This document shows positions 1-64,000 of a stretch of DNA of 64,000 nucleotides, one piece after another; positions within the stretch are counted from its first letter, which is position 1; the number at the start of each line of letters is the position of its first letter. Origin of the DNA: an uncultured Alphaproteobacteria bacterium. GTDB lineage: Bacteria > Pseudomonadota > Alphaproteobacteria > Rhizobiales > Xanthobacteraceae. The translations under genes were made by a program, and so were the position numbers. A model generated the notes under the pieces. The model ran no database searches. It was not told the origin of the DNA and saw only the letters and a list, made by a program, of their open reading frames with translations. The DNA lies in the NCBI GenBank assembly GCA_963850855.1, contig CAWKNH010000012.1, positions 32,752 to 96,751 of the forward strand, in the 5' to 3' direction.

Positions 1-759
1 CGGATAAATTGTCGGCAGGTGGTAACGTACGGCGAGCAAGGAGACTGCGGGGCCATAAGCCGTCATGGCGGCTTCCGGCATGACGATCACTCCGGCGCCA
101 CCCTCGCGCCCGAGCTTGGTAACAACGGCTTCAGCTTCCGCCGTGTTGTGCACCGGAGCCTCGATCGGCTTGATCGCGAGCGCCGCCGCCGCCGTCCGGA
201 ACGTCTCCAAATAATAGCGGGCGAAAGGGGCGGTTTGCGGATTGAACAAGAAGGCGACGCGCGTGACGGAAGGCGCGATCGCACGCATCAATTCCAGCCA
301 TTTGCCGCTCAACGATGCCTCGATGTCGACAAAGCCGGTGATATTGCCGCCGGGCCTCGCCAAACTCGCGACGAGGCCGCTGCCGATCGGATCGGACACG
401 GCCGCGAACACGATCGGGATCGCGCGGGTCTGCGCCTGCAGCGCCTCGGCGGCCGGAGTAGTGATGGCGACAAGCGCATCGGGATTCGGTTGAACCAGTT
501 CCTTGGCGAACATGCGAACGCGATCGACGCTGCCCGCGCCCCAACGGTAATCGATCTGGATGTTGCGGCCGTCGACCCAACCCAGCTCGTCGAGCCGCTT
601 GCGAAAAGCGGCATCCCAGACCCGCGCCTGCAAGTCGGTCTCGGCCAACGAACTCAGGACGCCGACGCGCCGCGATTGCTCCGATTGCTGCGCGCGCGCG
701 GCGAGCGGCCAGAGGGCCGCGGCACCGCCAAGTAGTGCAAAGAAATCGCGCCGATTCAT
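1..759 (-). CDS. ABC-transporter periplasmic substrate-binding protein (ABC_sub_bind-type); C-terminus runs off the left edge
   Basis: Not in the ORF track because there is no stop in the window. Reverse-complement translation from ATG (757-759) gives MNRRDFFALLGGAAALWPLAARAQQ (signal peptide) ...RRVGVLSSLAE...IPIVFAAVSDPIGSGLVASLARPGGNITGF..., the motif pattern of this SBP family. Track ORFs 19..735(+) and 131..790(-) are shadow frames of this gene. Confidence 0.8.
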   Translation of the reverse strand, partial: MNRRDFFALLGGAAALWPLAARAQQSEQSRRVGVLSSLAETDLQARVWDAAFRKRLDELGWVDGRNIQIDYRWGAGSVDRVRMFAKELVQPNPDALVAITTPAAEALQAQTRAIPIVFAAVSDPIGSGLVASLARPGGNITGFVDIEASLSGKWLELMRAIAPSVTRVAFLFNPQTAPFARYYLETFRTAAAALAIKPIEAPVHNTAEAEAVVTKLGREGGAGVIVMPEAAMTAYGPAVSLLAVRYHLPTIYP

Positions 760-927
760 CTCTACGCCCAAAAGGCCGATAGGATCGCATCGTAGGCTAG
801 AAGCTCATGTGCTGGAAAGCGGCGAAGGTTAACGGCGGCATTAGCGACACTCTTGGAACTCTCACGCTTGCTCGGTCGTGAGAAAGCGCAGCGGAGGTGG
901 CGCGAAGGCCGGCAAGGCCGCAAGGGC

Positions 928-1770
928 TCAACGCGGCGTGTTGGTCTTCACCGCAACGACGTCCGAGGGCGGCGCCATCAGGCCGAATGACAGCTTGGTC
1001 GCGACCACAAGCAGCGTGACTGCGAGCACAAGGCGAAGCGCGCGATCCGGGACGCGAACGGCGGCATAGCTGCCGAGCAGGATTCCAGGGACCGATCCCA
1101 GGATCAGCGAGGTGAAGACGGCAAAATCGATCGATCCCAGGAACCAGTGGCCGATGCCGGCGACGAGCGTGAGCGGCACGGCGTGCGCGATATCCGAGCC
1201 GACAATGCGTGCCGCCGGAAGCTTCGGGTAGAGCAGAACAAGCGCAGTCACGCCGATGGCGCCGGCGCCGACCGAGGAGATCGACACGATCGTTCCGATC
1301 ACCGCGCCGACGGCGACGGTGATGGCGGCGATCTTACGGTCGGCGAGAGCGGCAAACCGGGGCGAGTAACGGGCGACGATCCGGTTGCGGAACACCAGCA
1401 TCACGGCGGTGATGACCAGAGCGAGGGCCAGCACCGCATTGATGAGGTCGCGCGCCATCGACCCGTTGATGTCGATGGCGCTCAACGCGGCGATGGTGAC
1501 GATTGTGGTCGGAATGCTGCCGGCCGCGAGCCGCCGCACGATCCGCCACTCGATCGTTCGGTTGCGGCCATGCACGAAGCTGCCGGCGGTCTTGGTCACG
1601 GCGGCGTGGAGCAGGTCGGTTCCAACCGCGGTCGCCGGATGAATGCCGAACAACAGGATGAGAATGGGCGTCATCAGCGAGCCGCCGCCGACGCCGGTCA
1701 ACCCGACCAGAACGCCGACCGCGAACGCGGCCATGGAGTAGGCCGGCTCGATCGCGTGGAACACGCTCAT
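928..1770 (-). CDS. TauE/SafE (DUF81) family anion/sulfite exporter
   Basis: 280-aa track ORF with ATG at 1768-1770. Polytopic hydrophobic protein with the duplicated glycine-rich motif (LTGVGGGSLMTPILILLFG ... SSVGAGAIGVTALVLLYP) typical of the family. Confidence 0.85.
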   Translation of the reverse strand: MSVFHAIEPAYSMAAFAVGVLVGLTGVGGGSLMTPILILLFGIHPATAVGTDLLHAAVTKTAGSFVHGRNRTIEWRIVRRLAAGSIPTTIVTIAALSAIDINGSMARDLINAVLALALVITAVMLVFRNRIVARYSPRFAALADRKIAAITVAVGAVIGTIVSISSVGAGAIGVTALVLLYPKLPAARIVGSDIAHAVPLTLVAGIGHWFLGSIDFAVFTSLILGSVPGILLGSYAAVRVPDRALRLVLAVTLLVVATKLSFGLMAPPSDVVAVKTNTPR

Positions 1771-2045
1771 GCCGTAGTTCCGCGGTCTTGCGCATCAGCC
1801 ATAACGATAGGAACCCCCTCGCTGCACGTAGCAATATAGTAGGGGCTTAAGAGCGGCCGCGCACCGACGACTTGAAAATGAAAATTCACCACGTGCGCTA
1901 GGGCTCTGGCTTGAAATGTTTTTCCTCCCCGATCCGCGCCTACGAACAGAATCGCCTAGCGTTGCAGCACACGGCGTTTTGCCGCACCCGATAACACTAA
2001 CGCGTGATCCGCGTTGCATCGAAGGCCCGCGAGTATATGTCTGGG

Positions 2046-2164
2046 ATATTAGGCCGACCGGACGGCTCCCCCATCCCCCGACACCCCGCCGTCCGGCCTA
2101 ATAAGCCTAAGTTTGAGGCAACACCTAGAACCCCAAGCGCGTACTTTGCTTGGGGTTCTTTTTT
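2046..2164 (+). ncRNA. Candidate small RNA (no family assigned): C-rich-loop hairpin, spacer and intrinsic terminator
   Basis: Stem 2058-2066/2088-2096 closes the 21-nt loop TCCCCCATCCCCCGACACCCC. Terminator at 2128-2164. Both flanking genes are on the other strand and there is no credible + strand CDS. The 5' end is a guess from a weak TTGCAT/TATATG pair at 2014-2039. Confidence 0.3.
2128..2164 (+). terminator. Rho-independent terminator (+ strand orientation)
   Basis: 11-bp perfect stem GAACCCCAAGC / GCTTGGGGTTC with a 9-nt loop, followed by TTTTTT (2159-2164). On the - strand no U-run follows the hairpin. Confidence 0.75.
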
Positions 2165-2194
2165 GTGACCAACGGGAACTCGGCCGACCTGCAC

Positions 2195-5100
2195 TTAATG
2201 CTTCACCAAGTCGCCGAGGAGGCTCGCCGCGACCGACAGCTTCGACAGCGTGAGCCCGGAATTGGCGATCTCGTGGATCGCGAGACGAATGCGTTCCACC
2301 TCAGCTTTGCGCGGGCCGACCCACGCCTCGACCGCGCCGCCGCCGGCGGCGCCATTGCCGACCATGGCGGCAGTGAGCCGCCGCTCGGCATCGCCGATCG
2401 AATCCCGCGCGCGGTCGAGCGCCAGCCGGTCGAAATAGTCGGCAATCGGGATGTTGCGCGCGGCGCTGGCGATGCGCTCGAGGCGGAAGAAGGCGCCGGC
2501 GGCGAAATAGGTCGCCGCTACTTCGGCGACCGCCTTGCCGGTGCGGTCGGCGACCAGCACGATGTCGGGCGCGGCGGCAAGCGCACCGAGATCGGCAACA
2601 CGGCCGGCAAGCTCATCGGGAACGCCGGTCGCCGCCAGCTCCTGCCGGCGCGCGGCGCGCGCCGCAAGCGCGTCCTCGGAGAGCACGCCGTCGAGCGCGG
2701 CGGCGACCGCGGCGACGCCATCGCGATAATGCGTCACCACGTCGGCGAGGCCCTTGGTCAGCTCGACATTGCGCAGGAACCAGACGATGCGGTCGAGGAG
2801 CAGGTCCTCGACCGCCGCGTAGAGATCGAGCTGCACTTTCCCGGGTATGCGGTTGTCGAGGCCGTCGATCGCGGTGTTGAGCGCGGTCATGCCGTAGCTT
2901 TCGCGCACGACGGCGAAGGCAGAGGCGATGGCGGCAGGCGCGGCGCCGGTCTGGTCGGCGATGCGCACGACGAGCGAGGGCCCGCCGCGATTGATCATCG
3001 AGTTGGCGAGCTGGGTGGCGATGATCTCCCGGCGCAGCCGATGATGTTCGAGCGCGTCGGGGAAACGCGCGCCGATCGCCTTGGGAAAATAACGGCCGAG
3101 CTCGCGGCCGAGATACGGGTCGTCCGGTACCGCGGACTCGAGCAGATCGTCGTAGAGCGAGAGCTTGGCATAGGCGAGCAGCACCGCCAGCTCCGGCCGG
3201 GTGAAGGGCTGCGAGCGGCGGCGGCGCTCGGTGAGCTGCAGGTCGTCGGGCAAGTACTCGACCGCGCGGTCGAGGAGCCCGCGGGTCTCCAGCGTCTGAA
3301 TGAGCCGCTGCAGAAAGCCGAAATCCTCCAGGCCGCGCCGCTCGGCGAGCGAGAGCGCGAGCGGCTGCAGATAATTGTTGCGCAGGACGAGACCGGCGAC
3401 CTCGTCGGTCATCTCGGCCAAAAGCGCGTTACGCGCGCTCAGCGGCAGCCGGCCGTCGCGCAACGGAATGCTCAGCGCGATCTTGATGTTCACTTCCATG
3501 TCGGAAGTGTTGACGCCGGCGGAATTGTCGATCGCGTCGGTGTTGAGCCTGATGCCGCGCAACGCCGCCTCGATGCGGCCGCGCTGGGTCATGCCGAGAT
3601 TGGCGCCTTCGCCGAGCACCTTGCAGCGCAGATCGCGGCCGCAGACGCGGATCGCGTCGTTGGCGCGGTCGCCGGCCGCGTCGTCGCCTTCATCGGCCGC
3701 GCGCACGTAGGTGCCGATGCCGCCGAAGAATAGGAGATCGACCTCGGCTTTGAGGATGGCGCGGATCAGTTCCTGCGGGTTGAGCTTTTCGCCGACGCCG
3801 AACAGCTTCTGCGCCTCTGCCGAAAGCCGGATTTCCTTCGCCGCGCGGGGAAAAACGCCGCCGCCCTTGGAAATCAGCGTCTTGTCGAAATCCTGCCAGC
3901 TCGAGCGCGGCAGGTCGAACAGGCGTTTTCGCTCGGCAAAGGAGCGTTCCGGATCGGGCTCCGGATCGATGAAGATGTCGCGATGATCGAAGGCGGCGAG
4001 GAGCTTGGTTGTTTTCTCGCGCAGGAGGCCGTTGCCGAACACGTCGCCCGACATGTCACCGACGCCGACCACGGTGAACGGCGTTACCCCGATATTGACG
4101 TCCATCTCGCGGAAATGACGCTTGACCGATTCCCAGGCGCCGCGCGCGGTGATGCCCATTTTCTTGTGGTCGTAGCCGGCGGAGCCGCCCGAGGCGAAAG
4201 CATCGCCAAGCCAGAAATCGTGCGCGATCGCGATCTCGTTGGCGATGTCGGAGAAGGTCGCCGTGCCCTTGTCGGCGGCGACGACGAGATAGGGGTCGTC
4301 GCCCTCGTGGCGCACGACGTCGGCCGGCGGCACGACGCCGGTCGTTCCGGTGCCGATATTGTCGGTGATCTCGAGGAGCGTCGAGATGAACAGCCGGTAG
4401 GCGGCCGTGCCCTCGGCCTGGATCGCTTCGCGCGCGCCGCCGGCGGGCAGCCGTTTGGGGATGAAGCCGCCTTTTGCCCCGACCGGGATGATCACCGCAT
4501 TCTTGACGTTCTGCGCTTTGACCAGGCCGAGGATCTCGGTGCGAAAATCCTGCGGCCGGTCGGACCAGCGGATGCCGCCGCGCGCCACCTTGCCGAAGCG
4601 CAGATGCACGCCCTCGACGCGCGGCGAATAGACGAAGATCTCATAAAGCGGCCGCGGCAGCGGCATGCCGTCGACTTTGCGGCTGGAAAATTTGAGGGCG
4701 ATGAGCTCCTTGGCGCGGCCGTCGCGGTCGCGCTGGTAGAAATTGGTGCGGATCGCCGCCGCCACCGCGTTGAGGAAGCGGCGCAGGATGCGGTCTTCGT
4801 CGAGACTGTCGACCGCCTGCAAGGCGGCCTCGATCTCCGCCATGATGGCGGCCTCGCGCGCCGCGCGTTCGTCCGCCGGAACGACGAGCTGCGGATCGAA
4901 CCGGGCGTGGAACAGCGCGACGATCTTGGCGGCGATGCCGGCATGCTTACGCAGCGTCGCCCACATGTAATCCTGCGAGAACGGAACGCGGATCTGGCGC
5001 AGGAAACGTGAGAGCGCACGGATCAGCGCTACGTCGCGCCAGACCAGCCCGGTCGCGAGCACGAGCGCGTTGTAGCCGTCATTCTCGGCGCTTCTTCCCA

Positions 5101-7012
5101 TCACCGCGAGGAAGCACGCCTCCAGCCGCTCCCGCAGCGCCGCAAGCTCGAATGGCTGGCCCAAGGCGCTTTCGAGCGTCATGTCGTGGAACCAGACATC
5201 CGCCGTACCTTGCGGCCGGATGTGGTAGGTGCGCTCGTCGACGACGCGAAAACCCATATTTTCCAGTACCGGCACGCGTTCCGAGAGCGGGATCGGCCGG
5301 CTGTGGCTGAACACCTTCAGCCCGGCGCTTGCCGGCCCTTCGCCGCCGTCGCGATAAAGCTCGACGCCGAGCGGTCCCTCCGAGGTGAGGGCTTCGAGGA
5401 GGCCGATATCGGCGAGCGCCGTCGGCGGCGGATAGACCTCGCGGTAGTCGATCGGGAAGGCGTCACCGTAGCGCGCGAACAGCGCGGCCGCCTGTCCGCC
5501 TCGCGGTCCCGCCGCCAGGGCCTCATGCAGACCATCGGTCCAGCTGCGCACAATGGCTTCGACGGCGCGGTCGAGCTCGGCGCGGTCGGGGCTCGGTGTC
5601 TCCCCCTCGTAGCGCCCGATGATGAAGTGGACGCGTACCAGCGGGCCTTCCGGGAAAAACGGATAGAAGGCGCGCAGCCGTCCCTTGAACGCGATTGCGA
5701 GGTACTCGCCGATCGCCGCCCGGGTCTGGCTGTCGTAGCGATCGCGCGGAATGTAGACCAGGACCGACACGAAACGATCGAAGCGGTCCGCCCGCGGCAA
5801 CACGCGCACGCGCGGGCGCTCGTCGAGCTGCAGGATCGCCAGCGCAAACTGGTAGAGCGTGTCTTCATCGATCTGAAACAGCTCGTCGCGCGGATAATTT
5901 TCCAGCACATTGACCAGCGCCTTGCCGGAATGGCTCGAGGCGTCGAAGCCGGCACGGCGGACGACGTTGTCCATCTTGCGCCGCAGATAGGGAATGGTGC
6001 GAACCGAACGCGTGTAGGCGGTCGAGGTGAACAGGCCGCAGAGCCGGCACTCGCCGACGAGCCTGCCGTCGCGGTCGAAGCGCTTGACCCCGACATAGTC
6101 GAGATGCACGCGCCGGTGCACACGCGAGCGCACCGCCGCCTTGGTGACGATGAGCAGCTTCGGCTCCTTGAGGAATTCCAGGATTTCGGGCGTGAAGATC
6201 ACCAGCTCCTGGCCGCGGCGCAGGAGCCGCATCTCGCGCGCGCGCAAGAGCCCGAGACCGGTCTCGAATTTCGGCTCGAGCGCATCCTCGCCGTCGCTGA
6301 AAGCGTAGTCGCGCACGCCAAGGAGCGTGAAATTGTCTCCCGCCATCCATTCGAGGAACTGGATCGCTTCGGCGATCTCGTCGGCGGCAAGCGGCGGCGG
6401 ATTGGCGCGTAATTCGGCGATGATCTCGCCGACGCGCGCCAGCATCGGCCGCCAGTCCTCGACGCAGGTGCGCACGTCGGCGAGGACCTCTTCGAGCGCG
6501 CGGACGATCTCCGCCCGTTGCGCCGCGTCCGCCATGCCCTCGATATGGATGTGGATGAAGCTTTCGCGCCCGCCATCGGCTTTACGCGTGCCCTTGAAGG
6601 CGAGGAGGTTTCCTGCCGCGTCGCGCTCGATGGTGAACAGCGGGTGGACCAGGAGCCGGACGTCGAGGCCGCGCTCGTTGAGCTCGCCGAGGACCGAATC
6701 GACCAGGAAGGGCATGTCGTCATTGTCGATTTCGAGCACCGCGACGCTCGGCGTCAGCGCCGCCGGCTCGAAGCGGATATTGGGAGCGCCGCTCTTTCGC
6801 TTTGCCAGCAACGACCATGACTGCTCGGCGATGGCGGCGAGCTCTTGGGCGCGGTAACGGGCAAGATCCTCCGGCGTGGCATAGCCGTACAGCGCGGCCA
6901 GAAAATCGCGCGGGATGTCGCGCCGGCGCTCGGCGAGCAGCGAGGCGGCGGCGACCACGAGCGCAAGGCCGGTACGGTCATCGCCCGGGCGGGGAAAATC
7001 CTGCACGTTCAT
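2195..7012 (-). CDS. gdhZ: Large (~1600 aa) NAD-specific glutamate dehydrogenase (Bac_GDH family)
   Basis: Track ORF 2195..7075. Family-typical size and catalytic core (...GGIRWSDRPQDFRTEILGLVKAQNVKNAVIIPVGAKGGF...). Start re-picked at ATG 7010-7012 (MNVQDFPRPG), preceded by a GAGGGGGA RBS. Confidence 0.95.
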   Translation of the reverse strand: MNVQDFPRPGDDRTGLALVVAAASLLAERRRDIPRDFLAALYGYATPEDLARYRAQELAAIAEQSWSLLAKRKSGAPNIRFEPAALTPSVAVLEIDNDDMPFLVDSVLGELNERGLDVRLLVHPLFTIERDAAGNLLAFKGTRKADGGRESFIHIHIEGMADAAQRAEIVRALEEVLADVRTCVEDWRPMLARVGEIIAELRANPPPLAADEIAEAIQFLEWMAGDNFTLLGVRDYAFSDGEDALEPKFETGLGLLRAREMRLLRRGQELVIFTPEILEFLKEPKLLIVTKAAVRSRVHRRVHLDYVGVKRFDRDGRLVGECRLCGLFTSTAYTRSVRTIPYLRRKMDNVVRRAGFDASSHSGKALVNVLENYPRDELFQIDEDTLYQFALAILQLDERPRVRVLPRADRFDRFVSVLVYIPRDRYDSQTRAAIGEYLAIAFKGRLRAFYPFFPEGPLVRVHFIIGRYEGETPSPDRAELDRAVEAIVRSWTDGLHEALAAGPRGGQAAALFARYGDAFPIDYREVYPPPTALADIGLLEALTSEGPLGVELYRDGGEGPASAGLKVFSHSRPIPLSERVPVLENMGFRVVDERTYHIRPQGTADVWFHDMTLESALGQPFELAALRERLEACFLAVMGRSAENDGYNALVLATGLVWRDVALIRALSRFLRQIRVPFSQDYMWATLRKHAGIAAKIVALFHARFDPQLVVPADERAAREAAIMAEIEAALQAVDSLDEDRILRRFLNAVAAAIRTNFYQRDRDGRAKELIALKFSSRKVDGMPLPRPLYEIFVYSPRVEGVHLRFGKVARGGIRWSDRPQDFRTEILGLVKAQNVKNAVIIPVGAKGGFIPKRLPAGGAREAIQAEGTAAYRLFISTLLEITDNIGTGTTGVVPPADVVRHEGDDPYLVVAADKGTATFSDIANEIAIAHDFWLGDAFASGGSAGYDHKKMGITARGAWESVKRHFREMDVNIGVTPFTVVGVGDMSGDVFGNGLLREKTTKLLAAFDHRDIFIDPEPDPERSFAERKRLFDLPRSSWQDFDKTLISKGGGVFPRAAKEIRLSAEAQKLFGVGEKLNPQELIRAILKAEVDLLFFGGIGTYVRAADEGDDAAGDRANDAIRVCGRDLRCKVLGEGANLGMTQRGRIEAALRGIRLNTDAIDNSAGVNTSDMEVNIKIALSIPLRDGRLPLSARNALLAEMTDEVAGLVLRNNYLQPLALSLAERRGLEDFGFLQRLIQTLETRGLLDRAVEYLPDDLQLTERRRRSQPFTRPELAVLLAYAKLSLYDDLLESAVPDDPYLGRELGRYFPKAIGARFPDALEHHRLRREIIATQLANSMINRGGPSLVVRIADQTGAAPAAIASAFAVVRESYGMTALNTAIDGLDNRIPGKVQLDLYAAVEDLLLDRIVWFLRNVELTKGLADVVTHYRDGVAAVAAALDGVLSEDALAARAARRQELAATGVPDELAGRVADLGALAAAPDIVLVADRTGKAVAEVAATYFAAGAFFRLERIASAARNIPIADYFDRLALDRARDSIGDAERRLTAAMVGNGAAGGGAVEAWVGPRKAEVERIRLAIHEIANSGLTLSKLSVAASLLGDLVKH

Positions 7013-7153
7013 GTTTCCCCCTCTCGCCGGCGCGATTCTTTGCGATATTACGCGCTCGGCCGGCGCGTGCGCCACCGGATCGTGGTCGCGGCAGGGCGCG
7101 GCGCGATCACATTATCGACGGCCGCCGACAGCGGCATGACAGAAGGAAACGCC

Positions 7154-7789
7154 ATGAGAAAGCGCAAGATGAAGCCCATCCCGGACAATCGCGCGGCGAA
7201 GCCGCGCGCCTCGGCGGCCGCGGGCGACGATACCGATATCATCGCGCTGAAGCTGCCGCCGGGGCCGCTATCCCCAGAAATGGAGGCCTATTTCGCCAAA
7301 TGCCGGGACAAGCTCGGCTTCGTGCCGAACGTGCTCAAGGCCTACACCTTCGACACGGCGAAGCTTTCCGCCTTCGTCGCCATGTACAACGATCTGATGC
7401 TGTCGCCCTCGGGGCTGAGCAAGCTCGAGCGCGAGATGATCGCGGTCGCGGTTTCGGCGCACAACCGCTGCTACTACTGCCTCGTCGCCCATGGCGCCAC
7501 GGTGCGTCAGCTTTCCGGCGACCCGGTACTCGGCGAGCTTCTGGTGATGAATTATCGCGCCGCCCGGCTGTCGCCGCGCGAGCGCGCCATGCTCGACTTC
7601 GCCGTCAAGCTCGCCGCCGAGCCGTGGCTGGTGGAGGAGGAGGATCGCGAAGCGCTGCGCCGCGCCGGCTTTGGCGATCGCGATATCTGGGATATCGGCG
7701 CGGTCGCGAGCTTCTTTGCCATGTCGAACCGCATGGCGTTCGCGACCGACATGCGGCCGAACAGCGTCTACCACGCGCAGCACCGCTAG
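7154..7789 (+). CDS. Carboxymuconolactone-decarboxylase/AhpD-like 'peroxidase-related enzyme'
   Basis: Last 211 codons of composite track ORF 6845..7789. ATG 7154 lies behind GAAGGAAA. CxxC-containing core SAHNRCYYCLVAHG. Confidence 0.8.
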   Translation: MRKRKMKPIPDNRAAKPRASAAAGDDTDIIALKLPPGPLSPEMEAYFAKCRDKLGFVPNVLKAYTFDTAKLSAFVAMYNDLMLSPSGLSKLEREMIAVAVSAHNRCYYCLVAHGATVRQLSGDPVLGELLVMNYRAARLSPRERAMLDFAVKLAAEPWLVEEEDREALRRAGFGDRDIWDIGAVASFFAMSNRMAFATDMRPNSVYHAQHR

Positions 7790-7890
7790 AGCCGCGGCGC
7801 TGTCGGGAATGTGAATCGCGGCGGGTATCGGAATATGCAATCCGCTTGCTTTATTATATCGTTCTCGCACCACCGACTGGGAGGATCACG

Positions 7891-8262
7891 ATGCGTGCGG
7901 GTTTTGCGGGCTTGGTAGCCGGCGGCGTCCTCGGGGCGCTCCTCGCCGCGCCGGCTTTGGCAGCGCCCGCGGCCAAGCTTGCGCCGGCCGATATTCAGGC
8001 GACGTTCTTCAACGGCCAGCCCTTCACCGCCTCGACGCCGTCGAACCTCAAATTCAAGATGATTTTCACGGCGGACGGCAAGATGAAGCGCCAGCCGATC
8101 GGCGGCGGCAGCAGGGGCGAGGGCACCTGGAAGCTCTCCAAGGACGGCTTCTGCAGCACCTGGAAAGGCTCGAAGGACAATTGCTTCACGGTGGTCAGTG
8201 CCGGCGACAATCAATGGTCGGTGCTCAAGGGCTCGACGATCATGGCGACGTGGAGCAAATAG
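7891..8262 (+). CDS. Small secreted protein, family not recognised
   Basis: Last 123 codons of composite track ORF 6802..8262. ATG 7891 lies behind GGGAGGA. Signal peptide MRAGFAGLVAGGVLGALLAAPALA/AP. Beta-rich mature part (GEGTWKLSKDGFCSTWKG...). Confidence 0.7.
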   Translation: MRAGFAGLVAGGVLGALLAAPALAAPAAKLAPADIQATFFNGQPFTASTPSNLKFKMIFTADGKMKRQPIGGGSRGEGTWKLSKDGFCSTWKGSKDNCFTVVSAGDNQWSVLKGSTIMATWSK

Positions 8263-8746
8263 GCGCGTTCCGGCTTGCGAGCCGTTTGCTCATGTGTACC
8301 CGCGTGCTCCCTCTGAACTCTTCCTCCCGGTCGATCCGATAGCCGAGCTTGCCGTAGAGCTGCACATTCCCGGCGAAGCGCTCGTTGGTATAGAGCCTGA
8401 TTTCGCCGTAGCCGAGCGACGCGGCCACGTCTTCGGCGTGCGCCAGCAATTTGCCGCCGAGGCCGCGTCTCTGGAACGCCGGCGAGACCGCCACATTCTC
8501 GATGAGCAGATGCCCGGTTTGCGGGATCATCTCGATCAGCGCCGCCAGCTTGCCGGCGAGGTAGAGAAGATCGATGCGGTGCTTCTGCGCCGCCTCGACA
8601 TAATCGGCGAGCATCGGCAGCGGCTCACGGCCGATGAGCGGCACCCATTTGGCGTAGGCTTCGCGCGTGAGCGCGCGGATCGCGGGCGCGTCGTCCATCG
8701 TCGCGCGTCGCAATACCAGCGCCTCGCCTTGCTTTTCGCCGGTCAT
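8240..8746 (-). CDS. GNAT-family N-acetyltransferase
   Basis: C-terminal 168 codons of track ORF 8240..9019. Acetyl-CoA motif VSPAFQRRGLGGKLL. The ATG (8744-8746) overlaps the upstream stop as ATGA (translational coupling). Confidence 0.8.
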   Translation of the reverse strand: MTGEKQGEALVLRRATMDDAPAIRALTREAYAKWVPLIGREPLPMLADYVEAAQKHRIDLLYLAGKLAALIEMIPQTGHLLIENVAVSPAFQRRGLGGKLLAHAEDVAASLGYGEIRLYTNERFAGNVQLYGKLGYRIDREEEFRGSTRVHMSKRLASRNAPICSTSP

Positions 8747-9552
8747 GCGGGTCGCGCGTGCACGGAAAGGTCTTTGATGGTCGGGCGCTCGCCGGACAGC
8801 GGATTTGCCGGATCCCATGCATAGCGCAAGGTCTCGAAGCGCATCGCGCGGGCATCGACCATGACCAGCCGACCGACCAGGCCCTCGCCGAAGCCGACGA
8901 TCTCGCGGATCACTTCCAGCGCCGCCATCGAGCCGATCACGCCGGCTAGCGCGCCGAGGATTCCGGCTTCGGCGCAAGCCGGCACCGTGCCGGGCGGCGG
9001 CGGCTCGGGAAAGAGACACCGATAGGTCGGATTCGGCTTGCCGTCGGCGCCGCGCTCATGCGCGCGGATGGTGGTGAGCGTGCCGTCGAACGGGCCGAGC
9101 GCCGCAGTCACTAGCGGTTTCTTGGCAAAATAGCAGGCATCGGCGACGAGATAGCGGGTGGCGAAGTTGTCGGACCCGTCGGCGACGATATCGTAGCGGC
9201 CGATGAGCGCGAGCGCGTTCTGCACGGTCAGTCTCGCGCGGTGCTCTTCCACCGCCACATGCGGATTGAGCCGGCGGATCATCGCCGCGGCGCTTTCGAC
9301 CTTGGCCATTCCGATGTCGGGCGTGGCGTGGATCACTTGCCGCTGCAGGTTCGAAAGCGAGACTGCGTCATCGTCGATGATGCCGAGCGTGCCGACCCCG
9401 GCGGCGGCAAGATAGAGCAGCACCGGCGCACCGAGCCCGCCGGCGCCGATCACCAAAACGCGGGCGCGGCGGAGCGCGGCCTGGCCCGGACCGCCCACCT
9501 CCTGCAGCACGATGTGGCGCGCGTAGCGTTCGAGTTCGTCGGCGCTGAGCAT
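8743..9552 (-). CDS. HesA/MoeB/ThiF-family adenylyltransferase (molybdopterin-synthase adenylyltransferase-like)
   Basis: Track ORF 8743..9594. Start re-picked at ATG 9550-9552 (MLSADELERYARHIVL). Rossmann motif VLVIGAGGLGAPVLLYLAAAGVG and the conserved ...SNLQRQ... motif. Confidence 0.85.
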   Translation of the reverse strand: MLSADELERYARHIVLQEVGGPGQAALRRARVLVIGAGGLGAPVLLYLAAAGVGTLGIIDDDAVSLSNLQRQVIHATPDIGMAKVESAAAMIRRLNPHVAVEEHRARLTVQNALALIGRYDIVADGSDNFATRYLVADACYFAKKPLVTAALGPFDGTLTTIRAHERGADGKPNPTYRCLFPEPPPPGTVPACAEAGILGALAGVIGSMAALEVIREIVGFGEGLVGRLVMVDARAMRFETLRYAWDPANPLSGERPTIKDLSVHARPA

Positions 9553-9662
9553 GTCGCCAAGATAAGCGCGAACCGGGCGCGGAACCACCGACACCTGCGG
9601 CGCCGCGTTTGGCCTTCGCGCCTGCTTCGGTTACGTTTGGCCGGGGCGAGCGGGTGCCGGAT

Positions 9663-10979
9663 ATGGGCGTGCGGGATCTGGGCGTGAGAGTTGCCGTCGT
9701 CGCGGGCGTGCTGGCCGCAGCCCTGATGCCGGCGAGCGACGGAACGGCCGCACCCAAGGCTGCGCATCGGGCGGCGGCGGTGAAGAGGCCGGCGGCAAAA
9801 GAGTCAGCCGCAGCCGCCAGCCCGGCCGCAGCGCCTGCCGCCGACCAAACCGGAACGGTCGGCCGCCGCAAGGCCAAAGGCCGCGCCAAGGCTGCTCCCT
9901 CCGCGACGGTCATGAATAGTTATGTCGACATGCCGGAAGCGCAGCGGCTCGCCATTCAGTCCGATCTCGCCGCGGGAAAAGGCCCGGAGGCGAATGCCGG
10001 CTGGCGGCTGATCGAGGATCCGGCAACGGGTGCGCGCCTCGGCATACCGGAAAAGCTGGTGCCGAATACGAGCGCGACCCGCACCGGCAGCCGCTGGACC
10101 TCGGCGCAGGGGCAAATTCAGATCGAGACGTTCCGCCTCGCCGAGGCGGCATTGCCGGCGCTGTTCGACGACGAGAAGAAGGCAGGACACCGGCAGGTCG
10201 AGAGCAGCATCCTCAAGCCCGATACCTTCGCCATTTCCGGAACGCAGGGGCTGAAGAATTTTCTGATCCGCGCCGAGGCAAAAGGCGCGGAAGTGCGCGG
10301 CATCACCATTCTTTACGATCAGGCGACCGAGGGCATCATGGGCCGCGTCGCGGTCACCGTCGCCACCGCGTTTACGGGATTTCCCGATCCCAAGGCAGGC
10401 CCGTTGCCTGGCATGCAGCGCAGGGTCGAATACGGCACCGCGATCATCGTCAGCGCCCGGGGCGACCTTATCGCGCCGGCGCAACTCACCGAGGATTGCC
10501 AATCGATCACCGTGCCCGGCCTCGGCCACGCCGAGCGCGTCGCTGCCGACAAGAGCGATGACCTAGCGCTCCTTCGGCTCTACGGCGCGCGCAATCTGGT
10601 GCCGGCGATGCTCGGCGGCGAGGGCAGTCAGAGCGGCGAGCTGACGCTCGTCGGCGTCGCCGACCCGCAGGCCGGCGAAGGCGGCGGGGTGACGAGTGTC
10701 CCGGCGCGCTTGACGGCGCAAGGCCTCGATCCGGCGCCGAAGCTCGGCTTTTCGGGAGCGGCGGCCGTCGACGCCCAAGGCCGTTTCGCCGGCATGGTCG
10801 ATCTTAAGCCGGCGGTCCTCGCCGGCAGCGGCTCGACGGTGCAAGGCGCGACCGTGTTGCCGGCTGATCCCATCCGCGGCTTTCTGCAGGCCCACGGCGC
10901 CGCGCCTCCCGCCGCCAACGCTGGCCAGCCGGCACCGATGGCGCAGTCGGTCCTGCGCGTGATCTGCGTGCGCAAGTGA
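9663..10979 (+). CDS. Secreted trypsin-like serine protease-domain protein with an Ala/Pro-rich N-terminal region
   Basis: Track ORF 9609..10979, ATG 9663. Hydrophobic N-terminus. The C-terminal half has a chymotrypsin-fold-like pattern (...DDLALLRLYG..., ...GFSGAAAVDAQGRFAGMV...). Confidence 0.65.
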   Translation: MGVRDLGVRVAVVAGVLAAALMPASDGTAAPKAAHRAAAVKRPAAKESAAAASPAAAPAADQTGTVGRRKAKGRAKAAPSATVMNSYVDMPEAQRLAIQSDLAAGKGPEANAGWRLIEDPATGARLGIPEKLVPNTSATRTGSRWTSAQGQIQIETFRLAEAALPALFDDEKKAGHRQVESSILKPDTFAISGTQGLKNFLIRAEAKGAEVRGITILYDQATEGIMGRVAVTVATAFTGFPDPKAGPLPGMQRRVEYGTAIIVSARGDLIAPAQLTEDCQSITVPGLGHAERVAADKSDDLALLRLYGARNLVPAMLGGEGSQSGELTLVGVADPQAGEGGGVTSVPARLTAQGLDPAPKLGFSGAAAVDAQGRFAGMVDLKPAVLAGSGSTVQGATVLPADPIRGFLQAHGAAPPAANAGQPAPMAQSVLRVICVRK

Positions 10980-10988
10980 CGCCGCCGC

Positions 10989-11762
10989 TTATTTGTTCTC
11001 GAACTTTGGCGGCCGCTTGGCGATGAAGGCGGCCATGCCTTCCTTCTGGTCGGCGGTCGCGAACAAGGAATGGAAGATGCTGCGCTCGAAGCGCACGCCT
11101 TCGGCGAGCGAGGTCTCGAATGCGGCGTTGACCGCTTCTTTTGCCGCCAGCACCGAGGGAAGCGACATCGACGCGATCGTCTCCGCGACTTTCATGGCTT
11201 CCTCCATCAGGCTTGCCGCCGGCACGATGCGCGCGACGAGGCCGGCGCGCTCGGCTTCCGCCGCATCCATCATCCGGCCGGTGAGCATGATGTCCATCGC
11301 CTTCGCCTTGCCGACGGCGCGGGTGAAGCGCTGCGTGCCGCCGATGCCGGGAATGACCCCGAGCTTGATCTCGGGCTGACCGAACTTGGCGTTGTCGGCG
11401 GCGATGATGATGTCGCATTGCATGGCGAGCTCGCAGCCGCCGCCGAGCGCAAAACCCGCGACCGCGGCGACCGTCGGCTTGCGCGCCTGCGCGACGCAGT
11501 GCCAGCTGGCCATGAAGTTGCCGAGGAAGGCCTCGTTGAAGGTCTTGTCGACCATCTCCTTGATGTCGGCGCCGGCGGCGAACGCCTTCTCCGAGCCGGT
11601 GATCAGCATGCAGCGGATGTCGCTATCGGCCTCGAAAGTGTCGACGGCTTGGCTCAATTCGCGGATCAGCGCGCTGTTGAGCGCATTGAGCGCCTGCGGC
11701 CGGTTGAGCTGGATCAGTCCGACGTGGCCGCGGGTCTCGACGATGATGGTCTCGTAGCTCAT
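10989..11762 (-). CDS. Enoyl-CoA hydratase (crotonase family)
   Basis: Track ORF 10989..11879. Start re-picked at ATG 11760-11762 ([28 protein letters not shown]). Oxyanion-hole motifs ...[10 protein letters not shown]... and ...GGGCELAM... Confidence 0.9.
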
Positions 11763-11791
11763 GGCCTGCCTCGGCTTTGCCGCCAGTTCGA

Positions 11792-12673
11792 TCACTTCTG
11801 GCACACCGGGCAATAAAACGTCGAGCGTCCATTCTGCACGATGCGTTTGACCACGCCGCGGCAGCCGGGCGTGCGGCATTTCTCGCCCTCGCGATCGTAG
11901 ACGCGGAAATTATGCTGGAACATGCCGAGCTCACCGTCGGTGAGCTTGTGGTCGCGCAGCGTTGAGCCGCCGTCCTTGATCGCCTCGTTGAGCACCGCCT
12001 TGATGCCTTCGACCAGACGTTCGGCACGCTCGTTCGGCGCGCCGGCCCGGTCGGCGATGGTCGCGGCGATGCGCTTGGGCGAGAGCCGTGCGCGATAGAG
12101 CGCTTCGCAGACATAAATGTTGCCGAGCCCCGCCACCACGCGCTGGTCCGACAACGCCGCCTTGAGGCTCGTCTTCTTGCCCGCGCAAGCACGCGCCAGC
12201 ATCGCCGCGTCGAATTCGTTGCCGAGCGGCTCGGGGCCGAGCCGCTTGAGCAGCTTCTCGTCGTCGAGTTTTTGCCGCGGCACGATCTTCATCGAGCCGA
12301 AGCGGCGCGGATCGTTGAAGGTCACGACTGCGCCCGAGGACATGTGAAAGACGACGTGATCGTGCGCCGCATGCTGCGCGCGTTGGTGATAGTAGCGGCC
12401 GAGCGATTTGTCGCCGTCGTGGCGGAACACATGGAACGAGCCGGACATGCCGAGATGCATGAGCAAAACCTCGCCGGAGGAGAGATCGGCGAGGAGATAT
12501 TTGGCGCGCCGGCCGAGCCCGGTCACCGTCTTGCCTTCGAGACGGTGCGCGAAGTTCTTGCCGAGCGGCCAGCGCAGATCGCCGCGGCGCGTTTCGACCT
12601 TGGTGAAGCGCGCGCCCTCCATGACCGGCGCGAGGCCGCGCCGCACTGTCTCGACTTCGGGAAGTTCGGGCAT
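11792..12673 (-). CDS. mutM: Formamidopyrimidine-DNA glycosylase
   Basis: N-terminal [14 protein letters not shown] and a C-terminal zinc finger (CRTPGC...FYCPVCQ). Confidence 0.95.
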
Positions 12674-12770
12674 CGTTCGGTCCGCCGCCTCGTCGCAGCA
12701 ACGTGGTTAATTTCAGACACATAGCGCCGCTTTCGCCTCCGCGCTATGGTTGCGCGAGAAGGGACCGGCC

Positions 12771-13520
12771 GTGGCAGACACCGCCCATTTCGGCTCGCGC
12801 AAGGTGCCGCTTGCGGAGAAGCAGGCGCTGGTCGACAGCGTATTCCGCAGCGTCGCCCACCGCTACGATTTGATGAACGACCTGATGTCGTTCGGGCTGC
12901 ATCGCGCCTGGAAGGACGCGCTGGTCGTTGCGGCCAATCCGCCGAAAAATCGCGACTTCGCGCTCCTCGACATCGCCGGCGGCACCGGCGACGTTGCCAC
13001 GCGCGTGATCGCCGCCGGCGGCGAGCGCACCAAGGCCACGGTGTGTGACATCAGCGCCGACATGCTCGCGGTCGGGCGCGAACGCGCCGCCGCGCGCGGC
13101 CTTGGCGACGTTCTCACCTTCATCGAGGGCAATGCCGAGGCGTTGCCGTTCGCCGACCGCAGCTTCGACGCCGCAACCATCGCGTTCGGCATCCGTAACG
13201 TGCCGCGCATCGAAACCGCGCTGGCCGAGGCATTTCGCGTGCTCAAGATCGGCGGCCGGTTCCTGTGCCTCGAATTTTCCGCGGCCGACGTCCCCGGGCT
13301 CGACCGGCTCTACGAGCTCTACTCGTTCAATCTCATTCCGGCGCTCGGCCGCGCCGTGGTCGGCGACGCCGAATCCTACCGGTATCTGGTGGAATCGATC
13401 CGCCGCTTTCCGCGGCCTGAGGATTTCGCCGCCATGCTGCGCGCCGCCGGCTTCGCCCGGGTTTCGTTTCAGCCGATGACCGGCGGCATCGTGGCGCTGC
13501 ATTCCGGCTGGCGCTTGTGA
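12771..13520 (+). CDS. ubiE: Ubiquinone/menaquinone biosynthesis C-methyltransferase
   Basis: Track ORF begins at TTG 12750. GTG 12771 behind GAAGGGA is the more likely start. Motifs [25 protein letters not shown], and SAM motif [10 protein letters not shown]. Confidence 0.9.
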
Positions 13521-15088
13521 TCTCGGCTCCCGCGGATCTCGTTCGCCTGGCCCGCGCCGGCTTCGTGTTCGCCCGCGAAGGGGTGTTCGGCGTCCTCGAT
13601 CCGATGGCGGTGCCGGCCCCGGCGCAGCCCTTGTTTCGGCTGGCGCGCCTGCTCGAGCGGCGCAGCACCGGCGCGGCGGAAACACGTCTGTCGGCCGCGC
13701 TGACGCGGCTCGGGCCGAGTTACGTCAAGCTCGGTCAATTCCTGGCGACACGGCCGGACGTCGTCGGCTCCGCGCTCGCCCGCGATCTCGAGCGATTGCA
13801 GGACCGGATGCCGCCGTTCCCGCAACGCGAGGCCGAAGCCGCGATCGCCGCCTCGTTCGGCCGGCCGGTCGGATCGGTCTTTGCGAGCTTCGGGCCGCCG
13901 GTCGCCGCCGCCTCGATCGCGCAGGTGCATCGCGGCGAGGTGGAGACTGCGGCGGGCCGACGGCCGGTCGCGATCAAGGTGCTGCGGCCCGGCATCGAGC
14001 GGCGCTTTCTCGCCGATCTGCACTCGTTCGACTTTGCCGCGCGCCACGCCGAGGATTTCTCCGCCGAGGCGCGGCGGCTGCGGCTCGTCGAGGTGGTCGA
14101 CACGTTGCGCCGCTCGGTCGTGCTGGAAATGGATTTCCGCATGGAGGCGGCGGCGCTTTCGGAGATGGCCGAGAACACCAAGGACGATCCCGATTTTCGC
14201 GTGCCGACGATCGACTGGGACCGCACCACCAAGGAAGTGCTCACGCTCGAATGGATCGACGCGACGCCGCTCTCCGACCGCGCCCGCCTGCAAGCCAAGG
14301 GATTCGATTTCCGCCGGCTGGCGCGGGCGCTGATCCAGACCTTTCTGCGCCACGCGCTGCGCGACGGCTTCTTTCACGCCGACATGCATCCGGGAAATCT
14401 GTTCGTCGACGACGACGGCCGGCTGATCGCCGTCGATTTCGGCATCATGGGCCGCCTCGGGGTCAAGGAGCGGTTGTTCCTTGCCGAAATCCTGCACGGC
14501 TTCATCACCCGCGACTATCACCGCACCGCGGAAGTGCACTTCGAAGCCGGTTACGTGCCGCCGTCGCACTCGATCGACAGCTTCGCGCAAGCCATTCGCG
14601 CCATCGGCGAGCCGATCCATAACCGCGCCGCCGAGGATATCTCGATGGCGCGGTTGCTCACCTTGCTGTTCGAGGTGACCGGCCTGTTCGACATGCGCAC
14701 GCGGCCGGAGCTGCTGCTGCTGCAGAAGACCATGGTGGTGGTCGAGGGCGTGGCGCGTTCGTTCGATCCCAAGCTCGACATGTGGTCGACCGCCGAGCCG
14801 GTGGTCAGCGAGTGGATGACGCGACATCTCGGCCCCGCCGGCAAGCTCGAAAACGCCGCGGAAGGCGCCGCCGAGCTCGGCCGCTTCATCGGCAATGCGC
14901 CCGGGTTGCTCACCCGCGGCGCGCGCGTGCTCGATCAGCTCGACGAGAGCACCCGCGACGGGCTGGTGCTCTCGCCGCAGACTATCGCCGACCTCGGGAA
15001 GGCCGAAGCCCGCCGCAGCCGCTGGACCATGGCGGCGCTGTGGGTGATCGCGGCCCTGCTGCTCTGGATCGTCATTCGGATGTGGTGA
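13517..15088 (+). CDS. ubiB: UbiB/ABC1 atypical kinase (ubiquinone biosynthesis)
   Basis: 523-aa track ORF. The GTG start overlaps the ubiE stop (GTGA). ABC1 motifs (...[11 protein letters not shown]...VAIKVLRPG..., ...[13 protein letters not shown]...) and a C-terminal TM helix. Confidence 0.9.
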
Positions 15089-15113
15089 TTGCATTGATTG
15101 CAATGCAATCACC
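15084..15113. repeat. Perfect inverted repeat (13-bp arms, 4-nt centre); candidate operator or transcript-end hairpin
   Basis: GGTGATTGCATTG-ATTG-CAATGCAATCACC. It overlaps the ubiB stop codon (15086-15088) and ends 14 nt before the coaBC ATG. No T-run follows it. Confidence 0.8.
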
Positions 15114-15127
15114 GGCTAGGATCGGCC

Positions 15128-16531
15128 ATGGCCAGCCTTACCGTCCGGCAACTCGATGACAAACTGAAGCGGCAGCTGCGCCTGCGCGCGGCGCGCAATG
15201 GCCGTTCGATGGAGGACGAGATCCGCGTCATCCTGCGGGCGGCGGCACAGGATGCCGGCCGCGACATGCCGGAGCATTTCGAGGTGCCGACGCGGCCTTC
15301 GCGTCAGGCCGCGCGCGTGCCGGCGGCCAGCACGCGGGTCCTGCTCATCATCGGCGGCGGAATTGCCGCCTATAAGTCGCTCGATCTCATCCGCCGGCTG
15401 CAGGACCGCGGCGCCGGCGTGCGCTGCGTTCTCACCGGCGCCGCGCAGCATTTCGTGACGCCGCTTGTCGCCGGCGCGCTCTGCGGCGAGCGCGCCTACA
15501 CCAACCTGTTCGATCCGCAGAGCGAGTTCGATGTCGGCCATATCCGCCTCGCCCGCGACACCGATCTCGTCATCGTCGCGCCGGCGACGGCCGACCTCAT
15601 CGCCAAGATGGCCGGCGGCCATGCCGACGATCTCGCCACCGCCGTGCTCCTTGCAACCGACAAGCCGATCCTGATCGCCCCGGCCATGAACCCGTTTATG
15701 TGGGCCGCCAAGGCGACGCAGCGCAATCTCGCGCGCCTCGTCGCCGACGGCGTGCGCCTCGTCGGACCGGAGGCCGGCGAAATGGCGGAGCGCGGCGAAG
15801 CCGGCGTCGGCCGCATGGCCGAGCCGCTCGCGATCGTCGCCGCGCTCGAAGCGATCCTGCGGCAAAGCGGATCGCTGTCGGGCAAGCGCGTGCTCGTCAC
15901 CTCCGGGCCGACCAGCGAGCCGATCGACCCGGTGCGGTTCATCGCCAACCGTTCCTCGGGGAAGCAGGGCCACGCCATCGCCGCCGCCGCCGCGGCGGCG
16001 GGCGCGGACGTGGTGCTGGTCAGCGGCCCGGTCAACCTGCCCGCTCCGCCGGGCGTTTCGGTGATACGGGTCGAGACCGCGCAGCAAATGCTCGCCGCGG
16101 TCGAGAAAACGCTGCCGGCCGAAATCGCCGTCTTCGCCGCCGCGGTTGCCGATTGGCGGGTGCGGCGCGTGAGCGAGGGCAAGATCAAGAAACAGGGCGG
16201 CGGGCCGCCGACGCTCGACCTCGTGGAGAATCCCGACATCTTGTCGGCCATCGCCCACCGCAAATCCGGCCGGCCGCGCCTGGTGATCGGGTTTGCCGCC
16301 GAGACCGATCACGTTATTGCCAACGCCAAGGCGAAGCTCAAGAAGAAGGGCTGCGACTGGATTCTCGCCAACGATGTTTCGCCGGCGACCGGCATCATGG
16401 GCGGCGATGCCAATACGGTTCACCTGGTGAGTGCGACCGGCGTCGAATCCTGGCCGCCGCAATCGAAGGACGACGTCGCGCGCGCCCTGATCGAGCGCAT
16501 CGCCGCGGCGCTGGCGGAGACCAAGCGATGA
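15128..16531 (+). CDS. coaBC: Bifunctional phosphopantothenoylcysteine decarboxylase / phosphopantothenate-cysteine ligase with an N-terminal ribbon-helix-helix (FitA/VapB-like) extension
   Basis: Track ORF 15098..16531, ATG 15128. Flavoprotein domain from ~codon 70 ([14 protein letters not shown]), then the DFP/CoaB domain (...[25 protein letters not shown]...). Residues 1-45 ([42 protein letters not shown]) are RHH-like. An alternative internal GTG lies at 15317. Confidence 0.9.
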
Positions 16532-17019
16532 GCGGCGCGCCAGAGATCGAAGTGCGCGTTGTGCGCTTGCCGCACGCCGCCGATCTGCCATTGCCGCAAT
16601 ACCAAAGCGCGCAGGCGGCGGGACTCGATCTCCTCGCCGCAGTGCCCGCCGAACGACCGGTTGAGCTCGCGCCGGGCGCGCGCGCCACGATTCCGACCGG
16701 GGTCGCCATCGCCTTGCCGCCCGGCCATGAGGGCCAGATCAGGCCGCGTTCGGGCCTTGCCGCGCGGCACGGCGTAACGGTGCTCAACGCTCCCGGCACC
16801 ATCGATGCTGACTACCGGGGAGAATTACAGGTCATTCTTGTGAATATTGGGTCGGAGCTATTTGTAGTTCATCGGGGCATGCGCATCGCCCAGCTAGTAA
16901 TCGCGCCCATACAACATGCAAAACTTGTTGAAACGACCAGCTTGGACGCGACGGATCGCGCGTCGGGCGGGCTCGGTTCCACGGGCGTCGCCACGAATAT
17001 TGTCGAAAAGCGCGGCTAG
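16528..17019 (+). CDS. dut: dUTP diphosphatase
   Basis: Last 163 codons of composite track ORF 15700..17019. The ATG overlaps the coaBC stop (ATGA). Motifs [21 protein letters not shown] and a C-terminal GGLGSTG. Confidence 0.95.
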
Positions 17020-17103
17020 AGCGAAGTTAAACTGGACCGTTCCATCGCCCGGAATATATTACCTCTCCGCAAGCCGAAACCGATTCCCTTCCCGCCGCGT
17101 TGA

Positions 17104-17520
17104 TTGCGCTTCATGCCACTGCTTTCCCGCAAAGGAGTCCTCGCCATCGCGGCTGTCATCGACGTGGCATTGCATGCGCATGCCCATCCGATTTCCGCCA
17201 AGGCACTGGCGGTGCGTCACGGCTTACCGCCACGGCACCTCGAGCCGGTGTTGCAGGCGCTGGTGCGCGACGGCATCCTCAAAGGCGTCCGCGGCCCGCG
17301 CGGCGGTTACGCACTCGCCCGCGAGCGAAAGCGGGTGACGGCCAATGACATCCTGCGCGCCACGGCAGCGATCGACGGCTGCGAAAAGCCGCACCAGGGC
17401 TCCGAGCTCCTGAGCAAGGTCGTGCTTCCGGCGCTGGCCAATGCCGAAGAGGAGTTCGGCGTCGCGTTGAGCCGCATCAATGTCGAAGACATGGCGCACA
17501 GCGCCGAGAAACTGAACTAG
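17104..17520 (+). CDS. Rrf2-family transcriptional regulator
   Basis: 138-aa track ORF. N-terminal wHTH pattern (LSRKGVLAIAAVIDVALH...ISAKALAVRHGLPPRHLEPVLQALVRDGILKGVRGPRGGYALAR). No Cys cluster is evident. Confidence 0.85.
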   Translation: MRFMPLLSRKGVLAIAAVIDVALHAHAHPISAKALAVRHGLPPRHLEPVLQALVRDGILKGVRGPRGGYALARERKRVTANDILRATAAIDGCEKPHQGSELLSKVVLPALANAEEEFGVALSRINVEDMAHSAEKLN

Positions 17521-17615
17521 CGCGGCTTCGCTCGGCGCGTTCGCGATCCCGTTCACGATCTGGACTCTTTCGGCGCGATTCCGCTTGAGAGTAGAGTCGA
17601 CCAATTCGCTGGCAC

Positions 17616-20144
17616 ATGGCGGTAACGGCCAGCAGAGGCGGAAGGGGCATGCCGGACACGATCCGGACGAGCCGGGGCTGTGTTCGTCCGTGGCTGGGCA
17701 GATTGCTTGCAGCCATTGGTGTCGCTCCGTCGCTGCCGGCCTACGCCGAGCAAAAGCCGGCGCTGGTCCTGCACGAGCTTGTCGTCGGCGCTTCGCGCAG
17801 CATCGATCGTCACGAGATCGCGGCGCTGGCGCTGATTATCGGGCTTTCGTTGTTCGCCGTGGTCACCGCGATCCTGTTGGTGCGCACGCGCGCGCGCGCG
17901 GCACGGCTCGAAGCCGCGGCGCATGACGAGACCGCGGCGCTGCGCGGCGGGCTCGACCGCGCCAACGCCTTGCTGCTGTCGGAGCCGCAGCTGGTGGTGG
18001 ATTGGCCGGCGGCATCCGACGAACCAAGCATCGAGGGCGATCCTTCGATCGTCGGCGTTTCGGCGCCGCATCGCGCGCTCGCCTTCGGCAGCTGGCTCGA
18101 TCCGGGCAAGGCGCGCGCGATGGAGCAGGCGGTCGGGGCGTTGCGGGCGCTGGGCGAACCTTTCGCCATGTCGTTCGTCACGCTGGCCGGCCGCCCGATC
18201 GAGGCGCAGGGTCGCGCCATCGCCGGGCGTGCGGTGCTGCGGCTTAAAGATGCGACCGGCGTCAAGCGCGAGCTGGTGGAGCTGGGCAGCCGGCACGCGG
18301 CGTTGCTGAGCGAGATCGCGTCGCTGCGCACCTTGATCGAGCGGCTGCCGTCGCCGGTGTGGACGCGCGACGCCGCCGGCCGCCTGACCTTCGTCAACGC
18401 CGCCTATGCGCGCGCGGTCGAAGCGCGCGATGCCGCCGATGCAGTGGCGCGCGGCCTGGAACTCCTCGATACCTCGGCGCGCGAGAACCTGGCGCGCTCG
18501 CGCGCCTCGAGCGGCGCCTATGCCGGCCGGCTTCCGGCCGTGGTCGCCGGCGCGCGACGCAGCTTCGACGTCCTCGACGTTCGCACCGATTCCGGCAGCG
18601 CCGGCCTCGGTATCGACGCGACCGAAGCGGAAACAATGCGCAGCGTGCTCGCGCGCATGGTCGATGCGCATCGGCGCACGCTCGACGCGCTCTCGACCGG
18701 CGTCGCCATGTTCGATGCCGCGCACAAGCTGACCTTCTACAATGCCGCCTATCGCGCGCTGTGGGGCCTCGACGCCTTCTATCTCGATCAGCGGCCGACC
18801 GACGCGGCGGTGCTCGAGGAATTGCGTGCGGCGCGCAAGCTGCCGGAGGAGCAGGACTTCCGGCTATGGCGCACGCAGCTGCACGACGCCTACCGCGCTA
18901 TCGAGGCCAAGGAGCACACCTGGCACCTGCCCGACGGGCGCACCTTGCGCGTCGTCACCACGCCCAATCCCGACGGCGGCGTCACCTATCTGTTCAACGA
19001 CGTGACCGAGCGGCTCGATCTCGAGCGGCGCTTCGAAGAATTAATCCGCGTGCGCGGCGAGACGCTCGACAATCTGGCCGAAGGCGTCGTCGTGTTTGCC
19101 AGCGACGGCCGCGTGCGCCTGTACAATCCCACCTTCGCCCGGATGTGGCGGCTCACGCCGCAAATGCTGGCCGAGCGGCCGCATATTGAGACGATCACCG
19201 CAGTGGCCCGGCCGCTGCACGGCGACCATCCCACGTGGCAGGCGCTGCGGCAGGTGGTGACCGCGATCGACAGCCGCGAGGCGATATCGGGGCGGCTCGA
19301 ACGGCGCGACGGCGGCGTGGTCGATTGCCGGACCGTGCCGTTGCCCGACGGCGCCACGCTGGTGACGTTCCACGACGTCACCAACTCGGTCAATGTCGAA
19401 CGGGCGCTCCTTGAGCGCAACGAAGCGCTCGAGGACGCCGACAAGATCAAGATCGATTTCGTGCATCACGTCTCCTACGAGCTGCGCTCGCCGCTCACCA
19501 ACATTATCGGCTTCGTGCATCTGCTCGGCGATCCGGCGACCGGTCCGCTGGCCGACAAGCAGCGCGAATATCTCGACTACATCACCGTGTCGACCGATAC
19601 GCTGCTCGCGCTCATCAACAACATCCTCGATCTCGCCACCATCGACGCCGGCCGCATGCACCTCAATCTCGGCGCGGTCGATATCCGTGCCACCATGGAT
19701 GCGGCCGCCGAAGGCGTGCAGGACCGGCTGGTCAGCGCCGGCCTCGTGCTCGACATCCGTGCCGCCGCCGACATCGGTACCTTCACTGCCGACGAGCGGC
19801 GCCTGCGGCAGATCCTGTTCAACCTTCTGGCCAATGCGTTGAGCTTTTCCCCGGCCGCCGGGACTGTTACGCTCCTCGCCGAACGGCGAGCCGATGCGAT
19901 CGTCTTCTCGGTCACCGATCACGGGCCGGGCATTCCGCCCGAGGTGCTGGAGCGAGTGTTCGACTGGTTCGAGACCCACTCGCTCGGCTCGCACCATCGC
20001 GGCACCGGGATCGGGCTTTCGCTGGTGCGCTCGTTCGTCGAGCTGCATGGCGGCACGGTGACGATCGCTTCGGTCGTCGGGGAGGGCACCACGGTGACGT
20101 GCACGTTCCCACTTGGCGAGGCGGCCAGGCTGACGGCGGCCTAG
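17616..20144 (+). CDS. Membrane-bound multi-PAS sensor histidine kinase
   Basis: 842-aa track ORF; start uncertain (ATG 17616 or 17649). TM segment (LALIIGLSLFAVVTAILLV), PAS-like segments, H-box HHVSYELRSPLTNI, N-box FNLLANALSF, G1 DHGPGI, G2 GTGIGLSL. Confidence 0.9.
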   Translation: MAVTASRGGRGMPDTIRTSRGCVRPWLGRLLAAIGVAPSLPAYAEQKPALVLHELVVGASRSIDRHEIAALALIIGLSLFAVVTAILLVRTRARAARLEAAAHDETAALRGGLDRANALLLSEPQLVVDWPAASDEPSIEGDPSIVGVSAPHRALAFGSWLDPGKARAMEQAVGALRALGEPFAMSFVTLAGRPIEAQGRAIAGRAVLRLKDATGVKRELVELGSRHAALLSEIASLRTLIERLPSPVWTRDAAGRLTFVNAAYARAVEARDAADAVARGLELLDTSARENLARSRASSGAYAGRLPAVVAGARRSFDVLDVRTDSGSAGLGIDATEAETMRSVLARMVDAHRRTLDALSTGVAMFDAAHKLTFYNAAYRALWGLDAFYLDQRPTDAAVLEELRAARKLPEEQDFRLWRTQLHDAYRAIEAKEHTWHLPDGRTLRVVTTPNPDGGVTYLFNDVTERLDLERRFEELIRVRGETLDNLAEGVVVFASDGRVRLYNPTFARMWRLTPQMLAERPHIETITAVARPLHGDHPTWQALRQVVTAIDSREAISGRLERRDGGVVDCRTVPLPDGATLVTFHDVTNSVNVERALLERNEALEDADKIKIDFVHHVSYELRSPLTNIIGFVHLLGDPATGPLADKQREYLDYITVSTDTLLALINNILDLATIDAGRMHLNLGAVDIRATMDAAAEGVQDRLVSAGLVLDIRAAADIGTFTADERRLRQILFNLLANALSFSPAAGTVTLLAERRADAIVFSVTDHGPGIPPEVLERVFDWFETHSLGSHHRGTGIGLSLVRSFVELHGGTVTIASVVGEGTTVTCTFPLGEAARLTAA

Positions 20145-20149
20145 CGCAT

Positions 20150-20198
20150 GCGCATGATCCCGAAAAGTGGACGCCGGTTTTCGGAACAGACCGTGCGC
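20150..20198. repeat. REP-like imperfect palindromic element
   Basis: GCGCATGATCCCGAAAA-GTGGACGCCGG-TTTTCGGAACAGACCGTGCGC. Core CCGAAAA/TTTTCGG with outer GCGCA/TGCGC pairing, directly after the kinase stop. It resembles a repeat class I recall as common in intergenic DNA of Bradyrhizobiaceae. Confidence 0.5.
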
Positions 20199-20223
20199 GA
20201 ACAACGGCGCATAATGCCGAACC

Positions 20224-21792
20224 GTGTACGCCTCTAGCCGGAGTGCGGTGATGTTTCCGACCGCCGCAGGTGGCGCCAGCTTCGCCGTGACGTTAGCGAA
20301 CGAGCAGGCGACGGTGCGTTTCGCGCGCGATATCTCCGCCGTGCTCGAGCCCGGCGATCTGGTGACGCTTTCCGGCGCGCTGGGCGCCGGCAAAACGACC
20401 TTCGCGCGCGCTCTCATCCGGCAATTGGCGGCCGACGATACGATCGAGGTGCCGAGCCCGACCTTCACCTTGATGCAGACCTACGAGCTTGCGCGCTTCG
20501 CGCTCGTTCATGCCGATCTCTATCGGCTCTCGGGTGCAGCCGAGCTTGCCGAGCTCGGCTTCGACGATTTTCCCGATGGCACGGTGATCCTCCTGGAATG
20601 GCCGGATCGGGCCGCGGGTCTGCTGCCGCCCGACCGCCTCGACATTACGTTCACGCTCACGCCGCAGCTCGGCGCCGAGGAGCGCAATGCCCGCGTTGTC
20701 GGCTATGGCGCCTTCGCGGAGCGCGTGGAACGCATTCAGCCGGTGCGCGCCTTCCTCGACAAGTCCGGCTTCGGCGAGGCCAGGCGCCGGCGCATGCAGG
20801 GCGACGCCTCGACGCGTATCTTCGAGCGCCTCAAGCTCGACGACCGCACCGCCATCCTGATGAACGCACCGCGGCGCCCCGATGGCCCGCCGGTGCGCGC
20901 CGGCAAGCCCTACAGCGCGATCGCCCGTCTCGCCGAGGACGTCGTCCCCTATGTCGCCATCGCCTCGGCGTTGCGCGCGCGCTCGATCTCGGCGCCGGCG
21001 ATCATCGATGCCGATCTCGATCGCGGCCTCATCATCATGGAGGATCTCGGCGATGAGCGGATCGTCGCCGGCGAGCGTCCGACGCCGATCGAGGCGCGCT
21101 ACGCTGCCGCCGTCGATGTCCTTGCCGCACTGCACGGCCAGAAACTTCCCGACGTGCTGCAGGTGGCGCCGCATCTCGATTATCCGCTGCCGCGCTACGA
21201 CATGGAGGCCTTCCTGATCGAGGCCGAATTGCTGCTCGACTGGTATCTGCCGGCGGTCGGCGCGGCGGCGAGCACCCCGATGCGCGAAACCTTCCTCGCG
21301 CTATGGCGCGACGCGCTCGCGCCGGCGATCCAAGCGCCGCCGACCTGGGTGTTGCGCGACTATCATTCGCCCAATCTCTTGTGGCTCCCCGACCGCGAAG
21401 GCGTCGCCCAGATCGGCGTCCTCGATTTCCAGGACGCGCTCCTCGGCCCCGCGGCCTACGACGTGGCTTCGCTGCTGCAGGATGCGCGCGTCGATGTTGC
21501 GGAATCGCTCGAGGTCGCGCTCCTCGGCCGCTACGCCCGGGCGCGCCGCGCCCAGGACGGGCATTTCGACGTTGCCGTCTTCACCCAGCTCTACGCCACG
21601 CTGGCGGCGCAAAGAGCGACCAAGATCCTCGGTATCTTTTCCCGGCTGGACCGGCGCGACGGCAAGCCTCAATACTTGCGTCACATTCCCCGCCTATGGG
21701 CCTATCTGCAGCGCTCGCTCGTGCACCCGGCGCTGGCGCCGCTGCGCGCCTGGTACGCCAATGTGCGGGTCAAGGCGCGGCATGGGGTATGA
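20224..21792 (+). CDS. tsaE: Fusion protein: TsaE (t6A ATPase) N-terminal domain plus aminoglycoside-phosphotransferase-fold sugar kinase (AmgK-like)
   Basis: 522-aa track ORF; start is GTG 20224 or ATG 20251. TsaE P-loop SGALGAGKTTFARALI. C-terminal kinase fold with ...VLRDYHSPNLLWL... and ...VLDFQDA... motifs. Confidence 0.85.
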   Translation: MYASSRSAVMFPTAAGGASFAVTLANEQATVRFARDISAVLEPGDLVTLSGALGAGKTTFARALIRQLAADDTIEVPSPTFTLMQTYELARFALVHADLYRLSGAAELAELGFDDFPDGTVILLEWPDRAAGLLPPDRLDITFTLTPQLGAEERNARVVGYGAFAERVERIQPVRAFLDKSGFGEARRRRMQGDASTRIFERLKLDDRTAILMNAPRRPDGPPVRAGKPYSAIARLAEDVVPYVAIASALRARSISAPAIIDADLDRGLIIMEDLGDERIVAGERPTPIEARYAAAVDVLAALHGQKLPDVLQVAPHLDYPLPRYDMEAFLIEAELLLDWYLPAVGAAASTPMRETFLALWRDALAPAIQAPPTWVLRDYHSPNLLWLPDREGVAQIGVLDFQDALLGPAAYDVASLLQDARVDVAESLEVALLGRYARARRAQDGHFDVAVFTQLYATLAAQRATKILGIFSRLDRRDGKPQYLRHIPRLWAYLQRSLVHPALAPLRAWYANVRVKARHGV

Positions 21793-21836
21793 TCCGCGAA
21801 TCGGTGACAGCGGGGGGGGGTGGCCCGGGAGATACC

Positions 21837-22550
21837 ATGACGCCGAACCGCGCGATCGTGCTGGCGGCCGGTCTGGGCACGCGGATGCGGCCGCATAACG
21901 GTCACATCCCGAAGCCCCTGGTCGCGATCGCCGGCAAACCCTTGATCGATTACGCGCTCGATCGGCTTGCCGACGCTGGCGTCGAGCGCGCGGTGGTCAA
22001 CGTGCATCACCTCGCCGACGCTGTGGAGCGGCACCTGGCGGCGCGCGCGCGGCCGCAGATCGTCATTTCCGATGAGCGCGGGGCGCTTCTCGGCACCGGC
22101 GGCGGCATCGCCAAGGCGCTGCCGGAGCTCGGCAATGCTCCGTTCTTTCTGGTCAACTCCGACACGGTGTGGCTCGACGGCGTCAAGCCCAACATTGTCA
22201 GGCTCGCCGAAGCGTTCGATCCCGGCACGATGGACGCCTTGCTGCTGCTGGCGCCGACGACCGACAGCATCGGCTATGCGGGCCGCGGCGATTTCGCCAT
22301 GCTCCCCGACGGCCGCCTGCGCCGGCGCGGCGAGCGCGAGGTGGTGCCGTTCGTCTATTCCGGCGCCGCCATCCTCGCGCCGGCGCTGTTTGCCGGAGCG
22401 CCCGCGGGCGCCTTTCCGCTCACGCTCCTCTTCGACCGCGCCGGCGCGGCGGGCCGCCTATTCGGGCTGCGCCTGGAAGGCGTGTGGATGCATGTGGGCA
22501 CGCCGGAAGCGGTCGCCGCCGCCGAGGCGACCCTCGCCGATATGCGATAG
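21837..22550 (+). CDS. murU: Sugar-1-phosphate nucleotidyltransferase (MurU-like MurNAc-1-P uridylyltransferase)
   Basis: C-terminal part of composite track ORF 21303..22550. ATG 21837 gives MTPNRAIVLAAGLGTRMRP (canonical GxGTR spacing). An upstream ATG at 21789 overlaps the preceding stop (ATGA) and would add 16 residues that include a G9-encoded Gly run. Confidence 0.8.
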   Translation: MTPNRAIVLAAGLGTRMRPHNGHIPKPLVAIAGKPLIDYALDRLADAGVERAVVNVHHLADAVERHLAARARPQIVISDERGALLGTGGGIAKALPELGNAPFFLVNSDTVWLDGVKPNIVRLAEAFDPGTMDALLLLAPTTDSIGYAGRGDFAMLPDGRLRRRGEREVVPFVYSGAAILAPALFAGAPAGAFPLTLLFDRAGAAGRLFGLRLEGVWMHVGTPEAVAAAEATLADMR

Positions 22551-22603
22551 CAGGCGACACGCGATAGAATCGGATCGGGCTGTGGGCTATATCGCGAACC
22601 GAT

Positions 22604-25600
22604 ATGCCCGCTTGCGTCTTCACCATTCCGCCGTCGGCGCCGTTCCTCCCGACGCTGATCACGGCATTGACCGGCGGCAGGCTCGGCTTCCGGTTTGCCG
22701 CCGATCCGCTCGCGCTTGCCGCCGCGACGCTCTACCTGCCGACGCGGCGCGCCTGCCGTCTGGCGCGTGACGCTTTTCTCGATGCGCTCGACCGCGACGC
22801 GGCGATCCTGCCGCGCATCGTCGCCATCGGCGATATCGACGAGGACGAGATCGCGTTCGCCGAAGCGGCCTCCGGCACCATTGCCGCGGACGCGCTCGCC
22901 CTGCCGCCGGCGCTCGGCGGGCTCGAGCGGCGGTTGCTGCTCGCGCGCCTGATCATGACCTGGGCCGCGGCTCCCGAGGTCCGCGGCGCAAGCGGCGGTC
23001 CGCTGGTCGCGCAGACGCCAGCGGCTGCCTGCGCGCTGGCCGACGATCTCGCGCGGCTCATCGACGACGTGACCATGCGCGGCGTCTCATGGAACGGGCT
23101 CGACGGCCTCGTCCCGGAAGCGCTCGATCCGTATTGGCAGCTGACGCTGAAATTCCTGCAGATCGCGCGGCAGGCCTGGCCGGATGTCTTGCGCGAGCGC
23201 GGATTCATCGAGCCGGCGGCGCGGCGCGACGCGCTGATCAAGGCCGAGACGGCGCGGCTCGCGCGCAAGACCGACGCGCCGGTGATCGTCGCCGGCTCGA
23301 CCGGCTCGATTCCGGCGACCGCCGATTTGATCGCGGCGATCGCGCGTTTGCCGCACGGCGCCGTGGTGCTCCCCGGCCTCGACACCGATCTCGACGAGGC
23401 CTCCTGGCGCCTGATCGGTGGCGACGAACGTAACGGCGTTCCTCCCGCGCCCGGCCATCCGCAATTCGCGCTGCAGGCGCTGCTGGCGCGCATCGGCGTC
23501 GCCCGCGACGCGGTCGAGCAACTTGCCGAACCTCGCGGGCGCGAGCGGCTCGTCTCGGAAGCGCTGCGCCCGGCGGCGGCGACCGACCTCTGGCGGCAGC
23601 GCGCCGCCGATCCGTCGTTCGAGGCGGCGGCCGATGCGGCGCTCGGCACCATGGCGATGATCGAAGCGGGGCACGCCGAGGACGAGGCGCTCGCCATCGC
23701 GGTCGCTTTGCGCGAAGCCGTGGAACAAAAAAAGACCGCCGCGCTCGTCACGCCGGATCGCGCGCTCGCGCGCCGGGTCGGCGCCGCGCTCGCGCGCTGG
23801 TCGATCGCCGCGGAGGATTCAGCCGGGCAAGCGCTCGCCGACACGCCGGCGGGCGTGTTTGCGCGGCTTGCCGCCGAGGCGGCGCTCGACGGGGTTGCGC
23901 CGGTGATTTTGCTCGCCTTGCTCAAGCATCCGCTGCTGCGGCTTTCCTTGCACGGCACCGAGCGTTCCGTCGCCGCGCTTGAGCGCGCGGTCCTGCGTGG
24001 CCCGCGCCCGCGTCGCGGCAGCGCCGGCCTTGCCGGCGCGGTCGAGGCCTTGCGAACCCAACTGGAGAAATTCCGCCGCAAGGAGGAGGTCGATCTGCAC
24101 GCCTCCGATCCGCGCATCGATCTCGCCGATGGCGAGCTTGCGGCCGCCGGCGAACTCGTGCGCCGGCTCGCCGCCGCGCTGGCGCCGCTGGAAGGCATCG
24201 GCCGGGAGACACGGCCGCTGAGCGACATGGCCGCGCGCCATCGCGATGTGCTGGCCGCGCTGTCGCGCGACGGCAAGGAGGAAGGCGTCTTCGCCGGTCC
24301 CGACGGCGCGAGGCTCGCGGACGCGCTCGATGAATTGGCGACGAGCGGAGCCGCCGGCGACTTCCCCGTTGCGCCTTCCGACTATGTCGAGCTGTTCGCC
24401 GCCGCGCTGGCCGGGCGCGTGGTGCGCCGGCCGCCGCAACGCGGCGCGCGCGTGCGCATCCTCGGGCCGCTCGAGGCGCGGCTCACCGAGAGCGACCGCG
24501 TCGTGCTCGGCGGGCTGGTCGAAGGGACGTGGCCGCCGGAGACGCAAACCGACGCTTGGCTCAACCGCCCGATGCGCAGAGAGCTGGGCCTCGATCTGCC
24601 CGAGCGCCGCATCGGATTGTCCGGGCATGATTTTGCTCAGTTGCTCGGCGCGCGAGAAGTGATCCTGACGCGCGCCGCCAAGGTCGCCGGTGCGCCCACG
24701 GTGCCTTCGCGCTTCGTCCAGCGCCTCGCCGCGATTGCCGGCGCGCGATGGGAGAGCGTGATCGAGCGCGGCAACACCTATCTCGCTTGGGCGCGCGACA
24801 TCGATCGTCCGGAGCGGGTCGCTGCGGCGCCGCGGCCGGCGCCGAAGCCGCCGCGCGCCGCGCGGCCGACCGGCCTCTCGGTCACCGAGATCGAGCACTG
24901 GCTGCGCGATCCGTACACGATCTACGCCAAGCACGTCCTGCGCCTGAAGCCGCTCGACGAGGTCGACGCGGCACCCGGCGCCGCCGAGCGCGGCACCATC
25001 ATTCACGCCGCGATCCGCGATTTCACCCAACGCTTCGCCGCGAGCCTGCCGGCCGACCCGGCGCGCGAGCTCATCGAGCTTGGGCGCGCGCACTTCGCGG
25101 GACTCGAAGAATTTCCCGAGGCGCAGGCCTTCTGGTGGCCACGCTTCATGCGTATCGCTCGCTGGTTCGGCGCCTGGGAGGCCGGCCGGCGGCCGGCCAT
25201 TGCCGCGATCGCCGCCGAGATCCGCGGCGAGATCGAGATCCCGCTCGCCGCCGGCGCTTTCAGGCTGCGCGGCGTCGCCGACCGTATCGAACAGCATGCG
25301 GACGGCGGCTACGTCGTCCTCGACTACAAGACCGGCGCGTTGCGGACCGAGAAGCAGGTGCGCACCGGGCTCGCACCGCAGCTCACGCTCGAGGCCGCGA
25401 TGCTGCGCCAAGGCGGGTTCAAAACCATCCCGGCCGGCGCGTCGGTCGCCGCACTGGCCTATGTGATGCTCAAAGGCGGCGTGCCGCCGGGCAAGCTCGA
25501 ACCGATCGTGTTCAAGGAAGGCACGCCGGCGAGCCAAGCCGAGCGGGCCTTGGCCAAGCTCACGACGCTGGTGCGGCGCTTCGACGACGATAACGAGCCG

Positions 25601-25726
25601 TATCGGTCGCTGGTCCATCCGATGTGGAAGGCGCGCTACGGCGACTACGACCACCTCGCGCGCGTCAAGGAATGGTCGGCGACCGGCGGCCCCGAAGACG
25701 AAGATTTCGGGAGCGGCGCGCCGTGA
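22604..25726 (+). CDS. addB: Double-strand-break repair protein AddB (alphaproteobacterial type)
   Basis: 1040-aa track ORF. C-terminal PD-(D/E)xK nuclease region (...GVADRIEQHADGGYVVLDYKTG...). Immediately followed by, and overlapping, addA. Confidence 0.9.
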   Translation: MPACVFTIPPSAPFLPTLITALTGGRLGFRFAADPLALAAATLYLPTRRACRLARDAFLDALDRDAAILPRIVAIGDIDEDEIAFAEAASGTIAADALALPPALGGLERRLLLARLIMTWAAAPEVRGASGGPLVAQTPAAACALADDLARLIDDVTMRGVSWNGLDGLVPEALDPYWQLTLKFLQIARQAWPDVLRERGFIEPAARRDALIKAETARLARKTDAPVIVAGSTGSIPATADLIAAIARLPHGAVVLPGLDTDLDEASWRLIGGDERNGVPPAPGHPQFALQALLARIGVARDAVEQLAEPRGRERLVSEALRPAAATDLWRQRAADPSFEAAADAALGTMAMIEAGHAEDEALAIAVALREAVEQKKTAALVTPDRALARRVGAALARWSIAAEDSAGQALADTPAGVFARLAAEAALDGVAPVILLALLKHPLLRLSLHGTERSVAALERAVLRGPRPRRGSAGLAGAVEALRTQLEKFRRKEEVDLHASDPRIDLADGELAAAGELVRRLAAALAPLEGIGRETRPLSDMAARHRDVLAALSRDGKEEGVFAGPDGARLADALDELATSGAAGDFPVAPSDYVELFAAALAGRVVRRPPQRGARVRILGPLEARLTESDRVVLGGLVEGTWPPETQTDAWLNRPMRRELGLDLPERRIGLSGHDFAQLLGAREVILTRAAKVAGAPTVPSRFVQRLAAIAGARWESVIERGNTYLAWARDIDRPERVAAAPRPAPKPPRAARPTGLSVTEIEHWLRDPYTIYAKHVLRLKPLDEVDAAPGAAERGTIIHAAIRDFTQRFAASLPADPARELIELGRAHFAGLEEFPEAQAFWWPRFMRIARWFGAWEAGRRPAIAAIAAEIRGEIEIPLAAGAFRLRGVADRIEQHADGGYVVLDYKTGALRTEKQVRTGLAPQLTLEAAMLRQGGFKTIPAGASVAALAYVMLKGGVPPGKLEPIVFKEGTPASQAERALAKLTTLVRRFDDDNEPYRSLVHPMWKARYGDYDHLARVKEWSATGGPEDEDFGSGAP

Positions 25727-28700
25727 GATCGCCGAGCATCATCCCGCCCGACGTGCTCCGGTTGCAGGGCGAAGTCTCCGATCCGGCGGTGTCGGCGTGG
25801 GTCGCGGCCAATGCCGGATCGGGCAAGACGCATGTGCTGGCGCAGCGCGTGATCGGTCTTCTGCTCGCCGGCGTCGAGCCGGAAAAAATTCTCTGCATCA
25901 CCTTCACCAAGGCGGCGGCCGCGAACATGGCGAAGCGGGTGTTCGACACGCTCGGGCGCTGGACCACGCTCGACGACGCCGCGCTCGATGACGCCATTCG
26001 CGGGGGCTCCGCCGCCGCACCAAGCGCGCCCCGCCGGGCGTTGGCGCGGCGGCTGTTTGCGCGCGCACTGGAGACGCCGGGCGGCCTCAAGGTGCAGACC
26101 ATCCACGCCTTCTGCACACAACTCCTGCATCAATTTCCGTTCGAAGCGAACGTCGCCGCCCGCTTCGGCGTGTTCGACGAGGCCCAGCAATCGCAACTGC
26201 TGGAGCGGTTGACCCTGGCAGTGCTGCTTGAAGGAGCGGCCGCCGCCGAGAGCCCGCTCGGCCGCGCGCTCGGTATCGCCATGACCGCAGGCGCCGACCA
26301 GACCTTCCGTGACGTGGTGCGCGAGGCGATCGGCCGTCGCGATGTGATCGACCGCTGGCTCGGCAGCGCCGGCGGCTTGGATGCCGCGATCAGCTCGCTT
26401 TCGCGCGGACTCGGCCTCGAGCCGGGAGCGGACATGGACAGCGTCGAAGCCGAGTTCTTCGCCGGCGCCCTGATCGCGCCGCCGGAGTGGCCGGTGCTGG
26501 CTACAGCGTTGGCGCAGGGCGCCAAGACCGATTGCGAGCAGGCCGAGCGGTTCGCCACGCTCGCTGCGCGCTTAGGCTCGGACCGCATCGAAACCTATAT
26601 CGATATTTTTTGCACCGATCAGCGTACCCCGCGCAAATCGATTGTGACCAAGGCGATCAAAGATCCGGGACTGATCGAGCGGCTTAACGCCGAACAGGAA
26701 CGCGTGTGCCAAGTCCTGGAGCGGCGCAATGCGGTCGCCTGCCGCGATCGCAGCGCCGCCCTCCTCACCGTCGCCGAGGCGGTGCTGACCCGGTATCGCT
26801 GCGAAAAAGAGCGGCGCGGCCTGCTCGACTATGACGACCTCATCGACAAGACCCTGGCTCTGCTCAACAGCGTTGAAGCGGCCTGGGTCCACTACAAGCT
26901 CGATCTCGGGATCGACCATGTGCTGATCGACGAGGCGCAGGACACTAGCTTGAAGCAGTGGGAGATCGTCTGCCGCCTCACCGCGGAATTCACCGCCGGA
27001 AAGGGAGCGCGCGATCTCCGGCGCACGATGTTTGCCGTCGGCGACGAAAAGCAATCGATCTTCTCGTTTCAGGACGCCGTCCCGGCGGAATTCGCGCTGA
27101 TGCGCCGGCATTTCGAGCGCGCGCATCAAGCCGGCGGACTGGATTTCGTTTTTCGCGAATTCAAGCACTCGTTCCGCTCCGGCGAGAGCGTGCTCGGCGC
27201 CGTCGACGAGGTGTTCAAGGCAAAGGCGATCGCGGCCAGTGTCAGTGCGGACAGCGGCGGCTTTCCGCCGCATATCGCCCTGCCGGACGCGCCGCCGAGC
27301 CTCGTCGAGATCTGGGAGCCGACGAAACCGGAAGAGCGCGAGCCGATCGAAGGCTGGGACGCGCCGTTCGATACGGTGAGCGAAACGAGCCCGCGGGTGA
27401 GGCTGGCGCAGCGGATTGCGCGCACCGTGCGCCAATACATCGCCGAGCGCCTGCCGGTCGGCATCGAGGGCCGCGCGGCGCGTTATGGCGACGTGCTCGT
27501 CCTCGTGCGCCAGCGCGGGCCGCTGTTCGAGGCGATCATCCGCGCGCTCAAGAACGAGGGCGTCGAGGTGGCCGGCGCCGATCGCCTCATGCTGACCGAG
27601 CACATCGCGGTCATGGACCTGATGGCGCTCGCCGACGCGCTTTTGTTGCGCGAGGACGATCTCGCACTGGCGGCGGCGCTGCGCAGCCCGCTGTTCGGAT
27701 TCACCGACGATGATTTGTTCGCCATCGCCTGGAATCGCGGGCGCTCTTCGCTGCGCCATGCGCTCGCCGGCAAGGCCGCGGAGCAGGAAAAATTCAATGA
27801 GGCTGCGGCGCGGCTCGACGCGCTTGCGCAAGCGGCGCGGCGCGAGACGCCGTTCGGCTTCTACGCGCAGATTCTCGGCGCCGGCGGCGGCCGGCATCGC
27901 TTCCTCGCCCGCCTTGGCGCCGAAGCGAACGACGCGCTGGATGAATTCCTCAATCTGGCGCTCGAATATGAGCGGCGGGAGACGCCGTCGCTGCAGGGCT
28001 TTGTCGCCTGGCTGCGCGCCGCGCGCGCCGAGGTCAAACGCGACATGGAGATCGCGCGCGACGAAGTCCGGGTCATGACCGTGCACGGCGCCAAGGGCCT
28101 GGAAGCGCCGATCGTGATCCTCGCCGATACCATGACGTCGCCCGCCGGCCCGCGGCCGCCGCGGCTCCTCAAGCTTGCCGACGGCGCGATGATCTGGGTG
28201 GGACGCAAGGACGACGACGTCGCGCCGGTCGCGGCGGCGCGGCGCGCGGCGTTGACTGAAGCCGAGCACGAGTACCGCCGGCTCCTTTACGTCGCCATGA
28301 CCCGCGCCGCCGACCGGCTGATCGTGTGCGGCGCCGACGGCGAACGCAGGCGGCCGGCAGGCTGCTGGTACGATCTCGTGGTCGAGCCGTTGCGGCCGTT
28401 CCTGGTCGAGGAAGGTGCAGGCGCGGAGAAAGTCTTGCGCTATCGCAAGCCTGCCGAGATCATCGAGCGTCGCTCACCCGCGGCGGATTTGCCCAAGGCC
28501 ACCCGCGGCGAGCTTCCGTCATGGCTGCGCCAGCCGGCGCCGGTCGAGGTGCCGGCTCCCGCGCTGCTCTCGCCGTCCTCGGCATTCGCCGATGACATCG
28601 GCGATTCTGCGCCGGCGGGCGGATCGGCTGCCGAGCGCGGCAAAGCGCTCAAGCGCGGCCGGCTCGTCCATCGGCTGATGCAGTCATTGCCCGATATTCC

Positions 28701-29187
28701 GGCGGCCGGCCGCAAGGACGCCGGGCAACTTTATCTCGACCGCGCCGCGGCCGATTTCCTCCCCGCGGAGCGGGCGGAAATCCTGCGGCAGGTCCTCACC
28801 GTCCTCAATGATTTGATCTTCGCGCAAGCGTTCGCGCCGGGAAGCCGCGCCGAAGTGCCGATCGTCGGCCGCATTGCGCACGCCGGCGCCCCTGCGGTCG
28901 CTGTCTCCGGCCAGGTGGATCGCCTGGCGGTGACGCGCGATGCCGTCGTGATCGTCGACTATAAATCCGACCGAATCGCTCCGCGCGGGCTTGCCGAAGT
29001 GCCGCGGGCCTATGCCGCGCAACTCGCGCTCTATTGCGCGGTACTGGCGCGCATTTACCCGGAGAAAACGCTTCGCGCGGCATTAGTGTTCACCGAGGGA
29101 CCGATCGTCATTGAAGTTCCTGGCGCGGCCACCGACGCGGCGCTGGCGAGGGCTATCGAGGCTATCCACTATTTCACGCTCCGGTGA
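25723..29187 (+). CDS. addA: Double-strand-break repair helicase/nuclease AddA
   Basis: Track ORF 25624..29187. GTG 25723 overlaps the addB stop (GTGA). UvrD motif I AGSGKTHVL. C-terminal nuclease (...GQVDRLAVTRDAVVIVDYKSD...). Confidence 0.9.
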   Translation: MRSPSIIPPDVLRLQGEVSDPAVSAWVAANAGSGKTHVLAQRVIGLLLAGVEPEKILCITFTKAAAANMAKRVFDTLGRWTTLDDAALDDAIRGGSAAAPSAPRRALARRLFARALETPGGLKVQTIHAFCTQLLHQFPFEANVAARFGVFDEAQQSQLLERLTLAVLLEGAAAAESPLGRALGIAMTAGADQTFRDVVREAIGRRDVIDRWLGSAGGLDAAISSLSRGLGLEPGADMDSVEAEFFAGALIAPPEWPVLATALAQGAKTDCEQAERFATLAARLGSDRIETYIDIFCTDQRTPRKSIVTKAIKDPGLIERLNAEQERVCQVLERRNAVACRDRSAALLTVAEAVLTRYRCEKERRGLLDYDDLIDKTLALLNSVEAAWVHYKLDLGIDHVLIDEAQDTSLKQWEIVCRLTAEFTAGKGARDLRRTMFAVGDEKQSIFSFQDAVPAEFALMRRHFERAHQAGGLDFVFREFKHSFRSGESVLGAVDEVFKAKAIAASVSADSGGFPPHIALPDAPPSLVEIWEPTKPEEREPIEGWDAPFDTVSETSPRVRLAQRIARTVRQYIAERLPVGIEGRAARYGDVLVLVRQRGPLFEAIIRALKNEGVEVAGADRLMLTEHIAVMDLMALADALLLREDDLALAAALRSPLFGFTDDDLFAIAWNRGRSSLRHALAGKAAEQEKFNEAAARLDALAQAARRETPFGFYAQILGAGGGRHRFLARLGAEANDALDEFLNLALEYERRETPSLQGFVAWLRAARAEVKRDMEIARDEVRVMTVHGAKGLEAPIVILADTMTSPAGPRPPRLLKLADGAMIWVGRKDDDVAPVAAARRAALTEAEHEYRRLLYVAMTRAADRLIVCGADGERRRPAGCWYDLVVEPLRPFLVEEGAGAEKVLRYRKPAEIIERRSPAADLPKATRGELPSWLRQPAPVEVPAPALLSPSSAFADDIGDSAPAGGSAAERGKALKRGRLVHRLMQSLPDIPAAGRKDAGQLYLDRAAADFLPAERAEILRQVLTVLNDLIFAQAFAPGSRAEVPIVGRIAHAGAPAVAVSGQVDRLAVTRDAVVIVDYKSDRIAPRGLAEVPRAYAAQLALYCAVLARIYPEKTLRAALVFTEGPIVIEVPGAATDAALARAIEAIHYFTLR

Positions 29188-29262
29188 GGTTCCCTTGACG
29201 CCTGCGGACGTCGTTCATACGTTCAGCGCCCTGCCTACTTTCCCGAATCAGTGAGGTCTTCC

Positions 29263-29580
29263 ATGGTCGACAAGGTAACGGACGCGACGTTCGACAAGGA
29301 CGTGCTCAAAGCGAGCGGACCGGTCGTGGTCGACTTCTGGGCGGAGTGGTGCGGCCCCTGCCGGACGATCTCCCCGGCGCTGGAAGAAATTTCCAACTCG
29401 CTCAACGGCAAGGTGAAGATCGTCAAGCTCAATGTCGACGAGAATCCGGGCACGGCGGCGAAATACGGCATCATGTCGATCCCGACTTTGATGCTGTTCA
29501 AGAACGGTCAGCTTGCCTCGCGTCAGGTCGGCGCCGCGCCGAAGCAGAAATTGGAGCAGTGGATCACCGCTTCGGTGTGA
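29263..29580 (+). CDS. trxA: Thioredoxin
   Basis: Track ORF 29251..29580, ATG 29263 ([10 protein letters not shown]). Active site WAEWCGPC. Confidence 0.95.
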
Positions 29581-29607
29581 TTCGATCCCTGATTATCGTC
29601 TCTTCGT

Positions 29608-29703
29608 CATTGCCGGGCTTGACCCGGCAATCCATGTCTTGACGCCGCAGGAAACTTAACGCCTCAGGAAAGATGGATCACCGGGTCAAGCCCGGTGATG
29701 ATG
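29608..29703. repeat. Inverted pair of REP-like hairpin elements
   Basis: CATTGCCGGGCTTGACCCGGCAATCCATG (29608-29636) and ATGGATCACCGGGTCAAGCCCGGTGATGATG (29673-29703). Each has a CCGGG-N5-CCCGG hairpin and the two copies face each other. This repeat class yields artefactual 'PGLTRQS'/'VKPGDD' peptides. Confidence 0.6.
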
Positions 29704-29713
29704 CCGAGCATTG

Positions 29714-31302
29714 CTAGTGCCGGAAATGCCGCATGCCGGTCAGCACCATGGCGATGCCGTGCTCGTCGGCGGCCCTGATCACCTCATCATCGCGCATTGA
29801 GCCGCCGGGCTGGATCACCGCGGTTGCGCCGGCTTCGATCGCGACCAGCAAACCATCGGCGAACGGAAAGAATGCGTCGGAGGCGACCACCGATCCCTTG
29901 GTGGCCGGCTGCGCGAGCCCGGCTGCCTTGGCGGCATCCTCCGCCTTGCGCGCGGCAATGCGCGCGGAATCGATCCGGCTCATCTGCCCGGCGCCGATGC
30001 CCACCGTCGCCGAATCCTTCGCATAGACGATCGTATTCGATTTCACGTGCTTGGCGACGCGGAAGGCGAAGCGAAGGTCGCGCAGCTCCGCATTGGTCGG
30101 CGCCCGCTTGGTCACCGGCTTGAGCTCCATGTCGTCGACTACGGCGTTGTCGCGCGACTGCACCAGGAGGCCGCCGGCGACGGTCTTTGCGGTGAGACCC
30201 GGTGCCCGTGGATCGGGCAGGCCGCTGGCGAGCAGCAAACGCAGATTTCTTCTTGCCCCGACGATGCCGATTGCCTCTTCGGTTGCGTCCGGCGCGATGA
30301 TGACTTCGGTGAAGATATCGTTGATGGCGCGTGCCGCGTCCGCATCGAGCGTGCGGTTGAGCGCGACAATGCCGCCAAAGGCCGAGAGCGGGTCGCAGAC
30401 GAGCGCCTTGCGGTAGGCGTCGAGCAGGCTTTCGCCCTCGGCGACGCCGCACGGATTGGCGTGCTTGATGATCGCGCAGGCGGCGGTGCGCGCCGGATCG
30501 AACTCGGCGACGCATTCATAGGCGGCGTCGGTGTCGTTGATGTTGTTGTAGGAGAGCTCGCGGCCCTGCACCTGCCGCGCGCTCGCAACGCCGAAGCGCA
30601 AATCCGGCGTGCGGTAGAAGGCCGCCGACTGGTGCGGATTTTCGCCATAGCGCAATTTCTCGATCAGCCGCCCGCCGATCGCGCGGTAGCCGGGCGCATT
30701 CTCGCCAAGCGCGCTGATAAACCAGTTGGAGATCGCGGCATCGTAGGCCGCGGTGCGGGCATAAGCCTTGGCGGCAAGGCGGCGGCGTAACGCCAGCGTC
30801 GTTCCGCCACGCTGCGTCAGCTCCGCCAGCACGTCCGCGTAATCCTCGGCGTCGACCAGGACGGCGACGTCGGCATGGTTCTTGGCGGCGGCGCGGATCA
30901 TCGCCGGTCCGCCGATGTCGATATTCTCGACGCAGGTTTCGAAATCGGCGCCGCGCGCCACGGCGTCCTCGAACGGGTAGAGGTTGACGACCAGGAGATC
31001 GATCGGGCGAATGCGGTGCGCGCGCATCGCCTCGGCGTGAGCGGGATTGTCGCGAACGGCCAGGAGGCCGCCATGCACCGCCGGATGCAGCGTCTTGACG
31101 CGGCCATCCATCATTTCCGGAAAGCCGGTGAGTTCGGAAACGTCGAGCACGGCAAGGCCGGCCTCGCGCAGCGTCTTGCGCGTCCCCCCGGTGGACACGA
31201 GTTCGATGCCGTGGCCGGCGAGCGCGCGGGCGAATTCAACGATGCCGCCTTGTCGGAAACGGAGATGAGGGCGCGCGAAGCGCGACGCAGGTGTTCGGTC
31301 AT
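29714..31302 (-). CDS. purH: Bifunctional AICAR transformylase / IMP cyclohydrolase, interrupted as sequenced by a 1-nt frameshift near codon 20
   Basis: Body is track ORF 29714..31351 (...[23 protein letters not shown]...[14 protein letters not shown]...). The true N-terminus ([19 protein letters not shown]) is in another frame (track ORF 31111..31332). The frames meet at GACAAGGC-GGCATC (31241-31254). Start ATG at 31302, 31317 or 31332. Confidence 0.9.
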
Positions 31303-31374
31303 GGCGTATTCGGTCATGGCGCGTTGTTTCATCCTCCACCGCGGAGCGCAAGCGAAGCGGGGGAGGATTTGGTG

Positions 31375-33153
31375 TCAGGTCGACAGCTTCGGCTCCTCAC
31401 TGCGCGCCCGCCGCGAATTGGCGCTGGCGGCAACGGCGGCGGCGCTGGCTTGCTGGAAGGTCCAGACCACGCGCGGCGCTTTCCGCGCCTGGCCGTAGAT
31501 CACCATCTGCACGCTGCGGCGCGGGCCGTCGCTGCCGGCGAGGTAGACGCTGTCCTCCAGTTCGACGACGTGGTCGTCGTAGGTGCTGAAGATCCACACC
31601 TCCTTGTTCGGCGCCATCAGCATGACGCCGCGGCCGTCGGTCAAGCGGTTGGCTTTGATCGAGGGGTGCAGATGGAAGCGCACAGCGTAGCGGTCGCGCG
31701 TCGTGCGGATTCGTTGGCCGCCATCGGCGGAAAGGAACAGCTCCTCGCCTTCGAGCCGCTTGCCGTCGGCGGCGAGCGCCAGCGTGCGCTCGTGGACAAT
31801 GCCGTAAGGGCCGGCGTAGCCGTCATGGGCGGCGCGCAGCACGATCGAATCGGCGCGATTTTCGCGCGTCACCGAGACGTAGCTCGGGCCGCCGAACATC
31901 GGCGAGCCGCCGAGCACCCGCCGGAACGCCGCGGCTTCGATGAAGCGGGCCGAGGACGTATCGTTGAACGTCACCGTGGAATGCGACGCGGTCGCGCGCG
32001 CGTGCCGGCGCCATTCCTCGCGCGAGGTCGCCGGCATGCCGCAATTGACGATGATGAGATTCTGCTTCAGCGAGGAGAACTCGAACGAAAGGCAGCCGGC
32101 ATGGGCCTCGAGGCTCGCCTCGATCGGCGGCGCGCCGCCGGTATCGATGATCAGGACGCTGCCGCCGGCTTCCATGCGCTGATACGCGGAATGCGGCGCG
32201 TTCGAGAGCGGCGCGCCGCGGGTATCGTCATAGGCGAGCAGCGTCATCAGCAGATCGGCCGGCGTCGCCCCCATGCCGTTGAAATGCGCGAAGGTCCCCT
32301 CGGAGTGGCGAAAGAAGCGCAGCATCGGCATCATGCGGTCGATGGCGTTGAGCAGCGGCTGCGGCGGCGCTTCGTTGCGCGAGGTAAACACCTGGCGCAG
32401 CGGCAGCAACATCAGCAGCAACTCGATGATCGCTCGGGGATTGCGGTCGGCGTGGCCGCCGTCGGGCAGGATCTGCTCTTCGATCACGCGATTGAGCCGG
32501 TCGGTGGTCGACTTGATGTGCTTCGCCTGCCCGGCGATGCACAGCGCCGCATAGCTCAGCGCGATCGGAGCCAGCATGCGCGCGACGCCGCGCCGCGCGT
32601 CGCCGGCGGTGTGGCGAAGATAGCGGACCTGGCGGACCAGGCTGCGCAGGAAGCGCCGGTAAAAGGCGACATCGGCGTCTTCCAGCACCAGGGTGGCCTG
32701 GCTGAGCCAGGAGACGATGCGGCGCGAGAGCACGTCCGGGCGCCAGCCGAGCGGGTGCCAGGAGCCCTGCACCGCGATCCATTCGTTGATCAGCGCCCGC
32801 GCATTGGCGCGGGTGACCGCAGAGTCTGCCGCATGCAGATGCCGCAGCCAGCTGAAACCGAGAAGCGCCGTCGCCCATTCCTCGGACGGCGGCTCCATTT
32901 CAAAGACCGAGCGGCCGTCGCAGACCACGATCTTGCCGGCGAAGGCGAAGCGGCCGGCGTAGATTTCGCCGGCGCGGGTGGCGTCGGTGGTGCGCAGATC
33001 CTGCGGCGCGATCAACAGCCGGTCGGGTTTGAGCGGAATGAACGACCAGCGCAGCAGCGGATGGCCGTTGAGGCGCCCGGCAAGGCGCCGTAGTCCGCCG
33101 CGCAGCAGCAGCCACGACAGCTTCGCGTGGTTCGCGATTGAAACGCGCGCCAT
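31375..33153 (-). CDS. Heparinase II/III-like family protein (function unknown)
   Basis: 592-aa track ORF. Assignment is from remembered family features and from its conserved position between purH and rsmB in Hyphomicrobiales. Confidence 0.65.
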
Positions 33154-33240
33154 CGTCCAGATCGCCCTTCCGTCGGCGCATTGCGTCGCCGAATCCAGCT
33201 ATATCGGATCGCCGCACCGGCGGCCAATTACGAGCTAAAA

Positions 33241-34599
33241 TTAACGTTTCTGCAGCCGTGCGGCATAGAAGCCGTCGAGGCCGGCGAAGCGCGAATCAGG
33301 ATCGGGTAGCTGGCAGGGCAGGGTGCGCAGGTCGCCATCTTTGCTGATGAACTCGCCGCGGCCGAAAACCTCGGACGGCGCGACCGGCGCCCGCCGCATG
33401 CCGTCGTCGCGCGCGAGGAGGTCGGCGACTACATGCTCGGCCTCCTCGGGCTCGAGCGAGCAGGTGCAGTACACCAGGATACCATCGGGCCGAAGGAGCT
33501 CCACGGCGTGGGCGATGAGCCGGCGCTGCAAGGCGGCGAGCGCGGCGATATCGGACGCACGCTTGAGCCACGGCACGTCGGGATGGCGGCGGATGGTGCC
33601 GGTCGAGGAGCAGGGCGCGTCGAGGAGCACGGCATCGAACGGCTCGGCGGTCCACTCGGCAACATCGGCGCAGACGAGATCGGCGGCAAGCGAGAGGCGC
33701 GCGAGATTGTCGCGCAGCCGCGTCAGCCGCGCGGGCGCGCGATCGACGGCGGTGACATGCGCGCCGGCGGCGGCAAGCTGCGCGGTCTTGCCGCCTGGCG
33801 CAGCGCAGAGATCGGCGACGCGACGCCCGCTGACATTGCCGAACAGCCGCGCTGGCAGCGCCGCTGCCGCGTCCTGCACCCACCACGCGCCCTCGGCAAA
33901 ACCGGGCAGCGCGGTCACCGTTCCATGCGCGATCATGCGCACCGAGCCGGTCGGCAGCACCCGCCCGCTTAGCCGTGCGGCCCAGATTTCCGGATCGCTT
34001 TTGACCGTCAGATCGAGCGCCGGCTCGGTGCCATTGGCGGCAGCGATGGCGTGCGCCGTCTCCGCGCCGTAGCTCTCGGTCCAGCGCGCCAGCAGCCATT
34101 CCGGCGTATCGAGGACGGCGGTGTCGAGCGCGCGCAAACGCTCGGCGCCCTCGCGCGTGAGGCGGCGCAGCACGGCGTTGACCAGGCCGGCATAGTGCAT
34201 CGCCTGCCGGTCGGCCTGCGCCAGGCGCACCGCGAGATCGACGGCGGCATGATCGGGTACGTCGAGGAAGAGGATCTGCGCGGCGCCGATCAGGAGCGCG
34301 GTCTCGACCCGCGGCGCCTTCTCCGGCGCGCCGTGATCGAGAAAGATCCCGATCAGATGGCGCAGCGTGCCCAGCCGGCGCAGCACCGTGGCGGCGAGAG
34401 CCCGCACCAGCGCGCGGTCGCGCTCGGGCAAGCCGGCAAATCCCGGATGCGCGGCGGCGCCGTCGAGCACTTCGTCGAGCGCGCGCCGGCGGCGCAGCAC
34501 GTCCTCGACGATGTCGGCGGCAATCTGCCGGGCCGGCAAGCCCGGTACGGCGTCGGTATTGCCCGGCTGACGCGGGGCCGATTTTCGCTTGGCCTTCAT
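33241..34599 (-). CDS. rsmB: 16S rRNA (cytosine967-C5)-methyltransferase
   Basis: Track ORF 33241..34689. Start re-picked at ATG 34597-34599 (MKAKRKSAPRQ). SAM motif DLCAAPGGKT and catalytic ...LVYCTCSLEPEE... Confidence 0.9.
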   Translation of the reverse strand: MKAKRKSAPRQPGNTDAVPGLPARQIAADIVEDVLRRRRALDEVLDGAAAHPGFAGLPERDRALVRALAATVLRRLGTLRHLIGIFLDHGAPEKAPRVETALLIGAAQILFLDVPDHAAVDLAVRLAQADRQAMHYAGLVNAVLRRLTREGAERLRALDTAVLDTPEWLLARWTESYGAETAHAIAAANGTEPALDLTVKSDPEIWAARLSGRVLPTGSVRMIAHGTVTALPGFAEGAWWVQDAAAALPARLFGNVSGRRVADLCAAPGGKTAQLAAAGAHVTAVDRAPARLTRLRDNLARLSLAADLVCADVAEWTAEPFDAVLLDAPCSSTGTIRRHPDVPWLKRASDIAALAALQRRLIAHAVELLRPDGILVYCTCSLEPEEAEHVVADLLARDDGMRRAPVAPSEVFGRGEFISKDGDLRTLPCQLPDPDSRFAGLDGFYAARLQKR

Positions 34600-34674
34600 C
34601 CGGCGTTCTTGGCATGGTTCGCCGGCACCGGGGAGGGACTTGCGGCCGGCCGAACGCTTCGCCACGTGAACATC

Positions 34675-34902
34675 ATGGCATCCGAGCAAAAATCATCGAC
34701 CCCAGCCGCAAGCGCGGCGGATCGGACCGGCGGAAAACGCCCGCTGCCGCTGGCCGAACGCGCGCTCGCCGAAGCCGCAGCCCGTCGCGCCGAACGCGGC
34801 CGCACCGCGCCCGACCAGCCGAAGGAAATCGGCGGCCGCGACGGTCCGGAGCCGACCCGCTACGGCGACTGGGAAGTAAACGGCCTGACTTCGGATTTCT
34901 AG
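34675..34902 (+). CDS. DUF1674 / SDHAF4-like small protein
   Basis: Last 75 codons of composite track ORF 34051..34902, ATG 34675. Signature C-terminus ...EIGGRDGPEPTRYGDWEVNGLTSDF. Confidence 0.8.
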   Translation: MASEQKSSTPAASAADRTGGKRPLPLAERALAEAAARRAERGRTAPDQPKEIGGRDGPEPTRYGDWEVNGLTSDF

Positions 34903-34987
34903 GGTCAGGGGTCAGGGGTCGGGAATCAGGGGTCAGGCATAAGGCGTTCTGATTCCTGACCCCTGACCCCTGACCCCTGACCCCTGA
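34902..34987. repeat. Heptamer tandem repeats (GGGTCAG x5 / CCTGACC x4.7) forming a ~28-bp hairpin; bidirectional terminator-like
   Basis: Left arm 34902-34929 pairs with right arm 34949-34976 (one G-T pair), with a 19-nt loop. It fills the whole spacer between convergent stops at 34900-34902 and 34988-34990. Confidence 0.85.
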
Positions 34988-35503
34988 TTACTGGACGACC
35001 ACCGGCGTGCCGACGCTGACCCGTTCGTAAAGATCGGTGATGTCGGCGTTGTACATGCGGATGCAGCCGTGCGAGACGAAACGGCCGATCAAACCCGGCT
35101 GGTTGGTGCCGTGGATGGCATATTCTGTGCCGGTGAGCGTCATGGCTGCGACGCCCATCGGGTTATGCGGCGAGCCTCCCGGGATCACGTCGGGAAGCCT
35201 TGGGTTTTCCCGCTTGATCGACTCCGGCGGCGCCCATGCCGGGCTCATATACTTGCCGCTGATCGTGGTCGTGCCGGCCCATTGCATGCCGGCCTTGCCA
35301 ACTCCGACCGGATAGCTGAGCGCCCGCCCGTCGCCGAGGAACAGGTAGAGCCGGCGCTCGCTGGTGCGGATGACGATGGTGCCCGCCGCGTAGCTGTCCT
35401 TCGTCGTGACGATGTCGCCATTCGCGTGCGCCGGGTGCGGCGAAAGGGCGAATGAGCCGATACTGGCCACTAGCGCGGCCGCGAAAAGAATTGTCCCCCG
35501 CAT
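34988..35503 (-). CDS. L,D-transpeptidase (YkuD domain)
   Basis: Track ORF 34988..35527, ATG 35501-35503 (MRGTILFAAALVASIGSFALSP, a signal peptide). Catalytic motif HGTNQPGLIGRFVSHGCIRM. Confidence 0.9.
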   Translation of the reverse strand: MRGTILFAAALVASIGSFALSPHPAHANGDIVTTKDSYAAGTIVIRTSERRLYLFLGDGRALSYPVGVGKAGMQWAGTTTISGKYMSPAWAPPESIKRENPRLPDVIPGGSPHNPMGVAAMTLTGTEYAIHGTNQPGLIGRFVSHGCIRMYNADITDLYERVSVGTPVVVQ

Positions 35504-35666
35504 TGTGGAACCCCCAACACGCAACAAACTACTGGCCCGCGCCCGGGAGGCGCACTCACTAGGCGGAAACCATCTTAGACGAAAACGCGGGTTTCCTCAG
35601 CAGCAACCGCGCAACACGGTAAAATTTTCATCAATTTCTCACCGTCGCTGGCGGTGCTCCGGGACT

Positions 35667-37613
<1,947 letters not shown>

Positions 37614-37810
37614 CTCGTCCTCCAGGCGCACACGCCGCTGGCGCGGCCTTACTAAAAGGCGTTCCTCGCGGCGGCATTATGCGACGATGCCCGGACGAGC
37701 GACAAGGCTCCGAAATAGCCCCCGCGGATGGTGCGACATTCTTGACGCGTTGCCCGCGCCGGGTCCGCGGGCCGAAAATCGGAGATCAGCGGCGAACGGG
37801 GAACCGCCGT

Positions 37811-38719
37811 TCAGGCCAGCGATTGCACCACGTCGGCGATCTCCTGCTCCAGGAGCTTGAGCTTGTAGGCCGCGGCAGGAAGCGGCTTCGCGTGTTTGAT
37901 CGCCAGCTGGGCGGCCTTGCGGATGCCGGCTTCGTCGAGTGCCGTGGATCGCAGCGCCTCTTCGACCTCGAAGAATCGCAACGGCACCGGCGCGACGCCG
38001 CCGGCGACCACGCGAACGAACTCGAACCGCCGCTCGGCGAGCACGCCGCGGACGACCACCTCGACCAGCGGCCATTCGGCGTAGGTGCGACTTATGGCGC
38101 GCCGATAGCCCGCGCGCTCCCGCCCGAGCGGCACCGGCATGTCGACATGGGTGATGTACTCGCCGGGCTTGAGCGTGTTGTCGGCGGTTCCCTCGGAGCC
38201 GTCGCCGAGGAGGGCCGCGATCGTAATGTTGCTTCGTTCGCTGGTCGTGACCACGGCATCGTAGGCGAGAAGCGCGGCGGCGAGCGTCGAGGGATGCGGG
38301 GCGACGCAGGGTCCGAGGTCGAAGGCGACCCCATAGAGGTGATTGCCGACGCGCGCCGGGCACACCGGGTCGCCTTTCTTCAAGCAGGAAAGATGCGGGT
38401 TGCGGAAATACCAGCACCGCGTCCGCTGCGCCAAGTTGCCGCCAAGCGTGCCGACGCCGCGGATCTGCGGCGTCGCCAGTCCCGCGGCTGCCGCCGCGAG
38501 CCCCGGATAGGCCGTTTGCACGCGAGCGTCGCTCGCGAGCGTTGCGATCGTGACCATCGCGCCGATGCGCGCCGCGCCCTGCGGATTCCAGGCGAGGCCG
38601 GTCATCAGGTCGGTCGGTGCGAGATCGGTGATCTTGCCGCGCGAAATGCCCGAGCGGCGGCGCTCGGACAGATCGGTGCCGCCGGCGCGGAACTCGGGCG
38701 CCATCTGATGCAAGCTCAT
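37811..38719 (-). CDS. FAD-binding (medium) subunit of a xanthine-dehydrogenase/CO-dehydrogenase-family molybdoenzyme
   Basis: 302-aa track ORF. Motifs ...RAGGTDL... and ...GVGTLGGNLAQ... The ATG overlaps the upstream stop (ATGA at 38716-38719). Confidence 0.85.
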   Translation of the reverse strand: MSLHQMAPEFRAGGTDLSERRRSGISRGKITDLAPTDLMTGLAWNPQGAARIGAMVTIATLASDARVQTAYPGLAAAAAGLATPQIRGVGTLGGNLAQRTRCWYFRNPHLSCLKKGDPVCPARVGNHLYGVAFDLGPCVAPHPSTLAAALLAYDAVVTTSERSNITIAALLGDGSEGTADNTLKPGEYITHVDMPVPLGRERAGYRRAISRTYAEWPLVEVVVRGVLAERRFEFVRVVAGGVAPVPLRFFEVEEALRSTALDEAGIRKAAQLAIKHAKPLPAAAYKLKLLEQEIADVVQSLA

Positions 38720-41400
38720 GATCCTCTCCCGCCGTTCAACGCCGTTAGCAGGCGGTCCGGCCGCAAGGGAATCTCATACGGCCTTGTGCCGGTCGCATTG
38801 TGGACTGCGTTGGCGATTGCCGCGGCAACCGGCAGCGTCGCGACTTCGCCAAGTCCGACCGCACCGCCGGGCACGTGCTCAAAACCCCAATCGTCGAAGT
38901 GTATGTCCATCTCGGGCGTGTCGGCGATGCCGGGGATGCGATAGTCCTCCAAGCCCGTGGTCAAAACCTGCCCCGATGCCTGATCGATTTGCCGGCCTTC
39001 GTAGAGCGCGTAGCCGACGCCTTGGATGATCGATCCCTCCGCCTGGCTGCGGGCGAGCTGCGGCGCGGCGAGCCGGCCCACGGCCAAGCCGCTATGCACC
39101 CGCAGCACGCGGACGCGGCCGAGCAGCGTGTCGACCTCGACCTCGGCGACCTGCACGGCGCTCGGCGCGCCGGAGCCGGTTTCGAGGCGTGCAAATCGGC
39201 GCAGGATCCACTTGAACACCGTCCCCATCATGCCGGCCGCGTCGAGCGGCGAGGTAATGCCGCGAACCGCTGCCCGATCGGGGGGACGTCCCGCGGTCAC
39301 GTTGATGTCCGGCATCCCGACGAGGACTGCGCGCCAATCCGTCTTATCCTCGACCGGACGGTTCGAACGCCGGCGCACCTCGTCCTTGAGCCGATCCGCG
39401 GCCGCAAGCGCTGACGGCACTATGGTCGCGGTGCTGCGGCTGCCGCCCGCCATCGCGCCTTCCGGCAGGGAGGAGTCGCCGACCCGCGCCTCGATCTCAT
39501 GCGGCTCCAGTCCGAACGCGCCAGCGACCGTGTTGGCGAGCACGCTGCGGGCGCCGTTGCCAATGTCTTGCGTCGAGGTGCTGGCGATGAGGCGGCCATT
39601 CTTGATTTCAAGCTTCACCTCGCAGCCCGGTTGCCAGAAGTACAACCAAAAGCCTGCCGCTACGCCGATGCCGCGCCGATATCGGCCGCGTTCGGAGCCG
39701 ACTTCGCCGCGGGCGCGCCAGGTGTCGAGGCCGCTCGCCCAATCGTAGAGGCGTTGGCGATGCGGGTCCGGATCCCAGCGCTGGCGAAGCGCGATCGGGT
39801 CGACGGCGAGCCTGAACGCGGCCTCGTCGACCGCCTGCTCCAGTGCGAAGCACAGCACCGGACCTCCGGGGCCGCGGAACGGGGCGCCCGGCGGCAGATT
39901 GCTCACGACGTCGTAATCGAGCAGCTCCTTGGCTTCCGCCGGGTAGATCAAGCGCGCGAGCGCGGCGATGGTCGAGTTCACTCCGGCGCCGGTGTCGGCG
40001 TAGGCCTTGAACGAGAGAGCCTTGAGCGAGCCATCGCGGCCCGGCAGCAGCGACACCGAAAGCTCGGCTCCCGGCCGATACCCGGTCACGCTGAGTTCCT
40101 CGTGACGATCAAGCACGACCCGAACCGGCACGCCGGCGGCGCGGGCGAGTTCGATCGCGGCGAAGGCCTCGGCCCGCAGGGGTCCTTTGGAGCCAAAGCC
40201 GCCGCCGACATGGTGCGCGATGACCTGCACGTTCTCCGCGGGGAGGCCGTATTTTTTCGCAATCAGTTCCGCACTGTGTCGCGCTGCCTGGGTCGACAGA
40301 TAAACCGTCAGGCGGTCGCCCGCGAATGCGGCGACCGCGGCATGCGGCTCAAACGAGGTGTGCGATTGCGCCTGCGTCCGCCAAACGCCCTCGACCAGCA
40401 GCGGATCGGCGGCGGCCTTGGCGGCCTCGAGCATCTTGCGGGCCTTGCGCGGCTTGTCCGACATGCCGCCCGTGGGGCCGCGGATATTGTTTTTCCAGGG
40501 CGCCGGCAGCGACGGGCCTTCGGACACGTTCCCGGTCTTTTTGCGGAATCCGGAATACACCGTCGGGGCTTTTTCGCGCCGCGCCTCATCCATGCCGACC
40601 ACGGCGGGGAGGATTTCATAGCGCACCGCGATGACCTCGAGCGCGGCGCGCGCCGTCTTGCCGTCGACCGCCGCCACGGCGGCGATCTCCTGGCCGGCGA
40701 AGCGCACGACGCTGTCGGAGCCGAGGAGCGATATGGCCGCGGCGACGCCCGGCAATTTGCGCGCCGCCGCGAAATCGAGTGCGACTACGCGCGCGTGCGC
40801 ATGCGGTGATCGCAGAATGGCGCCTTCAAGCTGTCCTTCGAGCGCGATGTCGACGGTGTACTTGGCGCGGCCGGTGACTTTTTCGGCGGCCTCGACGCGC
40901 GGGCCCTGGATGCCGGCGGCGTCGAATTGGCCCGTGCAAGCCTGTGCGACCGCCTCGCAAATATTCGCATAGGCCCCGCACCGGCATAGATGTCCGGCGA
41001 GCGCCGCCGCCACCTCGGTCGGCGAAGGTGCGGCCGTGCCTTTGGCGCGCCGCCATTCGTCGTGAAACACCGCGGCCTCCACCACAAAGCCTGGCGTGCA
41101 GAAGCCGCACTGCAGCGCGTCGCGCGCGATGAACGCCTTCTGCACCGGATGCAGATCGGCGGCCGCTGCGATTCCCTCGACGGTCACCACTTGTTTGCCG
41201 CGCGCGGCGTTGGCGGGCATCAGGCAACTCACCACCGGCTTGCCGTCGAGGAGCACCGTGCAGGCGCCGCATACACCGGCGCCGCAAACGAGCTTGGTGC
41301 CGGTGAGCCCGGCATTGCGCAGGACGTCGATGAGCATGGCGTCATCGTCGGCGACGCCTGCGGCAAGCGCGACAGTCTTGCCGTTCACGATCATGTCCAT
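38716..41400 (-). CDS. Fused [2Fe-2S] small subunit plus molybdopterin-binding large subunit of a xanthine-dehydrogenase-family enzyme
   Basis: 894-aa track ORF. N-terminal Fe-S motifs CGAGVCGACTV, CGFCTPG and CRCGAY are followed in the same frame by the aldehyde-oxidase/XDH hammerhead and Moco-binding domains. Confidence 0.85.
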   Translation of the reverse strand: MDMIVNGKTVALAAGVADDDAMLIDVLRNAGLTGTKLVCGAGVCGACTVLLDGKPVVSCLMPANAARGKQVVTVEGIAAAADLHPVQKAFIARDALQCGFCTPGFVVEAAVFHDEWRRAKGTAAPSPTEVAAALAGHLCRCGAYANICEAVAQACTGQFDAAGIQGPRVEAAEKVTGRAKYTVDIALEGQLEGAILRSPHAHARVVALDFAAARKLPGVAAAISLLGSDSVVRFAGQEIAAVAAVDGKTARAALEVIAVRYEILPAVVGMDEARREKAPTVYSGFRKKTGNVSEGPSLPAPWKNNIRGPTGGMSDKPRKARKMLEAAKAAADPLLVEGVWRTQAQSHTSFEPHAAVAAFAGDRLTVYLSTQAARHSAELIAKKYGLPAENVQVIAHHVGGGFGSKGPLRAEAFAAIELARAAGVPVRVVLDRHEELSVTGYRPGAELSVSLLPGRDGSLKALSFKAYADTGAGVNSTIAALARLIYPAEAKELLDYDVVSNLPPGAPFRGPGGPVLCFALEQAVDEAAFRLAVDPIALRQRWDPDPHRQRLYDWASGLDTWRARGEVGSERGRYRRGIGVAAGFWLYFWQPGCEVKLEIKNGRLIASTSTQDIGNGARSVLANTVAGAFGLEPHEIEARVGDSSLPEGAMAGGSRSTATIVPSALAAADRLKDEVRRRSNRPVEDKTDWRAVLVGMPDINVTAGRPPDRAAVRGITSPLDAAGMMGTVFKWILRRFARLETGSGAPSAVQVAEVEVDTLLGRVRVLRVHSGLAVGRLAAPQLARSQAEGSIIQGVGYALYEGRQIDQASGQVLTTGLEDYRIPGIADTPEMDIHFDDWGFEHVPGGAVGLGEVATLPVAAAIANAVHNATGTRPYEIPLRPDRLLTALNGGRGS

Positions 41401-41406
41401 TGGCCT

Positions 41407-41730
41407 CTACTCCTCGCAGTCCTCGACTTCGGTTACGAGCCGCTGCAGCAACACCAGCGCCGCGCCGATGGTGAGGAAATAGTGACGCTCCGTTCCCTGG
41501 CGGCGGACGCCGACCAGCCCGGCCTGACGCAGCACGCCGAGATGGTGCGAAATCGCCGGGCGGGACAGCGGCAGTTTCCGCGCGAGCTGCGTAACGTTGA
41601 GCGACTCGGTCTTCTCCAGCAGCAAAATGATCCGCTGCCGCGTCATGTCGCCCAGGGCGAAGAACATCGGCTTGCACTGGGCGAAGGTGCGCGCCACCTG
41701 TTTCATCGGCACGCCCATCAGCGCGTGCAC
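41407..41730 (-). CDS. ArsR/SmtB-family transcriptional regulator
   Basis: 107-aa track ORF; start uncertain among three Met codons. HTH pattern ...LGDMTRQRIILLLEKTESLNVTQLARKLPLSRPAISHHLGVLRQAGLV... Its stop is 6 nt before the molybdoenzyme ATG. Confidence 0.85.
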   Translation of the reverse strand: MHALMGVPMKQVARTFAQCKPMFFALGDMTRQRIILLLEKTESLNVTQLARKLPLSRPAISHHLGVLRQAGLVGVRRQGTERHYFLTIGAALVLLQRLVTEVEDCEE

Positions 41731-41821
41731 GCGTCAATGCGTTTAATCATTTGAACGGATCATAGTGTCCGATGGCCGCGCGCTCAAGCGCTGCGTAGTC
41801 ACAAAATCGGGATCAAGCCGG

Positions 41822-42259
41822 TCAGTGCGGCTTAGCGGCAGGCGCCAACCCGCCCATCTTGCAGATGAGCTTCCATTCCTCCGCGGTCACCGGCTGCACC
41901 GACAGGCGCGGATATTTGGCCAGGATCATGTTCTTGAGTTTCGGGTCGGCTTTGATCGCCGCAAGGGTCACCGGCTTCGGCAATGGCTCGACCGCGCCGG
42001 TGGTCACCGCGACCCAGGGCTCGCCCTTCTCTGCGGTCGGGTCCGGATAGTGCTCGCGGATCACCTCGCCGATGCCGACCACCTGTTTCTGATCGCCGGT
42101 GTGATAGAAGAAGAACTTCTCGCCCTTCTTCATCTCCTTGAGGTGCCGGCGCGCGGTGAAATTGCGCACGCCCGACCAAGCCTCGCCCTTGGCGCCGCGC
42201 TTGACCTGATCGTCCCAGGAAAACTCCTCCGGCTCGGTCTTCATCAGCCAATAAGCCAT
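41822..42259 (-). CDS. EVE (PUA-like) domain protein
   Basis: 145-aa track ORF: MAYWLMKTEPEEFSWDDQ...WSGVRNFTARRHLKEMKKGEKFFFYHTG... It sits 2 nt downstream of gpsA. Confidence 0.85.
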   Translation of the reverse strand: MAYWLMKTEPEEFSWDDQVKRGAKGEAWSGVRNFTARRHLKEMKKGEKFFFYHTGDQKQVVGIGEVIREHYPDPTAEKGEPWVAVTTGAVEPLPKPVTLAAIKADPKLKNMILAKYPRLSVQPVTAEEWKLICKMGGLAPAAKPH

Positions 42260-42261
42260 GG

Positions 42262-43251
42262 TTATTCCTCCGCCTTCAGCGGCCGCGATAATAGCGACTC
42301 GATCGCCGCATCGACGCTCATTTTTCCGTCGAGTAGCGCGGCGACGGCAAACGAGATCGGCATGTCGACCGCGCGCTCGCGCGCCATCTCGGCCAGCACC
42401 GCCGCCGTGGACGCGCCTTCGGCGAGCCCGGTGGCGGCCTGGATCGTTTCCGGGCGGTGGCCGCGGCCGAGATGGACGCCGAAACTGAAGTTTCGCGACT
42501 GCGGGCTCGAGCAGGTGAGCAGTAGATCGCCGAGCCCGGAAAGGCCCATCATGGTCTCCGGCCGCGCGCCGTAAGCCTTGCCGAAGCGCATGAGCTCGGC
42601 AAAGCCGCGGGTGGTCAGCGCCGCCGCGGCGCTCGCGCCGAGGCCGCGGCCGGTAACGATTCCGGCAGCGATGGCGAGCACGTTCTTGGCGGCGCCGCCG
42701 ATCTCGACGCCGCGCAGATCGGTGGAATGGTAAGGGCGGAAGCTTGCCGAGCCGATTGCCTGCGCGAGCGCGCGCGCCAGCTCGCCGTCACTTGCCGCGA
42801 GCGTGACCGCCGTCGGCAGGCCGCGCGCCACATCGGCGGCAAAGCTCGGCCCGGAGAGGATCGCCGGCACCGCCTCGGGCGCGCATTCGGCGATCACCTC
42901 GCTCATGAATTTCCCGCTGCCGCGCTCGATGCCTTTGGCGCAGACGATCAGCGGCGTACGCGCGGCGAGAAAAGGCGTCAGCGCTGTTGCGGCCGCGCGG
43001 ACGGATTGCGCGGGAACGGCGAGGAGGAGCGCGTCGGCTGCCGCCGCGTCGGCGAGATCGGCGGCCAGCAAGACGCTGTCGTCGATTCTCACGCCGGGCA
43101 GAAGGCGGCTCTCGCGCGTTGCCGCGAGCTGCGCAGCGTTCGCGGGATCGCGCTCCCACAGCGTGACCTTCCGTCCGGCGCGCGCGCAGGTGAGCGCGAG
43201 CGCGCTGCCCCAGGCGCCGGCGCCGATGACCGCGATGTGGTTGAAGGCCAT
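42262..43251 (-). CDS. gpsA: NAD(P)H-dependent glycerol-3-phosphate dehydrogenase
   Basis: 329-aa track ORF. N-terminal [14 protein letters not shown] and a conserved C-terminal domain (...[13 protein letters not shown]...). Confidence 0.95.
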
Positions 43252-43269
43252 AGCGGCGGCGCGACGTCG

Positions 43270-44574
43270 CTACAGCGTTTCGCCGCGCAGCAATTTCGGT
43301 ACCTCGCCGACGAGCCCCGCCGCCTCGCGGATGAACAGGCGCTTGAGGTTGGGCACGCGATCGACTAGGCCGAGACCGACGTCGCGGGCGAGACGCAGCA
43401 CCGCGGAGCGGTTCGAGAACAGACGATTGAGGCCGTCGGTCGCGAGCCCCATGGCCATGGTATCGAACCGCCGCCAGCGCTGATAGCGCTCGAGCACCTG
43501 CGCCGCGCCCGGATCGAGGCCGAGCCGTACCGCGTCGACGATCACCTCGGCGAGCGCGGCGACATCTTTCAGGCCCATATTGAGTCCCTGTCCGGCGATC
43601 GGGTGGATGACATGGGCGGCGTCGCCGACGAGCGCGATCCGCTCGGCGATGAACGAGCGGGCCACGAAGAAGCCGAGCGGCAGCGCCCGGCGCGGGCCGA
43701 TGGTCGTGATCTCGCCGAGATGCAGCTTGAAACGGCGCTCGAGCTCGGCGTGGAAGGCGTCGTCGGGCAGGGCGACGATGCGCTCCGCCTCGCGCGTTGC
43801 TTCGGTCCACACGATCGAGGAGCGGCGGCCCGGAAGCGGCAGGATGGCGAACGGCCCGGCCGGCAGAAAATGCTCCTCGGCGCGGCCTTGATGATCGCGT
43901 TCGTGTCCGACATTGGTCACGATCGCCGACTGCGCGTAGCTCCAGCCATGAGTGGCGATGCCGGCGCCGGTGCGAATCGAGGAGCGCGCGCCGTCGGCGG
44001 CGACGAGGAGCCGCGCCGAGATTGCACCGCCGTCCGCCAACTCGACATCGACGTGCTGCGTCCACTCTCCCCTGGAAGGGGCGGGTCGACCGCCGGCAGG
44101 CGGCTCGCTTCGCTCGCGACCTGCTCCCTCCGGGGGAGGATAAGTAAATTTCGCAGCGGAGGCCGTTCGTAGATCGACGCCGACCTCTTTCGCCTTCACG
44201 GCGAGCGCATCGACGAGACGCCGGTTCTCGATCATATGGGCGAACGGCTCGCCCGGCTCGATCTCGCCGGCGAAAGTGAGAAAGACCGGCCGCACCGCGT
44301 CGTCGAGCCGGCTGTCGGTGACGACCATGTCGAGGATCGGCTGGGTTTCCGCCGCGACGTCCTGCCAAACGCCCAGCGTCTCGAACAAGCGGCGCGCGGC
44401 GGCAACGATCGCCGAGGCGCGCTCGTCATCGGCGTGGCTCTTGCCGAGCATCGGGTCCACAACAGTGACGGAAAAAGCCGACCCGAGCCCTTGCCGCAAG
44501 GCGATCGCAAGCGCGAGGCCGGCAAAGCCGCCGCCGGCGATGAGAACGTCGATCGGACCATTCGGCCGGTTCAT
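43270..44574 (-). CDS. UbiH/UbiF/VisC/COQ6-family FAD-dependent ubiquinone-biosynthesis hydroxylase (with a 28-codon low-complexity insertion)
   Basis: 434-aa track ORF. FAD motifs DVLIAGGGFAGLALA, ...LLVAADGARS... and ...GDAAHVIHPIAGQGLNMG... Confidence 0.9.
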   Translation of the reverse strand: MNRPNGPIDVLIAGGGFAGLALAIALRQGLGSAFSVTVVDPMLGKSHADDERASAIVAAARRLFETLGVWQDVAAETQPILDMVVTDSRLDDAVRPVFLTFAGEIEPGEPFAHMIENRRLVDALAVKAKEVGVDLRTASAAKFTYPPPEGAGRERSEPPAGGRPAPSRGEWTQHVDVELADGGAISARLLVAADGARSSIRTGAGIATHGWSYAQSAIVTNVGHERDHQGRAEEHFLPAGPFAILPLPGRRSSIVWTEATREAERIVALPDDAFHAELERRFKLHLGEITTIGPRRALPLGFFVARSFIAERIALVGDAAHVIHPIAGQGLNMGLKDVAALAEVIVDAVRLGLDPGAAQVLERYQRWRRFDTMAMGLATDGLNRLFSNRSAVLRLARDVGLGLVDRVPNLKRLFIREAAGLVGEVPKLLRGETL

Positions 44575-44727
44575 GATACGCGCGCCTGTACTGCTAGGCT
44601 TATTTCTGCTGGGCCTATTTCTGGACCGCAGCCGCTTGGCAGCATAGCATCGTCCGGCAAGCGTGCGAATTCGCCTTCACCGCCGGCAGCGCCGGCGTTT
44701 CCCCCGGACGACAGATTGGGCTCATTC

Positions 44728-45636
44728 ATGTCCGCCATCCAGGACGTACTCGACATCCTCGATCTCGAGCCGCTCGAGGTGAATCTGTTCCGCGGCCGCT
44801 CGCCGCAGTCGAAATGGCAACGCGTCTATGGCGGCCAGGTCATCGGCCAAGCCCTGGTCGCTGCCTGCCGCACGGTTGCGGAAGTGGCGCAGCGGCCGCC
44901 GCACTCGCTGCACGCCTATTTTCTCCTCGGCGGCGATCCCAAAGTGCCGATCATCTACGAGGTCGATCGCATTCGCGACGGGCGCAGCTTCACCACGCGG
45001 CGCGTGACCGCGATCCAGCACGGCGCGGCGATCTTCTCCATGGAGGTGTCGTTCCACGGCACGGAGCAGGGCTTGTCGCATCAATTCCCGATGCCCGAGG
45101 TGCCGAAACCGGACACGCTGCCGAGCGAAAGCGACATCAGGGAGCGCATGCTGTCGCGGATGCCGGATCCGGTGCGCACTTATTATCAGCGCGAGCGGCC
45201 GATCGAGATGCGGGCGGTCGAATACGGCCGCTATCTCGGCGAGAAGGTCGAAGGCGACGGCTTTCACGTCTGGATCCGCGCCACTGGAAGCCTGCCCGAT
45301 GAGCCGGCGATTCATCAATGCGTGCTCGCCTACGCTTCCGACATGAGCTTGCTTGGGGCGGCGTTGATCCCGCACCGGCTCAACATCTTCAACAACGAGA
45401 TCATGGCGGCAAGCCTCGACCACGCGATGTGGTTCCACCGGCCGTTCCGCGCCGATGAGTGGCTGCTTTATGTCCAGGACAGCCCGAACCTTGCCGGCTC
45501 GCGCGGTTTCGCGCGGGGCCTGATCTTCGCGGGCGACGGCACCCTGGTCGCCTCGGTCGCGCAGGAGGGCCTTCTGCGGCAGCGCCGCGCCAAGCCGGAA
45601 TCGGAGAGCCAAGGCAATAAAGAGCCAAGGCAATAA
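44728..45636 (+). CDS. tesB: Acyl-CoA thioesterase II
   Basis: Last 302 codons of composite track ORF 44236..45636, ATG 44728. MSAIQDVLDILDLEPLEVNLFRG...VYGGQVIGQAL... The double hot-dog pattern includes ...ASLDHAMWFH... Confidence 0.9.
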   Translation: MSAIQDVLDILDLEPLEVNLFRGRSPQSKWQRVYGGQVIGQALVAACRTVAEVAQRPPHSLHAYFLLGGDPKVPIIYEVDRIRDGRSFTTRRVTAIQHGAAIFSMEVSFHGTEQGLSHQFPMPEVPKPDTLPSESDIRERMLSRMPDPVRTYYQRERPIEMRAVEYGRYLGEKVEGDGFHVWIRATGSLPDEPAIHQCVLAYASDMSLLGAALIPHRLNIFNNEIMAASLDHAMWFHRPFRADEWLLYVQDSPNLAGSRGFARGLIFAGDGTLVASVAQEGLLRQRRAKPESESQGNKEPRQ

Positions 45637-45709
45637 AACGGCTTAATTCTTGGCGGCAAGGCCGGTATGGTGCGTAGCGCCTGCTGGCTGCTGCGCCGGG
45701 AACCGATCC

Positions 45710-46048
45710 ATGAAGCTCGTGATTGCCATCATCAAGCCGTTCAAGCTCGAGGAGGTGCGCGACGCGCTCACCGCTCTCGGCATTCGCGGCATGACCATCA
45801 CCGAAGTCAAAGGTTATGGCCGGCAGAAGGGCCACACCGAGATCTATCGCGGCGCCGAATACGCGGTGAATTTTTTGCCGAAGATCCGCGTCGAAATCGC
45901 GGTCCCGGCAGACGAGGCCGACAGGGTGGTTGAGGCGATCGGCACCGCCGCCAAGACCGGGCAGATCGGCGACGGCAAGATCTTCGTGGTTCCGCTCGAT
46001 CACGCGGTGCGCATCCGCACCAGCGAGACCGATTCCGACGCGCTGTGA
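45710..46048 (+). CDS. PII nitrogen-regulatory protein (GlnK-like paralog 1)
   Basis: 112 codons from ATG 45710. MKLVIAIIKPFKLEEVRDAL... and T-loop GYGRQKGHTEIYRGAEY (Tyr51 present). Confidence 0.95.
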   Translation: MKLVIAIIKPFKLEEVRDALTALGIRGMTITEVKGYGRQKGHTEIYRGAEYAVNFLPKIRVEIAVPADEADRVVEAIGTAAKTGQIGDGKIFVVPLDHAVRIRTSETDSDAL

Positions 46049-46247
46049 GCGGCGCTTCCCGGAACCTCGGGTTCAAAGAATGAACTTGAATTCCGCCCAT
46101 CCGCGATATTCCGCTGACGCCTATTTCTTGTGCATTATGACTCATCTCTAGGCGAAGGCGTTGGATAGCGATGTGTGGCGGCGTCTATGCTGCCCGAAAA
46201 AGCGTCTGACGGCCGTCGATCCCCATCCCGCGCAGGCTAACCGGAAC

Positions 46248-46263
46248 TGGCACGCCGTTTGAT
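46248..46263 (+). promoter_or_regulatory. Sigma-54 (-24/-12) promoter candidate for glnK-amtB
   Basis: TGGCACGCCGTTTGAT versus consensus TGGCACG-N4-TTGCW. It matches all fixed positions except -12 GC to GA. It lies 110 nt upstream of the glnK ATG. Confidence 0.6.
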
Positions 46264-46372
46264 TCTCTTGAGCGGTAACGCCGCGGGACCGTAGGCCCGC
46301 GCGCGGTGGTCGCTTTTGCTTAGCCCGCCCATTCGCTGCGTCGCAGGAGCGGGCGACGGGGAGATTGCATCA

Positions 46373-46711
46373 ATGAAAATCGTCATGGCCATCATCAAGC
46401 CCTTCAAGCTCGACGAGGTCCGCGACGCGCTCACCAAGATCGGCGTTCAGGGACTGACCGTCACCGAGGTGAAGGGCTACGGGCGGCAGAAGGGCCACAC
46501 CGAAATCTATCGCGGCGCCGAATACGCCGTGAGCTTCCTGCCGAAGATCAAGCTCGAGATCGCCTGTGCGTCCAATCAGGTCGACAAGGTCATCGAGACC
46601 ATCACCACGGCGGCGAAAACCGGACAGATCGGCGACGGCAAGATCTTTGTCTTCGGCCTCGACCATGCGGTGCGCATCCGCACCGGCGAGACCGACGCCG
46701 CGGCCCTTTGA
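46373..46711 (+). CDS. glnK: PII nitrogen-regulatory protein GlnK
   Basis: 112 codons from ATG 46373 behind GGGGAGA. MKIVMAIIKPFKLDEVRDAL... with the T-loop Tyr51. amtB begins 34 nt downstream. Confidence 0.95.
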   Translation: MKIVMAIIKPFKLDEVRDALTKIGVQGLTVTEVKGYGRQKGHTEIYRGAEYAVSFLPKIKLEIACASNQVDKVIETITTAAKTGQIGDGKIFVFGLDHAVRIRTGETDAAAL

Positions 46712-46745
46712 GCTGACCCGCACCAAAATGGACAGGAGTGAAACC

Positions 46746-48194
46746 ATGACCTCGAAGATGTTCTCGCGTGCGGGGCTCGTTGCTCTCGCCGGAGCGATCC
46801 TGCTCGCCATCGTGCTGAGCCTGCCGGCATTCCATGCCTCCTACGCGCAGACTTCGGCGACGCCCGCGGCTCCCGCCGCCGCTCCGGCTGCGCCCGCGGC
46901 GGCGCCGGCCGAGCCGCCGCCGCCGGCTTGCGACGCCAAGACGCTCGAGAAGTGCACGCCCAATTCCGGCGACACCGCCTGGATGCTGACCTCGATGGCC
47001 ATCGTGCTGATGATGACCATTCCCGGTCTCGCCCTGTTCTATGGCGGCATGGTGCGCAAGAAGAACGTCGGCGATACGGTGATGACGAGCTTCGCCATCA
47101 CCTGCCTGGTCAGCATTCTCTGGCTGTTCTTCACCTACAGCCTCGCCTTCCGCTCGGGGACACCGTTCATCGGTGGGCTCGATCGCGCCTTCCTGCAAGG
47201 CATCGTCAGCGACTTTTCCAAGAACATCGGCAATCCCAATCCGCTGGCGCCGACCATTCCCGAGACCGTCTATTCGATGTTCCAGCTGACCTTCGCCATC
47301 ATCACCGCGGCGCTGATCGCCGGCTCTTTTGCCGAGCGCATGAAATTCTCGGCGATGCTCTGGTTCATCGGGCTGTGGGCGATCTTCGTCTATTCGCCGG
47401 TCGCGCACTGGGTATGGGGACCGGATGGCGTGTTCAACTCCGCCAACGACCAGGCGTGGTTCAAGGTTCTCGATTTCGCCGGCGGCACGGTGGTGCACGT
47501 CAATTCCGGCACCGCTGGGCTGATGGCCGCGCTCATGCTCGGCAAGCGCAAGGACACCGCGCCGCCGCACAATATGGTGCTGACCATGATCGGCGCCTCG
47601 CTCCTCTGGGTCGGTTGGTTCGGCTTTAACGCCGGCTCGGCGGTCAGCGCCGGGATGCAGGCGGGCATGGCGATGACGGTGACGCACCTCGCCACCGCGA
47701 CCGCCGGCTTCACCTGGATGATCGTCGAGTGGATCATGCGCGGCAAGCCGACGGTCATCGGCATCTGCTCCGGCGCCGTCGCCGGGCTCGTCGCCATCAC
47801 CCCGGCCTCCGGCTTTGTCGGCCCGATGGGGGCTTTCTGCATCGGCGTTGCCGCCGGCATCGTCTGCTATTGGGGCTGTACCGGCCTCAAGCACATGTTC
47901 GGTTATGACGATGCGCTCGATACCTTCGGCGTGCACGCGGTCGGCGGCGCGGCCGGCGCGCTCCTTACCGGCGTGTTCGCGGTCAGCGAATATGGCGGCA
48001 CCGCCGGATTGATCCAGGGCAATGCCGGCCAGGTCTTGAACCAGGCGGTCGGCATCGGCTGCGTGTTCGTCTACGACGTGGTCGTGACGTTGATCATCCT
48101 CAAGGTCGTCGATCTGGCGATCGGCCTTCGCGTCAGCGAGGATGTCGAGCGCGGCGGCCTCGATCTCGCGCTGCACGGGGAGACCGTGCAGTAG
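46746..48194 (+). CDS. amtB: Ammonium transporter
   Basis: Part of track ORF 46566..48194. ATG 46746 behind AGGAG (alternative ATG 46728). Signal/anchor sequence plus a PAA-repeat linker. Amt motifs ...DFAGGTVVHVNSG... and ...LDTFGVHAVGG... Confidence 0.95.
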   Translation: MTSKMFSRAGLVALAGAILLAIVLSLPAFHASYAQTSATPAAPAAAPAAPAAAPAEPPPPACDAKTLEKCTPNSGDTAWMLTSMAIVLMMTIPGLALFYGGMVRKKNVGDTVMTSFAITCLVSILWLFFTYSLAFRSGTPFIGGLDRAFLQGIVSDFSKNIGNPNPLAPTIPETVYSMFQLTFAIITAALIAGSFAERMKFSAMLWFIGLWAIFVYSPVAHWVWGPDGVFNSANDQAWFKVLDFAGGTVVHVNSGTAGLMAALMLGKRKDTAPPHNMVLTMIGASLLWVGWFGFNAGSAVSAGMQAGMAMTVTHLATATAGFTWMIVEWIMRGKPTVIGICSGAVAGLVAITPASGFVGPMGAFCIGVAAGIVCYWGCTGLKHMFGYDDALDTFGVHAVGGAAGALLTGVFAVSEYGGTAGLIQGNAGQVLNQAVGIGCVFVYDVVVTLIILKVVDLAIGLRVSEDVERGGLDLALHGETVQ

Positions 48195-48287
48195 CGGGCC
48201 GCGCCCTGATCGTCGCGGCGGCCCACATCGGCATTTGCTCTGCGGCATCGCGCCTATTAGCGTGAGGGCAACAGAGCGGGGAGCCGC

Positions 48288-48797
48288 GTGATCAGGTGCG
48301 GGACGGCGCTGGGTTTGGTGGCGGCTCTGTTACTTTCGGCAGAGGCGGCACCGGCCGAGGAGAAGGACAAGGAACCGGTGCTCCTCGAACTCGGAGTAGC
48401 CGGTGAATGGAGCTTTTCCGGCGGCTCGAGTCTCGGCCCGACAGCGGCGCTCGACATTCCCGTCATCGCCGATTGGCTGGAGATCGAGGCCGGCGTCACG
48501 GCGCTTTTGAGCAACAGCCACACCGAGTGGGAAACCGACGTCATATTCAAGAAGCCTTTTGCGCTCAACGATAGCGTGGAGTTCGAGATCGGCGCCGGGC
48601 CGGCATGGCTGCACACGACCAACGCAGGCAGAGCGGCCGATTCACTCGGCGCGGAGGCCGCGATCGAATTTCAAATCTGGCCGTGGCCGGACCGAAGGCT
48701 CGGTTGGTATGTGGAGTTGAGCTACGGATATGATTTCGGCAAAGGACACGAGCAATCGCTGGGCCTGACCCTGGGCTTGCTCATTCCGATTCGGTGA
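48288..48797 (+). CDS. Small secreted protein, possibly a small outer-membrane beta-barrel; family not recognised
   Basis: 169-aa track ORF with GTG start behind GGGGAG. Signal peptide MIRCGTALGLVAALLLSAEA/AP. Alternating hydrophobic beta-strand pattern with aromatic girdles (WYVELSYGYDFG...). Confidence 0.6.
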   Translation: MIRCGTALGLVAALLLSAEAAPAEEKDKEPVLLELGVAGEWSFSGGSSLGPTAALDIPVIADWLEIEAGVTALLSNSHTEWETDVIFKKPFALNDSVEFEIGAGPAWLHTTNAGRAADSLGAEAAIEFQIWPWPDRRLGWYVELSYGYDFGKGHEQSLGLTLGLLIPIR

Positions 48798-48921
48798 GGG
48801 CGGCTGGGCAAACGTCACCGGCCGCCTTATTTTCCGTGTCGCCAATTTCCCGCGTCGCCAAGCCGCGCGCAGCGGTCTAAAATGTCGCGGGAGCAAGCGC
48901 TACCGGGAAAGCGGGTGAACC

Positions 48922-51900
48922 ATGTCCTTGATGACGACGCGACGTTTCGCGCCTCTGTTCTGGTGCCAGTTCTTCTCGGCATTCGGGGATAATTTCCTCA
49001 AGACGGCGCTGGTCTTCGTCATCCTGTTCGAGGTGGCGGGCGCCAATTCGGCGGCTCTGGTCACGCTTGCCGGCGCGACGCTCATCGTCCCGTTCTTTTT
49101 CCTGTCCGGGCTCGGCGGCGAGCTCGCCGACCGCTACGACAAGGCCTTCATCGCGCGGCGCCTGAAGTTTGCCGAGATCGGCGTCGCGACGATCGCGGTC
49201 GCCGGCTTCGCCTTCCATTCGCTGATTATTCTTTTCGTCGCGGTGTTCCTGTACGGCACGATCGCTTCGCTGTTCGGCCCGATCAAATACGGCATCCTGC
49301 CCGACCATCTCGCCCGCTCGGAGCTGCCGGCCGGAAACGCGCTGGTCGAAGGCGGGACCTTCCTCGCCATCCTTCTCGGCACCATTGTCGCCGGTATCGC
49401 GGCCAGGGGCGGCAGCGATCCGATCCACTTCGCCTGGCTGATGATGGTGTCGGCGTTCGCCTGCTGGATCGCGAGCCGCTTCATCCCGCCGAGCGGGGAG
49501 GGCGCGCCCGAGTTGGTGATCAAACGCAACATCCTTGCTTCCACGGGAAGCCTCATCAAATACGTGCGCGCGGACGCCCGCTTGTGGTGGGGCTCGCTGG
49601 TGGTGAGTTGGTTCTGGCTCGTCGGCGCGCTGGTCCTGTCGCTGCTGCCGACCCTGGTGACGTTCGACATCGGCGGCACCGAGGCGGTGGTCACCGTGTT
49701 CCTCACCATCTTCTCGGTCGCGGTCGCCGTCGGCTCCGGTCTCGCCGCGTGGCTGGCGGCCGGGCGCATCATTCTCCTGCCGACGCTCGTCGGCGCCGCA
49801 TTGCTTGGGCTCTTTTGCCTCGATCTCGGCTGGACGGTTTCCGCCATCGTGCCGGCGGCGCATCCGATCGGCATCGGCGAGTACTTCGCATCGCGTTACA
49901 GCGTCCACACCGCGATCGATCTCGCCGGGGTCGCCATCGCCGGCGGCCTCTATATCGTGCCGAGCTTCACTGCGGTGCAGGCCTGGGCCGGCGCCGACCG
50001 CCGCGCCCGCGTGGTCGCCGCCGTCAACGTGCTCAACGCCGCCTTCATGGTGGTCGGCGCGATCATCCTCGCCGTGCTGCAGAAGCTCGGAATGAGCGTC
50101 GCGGTCCTGTTTGCGCTCCTCGGCGCCGCCAATCTGGTCATGGCCGTCATCATCGGCCGTACCATGCCGGCGAGCTGGCTGAACGATTTTCTTTCCATCG
50201 TCTTCCGCGCTTTCTATCACCTCGAAGTGAAGGGCCTGGAGAACGTCGCCAAGGCCGGCCACAACGCCATCATCGCGCTCAACCATGTGAGCTTCCTCGA
50301 TCCGCCGCTGGCGACCGCGATCTTGCCCAAGCGTCCGGTGTTCGCGATCGACGTGGCGATGGCGAGGAACTGGTGGATTCAGCCGTTCCTCAAATTCGTG
50401 CGCACCATGGCACTCGACCCGCTCAAGCCGATGGCGATGCGCACGATCATCAACGCGGTGCGCGACGGCGACATGCTGGTGATCTTCCCGGAAGGCCGCA
50501 TCACCGTCACCGGCAGCCTGATGAAGATCTATGACGGCGCCGCGCTGATCGCCGACAAGTCCGACGCAATGGTGGTGCCGGTGCGCATCGACGGCCCCGA
50601 GGTGACGGTCTTCAGCCGGCTCAAGAAGACCCAGGTCAACCGGAAATGGTTCCCGAAGATCAAGGTGACGATCCTCGAACCGATGAAGCTCAAGGTCGAT
50701 CCGGAGCTCAAGGGCCGCAAGCGGCGGCAGGCCGCCGGCGCCGCGCTCTACGACATCATGTCGAACCTGATTTTCTCCACCACCTCGACCGACCACACCA
50801 TTGTCGAGGGGGTGATCGACGCCGCCAAGGTACACGGCCGCAAATGGATCGCGATCGAGGACCCGCTCAGCGGTCAGCTGACCTACAAGCGGCTCCTGCA
50901 GGCGACTGCCATTCTCGGCGCCAAGCTGATGCCGCTCGCTGCCGAAGGCCGCGCGATCGGCGTCATGCTGCCGACCTCGAACGGCGCCGTGGTGACCGTG
51001 CTCTCGCTCCTCTCCGGCGGACGCGTTCCGGCGATGATCAACTTCACCGCCGGCGCCGCCAACGTCCTCGGCGCCTGCCGCGCCGCGCAGGTCGACACCA
51101 TTCTCACCGCCCGCGCCTTCGTGGAAAAGGCACGCCTGGAAAATCTCATCGCCCATCTCGAGAAGCAGGTGCGCATCGTCTATCTGGAAGACATTCGCCA
51201 GACGGTGACGTTCGCCGACAAGCTGCGCGGCGCGCTGCGGGCGAAAAAGCCGCTGGTCGCGCGCAAGCCCGACGACTGGGCGGTGATCCTTTTCACCTCC
51301 GGCACCGAAGGCACGCCCAAGGGCGTGGTCCTCTCCCATCGCAACGTGCTGGCGAACGTCGCCCAGGTCGAAGCCCGCATCGATTTCGGCCGCGAGGACA
51401 GGCTGTTCATGGCGATGCCGGTGTTCCATTCGTTCGGCTTCATGGGCGGCATCGTGCTGCCACTGGTTTCCGGCGTGCCGACTTATCTTTATCCGTCGCC
51501 GCTGCATTACCGCACCGTGCCGGAATTGGTCTACGGCATCTGCGCGACCTACATGTTCGGCACCGACACGTTCCTGGCCGGCTATGCGCGCATGGCCAAT
51601 GCGTATGATTTCCGCTCGCTGCGCTGCATCGTCGCCGGCGCCGAGCCGGTGAAAGAAGCGACCCGCCGGGTCTATCTGGAAAAGTTCGGCCTGCGCATTC
51701 TCGAAGGCTATGGCGTGACCGAGACCTCGCCGGTGCTGGCGCTCAACACGCCGATGTTCAACAAATTCGGCACCGTCGGCCGCCTGCTGCCGGCAATGCA
51801 GGCGCGGCTGGAGAAGGTCGAGGGCGTCGATGAGGGCGGTCGCCTCTTCGTCAAAGGGCCGAATGTCATGCTCGGCTATCTGCGCGCCGAAAAGCCCGGC

Positions 51901-52326
51901 GTGCTCGAAGCGCCGCCGGACGGCTGGTACGACACCGGCGACATCGTCACCATCGACGAGCAGGGCTACATCGCCATCAAGGGCCGCGCCAAGCGCTTCG
52001 CCAAGGTCGGCGGCGAGATGATCTCGCTCGCCGCCGTCGAGCTGCTGGCCGGCGAACTGTGGCCGAACAACATCTCCGCGGTGGCGGCATTGCCCGATCC
52101 GCGCAAGGGGGAGCGGCTCGTCCTGGTCACCGACAAGCACGGCGCGACGCGCAGCGATTTCCAGGTCTATGCGCGGAGCCAGCACGCCTCCGAGCTGATG
52201 CTGCCGGCGGAGATCATTGTGCTCGACAAGCTGCCGCTCCTCGGCTCGGGCAAGGTCGATTACCTGACCTTACAGAAATTCGTGCGCGATCAGGCGGCGG
52301 CGAAGGCCACCGTGGCGGCGGAGTGA
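48922..52326 (+). CDS. aas: Triple fusion: LplT-like MFS lysophospholipid transporter, PlsC-type acyltransferase, and acyl-ACP synthetase (Aas)
   Basis: 1134-aa track ORF. N-terminal ~400-aa MFS, acyltransferase motif NHVSFLD...FPEGRIT, and AMP-binding motif FTSGTEGTPKGV. Confidence 0.9.
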   Translation: MSLMTTRRFAPLFWCQFFSAFGDNFLKTALVFVILFEVAGANSAALVTLAGATLIVPFFFLSGLGGELADRYDKAFIARRLKFAEIGVATIAVAGFAFHSLIILFVAVFLYGTIASLFGPIKYGILPDHLARSELPAGNALVEGGTFLAILLGTIVAGIAARGGSDPIHFAWLMMVSAFACWIASRFIPPSGEGAPELVIKRNILASTGSLIKYVRADARLWWGSLVVSWFWLVGALVLSLLPTLVTFDIGGTEAVVTVFLTIFSVAVAVGSGLAAWLAAGRIILLPTLVGAALLGLFCLDLGWTVSAIVPAAHPIGIGEYFASRYSVHTAIDLAGVAIAGGLYIVPSFTAVQAWAGADRRARVVAAVNVLNAAFMVVGAIILAVLQKLGMSVAVLFALLGAANLVMAVIIGRTMPASWLNDFLSIVFRAFYHLEVKGLENVAKAGHNAIIALNHVSFLDPPLATAILPKRPVFAIDVAMARNWWIQPFLKFVRTMALDPLKPMAMRTIINAVRDGDMLVIFPEGRITVTGSLMKIYDGAALIADKSDAMVVPVRIDGPEVTVFSRLKKTQVNRKWFPKIKVTILEPMKLKVDPELKGRKRRQAAGAALYDIMSNLIFSTTSTDHTIVEGVIDAAKVHGRKWIAIEDPLSGQLTYKRLLQATAILGAKLMPLAAEGRAIGVMLPTSNGAVVTVLSLLSGGRVPAMINFTAGAANVLGACRAAQVDTILTARAFVEKARLENLIAHLEKQVRIVYLEDIRQTVTFADKLRGALRAKKPLVARKPDDWAVILFTSGTEGTPKGVVLSHRNVLANVAQVEARIDFGREDRLFMAMPVFHSFGFMGGIVLPLVSGVPTYLYPSPLHYRTVPELVYGICATYMFGTDTFLAGYARMANAYDFRSLRCIVAGAEPVKEATRRVYLEKFGLRILEGYGVTETSPVLALNTPMFNKFGTVGRLLPAMQARLEKVEGVDEGGRLFVKGPNVMLGYLRAEKPGVLEAPPDGWYDTGDIVTIDEQGYIAIKGRAKRFAKVGGEMISLAAVELLAGELWPNNISAVAALPDPRKGERLVLVTDKHGATRSDFQVYARSQHASELMLPAEIIVLDKLPLLGSGKVDYLTLQKFVRDQAAAKATVAAE

Positions 52327-52400
52327 ATTCTGGTTCGATATTCTGCCGGTCGGCCTGCTTGGAAATCTTTCAGTGGCGACTGACCGCGAGCGCGGCCGAT

Positions 52401-53582
52401 TTATTGCCGATGCCACATGGTCGGACCGCTGCTACCGGTGATTTCGACGTCGTGCGCGTCCACGGCCCGATAGGTTCCGCTATTGGATTGGCCGGTAACG
52501 GCCGAAATCGTGCGCCATTGCTGGTCGGAAGCGACACAATCGCCGTTGTCCTCCGCCCGCCCTTGGTAGTGGTAGGTGCCATTAGGATTGTTCTGGATCG
52601 TTAGCGTCCACGTCACGCCGCCTTGCACGGCCGTGGCGCGCCAGGTCCCGAGCATGACCGGATTGGCTGGGTCGATCGGAGCGGCCGGCTGCACCGGCCG
52701 GAATATGGCGACGCCCGTGGCACTTCTCACCTCGATCGCTGCATTGCCGACGGCGCGGTAGGTCCCGGTGCGCACGCGGCCGGTCCTGGCGTTGGAGGTG
52801 CGGTATTTGCCGCTGGCGGATTGGTAGGTGCCGTCCTCTTCCGCCGTCGTGACCAAGCGATAGCTTCCGCTCGGCTCGATGGAATAGATGAGGCGCCAAT
52901 CGTAATCGTCGACGACGCCCTCGTGTTCGAAGGTGCCGACCAGGACGGGATCAACGCTTGGCTTGACGGGCTGAGCTGCAGGCTGCGCGAGCGTCGACGG
53001 AGGCGCGGGAGCCTGCGGTCCCGGCGTCACCGCAACAAACCGCCAGAGTCCGATCGCACCTCCGGTCAACCCGAGACACGTCAATGCAATTGCGGCCGCT
53101 ACGCGGCCGTTTGCTCCGATCCACGATGCCGGAGAGCCGGAGACGATACTCGGCGAGACGATGCGCGGTGGCGCGGGATCGATCTGCAAAAGTGCTTTCA
53201 CGGTTTCGGCGAGCCGGCGCAGATGCGTCTCCAGCGGCGGCGTGAGCGCGTCGAGCCAATGGACGGTGCCGATGAAATATTCGAGCGATCGCGTGGGCGC
53301 GATGTCCTGGATGCGCAGGGGGATGATCGGGACCCCTTTGCTCACCGCCCGCTCGACCTCGCGCCGAATCTGCGGCGAGTCGTTGGCGTTTGCCGAGAAG
53401 ATCAGGATCAGCACGCGGCAATGGTTGATGCCTTCGATAATCGCCTCGCCCCATTCCGCACCCGGCACGATGTCGCGCGGCGCGATCCAACAGCGAATCC
53501 CGGACCCCTCCAGGGCGGCACAGGTGGCGTCTGCGGCTGCCTTGTCGTGGGTCGAGTAGCTGATGAATGCGTCGTGAGACAT
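52401..53582 (-). CDS. TIR-domain protein: N-terminal TIR, single TM helix, tandemly duplicated extracytoplasmic beta-rich module
   Basis: Track ORF 52401..53642. ATG 53580-53582 gives MSHDAFISYSTHDK... (an alternative ATG at 53642 adds 20 aa). TIR motifs FISYS, IRCWIAPRDI and LIFSANANDSPQIRREVE. TM at about aa 161-185. Repeats at aa 211-297 and aa 304-392. Confidence 0.85.
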   Translation of the reverse strand: MSHDAFISYSTHDKAAADATCAALEGSGIRCWIAPRDIVPGAEWGEAIIEGINHCRVLILIFSANANDSPQIRREVERAVSKGVPIIPLRIQDIAPTRSLEYFIGTVHWLDALTPPLETHLRRLAETVKALLQIDPAPPRIVSPSIVSGSPASWIGANGRVAAAIALTCLGLTGGAIGLWRFVAVTPGPQAPAPPSTLAQPAAQPVKPSVDPVLVGTFEHEGVVDDYDWRLIYSIEPSGSYRLVTTAEEDGTYQSASGKYRTSNARTGRVRTGTYRAVGNAAIEVRSATGVAIFRPVQPAAPIDPANPVMLGTWRATAVQGGVTWTLTIQNNPNGTYHYQGRAEDNGDCVASDQQWRTISAVTGQSNSGTYRAVDAHDVEITGSSGPTMWHRQ

Positions 53583-53645
53583 TTGGTGTGACGGAATGGT
53601 CGCGAACCCGACGAGCCGATGCTGCCGGCAAGTATCTCGCATATT

Positions 53646-54857
53646 TTAGCAAATGATTCCTTGCGCGCGCAGTTCGACGATCCGCTCCTCGCTGACGCCT
53701 TGCTCGCGCAAGATCGCCTCGCTGTGCTCGCCGATTAGCGGCGCCGGCGTGGCGTGCTGCTTTTCCACGCCGGCGATCCACATCGGGCTGCTGACGGTGT
53801 AACCGCCGCCGCTCAACGGCACGATCACCCCGTTGCCGTGCATTTGCCGGTCGTGGAGCGCGTCGCTCGGCCGGGCCACCATGGCCACCACGAAGCCTTT
53901 CGACTCGAGAAGACGCATCCAGTCCTCGGCATTGCGTTGCAGAAAAAGCTCATCGAGCAGGGCCAGCAGGGCGCCGGCATTCCTGAACCGGGCCGGCCGG
54001 TCGATGAAGCGCGGGTCTTCGGCGAGGTCCGGCCGCCCGATGGTTTCGGCAAAGACCGACCAAAGCCGCGGGTCCTGGGCGACACCGATCGCGAGCAGGA
54101 GCCAGCGATCGTCGCGGCAGCGGTAGTGGTTGGAGAGCGCATTGAGCGCTTCGCTGCGCGGCGGCCGTGGGATGAAGCGGGCTCCGTCGAGGCCGGCCTG
54201 GATGAAGCAGGCATTGGCCCAAGCGCCGTTCGCCATCAGCGAACTGCCGACCTCGGCGCCTTTGCCGGTGCGCTCGCGCTGGAACAGCGCGGTGACGATC
54301 GCGCCATAAAGGGCGAGCGCCGTCGGATGGTCGCCCATGCCGGGCACGGATCGCGCCGGCAGGCTCTGCGCGTCCGGGCGCACCTGGTCCATCAGGCCGG
54401 AGCGCGCCCACCAGGCCGTGGAGTCAAAGCCCGGCTTGTTCGCCTCGGCGCCGTGTTCGCCATAGGCGGTGAGCGACGCATAGATCAGGCGCTCGTTGAG
54501 ATGCGAAAGCTGGTCGAAGGCGATGCCGAGGCGGCGCCGGACCGGCGGCGGATGGTTGGTGATGAACACGTCGGCGCCGAGGACGAGATCGTGGACGATC
54601 TTCCGCGCCTCCGGACGTTTGAGATCGAGCGCCAGGCTGCGCTTGTTGCGGGCGTCGACCGTCCAGCAATAGTCCTTCTCGCTCACCGGCATGCCGGGCT
54701 GAAAGGAAAGGTTGCGGAAGGCATCGCCGGTGCCGGGGGGCTCGATCTTGATCACCTCCGCGCCGAAATCGGCCATGATGGTTGCTGCTGCGGGCGCCGC
54801 AATGAAGCTCGCCGCATCGAGCACCTTGAGCCCGGAGAAAATGCCTGGCTTGCTCAC
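53646..54857 (-). CDS. Family-III CoA-transferase (CaiB/BaiF-like)
   Basis: Track ORF 53646..54959. GTG 54855-54857 behind GGGAGGGA. N-terminal ...GLKVLDAASFIAAPAAATIMADFGAEVIKIEPP... Confidence 0.85.
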   Translation of the reverse strand: MSKPGIFSGLKVLDAASFIAAPAAATIMADFGAEVIKIEPPGTGDAFRNLSFQPGMPVSEKDYCWTVDARNKRSLALDLKRPEARKIVHDLVLGADVFITNHPPPVRRRLGIAFDQLSHLNERLIYASLTAYGEHGAEANKPGFDSTAWWARSGLMDQVRPDAQSLPARSVPGMGDHPTALALYGAIVTALFQRERTGKGAEVGSSLMANGAWANACFIQAGLDGARFIPRPPRSEALNALSNHYRCRDDRWLLLAIGVAQDPRLWSVFAETIGRPDLAEDPRFIDRPARFRNAGALLALLDELFLQRNAEDWMRLLESKGFVVAMVARPSDALHDRQMHGNGVIVPLSGGGYTVSSPMWIAGVEKQHATPAPLIGEHSEAILREQGVSEERIVELRAQGIIC

Positions 54858-54901
54858 GCGAAGGTCCCTCCCTGATCGGCGGAACATTCCATGAGCCGGC
54901 A

Positions 54902-55990
54902 TTATCCGGCAAGCGCGGATCGCTGCGTTGGCTGCCGCCGCGTGATCCGCCACTCCCAAGCCGGATCGCCGCGATCGCGCCGGCCGGCGACTTCCACGCG
55001 CAGCCAGCGGTCATGCGCGAGCGCCGCTCCGACCCACAGCTCGTTCCATGCATCGAAAACGGGCGGCGCAAGATCGTCACGCTCTTCCATCAACCGCCAC
55101 GTGGTCTGTCGCACCGTCCAGCTCTCGCCGCTGCCGCTTACCGATGCGTCGTCGCCTTGCGCCCGGGCGAGCCGCGCCAGATACGCCGCGAATCCCTCAG
55201 CGCCTGGAGCGATGCCGCCGAGAAGCGCCGTGGTGTCATCGAACATCTGCATGCCGATCTGCCGTGCGGCCAGTCCGACGACAGCGCCTCCGTCGGTCGG
55301 CCCGAGCACCGCGATTGCTTCCGGCAAGCTCGAGGTGACGTATTCCATGGCATAGTTGCGCAGCACCTTCTGCAGCCGCGCCGCCGGCCAGCTCTCGGTG
55401 GGCAGGCGCGGGGTGTCTTCGGCGCGAAAAGGCGGACACTCCTCGCCGGGCGAGAACTGCAGTCGTTCCTCCGGCGCCAGATCGCGGTCCCATTCCTTGT
55501 AATAGCCTTCGAGGCCGGGCTGGCCGTCGACGGTTTGCCCGGTGCACACGAAGCCGAGCCGCGGATTTCCGAGCACGACGCCATTGTTGCCGTGCCAGCC
55601 TCCGAGCATGGCGCGCGAGACCTCGGTCGGGATGCCGCAGACCGCCGTGCCCGACCAGATCCAACGCGGCGGCGGATAGCGGACCCAGGCCTTGCGGTCG
55701 CTCTCATAAGCATATTCGACCTTCACGCCGCCGACCTGGTTCGACAGGTAGTGGTATTGCGCGCAGGCGACGGCGTGCGGCAGCCGGTCGAGGCCGAGCT
55801 TCTTCAGCCCCGGCAGGAAGCGGGCAAGCTGCTGGCGGCGAAACGTGCGAAACACCACTTCGGCCGCCTGAGCTTTGCCGGCCCGGGTGACGAGCGCGAG
55901 AATGAGGCCGGTCAGGTAGGCGTGATAGATCGTGGCGACGGCCGCATAGGCTGCGGTGTCGTCAACTTTGGCGGTTCCGGCTGCGGACAT
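54902..55990 (-). CDS. Hypothetical protein (362 aa), no family recognised
   Basis: Track ORF with ATG behind GAGGGA. High third-position GC and non-repetitive composition consistent with real coding. 44 nt upstream of the CoA-transferase and divergent from the gctA-like gene. Confidence 0.7.
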   Translation of the reverse strand: MSAAGTAKVDDTAAYAAVATIYHAYLTGLILALVTRAGKAQAAEVVFRTFRRQQLARFLPGLKKLGLDRLPHAVACAQYHYLSNQVGGVKVEYAYESDRKAWVRYPPPRWIWSGTAVCGIPTEVSRAMLGGWHGNNGVVLGNPRLGFVCTGQTVDGQPGLEGYYKEWDRDLAPEERLQFSPGEECPPFRAEDTPRLPTESWPAARLQKVLRNYAMEYVTSSLPEAIAVLGPTDGGAVVGLAARQIGMQMFDDTTALLGGIAPGAEGFAAYLARLARAQGDDASVSGSGESWTVRQTTWRLMEERDDLAPPVFDAWNELWVGAALAHDRWLRVEVAGRRDRGDPAWEWRITRRQPTQRSALAG

Positions 55991-56152
55991 GGCGGCGCTC
56001 CCTCGATTGGATCATTGTGCCACGGCGCGGCCGCATGCGATCAAATTCGCCACCCCCGGGCGGTGATGAAATGCGGCGCGGCCACCGGCTACTGCGGCCT
56101 TGCGTCGCCTTCTGCCGGCCGTCATGCTTGGTGAAGCGGAAGAGGAAGACCC

Positions 56153-56971
56153 ATGGCTGAGATCGTTTCGCTCGAGACGCTGGCTGCGCAAGTGCGTCGC
56201 GGGATGCGCCTCGCGGTGCCCGCCGATTATTGCGGCGTCGCCATGACGGCGACTGCCGCGATCATCGCCCACCGGCCGGAGAACCTGCATCTCGTCTGCG
56301 TGCCGGTTACCGGCATGCAGGGCGACATGCTGATCGGCGAAGGCCTTGTCGGCGTGCTCGAGACCAGCGCTGTCACCTTGGGCGAGGCCGGCGGCGCGCC
56401 GCGGTTCACCGAGGGCGTGCGCCAAGCCGCCTTCCGGCTCATGGACGCGACCTGTCCCGCCATCCATTCCGGCCTCATCGCCGCACAGAAGGGCGTGCCG
56501 TTCCTGCCGATCCGCGGCATCATTGGCAGCGATCTCCTGAAGACCCGCACCGATTGGAAGATCATCGACAATCCCTTCGCCGCCGACGATCCGATTGTCG
56601 TCGTGCCGGCGATCCATCCCGACATTGCGCTGTTCCATGCGCCCGAGGCGGATCGCTTCGGTAATGTCCGCATCGGCCGGCGGCGCGAGCTCCTCACCAT
56701 GGCGCATGCCGCGAAGGCGACGCTGGTCACGGTCGAGCGGCTGAGCGAGAACTCGCTGCTGGGCGATGAGGATTCGGCGGCCGGCGTCCTGCCGGCGCTC
56801 TATGTCGATAAGATCGCGGTTGCTCCGCGCGGCGCCTGGCCGCTCGGCCTGTGGGGCGAATATCCAGCCGACAGCGCCGAGATCGCGCGCTATGCCGCCA
56901 TGGCGCGCACGCTCGAAGGCTTCGCCGCCTATATGGACGGCTTTTCGCGCCGCGTCGCCGAAGCGGCATGA
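56153..56971 (+). CDS. CoA-transferase subunit A (glutaconate/3-oxoacid CoA-transferase family I)
   Basis: 272-aa track ORF with ATG behind GAAGAGGAAG. Family-I alpha-subunit pattern (...FHAPEADRFGNVRIG...). Confidence 0.75.
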   Translation: MAEIVSLETLAAQVRRGMRLAVPADYCGVAMTATAAIIAHRPENLHLVCVPVTGMQGDMLIGEGLVGVLETSAVTLGEAGGAPRFTEGVRQAAFRLMDATCPAIHSGLIAAQKGVPFLPIRGIIGSDLLKTRTDWKIIDNPFAADDPIVVVPAIHPDIALFHAPEADRFGNVRIGRRRELLTMAHAAKATLVTVERLSENSLLGDEDSAAGVLPALYVDKIAVAPRGAWPLGLWGEYPADSAEIARYAAMARTLEGFAAYMDGFSRRVAEAA

Positions 56972-57756
56972 GCGCGCCGGGCGGCATGAGCGCGCCTGGC
57001 GGCATGGCGCCGGACTATTCCTCCCGCGAGCTTCTGATCGTAACCATCGCCGGGCTGCTCGACGGGGTTCGCCACGTCGCCGTCGGCGCTTCTTCCCCGA
57101 TCCCCGCCGCCGGCGCCATGCTGCTGCGGGCGCGCAACGAAATGAGCGGGCGGGAAGCCGTGCGCATTTCCATCCTCGGCTCGCAGGAGCACAATTTCTT
57201 CACCAATGGCGGCGCCGAAGTGTTCGACTGCGCCGCGCAGGGCCGCATCGACGCATTCTTTCTCGGCGGCGGCCAGATCGACGGTCAGGCGAATATCAAT
57301 CTCGTCGGCACCGGCGATTATCCGACCAATGAGGTGCGCTGGCCCGGCTGCTTCGGTTCGGCCTTTCTGTATTTCCTGGTGCCGCGCGTCATCCTGTTCC
57401 GCGAAGAGCATTCGCCGCGCGTGTTCGTGGAGAAGGTCGATTACATCAGCGCGCCGGGTACGAGCGAAGGCGTCGCGCGAACGGGCGGCCCTTATGCGCT
57501 GTTGACCGGCATGGCGCTCTTTTCCTTCGATCCGGCGCGCAAGCGATTTGCCTTGCGCAGCGTGCACGCCGGCGCGACCGCGGCCGTGGTGCGCGCCAAC
57601 ACCGGCTTCGGCTACGATGCGCCGGCCGATCCGCCGCAGACCAAAGCGCCGGACGAGGCGACGCTGACAATTCTGCGCGGCCGCGTGACGCAAGAGCTGG
57701 CCGAGACCTATCCGCAATTCGCGCAGCTTTTGCGCAGCGAACGCGCCGCCGCATAG
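56968..57756 (+). CDS. CoA-transferase subunit B (family I)
   Basis: Last 262 codons of track ORF 56851..57756. The ATG overlaps the subunit A stop (ATGA). ...LLIVTIAGLL...VAVGASSPIP... and ...GGGQIDGQANINLVG... Confidence 0.75.
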   Translation: MSAPGGMSAPGGMAPDYSSRELLIVTIAGLLDGVRHVAVGASSPIPAAGAMLLRARNEMSGREAVRISILGSQEHNFFTNGGAEVFDCAAQGRIDAFFLGGGQIDGQANINLVGTGDYPTNEVRWPGCFGSAFLYFLVPRVILFREEHSPRVFVEKVDYISAPGTSEGVARTGGPYALLTGMALFSFDPARKRFALRSVHAGATAAVVRANTGFGYDAPADPPQTKAPDEATLTILRGRVTQELAETYPQFAQLLRSERAAA

Positions 57757-57992
57757 ACGCAATCGGTGCCGGCGTCGAGAAATGAAATCGTTGAATCGAT
57801 TGAGCAGATAAATCTAGCGGTTGCTTGCCGAATTTATTTTCCCTCCGAGAGTTAGGCGACATTAGAGCGTGTCTGTCGCGACTGCGACGCGGCTTCGACA
57901 TCAGAACGACATACTTGTCGCTCAACCTCAGATTTCATTTCGACATTCTGCGTATTGGTCACTGCAAATGTTCTCATCCGGGGGGCTCAACC

Positions 57993-60900
57993 ATGGGATC
58001 GAGCGGCATTTCGGCGGAGCTATATCTTTGCGTTAACGGCAATTCTGAAATCAAAAGCGCGCGGGGTGCGTCGTCGGCATCCTCGTGCATCGTCGGTTTG
58101 ACGGTCCTCGGGGCCTGCTGCATCGGTTTCGTGTCAAGCGGGCAGGCGGACGTCTACATCAACGACAGATATCCGATCAGCAATCCCGCCCGCGGCGGGA
58201 ATTCGCTCTCGCCGCCGCACATCGCGGCGACGAATGAATGCTCGACGCACGTCTACGTCGATTCGTTCATCCCGAAGGCGACGATTCGCGTCTATCTCAA
58301 CGGCACGACGACGATCATCGGCAGCGCCACGCCGCAAACCGGATTTGCCGCGATCCCGCTGTCACAGCAATTGCAGGTCGGCGACAAGGTCACCGCGACG
58401 CAGACCGTCAACGGCGTGGTCAGCGCGCCGTCGGCTGCGGCGGTCATCGACGACATGCCGAAAATCTTGCCGAAGCCGACCGTTGATCCGAACATCTATG
58501 CGTGCGGGCGCATTGTGCCGGTGCGCGGCCTCCTTTCCGGGGTCACCGTGCAGGTCACGGATGAAACGGCGCATGCGCCGCTCGGGTCGGGATCGACGCC
58601 GAACCTTTGGGGCAGCGACTGGGGTCCGATCGGCACCACGCCGCTCGCCGCCGGCCATCAAGTCACCGCCACGCAGACGGCGTGCAAAGGAAAGCCCAGC
58701 GACGCTTCCGCGCCGGCGACCGTCATGGGCGACCCGATGCCGATGGTCAGCCCGAAACTCGTGCCGCCGGTGGTCGGCAACGACACGCTCACCGTCGACA
58801 GCGTCTATACCGGCGCCGACCTCGCAGCCGTGAATATCGCGGTCAACCCGCCGGCGTCGCTCGGCGGCGGATTCGCCACTTCGCCCAATGTCTGGATGGA
58901 GCTGGCGCAGCCGCTGACCGCGACCGAGGACATCACCGTTGCCGAGAAGCTGTGCAGCAACGATACGGCCAAGTCGACGCCGGAAAAGCCGGTCGCCACA
59001 TTGACTCCTCCCGTGCTGCTCGGACCGATCTGCCCGGATCAGGCCGACGTCAAGGTGAGCGGCACGACACTAAACGCCACGCTCGTCCTCCTCAAGAACG
59101 GCTCGATCGTCGGCTATGGCGGTGCGGCGCCGGGCGACGCCGTTCTCGACGTCGCTCCGCCCAACGCGTTCGCGGTCGGCGACAAGGTCAGCGTGGTCGA
59201 GTACATCGGCACGATCGTTGCGCATAGCTCGAATATCGTCACGGTGAACTGCGCCGCGCAGAACGTCGTGACCCAGCACAACGACAATGCGCGCCAGGGA
59301 GCTCAGCTGCACGAGACCAAACTAACGCCGAGTACGGTCAGCGGTCCGAATTTCGGCCTGCTCTACGATCGCCACGTGCTGGGGACGTTGTTGGCGCAAC
59401 CGCTTTACGTGCACGGCGTGAATATCAAGAACGAGATCAGAAACGTGATCTTTGCCGCGACCGCGGCGGACATCGTCTACGCATTCGATGCCGACGACGT
59501 CTCCGCCGACACCACGACAAGCGTGAACGGATACGACAACAACGGCAATTTGGTCCCGCTCCCGGAATCGACAAAATGGCTCTGGCGCGCTTCGCTCGGG
59601 ACGCCGCACGTCGGGGACATCTGCGGAGAGACGGTGCCGCCGATCGTCGGCATTACCAGCGCGCCGGTGATCGACGTGAGCGCCGGCGTCATGTACGTCG
59701 TCGCGCGCGACCAGCACGACGAGCACGGCATGGGCCACGATTACCTGCATGCGCTCGACATCGAGACCGGCCACGACCTGCGCAACCGTCAGGTCAAAGC
59801 GACCGATCCGGTGCATGGCTTCGTATTCAACGACGCATGTCAGCGCCAGCGCCCGGCGCTGCTTCTGCAGAACGGCGTGGTCTATCTCGGTTACGGGACC
59901 TATACGTGCGACGCCGCTTGTTCCAGCACCGAGCCCTACCGAGGTTGGATCCTGGGCTTCCGTGCGACCGACTTCGCGCCCGCCGGCGCGTTCACAAACT
60001 CGCAAAGCTACGGCGAGGGCGGAATGGGTGTATGGGCGTCCGGCAACGGTCTCGCCGGCAGCGATGACGGCTCGATCTTCTACCAAACCGGAAACGACAT
60101 AGACTCGAGCCTCGCCGTGCTCGGCGATTCGTTCGTCAAGCTGCACGGCGACGGAAAGACGCTGTCGATGACGTCGCACTATCAGCCGCCGGCCGCGGAC
60201 GATTACCGGGCGGGCGATACGGATCTCGGTGCCGGCGGTCCCATGCTGCTGCCGAACGGCAAACTCATCGGCGGCGGCAAGGACGGCATGTTTTTCACCC
60301 TGTCGCAGAGCGATCTGAGTTCGAAGCCGGCGAGCTTTCAGGCTTTCTTCAATACGTTCCACCTGCCGACTCCCGGCACGGCGGGTCTCGATCCCAGCGA
60401 TTCTCTCATTCCCAATCCCTATTACAATTCACCCACGACTTATTCCGCCAAATGTCCGCCCGCGAGCGTCTTTGGCGTCGCCGACGAAGGGCAGCCCTGT
60501 TACATCGACGTCGCCGACTACAAGAACGGCGAGTCGTTCGGACCCAACATCCATTTGGGTCCGGTGTTCTGGCGCGATTCCGACAAGCACGGCTTTGTCT
60601 ACAAGATGGCCGAGAAGGACTATCTCAAAGCGTTCGACTACGACATCGGCGCGGGAACGGTCAGCGGGAAGCCCGCGGCGGTCGCCACCGTGCGGCCGGC
60701 CAAAGACGGCATGCCCGGCGGCTTCAGCTCCATCTCAGCCAATGGGCGCTCGCACGGTATCGTCTGGACCGTCGTGCAGCAGGCCAACGGCATGTTTGGC
60801 GCTCCGACGCCGGCGCTTCTCTACGCCAACGATGCGACAAATCTGAAAGAACTCTGGAACAACGACAAGGACCGCGTCGCGCTCGCCAAGTTCACGGCGC

Positions 60901-61483
60901 CGACGATCGCCGACGGCCGGGTGATACTGCCGAGCGCGGGGCTCTTTCAAGTCTATGGGATTTCCGAGCATCGGCAGGATGCACGAGATCGTCAACGTGC
61001 CGCTCGAGGCGGCCGTCAGCCAGCGATGGCTCAACACCGGCGGAGCACAGGGATTGCTTGGTCATCCGCAAGGCGACCTCCAGCGCGACGCCAATGGCGG
61101 TGTGCGCCAGGATTTCCAAACAATGATCGCCGGGGGCGGTTACGGCCAAGTGAGCGTACCGCCTTCGGTCCAGATCGAGCCGCCAATGTGCGATTCGCGG
61201 GTCAAATATGAGCCGAGCGTGTCGGTGGCGGCGTCGCTCTTCGCCTCACCGAAGACCGGCGTGCACTATATCGTGGGAGAGATCCGAGACAAGTTCCTGC
61301 AGGCCGGCGGGCTCGAGCAGTTCGGTTATCCGCTGACCGATGAGATTCCCGACGCCCGACGGCTTCGGACTTATGACCCAGTTCGAGCGTGGCACGATCT
61401 TCTGGTATCCGGGCCGGAATGCCGAGATCGGCGAACCGAAGACGCCGCCGCTGCACGTCCTGCCGATGAAGGAACATCATTAG
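57993..61483 (+). pseudogene. Large secreted Ig-like-repeat / beta-propeller / LGFP-repeat protein gene, broken as sequenced by two +1 frameshifts
   Basis: Frame 1 is track ORF 57825..61211 (ATG 57993, signal-like ...GLTVLGACCIGFVSSGQA/DV). Frame 2 is track ORF 60955..61539, which carries the LGFP repeats. Frame 3 runs from ~61358 to the stop at 61481-61483 (DGFGLMTQFERGTIFWYPG...). The junctions are at a TTT run (60961-60963) and a CCC run (61355-61357). Confidence 0.75.
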
Positions 61484-61562
61484 CTTTGCAGGCTCGATGC
61501 CGATGCTGGCTGAGGCCGTCGCAGGAAGGACCCGTGTAGGGCACAAACAGGAAGGCACCACT

Positions 61563-61940
61563 ATGAATACTCCCATCAAGGCAGTGATGGCCGCTATTGT
61601 GGCGTGCGCATTCACCGCTCCGGCATTCGCCTACACGATCAACGGCACGATTCCGCCCGGGCGGGCTCCGGTCGTGATCCATTTGCACAGACCTCTCCAG
61701 CCGAGCTTGATGCGCTTTAAGTTTTCTGCGCCGCCGAAGAACGCGGGCGTGCCCTATGCGCTCGATTTCTGTATCGGCCCGGCGGCTAATCCTTGTGGGC
61801 TGCCAAGCTCCCACGTCATCAACGTTCCGGAAGGCCAGGAGCGGTTCGCGGACTTCGATTCGGCACTCTTTCGCACCAATATCCTGGTCGTCGGACAAGG
61901 CACCAGAGTAGCCGTCCCGTTCTCCGTGGAAGTCGAGTAA
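61563..61940 (+). CDS. Small secreted protein (125 aa), family not recognised
   Basis: Part of track ORF 61497..61940. ATG 61563 behind AGGAAGG. Signal peptide MNTPIKAVMAAIVACAFTAPAFA/YT. Confidence 0.65.
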   Translation: MNTPIKAVMAAIVACAFTAPAFAYTINGTIPPGRAPVVIHLHRPLQPSLMRFKFSAPPKNAGVPYALDFCIGPAANPCGLPSSHVINVPEGQERFADFDSALFRTNILVVGQGTRVAVPFSVEVE

Positions 61941-63321
61941 CGCAACGGCTCTGTGAGCTTAGAGACCGCGCCGCGTTCAGCACGCGGTCCACCGCCGCGC
62001 CGGCTTCGCCCAAATAGTTCGCCGGATCGCACAGCCGCTCCAGCGCGGCGCGGTCGAGGTGCTTGGCGATTTCATCGTTCTCGGCGAGCAAATCGACCAG
62101 CGGCCGGCCGGTGGCGACCACTTGGCGGCAAATGTCATAGACGAGGTCGTGCGCGTATTGGCGGCCGAGATGCGGCGCGAGGCCCATCATCACTGCCTCC
62201 GAGACGATGAGGCCCCCGGTCAAATCGAGATTGGCGCGCATCTTCTTCTCGTCGACCTGCAAACCGGTCAGCACCAACAAGGTCTGCGCCAGCGCGCCGG
62301 CGGTGAGGCAGAAGATCTCCGGCAGCACGATCCACTCGATCTCCCACGCCCCGCTCGCGCGCTCATGGTCTCCGACCATGGCGTCGAGCAGCGCGGCGAC
62401 CTGCTGGCGCACCACGGCGTTGAGCGCGGTGATATAGACCGAGGAGATCGGATTGCGCTTCTGCGGCATGGTCGAGGAGGAGCCGCGACCCTCGTGGAAC
62501 GGTTCGTAGACCTCCGCGACTTCCGTCTGCATCATCAGCTTCACGTCGAGCGCGAGCTTGCCGCAGGTGCCGGCGACGAGGCCGAGGAAGCAGCCGGCCT
62601 CGGCGATGGTGTCGCGCAGCGTGTGCCAGGCGATCGCCGGCACGCCGAGCTTCAGCTCCTTCATCAGCTCGGCCTGCACTTCGAGGCCGCGGCCGCCGAG
62701 CGAGGCGAGCGTGCCGGCCGCGCCGCCGAACTCGCCGACCAGCACCCGCGCGCGCAGCTCGTCGAGGCGCTGCTTGTGGCGGCCGAAGGCGGCAAGGAGC
62801 GTCGCCATCTTGTAGCCGAAGGTGATCGGCACCGCCTGCTGCAGATTGCTGCGGCCGGCCATCGGCGTGTCGCGGTGTTTGCGGGCGAGTCCGGCGAGCG
62901 CCGCGGCGATCGCATCAATGTCGGTCTCGATCAGGGTTAGCGCCTCGCGAATCTGCAGCACGGTGGCGGTGTCGGTCACGTCCTGCGTGGTCGCGCCCCA
63001 ATGGCACCACTGCCCGTGCCCGGCGCGGCAGAGCGCGACGAGTTGCTGCACCACCGGCAGGACCGGGTAGCCGACGCGCTCGGTCTCGTTCTTTAGCTTA
63101 ACGAAATCGATCTTGCCGGCGTCGCAATGGTGAACGATTTCATCCGCGGCTTGCGGCGGGATGATACCGAGCCGCGCCTGCGCCTTCGCCAGCGCCGCCT
63201 CGAAGTCGAGATATTTCTGTACGCGGCTTGCATCCGCGAACACGCGGCGCATCGCCTCGGTGGAGAAAATGTCGCGGAATATCGCGGAATCGATGACAGT
63301 CGCCGACATGGTCGCGGTCAT
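61819..63321 (-). CDS. Class-II fumarase/aspartase (lyase_1) superfamily protein: adenylosuccinate-lyase / 3-carboxymuconate-cycloisomerase-like, with an aberrant ~47-aa C-terminal read-through
   Basis: 500-aa track ORF. ...GATTQDVTDT..., signature ...GSSTMPQKRNP..., and family-typical end ...DPANYLGEAGAAVDRVLNAA, followed by an Arg/Cys/Trp-rich tail that overlaps the convergent gene. Confidence 0.85.
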   Translation of the reverse strand: MTATMSATVIDSAIFRDIFSTEAMRRVFADASRVQKYLDFEAALAKAQARLGIIPPQAADEIVHHCDAGKIDFVKLKNETERVGYPVLPVVQQLVALCRAGHGQWCHWGATTQDVTDTATVLQIREALTLIETDIDAIAAALAGLARKHRDTPMAGRSNLQQAVPITFGYKMATLLAAFGRHKQRLDELRARVLVGEFGGAAGTLASLGGRGLEVQAELMKELKLGVPAIAWHTLRDTIAEAGCFLGLVAGTCGKLALDVKLMMQTEVAEVYEPFHEGRGSSSTMPQKRNPISSVYITALNAVVRQQVAALLDAMVGDHERASGAWEIEWIVLPEIFCLTAGALAQTLLVLTGLQVDEKKMRANLDLTGGLIVSEAVMMGLAPHLGRQYAHDLVYDICRQVVATGRPLVDLLAENDEIAKHLDRAALERLCDPANYLGEAGAAVDRVLNAARSLSSQSRCVTRLPRRTGRLLWCLVRRPGYWCERVPNRSPRTAPGLPER

Positions 63322-63531
63322 GGTTTCAATTCTCGCAACGGGCGCAACTTCGTAAAGGTTATCTGTTCACTTCGAGCAAAGCGATACACGCGCCGTAAAG
63401 AATACCGCTTCAAGCAATCTTCAGCATAGGCCGAGAACCCGGCTTGGCTTCACCAATTCAACACTACCCGAGGACCAATACTCGACGCGAACAACAAAGA
63501 AATCCGACGCGTCAATCAGGGTAGAAGAGAC

Positions 63532-64000
63532 GTGCGCACCAGTACAATCGTGATGATCGCCTTCGCCGGTTTGTTCGGGCTGATCGCGGTATTCCTGGCG
63601 CAGACCTGGCTCAACAACCAGGCCGAAGCGCGCCTGCGCAGCCTCGAGGCGCAGCGCAACGCGACGCCTGCGGCGCATACGATCGTGGTCGCGAGCAAGC
63701 CGTTGCGGTTCGGCGACGAGCTCAGCTCGCGCTCGCTGCGCGAAGTGCCGTGGCCGGACGACGCTTTGCCCGCCGGCGCGTTCGTCAGGGTGGCGGAGCT
63801 CACCGCAAGCAAGCGCGTCGTCCTGATGCCGATCGACGCCAACGAAGCGATCCTCGCCGCCAAGATCACCGGTCCGGGCCAGCGCGCCACGCTCTCGGCG
63901 ATGCTGCGCGACGGCATGAAGGCGGTCACCATCCGGGTCAACGACGTCGAGGGTGTTGCCGGTTTCGTACTGCCGGGCGATCACGTCGACGTCGTGCTCA
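63532..64000 (+). CDS. cpaB: Flp/Tad pilus assembly protein CpaB (N-terminal part; runs off the right edge)
   Basis: Not in the track because there is no stop. The GTG 63532 frame reads VRTSTIVMIAFAGLFGLIAVFLAQTWL...TIVVASKPLRFGDELS...LREVPWPDDALPAGAF...ITGPGQRATLSAMLRDGMKAVTIRVNDVEGVAGFVLPGDHVDVVL, the SAF/RcpC pattern of CpaB. Confidence 0.8.
   Translation, partial: MRTSTIVMIAFAGLFGLIAVFLAQTWLNNQAEARLRSLEAQRNATPAAHTIVVASKPLRFGDELSSRSLREVPWPDDALPAGAFVRVAELTASKRVVLMPIDANEAILAAKITGPGQRATLSAMLRDGMKAVTIRVNDVEGVAGFVLPGDHVDVVL

What the first reader, a model, noticed from the sequence alone, without database searches (positions are those of the whole stretch)
52401..53582. Membrane-anchored TIR protein with a TLR-like topology: cytoplasmic TIR (catalytic Glu retained), one TM helix, and a tandemly duplicated extracytoplasmic module
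Residues 1-95 form a TIR domain (MSHDAFISYSTHDK..., GIRCWIAPRDIVPGAEW, VLILIFSANANDSPQIRREVERAV). The segment S-x5-S-x5-E aligns position for position with the SxxYAxSxWCLxEL helix of plant and animal TIRs. This places Glu75 at the NAD+-cleaving catalytic position.

Residues 96-130 (LEYFIGTVHWLDALTPPLETHLRRLAETV) are the conserved post-TIR helix seen in many bacterial TIR_2 proteins.

A single hydrophobic helix follows (about aa 161-185, VAAAIALTCLGLTGGAIGLWRFVAV), then a Pro/Ala linker, then two copies of an ~85-aa beta-rich unit:
- DPVLVGTFEHEG..WRLIYSIEPSGSYRL..EEDGTY..GKYRT..RTGTYRAVGNAAIEV...IFRP
- DPANPVMLGTWRAT..VTWTLTIQNNPNGTYHY..EDNGDC..QQWRT..NSGTYRAVDAHDVEI...MWHR

I cannot assign that unit to a family. 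Because there is no signal peptide, the TIR must be cytoplasmic and the repeats periplasmic. This is a receptor-like layout in which an envelope or periplasmic cue could gate a TIR NADase or signal-generating enzyme.

The gene is visibly lower in G+C than the core genes around it. It sits at a convergent junction with aas. No SIR2/ThsA, CBASS, Pycsar or STING partner is nearby.
Basis: partly seen in the sequence, partly recalled or inferred. Interest (0 to 1): 0.72.

Follow-up and report, generated by a model that had tools for sequence, protein, structure and literature searches.

The report
Membrane-anchored bacterial TIR receptor-like protein
This gene encodes a real bacterial protein with an inside-facing TIR enzyme domain, one membrane helix and a duplicated outside-facing sensor-like module, and it belongs to a large, uncharacterised soil-bacterial family that looks like a receptor version of known TIR immune signalling systems.

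Summary
Window 52401-53582(-) encodes a 393-aa protein with four parts:
- a TIR domain (Pfam TIR_2, E 1.9e-21), which spans aa 1-135 rather than 1-95;
- a disordered linker;
- one hydrophobic helix (aa ~161-183), conserved as a property in all 84 orthologues;
- a tandem duplicated ~88-aa beta module (31% identity, E 3e-15) with no Pfam family.

Glu75 sits at the catalytic position and is invariant. The usual Trp four residues upstream is an invariant Gln.

The same module follows signal peptides in other proteins. It is also attached to Ser/Thr kinases, caspases and CHAT domains. This supports an extracytoplasmic location.

The TIR head is 57-91% identical in at least 576 loci across many phyla. 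Nearly all carry a membrane helix, and their C-terminal domains vary (Sel1, WD40, BNR, PAN, YARHG, DUF4189).

About a fifth of the 80 related loci examined carry adjacent SLATT pore-effector and/or TrkA_N-RyR genes. One is an orthologue whose head is 81% identical to the window's. This matches the logic of cADPR-signalling type VII Thoeris. The window copy has no partner and lies among metabolic genes.

Most likely it is an extracytoplasmically gated, NAD+-cleaving TIR signal generator. I rate it a new variant of a known kind.

The parts
52401..53582 (-). Whole gene: 393-aa TIR / membrane helix / 2x beta-module protein (stop codon 52401-52403). An alternative upstream ATG at 53642 would add 20 non-conserved residues.
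   Evidence: ORF list; start shared with orthologues; more than 120 full-length homologues at 50-93% identity.
53178..53582 (-). TIR domain, aa 1-135.
   Evidence: Pfam TIR_2 E 1.9e-21. AF2 model and Foldseek TMt 0.78-0.84 to complete TIR domains. Mean pairwise identity 80% among orthologues and 57-91% across phyla.
53460..53477 (-). BB-loop motif R36-D-I-V-P-G41. This is an 'RDxxPG' Box-2-like motif inside the invariant RCWIAPRD.
   Evidence: Invariant columns. Box 2 is described as typically absent from prokaryotic TIRs in PMC7075850.
53358..53372 (-). Active-site helix segment Q71-I-R-R-E75. Glu75 is at the catalytic position and Gln71 replaces the usual Trp.
   Evidence: Profile alignment to 6wt6 and TLR6. 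Invariant in alignments A2 and A3. The motif FSxxANxSPQIxRE is shared with SLATT/RyR-linked relatives. A 40%-identical viral relative has SLWVKGEL at the same place.
53103..53177 (-). Pro-rich cytoplasmic linker, aa 136-160, predicted disordered.
   Evidence: pLDDT below 50 over aa 136-207; 30% identity among orthologues.
53034..53102 (-). Single transmembrane helix, aa ~161-183, rich in small residues (G173xxxG177) and ending at conserved W180.
   Evidence: Hydropathy peak 1.94. All 84 orthologues have a 19-mer of at least 1.87. Net charge is +2.1 on the N-side against +1.0 on the C-side. W180 is conserved.
52956..53033 (-). Pro/Ala-rich extracytoplasmic linker, aa 184-209.
   Evidence: Sequence; low pLDDT; variable length in orthologues.
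52692..52955 (-). Beta module, copy 1, aa 210-297.
   Evidence: BLASTP against copy 2: 31% identity, E 3e-15. Seven strands, pLDDT above 90.
52404..52667 (-). Beta module, copy 2, aa 306-393. Begins with an LGTW (GxW) motif.
   Evidence: A profile of the unit finds 337 clusters, nearly always with two matched stretches.
53646..55990 (-). Upstream same-strand genes: CoA-transferase family III (53646-54959) and an unknown 362-aa ORF (54902-55990). These are context, possibly co-transcribed, and not part of the system.
   Evidence: Pfam. The same order occurs in Xanthobacteraceae locus L001 and in ENA contigs. No PADLOC hit. No promoter-like site lies between them and the TIR gene.
48922..52326 (+). 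Convergent neighbour aas (MFS + acyltransferase + AMP-binding). Context only.
   Evidence: Pfam.

Best explanation
The gene encodes a type II single-pass inner-membrane protein. An N-terminal catalytic TIR domain sits on the cytoplasmic face. A tandem pair of lipocalin-like beta modules sits in the periplasm.

Proposed steps, all inferred:
1. A cue outside the cytoplasm binds or clusters the ectodomains. The cue could be a small ligand, an envelope component or a phage or competitor protein.
2. Both linkers are long and disordered, so activation would work by bringing TIR heads together on the membrane rather than by a rigid conformational relay.
3. The assembled TIRs cleave NAD+ at the Glu75 site.
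4. The product is most likely a cyclic-ADP-ribose-type nucleotide. It would act on SLATT pore proteins and/or TrkA_N-RyR channel-like proteins. Those genes are adjacent in many relatives. In this genome they are unlinked or absent, and in the latter case NAD+ depletion itself would be the output.

Shown here:
- the domain anatomy, the conservation of the active-site Glu and the duplication;
- the extracytoplasmic use of the module in other proteins;
- the variable-ectodomain superfamily and the gene linkage in relatives.

Not shown: enzymatic activity, the product, the ligand and the biological role.
For: - **TIR fold and catalytic Glu.** Glu75 is invariant in 84 orthologues and 78 superfamily members.
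- **Membrane helix.** It is conserved as a physical property in 84 of 84 orthologues, with a positive-inside charge bias.
- **Module location.** The module follows signal or lipoprotein leaders in P0147, P0152, P0159, P0165 and P0261. It lies after a membrane helix in kinase P0231. It also accompanies caspase and CHAT domains.
- **Closest solved fold.** The best match is the periplasmic bile-sensing ToxS domain, probability 0.99-1.0.
- **Superfamily.** At least 576 loci were found. Heads are 57-91% identical. Nearly all have a membrane helix. Tails include DUF4189, Sel1, YARHG, DUF4185, BNR, PAN_4, WD40 and TPR.
- **Gene linkage.** 17 of 80 loci carry SLATT/DUF4231 genes and 12 of 80 carry TrkA_N-RyR genes.
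- **Linked orthologue.** P0073 has a head 81% identical and a tail 57% identical to the window protein. It lies in a cluster of SLATT-like 608 aa, TrkA_N, RyR and TIR genes.
- **Literature.** TIR+SLATT is type VII Thoeris and signals with canonical cADPR (bioRxiv 10.64898/2025.12.03.692087). RyR-domain proteins bind or cleave cADPR isomers (PMC13232231).
Against: - No effector gene lies within the 64-kb window, and no PADLOC hit lies in the neighbourhood.
- Most close orthologues are solo genes among metabolic or housekeeping genes.
- Trp at -4 of the catalytic Glu is Gln in the whole superfamily. From memory, that Trp is important in characterised TIR NADases. Activity or product may therefore differ.
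- Topology rests on hydropathy and on analogy. No dedicated predictor was available, and AF2 gives low confidence for aa 136-207.
- The ectodomain fold match is weak (E 0.04, TMt 0.43-0.47).
- No ligand is known.
- In other assemblies of the same organism the gene is frameshifted.
Confidence: 0.55

Rival explanations
1. Tether-and-release model. The membrane helix holds a constitutively assembly-competent TIR NADase in check. An envelope cue sensed by the ectodomain triggers proteolysis, as in regulated intramembrane proteolysis of anti-sigma factors. The released TIR forms filaments and depletes NAD+, causing growth arrest or death. No second messenger or partner is needed.
For: - Long disordered linkers flank the helix on both sides and would be protease-accessible.
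- Most orthologues are solo genes.
- Amoeba TirC is a TIR NADase that cells tolerate only with its transmembrane tether, and its authors propose release by proteolysis (PMC13142454).
- The same module occurs in secreted caspase and CHAT proteins.
Against: - No protease gene is linked in the window.
- Linkage of relatives to SLATT and RyR genes argues for a diffusible signal rather than depletion alone.
- No cleavage motif was identified.
Confidence: 0.15
2. A physiological second-messenger receptor rather than an immune one. The protein reports an environmental or envelope condition through an ADPR-derived nucleotide that tunes ion flux (TrkA_N-RyR channel-like proteins) or other housekeeping targets.
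For: - The gene lies among metabolic genes: glnK-amtB, aas and CoA-transferases. There are no defence-island features.
- The gene order is conserved with a Xanthobacteraceae relative whose flanking proteins are 86% identical.
- The TIR head is unusually conserved for an immune gene: 80% among orthologues and a median of 66% across phyla.
- Some relatives are linked to TrkA_N (RCK-type) proteins.
- The same module serves receptor Ser/Thr kinases.
Against: [quoted passage not shown]
- The paralogue clusters, the shuffled ectodomains and an IS-flanked copy (L102) look like conflict-system behaviour.
- Orthologue contexts vary from genome to genome.
Confidence: 0.2
3. A non-enzymatic TIR. The head is a protein-interaction scaffold, as classically assumed for TLR, MyD88 and TIRAP. 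It would recruit other TIR paralogues or partners at the membrane.
For: - Gln replaces the conserved Trp at -4.
- The closest PDB sequence matches are adaptor or receptor TIRs (TIRAP, TRR-2, TLR1/2/6), and the BB loop is Box-2-like RDxxPG.
- Second TIR paralogues lie adjacent in several loci: L024, L035 and L103.
Against: - Glu75 and a dense set of residues near the active site are invariant across phyla.
- Linkage to nucleotide-responsive SLATT and RyR proteins is hard to explain without an enzymatic product.
- The structural match to substrate-analogue-bound AbTir is as good as the match to adaptor TIRs.
Confidence: 0.08

Closest known systems
Type VII Thoeris (ThsB TIR + ThsH SLATT effector; canonical cADPR signal), bioRxiv 10.64898/2025.12.03.692087
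   Same: Both have a TIR protein with a catalytic Glu. In about 20% of related loci, and in orthologue P0073, the TIR gene is adjacent to a SLATT/DUF4231 multi-TM protein. The logic of a TIR-made nucleotide acting on a membrane effector fits.
   Different: - The TIR protein here is itself membrane-anchored and carries an extracytoplasmic domain. The paper text I searched mentions transmembrane helices only for effectors.
- The window copy has no adjacent effector and is not in a defence island.
- ThsB_TIR Pfam scores below its cut-off (19.7 against 21.2).
- Many linked loci add a TrkA_N-RyR gene.
Animal Toll-like / IL-1 receptors
   Same: Both combine an outside sensing domain, one membrane helix and a cytoplasmic TIR. 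Both have Box 1 (FISYS) and a Box-2-like RDxxPG loop. Both form a family with one conserved TIR and many ectodomains, with several paralogues per genome.
   Different: - The chain order is inverted (type II, with no signal peptide).
- The ectodomains are unrelated (no LRR or Ig domains).
- The output is probably enzymatic (NAD+ cleavage) rather than adaptor recruitment.
- No homology beyond the TIR fold is implied.
ToxS periplasmic domain (Vibrio ToxR/ToxS bile sensor), PDB 8u2f / 8alo
   Same: It is the best structural match to the C-terminal module. It is also a membrane-anchored, periplasmic, lipocalin-like up-and-down beta structure used for sensing.
   Different: The match is weak (E 0.04, TMt 0.43-0.47, 8-10% identity). 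The module here is a tandem duplicate. There is no sequence-family membership.
Dictyostelium TirC (TM-tethered TIR NADase of bacterial origin), PMC13142454
   Same: Both are TIR NADases attached to a single hydrophobic helix, with the tether proposed to restrain toxic oligomerisation.
   Different: In TirC the helix is N-terminal and there is no ectodomain. It is eukaryotic and belongs to a different TIR lineage (TIR-STING-like).
Bacterial receptor Ser/Thr kinases (kinase / TM / extracytoplasmic sensor)
   Same: The same tandem module occupies the extracytoplasmic sensor position in kinases P0173 and P0231.
   Different: The output domain is a kinase rather than a TIR.

Membership tests
TIR domain (Pfam TIR_2, PF13676) | Profile match above the curated threshold | tested here: met
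   77.3 bits against a cut-off of 28, E 1.9e-21, aa 6-113 matching profile positions 2-109 of 122.
TIR domain (Pfam TIR_2, PF13676) | Flavodoxin-like TIR fold | tested here: met
   In the AF2 model, residue blocks within aa 1-130 have mean pLDDT 57-90. Foldseek gives TMt 0.78-0.84 and rmsd 2.4-2.7 Å to TRR-2 and AbTir.
Catalytic (NAD+-cleaving) TIRs | Glutamate at the catalytic position of the helix after strand C | tested here: met
   Glu75 aligns with the Glu of SEWSKFE in 6wt6 and with the Glu of SLWVKGEL in a 40%-identical viral relative. It is invariant.
Catalytic (NAD+-cleaving) TIRs | Aromatic residue (Trp) four residues before the catalytic Glu | tested here: not met
   Gln71 is invariant in orthologues and present in at least 90% of the superfamily. 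The importance of this Trp is recalled from the literature and was not tested here.
Catalytic (NAD+-cleaving) TIRs | Measured NADase or cyclase activity | not testable with these tools
   Requires biochemistry.
Thoeris (type VII in particular) | TIR gene in an operon with an effector gene (SLATT for type VII) | tested here: not met
   No SLATT or TrkA_N-RyR homologue lies in the 64-kb window (tblastn). The neighbours are metabolic genes. The feature is met in relatives L015, L033, L059, L063, L064 and L103, among others.
Thoeris (type VII in particular) | ThsB-type TIR profile | tested here: not met
   ThsB_TIR scores 19.7 bits, below the 21.2 cut-off. PADLOC ThsB gives E 0.062.
Thoeris (type VII in particular) | Phage-triggered production of a cADPR-type signal and phage protection | not testable with these tools
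   Requires experiments.
Toll-like / IL-1 receptor architecture | Ectodomain, single TM helix and cytoplasmic TIR | tested here: met
   The topology is inferred, not measured.
Toll-like / IL-1 receptor architecture | Type I orientation (signal peptide, N-terminal ectodomain, C-terminal TIR) with an LRR or Ig ectodomain | tested here: not met
   The TIR is N-terminal and there is no signal peptide. The ectodomain is an unrelated beta module.
Toll-like / IL-1 receptor architecture | Box 2 (RDxxPG) motif in the BB loop | tested here: met
   R36-D-I-V-P-G41 is conserved. The motif definition is taken from PMC7075850.
Lipocalin-like / ToxS-like periplasmic beta domains | Sequence-profile or significant fold match | tested here: inconclusive
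   - Lipocalin_4: 18 bits, below the 22.4 cut-off.
- Foldseek to ToxS: probability 0.99-1.0 but E 0.036-0.074 and TMt 0.43-0.47.
- PDB profile search: only TbpB barrels, at E 0.09.

The most novel reading that the evidence does not exclude
This protein is one member of a prokaryotic pattern-recognition-like receptor repertoire. A near-invariant cytoplasmic TIR head is combined by domain shuffling with dozens of different extracytoplasmic sensor domains, often as several paralogues per genome. The head converts outside cues into a cADPR-type messenger that opens SLATT pores and RyR-domain/TrkA_N channel proteins. That would be a bacterial counterpart of both TLR-style surface sensing and cADPR-to-RyR signalling. 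It would also be the first Thoeris-like system whose trigger is sensed outside the cytoplasm.
Probability: 0.3. Interest if true: 0.85.

Novelty: new variant of a known kind. Interest (0 to 1): 0.66.

Why it matters
Known bacterial TIR systems (Thoeris, TIR-STING, SPARTA, Avs/TIR-NLR) sense infection inside the cell. How TIR sensors are triggered is still largely open.

A TIR whose sensor part faces the periplasm would add a new input layer: sensing at the envelope, possibly before or during phage entry, or sensing of competitors or environmental ligands.

The family gives a ready-made natural experiment. The same TIR head is joined to many ectodomains, with or without SLATT and RyR partners.

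The family also bears on two evolutionary questions:
- whether receptor-type 'ectodomain / membrane helix / TIR' designs arose independently in bacteria and animals;
- whether the cADPR-RyR connection predates eukaryotes.

It is abundant in soil Acidobacteriota, Alphaproteobacteria, Chloroflexota and Planctomycetota, which defence-system surveys based on cultured genomes cover poorly.

Tried and rejected
1. **Named defence or NCBI families.** PADLOC and NCBIfam gave only weak TIR-level hits for the protein. PADLOC gave nothing for ten neighbours apart from one 18-bit LmuA hit on a glycerol-3-phosphate dehydrogenase. The locus is not a recognised defence system.

2. **Pfam family for the C-terminal module.** There was no consistent hit across 29 orthologous tails. 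A PDB sequence-profile search gave only TbpB at E 0.09. Foldseek against viral models gave one 'lipoprotein' with TM-score about 0.2. All were rejected as assignments.

3. **A universally conserved neighbour.** All-against-all clustering of flanking ORFs in 80 loci found none. Only the SLATT and TrkA_N-RyR sets recur across phyla. Other clusters reflect synteny among close relatives, for example fabZ/lpxA and TctC.

4. **Phage origin.** IMG/VR holds only a 40%-identical 180-aa TIR + SEC-C protein. Rejected.

5. **Recent horizontal acquisition judged from G+C.** The difference is too small. The gene order is shared with a relative whose flanking proteins are 86% identical. An 18-nt 17/18 direct repeat brackets the gene, but this may be chance.

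6. **Exact look-up of the window protein.** It is not on record. The same locus was found through the frameshifted P0107 instead.

7. **Burroughs et al. 2015 (NAR).** This is the original SLATT description. It could not be retrieved. Statements about it come from later papers that cite it.

8. **Literature searches for membrane-anchored bacterial TIR receptors.** These found nothing relevant. That is not proof of absence.
Full report

Yes. The minus-strand ORF 52401..53642 is present. The longer form from the ATG at 53642 adds 20 non-conserved, non-hydrophobic residues.

Pfam TIR_2 matches at E 1.9e-21, 77 bits against a cut-off of 28, over aa 6-113. An AlphaFold2 model built on 84 orthologues superposes on complete TIR domains over about 130-140 columns. 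TMt is 0.79-0.84 to Hydra TRR-2 and 0.78 to AbTir with a substrate analogue. The domain is therefore aa 1-135.

A hydrophobic 19-mer peaks at aa 161-179 with Kyte-Doolittle 1.94. Residues 210-297 and 306-393 align without gaps at 31% identity, E 3e-15. A model of the tail alone has pLDDT 93 and pTM 0.84, with seven strands per unit.

**2. The active site**

A profile of the family aligned to the oyster TIR-STING chain 6wt6 puts Glu75 on the Glu of SEWSKFE and Gln71 on the Trp. The alignment to TLR6 agrees. A 40%-identical viral relative has the canonical SLWVKGEL at the same place.

Glu75 is invariant in 84 orthologues and in 78 members of the wider superfamily. Gln71 is invariant in the orthologues and present in at least 90% of the superfamily. 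The family lacks the Trp that accompanies the Glu in most TIRs. I recall that Trp as functionally important, but I could not test this.

The BB loop reads RCWIAPRDIxPG. This is an RDxxPG 'Box 2', which a published survey describes as typical of TLR, IL-1R, MyD88 and TIRAP and usually absent from prokaryotic TIRs (PMC7075850). That explains why the best PDB sequence hits are animal receptor and adaptor TIRs.

**3. Topology**

No dedicated predictor was available. The evidence is as follows:
- There is no N-terminal signal peptide. The chain begins with strand A of the TIR.
- All 84 orthologues keep a hydrophobic 19-mer of at least 1.87 in a segment that is otherwise only 30% identical. Net charge is +2.1 on the N-side against +1.0 on the C-side.
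- A profile of the single module was searched against 1.84 billion representative proteins. It finds 337 clusters, nearly always with two matched stretches.
- In many of those proteins the module comes directly after a Sec or lipoprotein signal peptide (P0147, P0152, P0159, P0165, P0261). In kinase P0231 it lies after a membrane helix.

The module is thus an extracytoplasmic domain in other contexts. Of 79 longer hits, 36 carry TIR_2, 4 a caspase domain and 4 a protein kinase. In a separate scan of ten hits, one (P0208) carried a CHAT domain. Others carry TPR, Sel1 or WD40 repeats.

The compartments match a TLR, but the chain order is inverted (type II, N-terminus inside).

**4. What is the module?**

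No Pfam family fits. The best solved-structure match is the periplasmic lipocalin-like domain of Vibrio ToxS, with probability 0.99-1.0 but E 0.04 and TMt 0.43-0.47. A sequence profile reaches only TbpB barrels at E 0.09. I describe it as an unassigned up-and-down beta module with a GxW start, possibly lipocalin-like. It is not a member of any named family.

**5. The wider family**

In the 80 loci retrieved, the first ~135 residues are 57-91% identical to the window's, with a median of 66%. The loci come from Alphaproteobacteria, Acidobacteriota, Planctomycetota, Chloroflexota, Gemmatimonadota, Dadabacteria, Thermodesulfobacteriota and others.

About 70 of the 80 have a hydrophobic helix 15-120 residues after the TIR. 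The tails differ: DUF4189, Sel1, YARHG, DUF4185, BNR/PSII_BNR, PAN_4, 3-keto-disaccharide-hydrolase-like, WD40 and TPR. Only 14 share the window's module.

Several MAGs contribute two loci, and some loci hold two TIR-TM genes side by side.

Among orthologues the head is 80% identical on average, the repeats 59% and the linker plus helix 30%. The pattern is a constrained head with changeable sensors.

**6. Gene context**

In the window the gene lies 63 nt downstream of a CoA-transferase III gene, which is preceded by an unknown 362-aa ORF. It is convergent with aas. Further neighbours are glnK-amtB, CoA-transferase subunits and a lyase. None hits PADLOC. No tRNA or Rfam element is present.

The same order occurs in a Xanthobacteraceae MAG (L001), where aas and the CoA-transferase are 86% identical and the TIR protein 73%. 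Other orthologues sit in unrelated contexts, and one lies next to IS elements.

Clustering the flanking ORFs of the 80 loci showed no universal partner. It did show two recurrent sets that cross phylum boundaries:
- proteins of about 500-650 aa with SLATT_1/DUF4231 domains, in 17 loci;
- membrane TrkA_N-RyR proteins, in 12 loci.

These sets include members with the window's own module: L015, L032, L045 and L055 with SLATT, and L006 with RyR.

Orthologue P0073 has a head 81% and a tail 57% identical to the window protein. It lies in a cluster made of a second TIR-TM gene, a 608-aa four-TM SLATT-like protein (E 2.5e-51 to the L015 protein), a TrkA_N protein, a RyR protein and the TIR gene itself. 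The active-site motif FSxxANxSPQIxRE is shared by linked and unlinked heads.

**7. Comparison with what is known**

TIR next to SLATT is an established theme. It was predicted by the Aravind group (as cited in PMC7159879 and PMC9503650). It has since been validated as type VII Thoeris, in which the TIR makes canonical cADPR and the SLATT protein ThsH is the effector. The same preprint mentions TIRs next to predicted ion channels (bioRxiv 10.64898/2025.12.03.692087). RyR-domain proteins were recently shown to bind or cleave cADPR isomers (PMC13232231).

In the texts I could search, I did not find a TIR component that is itself a membrane protein with an extracytoplasmic domain. The original SLATT paper could not be retrieved. 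I therefore cannot exclude that the architecture has been listed somewhere.

**8. Mechanism**

The best-supported reading is a receptor-like TIR. An outside cue clusters the ectodomains. Both linkers are disordered, so proximity rather than a rigid relay would assemble the TIR heads. Those heads cleave NAD+ at Glu75.

In relatives the product would act on adjacent SLATT and RyR/TrkA_N proteins. For the window copy the targets are unlinked or missing.

Rivals are:
- release of the TIR by proteolysis of the tether, for which there is a precedent hypothesis in amoeba TirC;
- a physiological rather than immune messenger role, suggested by the metabolic context, the conserved gene order and the very conserved head;
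- a purely scaffolding TIR, suggested by Gln71 and the adaptor-like motifs.

None can be settled without biochemistry.

**9. Verdict**

The protein is a member of a large, uncharacterised, receptor-like branch of TIR proteins. I rate it a new variant of a known kind (TIR nucleotide signalling), with interest of about 0.66.

Noticed in passing
window ~52969-52971 (codon ~205 of the TIR gene); loci L082-L084: Assemblies of the same organism from several ENA samples (99.6-99.9% identical over the gene region; 99.8% over ~13 kb for L082) carry a 1-nt deletion in a CCC run. It splits the gene into 304-aa and 124-aa ORFs. The window copy is intact. This could be a long-read homopolymer error or a real inactivating polymorphism.
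   Followed up: partly
L103:837-7137: Five-gene cluster around orthologue P0073:
- a second TIR-TM paralogue (429 aa, opposite strand);
- a 608-aa four-TM SLATT-like protein;
- a TM-TrkA_N protein (451 aa);
- a RyR-domain protein (161 aa);
- the TIR-TM-2x-module gene.

Similar clusters of TIR, TrkA_N-RyR and SLATT occur in Acidobacteriaceae loci L033, L035, L056, L067 and L069.
   Followed up: partly
window 52191-52208 and 53612-53629: An 18-nt direct repeat matching at 17 of 18 positions brackets the TIR gene. One copy lies inside the 3' end of aas and the other just upstream of the TIR start. My rough chance expectation is about 0.05. It could be a relic of insertion or a coincidence.
   Followed up: no
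window 57500-61211: A low-G+C stretch (0.55-0.59 at 57500-58250) lies at the start of a 1128-aa ORF (57825-61211, +). The ORF has no Pfam or PADLOC hit. The ENA gene call for the same region has only a weak LGFP-repeat hit.
   Followed up: partly
L087-L100 (IMG/VR contigs), e.g. L087:6001-6543: A group of viral contigs encodes a 180-aa protein with a TIR head 40% identical to the window's. It shares the IRCWIAPRDI loop but has the canonical SLWVKGEL. It also carries a C-terminal SEC-C-type zinc motif (CPCGSGRKYKDCHG).
   Followed up: partly
L102:6001-10302: Orthologue P0027 (71% identical) is immediately followed by ISL3-family and rve-family transposase genes. It is preceded by many tiny ORFs. 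This suggests that some copies lie in mobile or decaying regions.
   Followed up: no
window 45650-48194: Two P-II (GlnK/GlnB-like) genes lie in tandem ahead of an ammonium transporter gene. The second P-II ORF, as listed, overlaps the long form of the amtB ORF. This is an ordinary nitrogen-regulation locus.
   Followed up: no
L085:5199-7796 and L101:3242-5497: In two syntenic orthologue loci the divergently transcribed upstream gene encodes a large protein (865 and 751 aa) next to minCDE. The 865-aa protein is a WD40-repeat protein. The 751-aa one had no Pfam hit on record. No functional link to the TIR gene was tested.
   Followed up: no
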